This document shows, piece by piece, positions 1-10,395 of a stretch of DNA of 10,395 nucleotides. The position numbers and the translations under genes are program-made. The stretch's first letter is position 1; each line of letters begins with the position of its first letter. The stretch is from contig JACPCX010000101.1 in the NCBI GenBank assembly GCA_016184305.1, forward strand, positions 1 through 10,395, in the 5' to 3' direction. The stretch comes from Candidatus Rokuibacteriota bacterium. Its GTDB lineage: Bacteria; Methylomirabilota; Methylomirabilia; Rokubacteriales; CSP1-6. The notes beneath the pieces were generated by a model. It was not told the DNA's origin. It made no database searches and worked only from the letters and a program-made list of their open reading frames with translations.

Positions 1-1128
1 AAGTTCCACGACGTGTGTCTGCGGGACGGCGAGCAGCAGGCCGGCGTGGAGTTCACCCCAGCCGAGAAGGTGCGCCTGGCCACCCTGCTGGCCGAGGCGG
101 GGGTGCACCGGATCGAGGCCGGCATGCCGGCGGTCTCTCCGGCGGACGCCAAGGCCATCAAGGAGATCGTGAAGCGGAACCTGCCCGCCGAGATCTTCGC
201 CTTCTCCCGCTGCATGAAGGAGGACGTGAAGCGGGTGGTGGACACGGGCGTGAAGGGCATCGTGATGGAGGTCCCCTCCAGCGAACACATCATCGAGTAC
301 GCCTACAAGTGGACCCTCGATCAGGCCGTCGAGGCCAGCATCGAGGCCACGCAGTACGCCAAGTCGCAGGGCCTGTACGTCGTGTTCTTCCCCATCGACG
401 CCTCCCGGGCCGATATGAGCTGGTACTTGAAGATCATCGAGCAGGTGGCCACCCAGGGGCACATGGACGCCCTGGCATTGGTGGACACCTTCGGCGTGCT
501 GTCGCCGCACGCCGTCCGGTACTTTGTGCGCCACACCCGCGAGCGGATCAAGAAGCCCCTGGAAACCCATTTCCACATGGACTTCGGCATGGGTGTGGCC
601 AACACGGTGATCGCGGTGGCGGAGGGCGCCGAGGTGATCCACTCCACCATCTCCGGCATCGGGGAGCGGGCCGGCAACGCGCCCACCGAGGACACGCTCC
701 TGGCCTTGCTCACCATGTACGGGGTGGACACGGGCATCAAGACCGAGCGCCTCACCAAGCTGTCCCGGTACGTGCGGAAGATCGCCAGGATCGCCATGCC
801 CGCCAACCGGCAGATCGTGGGGGACACGCTCTTCGACATCGAGTCCGGGATCATCGCGACCTGGTACAAGAACGCGGCCAGGGACCACTTCCTGGAGGTG
901 TTCCCGTTCCACCCGAAGCTGGTGGGGCAGCGGATGCCCCGCGTGGTGCTGGGAAAGAACAGCGGCCTCGACTCCATCCGGATGCACCTGGAGCGGATCC
1001 GCGTCAAGGCCACCGAGGACCAGGTGACCGACATCCTCATGCGGGTCAAATCCGCCTCCCTGAAGAAGAAGGGCCTCCTCGACGACAAGGAGTTCCGCAG
1101 GATCGTGAAACAGGTCGTGCCGCGATGA
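1..1128 (+). CDS. DRE-TIM metallolyase / pyruvate carboxyltransferase family enzyme (homocitrate/citramalate/isopropylmalate synthase-like, no C-terminal LeuA regulatory domain); 5' end lies outside the window
   Basis: Frame is open from base 1 (KFHDVCLRDGEQQ, matching the DxTLRDGxQ motif). It also has IEAG, LVDTFG, the metal-binding HxH (THFHMDFG) and GERAGNA. It ends after a short helical tail, and the stop overlaps the next ATG (ATGA at 1125-1128). Confidence 0.88.
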   Translation, partial: KFHDVCLRDGEQQAGVEFTPAEKVRLATLLAEAGVHRIEAGMPAVSPADAKAIKEIVKRNLPAEIFAFSRCMKEDVKRVVDTGVKGIVMEVPSSEHIIEYAYKWTLDQAVEASIEATQYAKSQGLYVVFFPIDASRADMSWYLKIIEQVATQGHMDALALVDTFGVLSPHAVRYFVRHTRERIKKPLETHFHMDFGMGVANTVIAVAEGAEVIHSTISGIGERAGNAPTEDTLLALLTMYGVDTGIKTERLTKLSRYVRKIARIAMPANRQIVGDTLFDIESGIIATWYKNAARDHFLEVFPFHPKLVGQRMPRVVLGKNSGLDSIRMHLERIRVKATEDQVTDILMRVKSASLKKKGLLDDKEFRRIVKQVVPR

Positions 1129-2054
1129 AGATCGTTCGCTTCTCCCAGAGTGGCCTCGCGCCACGCCTGGGCTGCTTCCTCGGGCAGGACCGCGTGATGG
1201 ATCTGGCCGCGACGGGCGCCACCCACCTGGCCGCCAAGGGCGTGGTCCGCGCCGGGGAGATCGCGGCAACGCTGTTCCCGCAGAGTACCCGCGGCTTCCT
1301 CGAGGGTGGGGTCGTCAGCCAGGACATGCTCGCCGCGATGATGGCCGCGATCAAGGCCGGGACGCTGGACCCGGTCGCTCACGTGGCCGGCTCCGTCCGG
1401 CTGCACGCGCCCATCGCCGATCCCGGCAAGTTCATCTGCATCGGCCTGAACTACCGGGACCACGCCGCCGAGGGGGGCACCCCCGTGCCGAAGCAGCCGC
1501 CGATCTTCCCCAAGTGGGCCAACGCCATCCTCGACCCCGGCGAGCCCATCCTGAGGCCGCGCGGCGAGACGACGCTCGACTGGGAGGTGGAGCTCGGCGT
1601 CGTCATCGGAACCACCGCCCGACACGTCCCGAGGGCGCAGGCCCTCGACCACGTCTTCGGCTACACGATCGTCAACGACGCGAGCGCGCGCGACTTCCAG
1701 TTCCACACGAGCCAGTGGGCCTCGGGCAAGATCGGCGACACGCTGGCCCCGGTGGGCCCGTACATCGCCGATACGGCCGAGATCCCTGACCCGCACGTGC
1801 TCGAGCTCAAGACCTGGGTCAACGGCAGCCTCATGCAGCACGGGACCACGCGCAACTTCATCTTCGACATCGGCTACCTCATCGAGTACCTGTCGAGCAT
1901 CATGACGCTCGATCCCGGCGATCTCATCGCCACGGGCACCCCCGCCGGGGTCGGCTTCTCCCGCAAGCCGCCCATCGTGCTCCGGCCCGGCGACACCGTG
2001 CGGCTCGAGATCACCGGGCTCGGCACGCTCGAGAACCCGGTGCAGGACGCGTAG
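1125..2054 (+). CDS. Fumarylacetoacetate hydrolase (FAH) family protein, 309 aa
   Basis: C-terminal part of the 15..2054 ORF, with the real start at ATG 1125 (MKIVRF). Motifs: KFICIGLNY, DWEVEL, NDASARD, GKIGDT, TGTPAGVG, LEITGLGTLENPV. Confidence 0.95.
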   Translation: MKIVRFSQSGLAPRLGCFLGQDRVMDLAATGATHLAAKGVVRAGEIAATLFPQSTRGFLEGGVVSQDMLAAMMAAIKAGTLDPVAHVAGSVRLHAPIADPGKFICIGLNYRDHAAEGGTPVPKQPPIFPKWANAILDPGEPILRPRGETTLDWEVELGVVIGTTARHVPRAQALDHVFGYTIVNDASARDFQFHTSQWASGKIGDTLAPVGPYIADTAEIPDPHVLELKTWVNGSLMQHGTTRNFIFDIGYLIEYLSSIMTLDPGDLIATGTPAGVGFSRKPPIVLRPGDTVRLEITGLGTLENPVQDA

Positions 2055-2065
2055 CGCAGCCCCAT
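2002..2065 (+). repeat. 64-bp direct repeat, left copy (3' end of the FAH gene, stop codon, spacer and AT)
   Basis: ggctcgagatcaccgggctcggcacgctcgagaacccggtgcaggacgcgtagcgcagccccat matches 2900-2963 at 62/64. Mismatches are C2028/A2926 and C2043/A2941. Confidence 0.97.
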
Positions 2066-2088
2066 TGCCGGTTGCCGGCCAACGCCCC

Positions 2089-2117
2089 TTGGCAATTACT
2101 GAAAACTCAGTTATTCT
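2089..2117 (+). promoter_or_regulatory. sigma70-type promoter of the TA operon
   Basis: TTGGCA (2089-2094), 17-bp spacer, TATTCT (2112-2117), in a markedly AT-rich stretch upstream of the antitoxin. Confidence 0.65.
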
Positions 2118-2129
2118 ATAAATCAGAAT
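2094..2129. promoter_or_regulatory. Putative antitoxin operator dyads overlapping the promoter
   Basis: AATTACTGA-aaac-TCAGTTATT (2094-2115, 8/9 inverted match) and ATTCT-N7-AGAAT (2113-2129). Autorepression through promoter-overlapping dyads is standard for AbrB-type VapB antitoxins. Confidence 0.55.
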
Positions 2130-2162
2130 TTCGGACTTCTGGCTCTGGCATTGGCAAAGGTG

Positions 2163-2169
2163 AAGGAGG
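2163..2169 (+). promoter_or_regulatory. Shine-Dalgarno sequence of the antitoxin gene
   Basis: AAGGAGG lies 5 nt upstream of ATG 2175. Confidence 0.8.
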
Positions 2170-2174
2170 CTCTC

Positions 2175-2456
2175 ATGGCTCAGGTCAAATCCCTCAGCAA
2201 GCTCGTGCGGCCGCTTCCGAAAGGCCAGATTACGCTCCCCATCGAGTTCCGGCGTCGTCTGAAGATTGACGACAAGACCATCTTGAGCCTTTCGTTGAAG
2301 GGATCAACGATTGAGATTCTCCCCCTCCGACTCGCCGATCAGGAGGTTTCCCTGAGAGAATATGAGACGGATGAGATTGCCCGCTTTCTCGAAGAGGACC
2401 GCCTCGATCGGAAAACCGCCAACAAGGTCCGCCGACTCCTGGGCAAGCGTGCGTGA
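2175..2456 (+). CDS. AbrB/MazE/SpoVT-family DNA-binding antitoxin (VapB-like), 93 aa
   Basis: KGQITLPIEFRRRLKI is the AbrB swapped-hairpin signature, followed by an acidic segment (REYETDEIARFLEED). The SD supports ATG 2175 over TTG 2151. GTGA overlap with the PIN gene. Confidence 0.9.
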   Translation: MAQVKSLSKLVRPLPKGQITLPIEFRRRLKIDDKTILSLSLKGSTIEILPLRLADQEVSLREYETDEIARFLEEDRLDRKTANKVRRLLGKRA

Positions 2457-2941
2457 AGGCTGCGCCCCGCCTGTTCTGCGACGCCAGCATGCTCATCGCG
2501 TTCGCCGGCTCGAAGACCGGCGCTTCGGCGCTGGTGCTGGACCTGTGCCGACAGGGGGCCTGCGAAGCCGTCTGCAGCCGGCTTGTGCTGCTCGAAGCCG
2601 AGCGCAACATCAAAGCCAAGATGGAACCGCACGCCTTGCTCCGTTTTTATCAGGAGATTGCGTCTCTGGACCTCGAACTGGTGGAAGCACCAACCGAAGA
2701 GGACATCGCTGCCCAGCGACGGATCATCGATCCCAAGGATGCCCACGTGCTCGCCGCCGCGCTCAAGGGTAAGACCACATTCCTGCTGACTTTTGATCGC
2801 AAGCATTTCATGGTCCCAACCGTCCTTGAGGCTGGACTTCCTTTCTCGATCATGACGCCCGGGGACTTCCTTCGGTACTTGCTCAGCCAGTGGTGCTGGG
2901 GCTCGAGATCACCGGGCTCGGCACGATCGAGAACCCGGTGA
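2453..2941 (+). CDS. PIN-domain ribonuclease toxin (VapC-like), 162 aa
   Basis: The PIN acidic residues are present in LFCDAS, LLEAERN, DPKDAHVLAAA and LLTFDRKHF, followed by TPGDFL. Translationally coupled to the AbrB-type gene. The last ~14 codons run through the right-hand repeat. Confidence 0.9.
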   Translation: MKAAPRLFCDASMLIAFAGSKTGASALVLDLCRQGACEAVCSRLVLLEAERNIKAKMEPHALLRFYQEIASLDLELVEAPTEEDIAAQRRIIDPKDAHVLAAALKGKTTFLLTFDRKHFMVPTVLEAGLPFSIMTPGDFLRYLLSQWCWGSRSPGSARSRTR

Positions 2942-2963
2942 AGGACGCGTAGCGCAGCCCCAT
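2900..2963 (+). repeat. 64-bp direct repeat, right copy (orphan FAH 3' stub LEITGLGTIENPVKDA*, spacer and AT of the apgM start)
   Basis: ggctcgagatcaccgggctcggcacgatcgagaacccggtgaaggacgcgtagcgcagccccat is 62/64 identical to 2002-2065. Confidence 0.97.
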
Positions 2964-4164
2964 GGATCTGGAGCTGCTGCGGACGCTGGTCATCGGCAAC
3001 GCGACGAGGATCGTACTGTGCTCGCTCGACGGCCTGGGCGGCCTGCCCCGCCCCGGGACGGCCAGGAGCGAGCTGGGGACCGCGCGTATCCCGAACCTGC
3101 ACGCTCTGGCCGGCCGCTCGGCCTGCGGGCTGATTCGCCACGTGGGCCCGGGTATCACTCCGGGCAGCGGGCCCGGACACCTCGGGCTCTTCGGCTACGA
3201 TCCCCTGCGCTATGTCGTCGGGCGCGGGGTGCTCGAGGCGCTCGGCATCGACTTCGACCTGCGCCCGGGCGACGTCGCGGCGCGGGGGAACTTCTGTACC
3301 GTGGATGGCGACGGCCGCATCACCGACCGCCGGGCTGGACGGATCCAGACCGAGTTGTGCAACCGCCTCGTGGAGCGGCTCCGCCAGATCCGCCTGGAGG
3401 GCGTCGAGGTCCTGGTGGAGCCGGTCCGGGAGCACCGCTTCGTTCTCGTGCTGCGTGGAGCCGGGCTCTCCGGCCGCGTGTCCGAGACCGACCCGCAAGC
3501 GCTCGGCGTCCCGCCGCTCGCCGCCCTTGCGCTCGTCCCCGAGGCCGAGACCACCGCCGCCTTCGTCAACCGCTTCGTCGAGGCCGCGCGCCCGCTCCTC
3601 AAGGACGCCGCCCCGGCCAACATGCTCCTTCTGCGGGGCTTCGACCGGAAGCCCGACCTGCCCCGCTTCCCCGAGGTCTTCGGCCTCAAGGCCGCGGCCA
3701 TCGCCGCCTATCCCATGTACCGGGGGCTGGCGCGGCTCGTGGGAATGGAGGTGCTCAAGACGGGGAACACCTTCGCCGACGAGGTCACCACGCTGGGCGA
3801 GCACTGGAGCGCCTACGACTTCTTCTTCCTGCACTACAAGGACACGGACAAGGCCGGCGAGGACGGCGACTTCAACGGCAAGGTCGCGGCGCTGGAGCGC
3901 TTCGACGCCCACCTGCCGGACATCCTCAAGCTCCGGCCCGACGTGCTCGTGGTCTCCGGGGATCATGCGACGCCCTCGGTCCTCAAGGGGCACGGCTGGC
4001 AGCCGGTGCCGGCGCTCATCTGGAGCGCGTACTGTGGCGCGGATCCGGTGAGGCATTTCACCGAAAGGGCTTGCGCAGCCGGGACCCTGGGGCTCCTCGC
4101 CGCCCAGGACCTCATGCCGCTCGTGATGGCCAACGCCCTCCGGCTCACCAAGTTCGGAGCGTGA
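2962..4164 (+). CDS. apgM: 2,3-bisphosphoglycerate-independent phosphoglycerate mutase, ApgM (archaeal-type) family, 400 aa
   Basis: LDGLGG, PGSGPGHLGLFGYDP (catalytic Ser), GRGVLEALG, ARGNF, DRRAGRI, KDTDKAGEDGD, GDHATP, GHGWQPVP. Confidence 0.92.
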   Translation: MDLELLRTLVIGNATRIVLCSLDGLGGLPRPGTARSELGTARIPNLHALAGRSACGLIRHVGPGITPGSGPGHLGLFGYDPLRYVVGRGVLEALGIDFDLRPGDVAARGNFCTVDGDGRITDRRAGRIQTELCNRLVERLRQIRLEGVEVLVEPVREHRFVLVLRGAGLSGRVSETDPQALGVPPLAALALVPEAETTAAFVNRFVEAARPLLKDAAPANMLLLRGFDRKPDLPRFPEVFGLKAAAIAAYPMYRGLARLVGMEVLKTGNTFADEVTTLGEHWSAYDFFFLHYKDTDKAGEDGDFNGKVAALERFDAHLPDILKLRPDVLVVSGDHATPSVLKGHGWQPVPALIWSAYCGADPVRHFTERACAAGTLGLLAAQDLMPLVMANALRLTKFGA

Positions 4165-4185
4165 GGCCTTGCCGGCCGGCGGGAT

Positions 4186-4215
4186 TTGAGCGGCCGGCGG
4201 CTCATCTGATACAGT
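4186..4215 (+). promoter_or_regulatory. Putative sigma70 promoter (extended -10) for the M23/rhomboid genes
   Basis: TTGAGC (4186-4191), 18-bp spacer, TGaTACAGT (4207-4215). The -10 ends 8 nt before ATG 4224 and no SD is visible. Confidence 0.45.
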
Positions 4216-4223
4216 AACGGCCT

Positions 4224-5453
4224 ATGCCGCGTCTCCGCCCGGTGCTCGCAATGCTCTCACTCCTCGCGGCCTTCGTGACGGCCCTGCCGACGTCTCCCGT
4301 CGATCCGCCGCCCATTGCGGCCGTTGCGCCCGAGCCTCCAGTGCCCCCGCCGCTCGCCGTGAGTGAGATCCAGGTGCGGCGTGGCGAGACCCTCGAGGCG
4401 GCGCTTCTCCGGAGCGGCGTGCCCCGGACCGACGCCCTTGAGATGATCGCGGCCCTCCGGTCGGCGGTGAACCCGAGACGCCTGCGTCCCGGCGAGCGGC
4501 TCCTCGTCGCACGCGCGGGTTCGGGAGAGACGGCCGGCGTCACCTACTGGCGCTCACCCGCCGAGCGCCACGAGCTCACACGGGAGGCCAACCGCTGGAC
4601 GCTCGAGACCGTCCAGACGCCGGTGGAGGTCCGCATCGTCGCGGTCGCCGGTCGGCTCGAGGATTCGCTCTTCGCCAGCATCGACCGCCTGGGGGAGCAA
4701 CCCGCCCTCACGGCCGCCCTCGTGGCCCTCTTCGAGTGGGACTTCGACTTCGCCGCCGACTCCCTTCCCGGCGATCGGTTCCGGCTCCTGGTCGAGAAGC
4801 GCTACGCAGCCGGCGAGTTCCTCGGCTACGGAGACATCCTCGCCGCCCAGTACAGGACGGTGGGGCGGCCCCCGCTGACCGCCGTCGGATTCGGCGACGG
4901 AGACGGCGCGACCCTCTACTACGATGGCGCGGGACGCTCGGTGCGAAAGATGTTCCTGCGCGCCCCGCTGGACTTCACGCGCGTCACCTCCGGCTTCTCC
5001 CAGGCCCGGAAGCACCCGATCCTGGGCGGGGTGCGCCCGCATCTGGCGATCGACTACGCCGCGCCCATCGGGACGCCGGTCCGCGCGGTGGCCGACGGCG
5101 TCGTCCGGAGCGCCGGCTGGAACGGCGGCAACGGCATCAGCGTGATGATCCGGCACGCGCGAGACTACGAGACGATGTACAACCACCTCTCCGCCGCCCT
5201 GATCCGGCGGGGCGAGCGCGTGCGCCAGCGCCAGGTCATCGGGCGAGTCGGCTCCACCGGCCTGTCGACGGGCCCCCACCTGGATTACCGCGTCGCGAAG
5301 CAGGGACGGTTCGTCAACCCGCTCGCGGAGAAATTCATTCCCGGCGCGCCCGTCCCCCGCGAGCGCCGGCGGGCCTTCGAGAGCCACCGCGACACCCTGC
5401 TCCAGCGCCTCGAGCGCGAGGCCCCCTTCGCCTCTTCTCGCGACCGCTCCTGA
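4224..5453 (+). CDS. M23-family peptidoglycan DD-metalloendopeptidase (MepM/Csd3-like), 409 aa
   Basis: N-terminal hydrophobic signal/anchor, Pro-rich linker, LysM-like VRRGETL segment, HLAIDYAAPIGTPV (HxxxD), YNHLS, VGSTGLSTGPHLDYRV, VNPL. Confidence 0.93.
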   Translation: MPRLRPVLAMLSLLAAFVTALPTSPVDPPPIAAVAPEPPVPPPLAVSEIQVRRGETLEAALLRSGVPRTDALEMIAALRSAVNPRRLRPGERLLVARAGSGETAGVTYWRSPAERHELTREANRWTLETVQTPVEVRIVAVAGRLEDSLFASIDRLGEQPALTAALVALFEWDFDFAADSLPGDRFRLLVEKRYAAGEFLGYGDILAAQYRTVGRPPLTAVGFGDGDGATLYYDGAGRSVRKMFLRAPLDFTRVTSGFSQARKHPILGGVRPHLAIDYAAPIGTPVRAVADGVVRSAGWNGGNGISVMIRHARDYETMYNHLSAALIRRGERVRQRQVIGRVGSTGLSTGPHLDYRVAKQGRFVNPLAEKFIPGAPVPRERRRAFESHRDTLLQRLEREAPFASSRDRS

Positions 5454-5459
5454 GCCGCG

Positions 5460-6287
5460 GTGCTCCGCAAGACGTCGGGCTCCAGCCTCTGCTACGCCTG
5501 CGGCAAGCTCAACCGCGTGGACGCCTCCGTCTGCTTCTACTGCGGGCGGAGAAATCCCGGGCTCTGGGGCTTCGGCCCCTGGCTCGGGCGTCTCGCCGGG
5601 CGCCTCGACTTCGCCCGCATCGTCACGGTCGTCTGCATCGCCGCCTATGCGGCGTCCCTCCTGCTCGATCCGGCCGCGTCCATGCGCCCGCGGGGTATGT
5701 TCAATCTCCTGGCGCCGAGCCAAGGTGCGCTCCTGGCCCTTGGCATGACGGGCGCGTACCCCTGGCAGCTCGGGTACTGGTGGACGCTCCTGACCGCCAT
5801 CTACCTGCACGGCAGCCTGCTGCACATCGCCTTCAACCTGCTCTGGATCCATCAGCTCGCCCCGGCCGTGGAGCAGGCGTACGGGCGCTCCCGCCTCGTC
5901 CTCATCTTCACGGGGGGCGGCGTCCTCGGCTTCGTGATCTCCAACTGGGCCGGCGTGGGCACGACCATCGGCGCGTCGGGAGCCGTCTTCGGGCTGCTCG
6001 GCGCCATGGCCGCCTACGGGCGGAGCCGCGGAGGGCTTTTCGGGATGGCGGTGTTCCGCCAGTACTGGCAATGGGCCGTCGTGCTCTTCGTCATGGGCTT
6101 CCTCATGCCGGGCGTGAACAACTTCGCGCATGCGGGGGGCTTCGTCGGCGGCTACCTCACGGGGATGATCGCCGGCCACGGCGACACCCGCCTGGGGGAT
6201 GGCCTCCACCGCGCGGCCGCGACCGCAGCCGTGGCCTTGACGGCACTGGCCTTCGCCCTCGCCGTGTGGAATGCCTTTGGGGCCTGA
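5460..6287 (+). CDS. Rhomboid-family intramembrane serine protease with an N-terminal CxxC-x10-CxxC zinc ribbon, 275 aa
   Basis: HGSLLHIAFN, GASG (catalytic Ser), NNFAHAGGFVGG (catalytic His), several TM segments and CYACGKLNRVDASVCFYCG. GTG start 6 nt after the M23 stop. Confidence 0.93.
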   Translation: MLRKTSGSSLCYACGKLNRVDASVCFYCGRRNPGLWGFGPWLGRLAGRLDFARIVTVVCIAAYAASLLLDPAASMRPRGMFNLLAPSQGALLALGMTGAYPWQLGYWWTLLTAIYLHGSLLHIAFNLLWIHQLAPAVEQAYGRSRLVLIFTGGGVLGFVISNWAGVGTTIGASGAVFGLLGAMAAYGRSRGGLFGMAVFRQYWQWAVVLFVMGFLMPGVNNFAHAGGFVGGYLTGMIAGHGDTRLGDGLHRAAATAAVALTALAFALAVWNAFGA

Positions 6288-6301
6288 TCCAGGGGCTCGG
6301 A

Positions 6302-6307
6302 TATACT
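6302..6307 (+). promoter_or_regulatory. Putative -10 element upstream of the transporter/DHH/mgtE cluster
   Basis: TATACT in a GC-rich intergenic gap. Only a poor -35 candidate (TTGGGG at 6277-6282, 19-bp spacing). Confidence 0.4.
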
Positions 6308-6364
6308 CCCGGTGATGCTTCCGACCTCTCGCGCGCGCCCCTGTCCCATGGTCTCCGACGCCCC

Positions 6365-7603
6365 ATGACCGGCGCCGCGCTGCCCGTCGCCTGGGTCCTG
6401 CCATTCACCGGCATGCTCCTGGCCATCGCCATCTGCCCGCTCGTGATGCCCCATTGGTGGGAGCACAACCGGAACAAGTTCCTGCTGTCCTGTGCGCTGG
6501 GCGCACCCGTTCTCGTCCTGTATCTCACGCGCGAGCCTCACGCGCTGGTCGCCACGGCCGAGGAGTACCTGTCCTTCCTGATCCTGCTGGCGAGCCTCTA
6601 CGTGATCACGGGAGGCATGCTGCTGCGGGGAGACCTCGAGGCGACCCCGCTGACCAACACGGCCTTCCTCGCGACGGGCTCGATCCTGGCCTCGGTCATC
6701 GGGACCACGGGGGCCTCGATGGTGCTGATCCGGCCCTTGCTCCAGACCAACCGGGAGCGCCGGCGGGTCACGCACACGGTGGTCTTCTTCATCTTCCTCG
6801 TGTCCAATATCGGCGGCCTGCTCACGCCCCTCGGCGACCCCCCCCTGTTCCTGGGCTACCTGCGCGGGGTCCCGTTCACGTGGACGTTCCGCCTCTGGCT
6901 CCCCTGGGTCATCGCGGTGGGAGCCCTGCTGCTGACGTATTTCATCTGGGACTCGATCCACCACGCGCGCGAGCCGCTGGCCGCCTTGAAGCAGGACCGC
7001 TCCGAGATCGAGCCCCTGCGCGTCCTGGGCGGGCTGAACGCGCTGCCGCTGGCCGGAGTGGTGCTGTCCGTGGCCTTCCTCCACGCGCCGTGGCGCGAGG
7101 TGGCCATGGTGGCGCTCGCCTGCCTCTCCTTCTGGCGGACGCCGCGTCAGGTCCACCGTGCCAACGGCTTCACGAGCTACCCGATCGTGGAGGTGGCGGT
7201 CCTGTTCTTCGGGATCTTCCTGACCATGATCCCGGCGCTGGAGCTGCTCCGGCTGCGCGGCGGCGAGCTGGGGGTGCGCGAGCCCTGGCAGTTCTTCTGG
7301 GTCAGCGGCGTGCTGTCGTCGTTCCTCGACAATGCCCCGACCTATCTGACCTTCCTGTCGCTGGCCCAGGGGCTCCGCCTTACCGACGAGGTCGTGGGGG
7401 TCACCCACGCCGTGCTGGCCGCGATCAGCGTGGGATGCGTGTTCATGGGCGCCAACTCCTATATCGGGAATGCGCCCAACTTCATGGTCAAGTCCGTCGC
7501 CGAGGAAACCAAGGTCCGGATGCCCTCGTTCTTCGGCTACATGGTGTACAGCCTGGGCGTTCTCGGACCGCTCTACCTCGTGCTGACCTTCCTCTTCCTT
7601 TGA
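6365..7603 (+). CDS. Ion-transporter (IT; ArsB/NhaD/CitM-like) superfamily membrane protein, putative sodium:proton antiporter, 412 aa
   Basis: C-terminal part of the 4736..7603 ORF from ATG 6365. Highly hydrophobic, with GTTGASM, SNIGGLLTPLGDPPLFLG, FLDNAPTYL and GANSYIGNAPNFMVK. Substrate cannot be determined from the sequence. Confidence 0.85.
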   Translation: MTGAALPVAWVLPFTGMLLAIAICPLVMPHWWEHNRNKFLLSCALGAPVLVLYLTREPHALVATAEEYLSFLILLASLYVITGGMLLRGDLEATPLTNTAFLATGSILASVIGTTGASMVLIRPLLQTNRERRRVTHTVVFFIFLVSNIGGLLTPLGDPPLFLGYLRGVPFTWTFRLWLPWVIAVGALLLTYFIWDSIHHAREPLAALKQDRSEIEPLRVLGGLNALPLAGVVLSVAFLHAPWREVAMVALACLSFWRTPRQVHRANGFTSYPIVEVAVLFFGIFLTMIPALELLRLRGGELGVREPWQFFWVSGVLSSFLDNAPTYLTFLSLAQGLRLTDEVVGVTHAVLAAISVGCVFMGANSYIGNAPNFMVKSVAEETKVRMPSFFGYMVYSLGVLGPLYLVLTFLFL

Positions 7604-7608
7604 CCACG

Positions 7609-8982
7609 ATGCGGTACGTGCTCCTCTGCCCCGACGATCTGCTCGAGCACCTTATGGGCCATGCCACCCTGCCGGGTGACTCGTCTGTCCATCTGGTCTC
7701 CAGGCGGGCGCAGCGCGCGCGACTGGCGCGGCGCGGAACGGCCGCCCTGGTCGGCGATCTCGCCGATGCCGGCTTCCTCCGGCGCGCCCTCAAGGGCAGC
7801 CGCGGCCCGGTCGTCGTGGGAACCCCCGCCAGCCGCATTCCCCGGATCCTGAGGGCGCTGCGCGAGGCGCTCCCCGGTGTCCCCCTCCTGGCGGTCACCG
7901 ATGAGTCGGGGGCGCCCCCCGGCACCACGGCGGTGCCGCTGTCCGCCTTCGGGGAGCGGGTGATCCGACCGGCGCTGGAGCGGGCCCTGAGCCGCGCCCG
8001 GGTCGAGCGCATCCGGCGCCACTTCGAGGACGCCCAGCAGGTGCTGATCCTCATGCAGGACGATCCCGACCCCGACGCCATCGCCTCGGCACTGGCGCTG
8101 AAGACGCTCCTCGGCCGCACCCGGACCTCGGTGCATGTCTGCACCTTCGGCACGATCACGCGTCCCGAGAACGTCGCCATGTGCAAGATCCTGGAGATCG
8201 AGGTGGAGGAGATCAGCGCCCAGGCGCTGGACCAGTTCGACCGGGTGGCGATGGTGGACGTGCAGCCCTCGTTCCTCGAGGAGCGCTTCCACGGGGTGGA
8301 TCTCGTGATCGACCACCATCCCGTGGAGCGGCCGATCAAGGCGCGCATCCGCGACGTGCGACCGTCCTACGGCGCCACCTCCACGATCCTCGTCGAGTAC
8401 CTGCGGGCCGCCGACGTCAAGGTGACGCAGCGGCTGGCGACGGCGCTCCTGTACGGGATCAAGTCGGACACGCTGGGGCTGGAGCGTGGCGGTACGCGGG
8501 CGGACCTCGAGGCCTTCTCGTACCTGTACCTCCTGGCGAATCACAGCGCGCTTCGACGAATCGAGCGGCCCGAGCTGTCCGACGGGGCGCTGGACCTGCT
8601 CGCGCAGGGGCTCGCCCGGCGGCGGGTCCTGGGTGGGGTGTTCTTCTCCCATCTCGGCACCGTCACCATGGCGGATCTGATCCCGCAGTTCGCCGACTTC
8701 GGGCTTCAGGCGGAAGGGGTGGAGTGGTCGGTGGTCTCCGGCGTGGTCGGAGACCAGGTCCATGTGTCGATCCGGAACGTGGGGTACGTCAAGAGCGCGG
8801 GAGACACGGCCCGGGCGGCGTTTGGCGATATCGGCCCCGCCGGCGGCCACAGAACCATGGCCAAGGCGGTGGTGCCGCTCGCAAGCCTGACGGTGGGCGA
8901 CGAGGCCCGCGCAGGGCGGGGCTGCCCCGAGCGGATCATCCACCGCGTCCTCCGCGCCCTCGGCCACGAGGAAAAGAGCTGA
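7609..8982 (+). CDS. DHH/DHHA1-family phosphoesterase with an N-terminal degenerate TrkA-N/RCK-like extension, 457 aa
   Basis: C-terminal part of the 6454..8982 ORF from ATG 7609. Motifs: PDPDAIAS, MVDVQ, IDHHP, GATST, GIKSDT, SIR...AGGHRTMA. The N-terminal ALVGDLADAGFLRRA resembles the TrkA-N vGDatdxxxLxxa motif. Confidence 0.88.
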   Translation: MRYVLLCPDDLLEHLMGHATLPGDSSVHLVSRRAQRARLARRGTAALVGDLADAGFLRRALKGSRGPVVVGTPASRIPRILRALREALPGVPLLAVTDESGAPPGTTAVPLSAFGERVIRPALERALSRARVERIRRHFEDAQQVLILMQDDPDPDAIASALALKTLLGRTRTSVHVCTFGTITRPENVAMCKILEIEVEEISAQALDQFDRVAMVDVQPSFLEERFHGVDLVIDHHPVERPIKARIRDVRPSYGATSTILVEYLRAADVKVTQRLATALLYGIKSDTLGLERGGTRADLEAFSYLYLLANHSALRRIERPELSDGALDLLAQGLARRRVLGGVFFSHLGTVTMADLIPQFADFGLQAEGVEWSVVSGVVGDQVHVSIRNVGYVKSAGDTARAAFGDIGPAGGHRTMAKAVVPLASLTVGDEARAGRGCPERIIHRVLRALGHEEKS

Positions 8983-10328
8983 TGGAAAACGGCGCGAGGC
9001 TGGGCGAGACCATCCGGGACCTCCTGGAGTCCGGCCGTCACGAGCGGCTGGCCCAGGTGCTCGAGGAGTCCCACGCTGCCGACGTCGCGGCGGCGCTCAG
9101 GGATCTCCCTGTCCCGGAGCAGGTCACGCTGTTCCGGCTGCTGAACCGCGAGCAGGCGGGCGGGGTGCTGGCCGAGCTGGACGACCAGCCGCTGCTGGAG
9201 CTGGTCCGGGCGCTCGACGAGCTGGAGATCTCCGGAATCCTCGACCGCATGCAGCCGGACGACGCCGCCCAGGTCCTGGAAGAGCTGACGGACGAGCAGG
9301 CCGAGAAGGTCCTGGACCTCATGAAGGAGGAGCAGTCGGAGGAGGTCCAGGAGCTCCTCGAGTACGGCGAGAAGACCGCCGGCCGCATCATGTCCCTCGA
9401 TGTCCTGGCTGTCCAGGAGACCGACACGGTGGGACAGGCCATCGACCACGTCCGGAAGGCGCCGACGGCCGAATCGGCCCACTCCCTCTACGTGGTGGAC
9501 GGCCACGAGCACCTGGTGGGGGCGCTGCCCCTTCGCCGCCTGATCACGACGGATCCGGCCACGCCAGTGGGGCTCCTCTGCCAGGGGGAGGTGCTCAGTG
9601 TCACGCCGGAGACCGACCAGGAGGAAGTCGCCCGGCTGGTCGCCAAGTACGACATCGTGGCGGTGCCCGTCGTGGACCGCGACCGCCGACTCCTGGGGGT
9701 CATCACCGTGGACGACGTCATCGACGTCATCCGCGAGGAAGCCACCGAGGACATCCAGCGCCTGGGCGGAGCGGCCGGCGACGAGACGGTGTTCGACCCC
9801 CACTCGGCGGTCTTCCCCAAGCGCCTGCTCTGGCGGTTCATCAACCTCGGCACCGCCATTCTCGCGGCCTCCGTCATCGGCCTCTTCGAGGAGTCCATCC
9901 AGACCCTCGCCACCCTCGCGATCTTCATGCCCATCGTGGCCTCCATGGGGGGCATCGGCACCACCCAGACGGCCACCGTGGTCGTGCGGGGGCTGGCCCT
10001 CGGGGACATGACCGCCGCCCACCTCTGGCGCGTCCTGAAAAAGGAGCTCCTGCTGGCGCTCACGACCGGGCTCGCCAACGCGGTGGTCATGGCGGTCATC
10101 GCCTACCTCTGGAAGGGCCAGGCATTGCTGGCCGTCATCATCGGGACGGCGCTGGCCATCAACATGCTGGTGGCGGCGACGGTGGGTGTCACGATCCCGC
10201 TGGCGCTCAAGGCATTCCGCATCGATCCGGCCATCGCCTCGAGCGTCATCATCACCACGTTCACGGACGTTTGCGGCTTCTTTTCCTTCCTGGGTCTGGC
10301 GACCCTCCTGATCCGGTTTCTCCGGTAA
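8982..10328 (+). CDS. mgtE: Magnesium transporter MgtE, 448 aa
   Basis: Starts at the TGATG overlap (8980-8984). Acidic MgtE N-domain (HAADVA, MQPDDAAQ), tandem CBS domains (TAGRIMS...LLGVITVDDVID), plug helix EEATED, and a TM domain with DPAIASSVIITTFTDVCG (conserved pore Asp). Confidence 0.96.
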   Translation: MENGARLGETIRDLLESGRHERLAQVLEESHAADVAAALRDLPVPEQVTLFRLLNREQAGGVLAELDDQPLLELVRALDELEISGILDRMQPDDAAQVLEELTDEQAEKVLDLMKEEQSEEVQELLEYGEKTAGRIMSLDVLAVQETDTVGQAIDHVRKAPTAESAHSLYVVDGHEHLVGALPLRRLITTDPATPVGLLCQGEVLSVTPETDQEEVARLVAKYDIVAVPVVDRDRRLLGVITVDDVIDVIREEATEDIQRLGGAAGDETVFDPHSAVFPKRLLWRFINLGTAILAASVIGLFEESIQTLATLAIFMPIVASMGGIGTTQTATVVVRGLALGDMTAAHLWRVLKKELLLALTTGLANAVVMAVIAYLWKGQALLAVIIGTALAINMLVAATVGVTIPLALKAFRIDPAIASSVIITTFTDVCGFFSFLGLATLLIRFLR

Positions 10329-10349
10329 TCGCGGTGGGGAACAAAGCGC

Positions 10350-10380
10350 TTGGCAACCGCGCGCGCGGTGTGCTAAATCT
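10350..10380 (+). promoter_or_regulatory. Possible promoter for a gene beyond the window, with a perfect 14-bp palindrome in the spacer
   Basis: TTGGCA (10350-10355), ACCGCGCGCGCGGT (10356-10369), TGcTAAATCT (10371-10380). The -10 match is imperfect. Confidence 0.3.
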
Positions 10381-10395
10381 TCACCCGCTGGACCT

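Follow-up and report, generated by a model that had tools for sequence, protein, structure and literature searches.

Insertion of a predicted type II toxin–antitoxin operon between FAH and apgM with a 64-bp target duplication

A predicted toxin–antitoxin operon between two copies of one gene junction

The window, i.e. the whole 10,395-nt stretch of DNA that was analysed, belongs to a groundwater bacterium represented by the metagenome-assembled genome G000 (3.2 Mb, 239 contigs). A small islet that carries a predicted toxin–antitoxin (TA) pair separates the gene of an FAH-family hydrolase from apgM, with the following features.

1428..2054, + strand: FAH-family hydrolase gene, 3' part (FAA_hydrolase domain, Pfam PF01557, TAG stop)
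2002..2065, + strand: left copy of the target duplication, with the functional FAH 3' end, a spacer of 9 nt and a non-functional 'AT' from the apgM start codon
2066..2084, + strand: filler of 19 nt, matching neither the empty site nor the other contexts of the TA unit
2085..2899, + strand: travelling TA unit from promoter to stop, 815 nt, with 91–92% identity to copies in unrelated contexts
2089..2117, + strand: putative sigma-70-like promoter (TTGGCA, 17 nt, TATTCT), a consensus match only
2175..2456, + strand: antitoxin, AbrB/MazE/SpoVT-like, 93 aa; GGAGG 5 nt before the ATG, stop overlapping the toxin start (GTGA)
2453..2941, + strand: predicted PIN-domain toxin, 162 aa, comprising the native 145–146 aa and a 16-codon read-through tail
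2900..2963, + strand: right copy of the target duplication, with a non-functional piece of the FAH 3' end, then the native spacer and bases 1–2 of the apgM start codon
2962..4164, + strand: apgM, cofactor-independent phosphoglycerate mutase, intact (NF003160, 568.5 bits, cut-off 468; Pfam PhosphMutase and Metalloenzyme)

The hydrolase gene was identified by its FAA_hydrolase domain (PF01557, E 5e-71, residues 472–677 of ORF 15–2054), and NCBIfam returned FAH-family hydrolase matches that each score under their cut-offs; across 18 relatives the gene is 76–98% identical. A sensitive blastn search recovered the direct repeats 2002–2065 and 2900–2963, which match at 62/64 positions (96.9%) with a spacing of 898, and a separate repeat search returned 1999–2065 and 2897–2963 (67 nt, 96%). 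Only these two copies of the 64-nt sequence exist in the 3.2-Mb assembly. The repeat contains the last 16 codons of FAH plus 2 nt, the stop codon TAG at 2052–2054, 9 nt of spacer and the AT with which apgM begins, and the apgM ATG (2962) is reached from the right copy only, as an earlier note on this DNA had described and as is seen in the sequence. Because 64 bp of target stand on both sides, FAH retains its 3' end and apgM retains its spacer and start codon. Compared with relatives, the left copy has an ancestral C at 2028 and a derived C at 2043 (A in relatives, changing Lys to Gln in FAH), and the right copy has a derived A at 2926 and an ancestral A at 2941.

The 834 nt between the repeats contain the promoter-like site, the AbrB/MazE-like antitoxin and the PIN toxin at 58% GC (0.582), compared with 0.689 and 0.716 in the flanks. 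Repeat and family searches thus agree with the earlier note that 64-bp repeats bracket only a promoter, an antitoxin and a toxin, and the low GC that it had recorded is also found. The islet ORFs gave no family match beyond the two TA-type genes, and neither ORFs nor family searches of the window revealed an integrase or mobility gene in or around the islet. No tRNA genes were found at the islet, and none of the 12 inverted-repeat pairs detected falls at the cargo ends as terminal inverted repeats would.

The promoter search returned one site, against a mean of 0.2 in shuffled sequences, and this site is conserved in the metagenome contigs L111 and L112. The antitoxin starts with the ATG at 2175 rather than at 2177, the start given earlier. 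It matches PF04014 (E 6.2e-5) with 23.3 bits, just under the 24.7-bit cut-off, and no NCBIfam model; homologues lie upstream of PIN genes in G135 and G033, and the pair is conserved in these two genomes as well as in L111 and L112. The toxin matches PF13470 (PIN_3, E 5.7e-12, 46.9 bits, cut-off 27) and PF01850 (E 9e-7), and D10, E48/E50, D96 and D115, which we take to be the catalytic positions, are invariant in five homologues. Its reading frame had to be corrected relative to the earlier note, as it runs 16 codons into the right repeat. The native stop has mutated from TGA to TGC compared with relatives, which end in ...YLIGQM and a stop codon, and the resulting tail consists of 16 codons from the junction and the right repeat, terminating at the host-derived TGA 2939–2941, an ancestral host sequence present in all three congeners.

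Judged by sequence, the islet is a type II TA operon with its own putative promoter, an AbrB/MazE-like antitoxin and a predicted PIN RNase toxin. It resembles VapBC-type operons in the order of antitoxin and toxin with a 4-nt overlap, in the PIN_3/PIN assignment with conserved acidic positions and in a small antitoxin of apparently DNA-binding type; unlike them, it has a 16-residue host-derived toxin tail and an antitoxin that scores just below the Pfam cut-off.

Empty sites in relatives

Three genomes of the same genus (G001, G002 and G003) have an uninterrupted FAH–apgM junction with one repeat copy, which answers the earlier proposal to look for empty sites. Collapsing the repeats in silico, which had been predicted to restore a clean junction, gives exactly the junction of G001, whose flanks are 97–98% identical to the window. 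The two alignments to G001:C163 (6786–7451 and 7385–8088) overlap by 67 nt, with both repeats falling on one sequence.

None of the 17 relatives that keep FAH beside apgM carries an islet or element at this junction. The gap between the two genes is ≤15 nt in 11 of them, 56–233 nt in 4 and about 1 kb in 2 (G007 and G023). Each of the two largest gaps contains one high-GC ORF with no TA genes and no repeats noticed, and we read them as ordinary gene content; other cargo at this site, a further suggestion of the earlier note, was therefore absent from the 17 genomes beyond these one-ORF gaps. One metagenome run (X3) covers the flanks with 0 differences and leaves 2103–2906 uncovered; it was rejected as a same-strain empty allele, as a hole between contigs carries no weight.

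The TA unit in other contexts

The 2085–2899 operon occurs at 91–92% identity in at least four unrelated contexts. In blastn searches against metagenome contigs, L111 and L112 cover 2085–2899, L113 covers 2187–2889 up to the contig end, and L114 and L117 are fragments; run X7 diverges from the unit after 2888. At our locus 19 nt lie between the left repeat and the unit, and 0 nt between the unit and the right repeat. No FAH-like sequence lies beside it in the other contexts, indicating that it moves without bringing this target along.

The expectation that TA homologues elsewhere would also be flanked by duplicated host-gene ends mostly failed: at the closest homologues we found no flanking repeats above chance in G135 and G033 and none within 2.3 kb of L111. 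L112 has a 65-nt repeat pair that looks like a hairpin-rich REP-type element in tandem, and for this reason it was not counted as a target duplication.

Sister islets in the same genome

Scanning the G000 assembly for further repeat-flanked TA pairs, as the earlier note had advised, was productive: TA genes are found in 16 of the 40 repeat-bracketed intervals examined. Of 35 PIN or ParE toxin genes (PF01850/PF05016), 7 fall within such intervals, compared with a permutation mean of 0.78, and 0 of 5000 permutations reach 7. Single-copy empty targets in congeners were verified for five TA islets with repeats of 46–604 nt, namely the window islet and four sisters.

C147 islet (FAH|apgM): 64-nt repeat, single-copy target in congeners
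C153 BrnTA islet: 46-nt repeat, single-copy target in congeners
C176 islet: 83-nt repeat, single-copy target in congeners
C118 MazEF islet: 139-nt repeat, single-copy target in congeners
C132 ParE islet: 604-nt repeat, single-copy target in congeners

In the sister islets the functional repeat copy is conserved and the non-functional copy drifts; at C132, 16 of the 27 repeat differences are private to the dead copy. The C118 repeats are reciprocal chimeras of two natural alleles, and the two copies differ at 14 sites. The right copy carries the G002 allele at 7 of these 14 sites (block 86–116), where the left copy is G001-like; at the last site (135) it is the left copy that has the G002 state. 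Within nt 1–28, both copies have one base that is private to G000. The copies at C176 (position 54) and C153 (position 28) likewise differ, in each case by alleles also present in congeners. A related islet in G001, composed of a 172-nt repeat, Phd and PIN, is tandemly duplicated (1269 nt, 99.2%). Considering the chimeric repeats of C118 together with this tandem relative, recombination through the repeats does occur. Furthermore, the MazEF unit, like the TA unit of the window, has constant ends across contexts.

Several other intervals were set aside as target duplications. The bracketed islet C229 (5.2 kb, with 133-nt repeats of the end of a thiolase-like gene) contains two TA-type modules along with an IS110 transposase and a fragment of a phage integrase, and the latter two disqualify it as a clean case. 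At C114 the repeat belongs to a dispersed element that matches the genome 10 times, and C156 is a mosaic whose inner repeat is a dispersed element. For the 72-nt repeat of C7, the sole G001 homologue is on a different contig, at its end, and the flanks do not correspond. C177, with a 217-nt, 80% repeat within a TPR gene, was left uncounted. The footprint of long duplications around TA loci is far from general: a bracketing repeat of ≥50 bits was found at 0/16 PIN loci in G034 and 0/2 in G036, and one of ≥45 bits at 0/26 testable MazF loci (30 fetched across the family).

Mechanism of insertion

We consider it likely that the TA operon was acquired horizontally as a minimal promoter-to-stop unit and entered the closely spaced FAH|apgM junction through recombinase-less insertion with long target duplication (ILTD), whereby 64 bp were duplicated. 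An integrase-less insertion with an unusually long target duplication had been put forward before, and it accords with the lack of an integrase and with the empty sites of G001, G002 and G003. The two joints would be made by illegitimate, recombinase-independent recombination at staggered target positions, with template switching or joining to a pair of sister copies as the two conceivable routes. In a gene-dense operon, both neighbours would stay working only if the event duplicates the target rather than deleting part of it. The repeats would at the same time make the insert deletable by homologous recombination, so that the surviving cargo would be of the addiction type, which kills cells that lose it; such retention would explain the enrichment of TA genes here and of restriction-modification genes in the literature. 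Once formed, the repeats may allow amplification and, probably, strain-to-strain transfer by homologous crossover.

The enzymology can be narrowed down to some extent. A search for Ku (PF02735) came up empty in both G000 (88.8% complete) and G001 (94% complete), which makes Ku-type end joining unlikely, and the variable repeat length (46–604 nt) argues against an enzyme with a fixed stagger. When both joints were checked for microhomology, no simple crossover between the target and the native end of the cargo reproduced the right-hand junction. Two observations are not predicted by ILTD in its plain form. The constant promoter-to-stop ends of the cargo in at least four contexts, and likewise those of MazEF, count against blind illegitimate recombination of random fragments, unless these were trimmed later, and the differing natural alleles between the repeat copies of C118, C176 and C153 count against a simple in-situ duplication.

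The alleles bear on a second possibility, the first option of the earlier note. Here a small circle, consisting of a 64-bp target copy and the TA unit, would have been released from the same islet in a related strain and would have entered the empty site by one RecA-type crossover within the 64 bp. We regard this route as possible and clearly the less probable one at this locus; as it accounts for spread and not for first formation, it is compatible with ILTD. The reciprocal pattern of C118 is exactly what a single crossover of an incoming copy with the resident target would leave, the congener alleles at C176 and C153 point the same way, and the tandem amplification in G001 demonstrates repeat-by-repeat recombination. 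However, later gene conversion with a G002-like allele could also have generated the C118 pattern, and the G000-private base in both copies is not predicted by a pure single crossover. In the window, the arrangement of C,C in the left and A,A in the right copy is expected from a crossover between the two sites, but both differing bases are private and absent from all three congeners, and two later mutations fit equally well. Moreover, homologous recombination would have had a stretch of 64 bp to act on, which is short. The comparison drew on assembled contigs, which cannot reveal a circle junction, and none was seen.

It is unlikely that the islet is the remnant of a decayed integrative or cis-mobilisable element, i.e. 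an integrase-bearing island at the FAH 3' end that was later deleted down to attL, the TA pair and attR. Duplicated gene 3' ends are, as generally known from cases such as e14 at icd, the usual scar of integrative elements, and C229 shows that an islet with a phage-integrase fragment and an IS110 transposase exists in the same genome. A 2026 study proposes that TA pairs are gained on mobile elements and that the genes linked to them are streamlined afterwards (PMC13617665). Yet our islet has no integrase, integrase fragment or tRNA gene in or beside it, and deletion would need to have ended precisely at each att site, leaving 19 nt to the left of the TA unit and 0 nt to its right, and likewise in the four other verified islets. 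That FAH-like sequence is missing beside the TA unit in its other contexts, and that 0/17 syntenic relatives have an element at the junction, also speaks against such a remnant.

Another rival assumes a trans-acting transposase with very long staggered cuts, as reported for the IS1634/IS1549 type, with the TA unit as a non-autonomous passenger. Transposons of this type are the only ones known to leave duplications of tens to hundreds of bases. Furuta et al. mention a Mycoplasma case for comparison (PMC2853133). The missing terminal inverted repeats, cargo ends that coincide with a promoter and a stop codon rather than with element termini, and the 46–604 nt span of repeats in the verified islets render this explanation very improbable. 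Finally, it is hardly credible that a metagenome assembler built the duplication from two co-occurring strains: G000 is fragmented and empty-site relatives are present in the same samples, with a joint 2050 -> 3004 in runs X2 and X3 in contigs about 92% like the window (other joints had short sides of 21–41 letters or lay in unlike contigs and were ignored), but a Logan contig from a different assembler (936 nt, depth 30.9) covers 2036–2971 and both junctions with 0 differences, for which a de Bruijn graph requires real reads across repeat end to cargo and cargo to repeat start, the sister islets combine a drifted dead copy with a conserved functional one, and the two repeat copies differ from each other and, by one private change each, from all three congeners, so that the duplication is no assembly echo. 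The artefact that the earlier note had named as a way to refute its reading was thus not upheld.

Comparison with known systems

Nobusato et al. are said to have described ILTD of restriction-modification gene units in the journal Gene in 2000 (volume 259, page 99). As defined for such units in a later paper, ILTD involves repeats of 46–423 bp and no mobility genes, and its mechanism is given there as unknown (Furuta, Abe and Kobayashi 2010, PMC2853133). The criteria of that paper are repeats >30 bp, alignment of both repeats to one sequence in an insert-free relative, a size <20 kb, no mobility gene, tRNA or att site, and a cargo of restriction and modification genes. The window islet agrees in repeat length, in the single-copy relative and in its size and lack of mobility genes, and departs in its cargo.

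The likeness extends further. In both cases a small addiction-type unit with no mobility gene lies between repeats >30 bp that align to one copy in a relative; the repeats are variable (46–423 bp in the paper, 46–604 nt here) and often cover the 3' end of a host gene; the GC content is unlike that of the genome; amplification proceeds through the repeats; and a gene is fused at the junction, a methyltransferase in the paper and the PIN tail here. Unlike the published cases, the cargo here is a type II TA pair with an RNase-type PIN toxin rather than a DNA-cutting enzyme, and many cases are found in one genome. Because the predicted toxin is not of a DNA-cutting type, the suggestion of Furuta et al. 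that double-strand breaks made by the cargo drive insertion cannot apply.

With e14 at icd and with CIMEs the islet shares a gene end duplicated on both sides, an intact host gene and foreign GC; it differs from them in that it has no integrase or remnant thereof, its cargo abuts the repeats and other copies of the TA unit lack the target end. TA gene cassettes in chromosomal integrons, namely the Vibrio cholerae super-integron, were reportedly described by Pandey and Gerdes in 2005. These are similarly compact, promoter-bearing, mobile TA operons flanked by similar sequences, whereas at our locus no attC is apparent, the shared unit stops 3 nt past the native stop codon with the host repeat directly following, and the flanks are the host's own FAH end, which is single-copy in relatives. 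In Photorhabdus, ParE/RelE pairs have been described with a duplicated 24-bp res-like palindrome on either side (Belot et al. 2026, PMC13617665). There, as here, close relatives either have or lack a TA operon together with its promoter, one flank copy is left where the operon is missing, and the locus contains no mobility gene; according to that study the flank is a short palindromic Tn3-type recombination site, in contrast to the 64 nt of coding sequence and spacer without an end palindrome at FAH|apgM.

Implications

Long, variable target duplication around addiction genes without a recombinase is, according to the 2010 paper, already known for restriction-modification units (PMC2853133). 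The footprint reported here fits the ILTD class, and the TA cargo class is new; a literature search that covered few subscription journals found no paper reporting ILTD for type II TA pairs. On the entry of chromosomal TA pairs into genomes, a 2026 survey covering 80 pairs describes the mechanisms as still poorly characterised (PMC13617665). Our locus and its four sister islets show TA pairs with a footprint of the restriction-modification type.

The 815-nt unit, the 64-bp target and the empty site in a relative with 97–98% identity constitute a concrete system that can be tested. A more far-reaching idea, which we put forward tentatively and consider rather doubtful, is that type II TA operons are minimal recombinase-free mobile units on Kobayashi's restriction-modification life cycle, with entry by ILTD, amplification through the repeats, formation of circles and re-entry into empty sites of related strains by crossover, and that addiction rather than DNA cutting keeps them. 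If so, the promoter-to-stop unit in at least four contexts, the chimeric repeats of C118 and the tandem amplification in G001 would represent three stages of this cycle.

The islet toxins, which include the PIN, MazF and BrnT families, are presumably RNases, going by their annotation in Pfam. With toxins annotated in this way, the trait that the two cargo classes share would be the killing of cells that lose them and not DNA breaks made by the cargo. This would shift the explanation from a cargo that makes the break towards a generic insertion event, with addiction choosing what stays.

The islet and its target duplication

At the junction of the fumarylacetoacetate-hydrolase-family gene (FAH) and the phosphoglycerate mutase gene (apgM), window positions 2002-2065 and 2900-2963 form 64-nt direct repeats with 2 differences and a spacing of 898 nt; a search of the whole 3.2-Mb assembly of the source MAG (G000) found no further copy. 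Each repeat comprises the final 16 codons of FAH with two extra bases and the TAG, a spacer of 9 nt and AT from the apgM start, and the ATG of apgM is formed at the right copy only. The 834 nt between the repeats have a GC content of 58%, the flanks 69-72%. All that the earlier note described of the repeats and the toxin-antitoxin (TA) cargo is present in the sequence. The features of the islet, and the gene after it, are:

2089-2117, sigma-70-like promoter site TTGGCA-17-TATTCT (1 match, 0.2 expected in shuffles)
2175-2456, predicted AbrB/MazE-like antitoxin (Pfam 23.3 bits, slightly below the cut-off)
start at 2453, predicted PIN toxin (PF13470, E 5.7e-12)
start at the right repeat copy, apgM, securely identified (NF003160, 568 bits, cut-off 468)

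Positions D10, E48/E50, D96 and D115 of PIN are invariant across five homologues and are the putative catalytic acids. The PIN frame is now stopped by TGA at 2939-2941, which is ancestral host sequence. Relatives of the toxin end in ...YLIGQM*; in the 12 nt around this native stop the window carries three substitutions (CAGATGTGATGG to CAGTGGTGCTGG), one of which, TGA to TGC, extends the protein by 16 codons through the right repeat. The 19 nt at 2066-2084 matched none of the sequences compared, no tRNA was found at the islet, and none of the 12 inverted-repeat pairs detected lies at the two cargo ends. The duplicated target itself contains a 10-bp hairpin in the last FAH codons (CACCGGGCTC / GAACCCGGTG, 11-nt loop; 2012-2042 and 2910-2941), and about 470 codons upstream of the FAH domain in the same ORF (15-1427) have no Pfam match.

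The uninterrupted site in relatives and in metagenomes

In the congener G001, both flanks are 97-98% identical to the window, the junction is uninterrupted, and the left-flank and right-flank matches share exactly one repeat copy; the junction is likewise uninterrupted in the congeners G002 and G003. The clean junction expected on collapsing the repeats is what G001 carries. Among relatives placed by their FAH gene, apgM adjoins FAH in 17 of 18, with a gap, computed from coordinates, of 15 nt or less in 11 of the 17 and of 56-233 nt in four, while in G007 and G023 a gap of about 1 kb is filled by one high-GC ORF. Each of these ORFs has about 300 codons (G007:C94, L006 476-1502; G023:C229, L008 585-1513), and the two genomes belong to two other genera. 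The proposed comparison of the junction across relatives yielded one-copy empty sites in congeners and no integrase-bearing element: neither the islet nor another TA pair or integrase was found at this site in any of the 17 syntenic relatives (one, G012, is an unpublished genome; without it n = 16 and the result is unchanged).

The window stretch is present in groundwater metagenomes. A 936-nt Logan contig from run X2 (depth 30.9) matches window 2036-2971 with 0 differences, indicating that both islet junctions exist outside the MAG's own assembly, with independence limited by X2 possibly being the source sample of the MAG. In X2 and X3, a joint from 2050 to 3004 on contigs with about 92% similarity to the window represents a co-occurring relative's empty site. 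In X5 and X7, from two other studies, the TA unit is present with a few differences, and in X7 it lies in a different context. This evidence consists of contigs, which by nature show neither a circle nor a same-strain empty allele.

The TA operon in other contexts

Scanning metagenome contigs with the PIN protein gave 10 loci, five of them close (80-98% protein identity). Loci L111 and L112 align with window 2085-2899 at 92% and 91%, respectively, and neither left flank resembles the other or that of the window; L113, L117 and one X7 contig provide further right flanks, also unrelated. In all these contexts similarity begins 4 nt upstream of the -35 hexamer and reaches at most 3 nt past the stop codon. 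Homologous flanks would still be alignable at 8-9% divergence, yet similarity is confined to the operon, so this discrete unit has moved on its own several times. Lone PIN gene fragments of 133-167 nt, 92-97% identical, occur in other metagenome contigs (L114 489-655, L117 114-246) and look like decayed remnants of the unit.

Recurrence in the source genome

Comparing G000 with itself gave 115 direct-repeat pairs of at least 50 bits with gaps of 300-6000 nt, and the ORFs of 39 of the bracketed intervals were searched against Pfam. TA genes occur in 15 of the 39, or 16/40 counting the window. Tandem paralogues or internal domain repeats (GAF, TPR, RTX, pilin, secretion ATPases, binding proteins) make up most of the remaining 24, with different cargo in a few (ferritin-like, Memo-like, Rieske, thioesterase, unknown ORFs). 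As a selection-independent test, we took all G000 matches to PF01850 (28 over the cut-off) and PF05016 (7): seven of these 35 fall within intervals whose bracketing repeats are at least 84% identical, where random interval placement gave a mean of 0.78 and never reached 7 in 5000 trials. For five islets, a congener has a single-copy target with matching flanks on both sides; the scan for further repeat-flanked TA pairs suggested earlier returned verified cases with repeats of 46-604 nt, besides about ten further candidates.

Verified islets of G000 (contig; cargo; repeat; congeners with an empty site)
C147 (window); PIN pair; 64 nt, FAH end, spacer, AT of apgM start; G001, G002, G003
C153; BrnT/BrnA; 46 nt, within the final ~50 nt of an ORF with a DUF4143 domain (by coordinates); G001
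C176; Phd/YefM antitoxin and further small ORFs; 83 nt, a gene's first 83 nt, to the start codon; G001, G003
C118; MazE/MazF; 139 nt, AtuA end, ATGA overlap, 18 nt of the next gene; G001, G002, G003
C132; ParE and a small ORF; 604 nt, last 604 nt of a CN-hydrolase gene; G003

The C118 cargo likewise begins shortly upstream of the promoter, about 14 nt ahead of the -35, and ends one codon short of the MazF stop, which is supplied by the repeat (...EMYG|S*). The same MazEF unit is found in G001 (88% identity) and G003 (84%) in unrelated places and without repeats.

Four other bracketed cases are not clean target duplications. C114 was rejected because its repeat of ~110-128 nt is dispersed, with 10 matches in G000 and many in G001; it brackets a HepT/MNT pair (L050 1-128 = G000:C114:1-128; C114:1088-1185), has further copies at C11:6265-6373 and, inside another TA islet, at C156:4458-4522 and 5529-5627, and is a second kind of TA-flanking repeat. 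Also less than clean are C7, for whose repeat the G001 homologue lies in different surroundings and whose cargo recurs in G001 at 94% identity as an overlapping fragment with a different truncation and no repeats; C156, a mosaic of TA pieces; and C229, whose 5.2 kb include a fragment of an integrase and an IS110 transposase. Two repetitive elements were encountered alongside: a REP-like palindrome of ~48 nt in C7 (L048 909-956 and 2670-2717), with matches on either strand at dozens of sites in G001, G002 and G003, and a ~125-nt repeat in C132 (L053 3455-3583) with >40 copies at 80-100% identity across G001-G003.

Origin and fate of the repeat copies

Between-copy differences bear on how the duplications arose. 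In C132, 16 of 27 are private to the dead copy, which is plain drift after duplication. C118 has 14 differing sites, and at 7 of them, all within one block (86-116), the right copy carries the G002 allele; there the left copy resembles G001, yet it is G002-like at the last differing site. This is exactly what a single crossover would leave between the resident target and a copy of another strain's allele coming in; gene conversion at a later time could also produce it. At C176 position 54 and C153 position 28, too, the two copies carry alleles found in different congeners. Third codon positions account for 15/26 between-copy differences in C132 and 9/13 in C118, a share above that expected from drift of the dead copy alone. 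In the window, both differences are private compared with the three congeners (C at 2043 in the left copy, changing Lys to Gln in FAH; A at 2926 in the right, dead copy) and fit either drift or crossover.

There are signs in these sequences that TA islet repeats may later serve homologous recombination. The Phd-PIN islet of G000 contig C4 is found in G001 at 98-99% identity, with an outer repeat of 167 nt in G001 versus 58 nt in G000, indicating that repeats get trimmed. In its G001 version, at G001:C212:16730-19083 (L110 2731-5083), the unit of ~1085 nt comprising a 172-nt repeat, the Phd antitoxin and the PIN toxin is tandemly duplicated (1269 nt at 99.2%), which is amplification of a repeat-flanked TA islet. 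G000:C187:1378-3066 (L057) has a ferritin-like gene between 180-nt repeats, whereas its G001 counterpart, C150 (L139), has a PIN-bearing 2.7-kb insert between 244-nt repeats: the same long-duplication site with different cargo in two genomes.

Distribution among relatives

From G001, 25 of 40 PIN matches were retrieved, and 4 of the 24 testable loci have bracketing repeats of at least 50 bits (90-318 nt), one of the four being the site whose G000 counterpart holds the ferritin-like gene. Outside the genus, such repeats were found at 0/16 PIN loci in the near-complete G034 and 0/2 in G036. Of 30 MazF loci retrieved from 61 genomes of the family, 26 were testable and none has bracketing repeats within 1.5 kb on either side (0/23 without three loci from the unpublished genomes G047, G012 and G170). 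Searches for Ku (PF02735) gave no match in G000, which is 88.8% complete, or in G001, at 94%; G034, where none of the 16 PIN loci is repeat-bracketed, has three copies.

Relation to known systems

The earlier interpretation was half right. The window islet is a TA cassette with no recombinase, whose insertion duplicated 64 bp of the target, but the class of event is already known as insertion with long target duplication (ILTD), described for restriction-modification units (Furuta et al. 2010, PMC2853133). There, ILTD is defined by repeats >30 bp aligning to one copy in another genome (46-423 bp in the study), inserts have no mobility genes, gene fusion at the junction is occasional and repeats mediate amplification; the mechanism is described as not established, with double-strand breaks by the cargo proposed as involved. 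The word 'toxin' does not occur in its text and TA pairs are unmentioned, and a review from the same laboratory says only that some restriction-modification systems insert in this way (PMC3874152). Belot et al. 2026 (PMC13617665) call the mechanisms of TA gain poorly characterised and describe short res-like palindromes rather than long target duplications; 'direct repeat' does not occur in their text. Our literature search, mostly outside subscription journals, found no report of long target duplication at type II TA pairs. The islet belongs to a known yet unexplained class, for which TA is a new kind of cargo.

The main value of the finding lies in the pattern, five verified islets in one genome and about ten candidates, and also in an operon unit with tight promoter-to-stop ends that has been moved repeatedly. 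Since the toxins of the verified islets include PIN, MazF and BrnT families, which are annotated RNases, the common denominator of TA and restriction-modification islets would be addiction rather than DNA cleavage.
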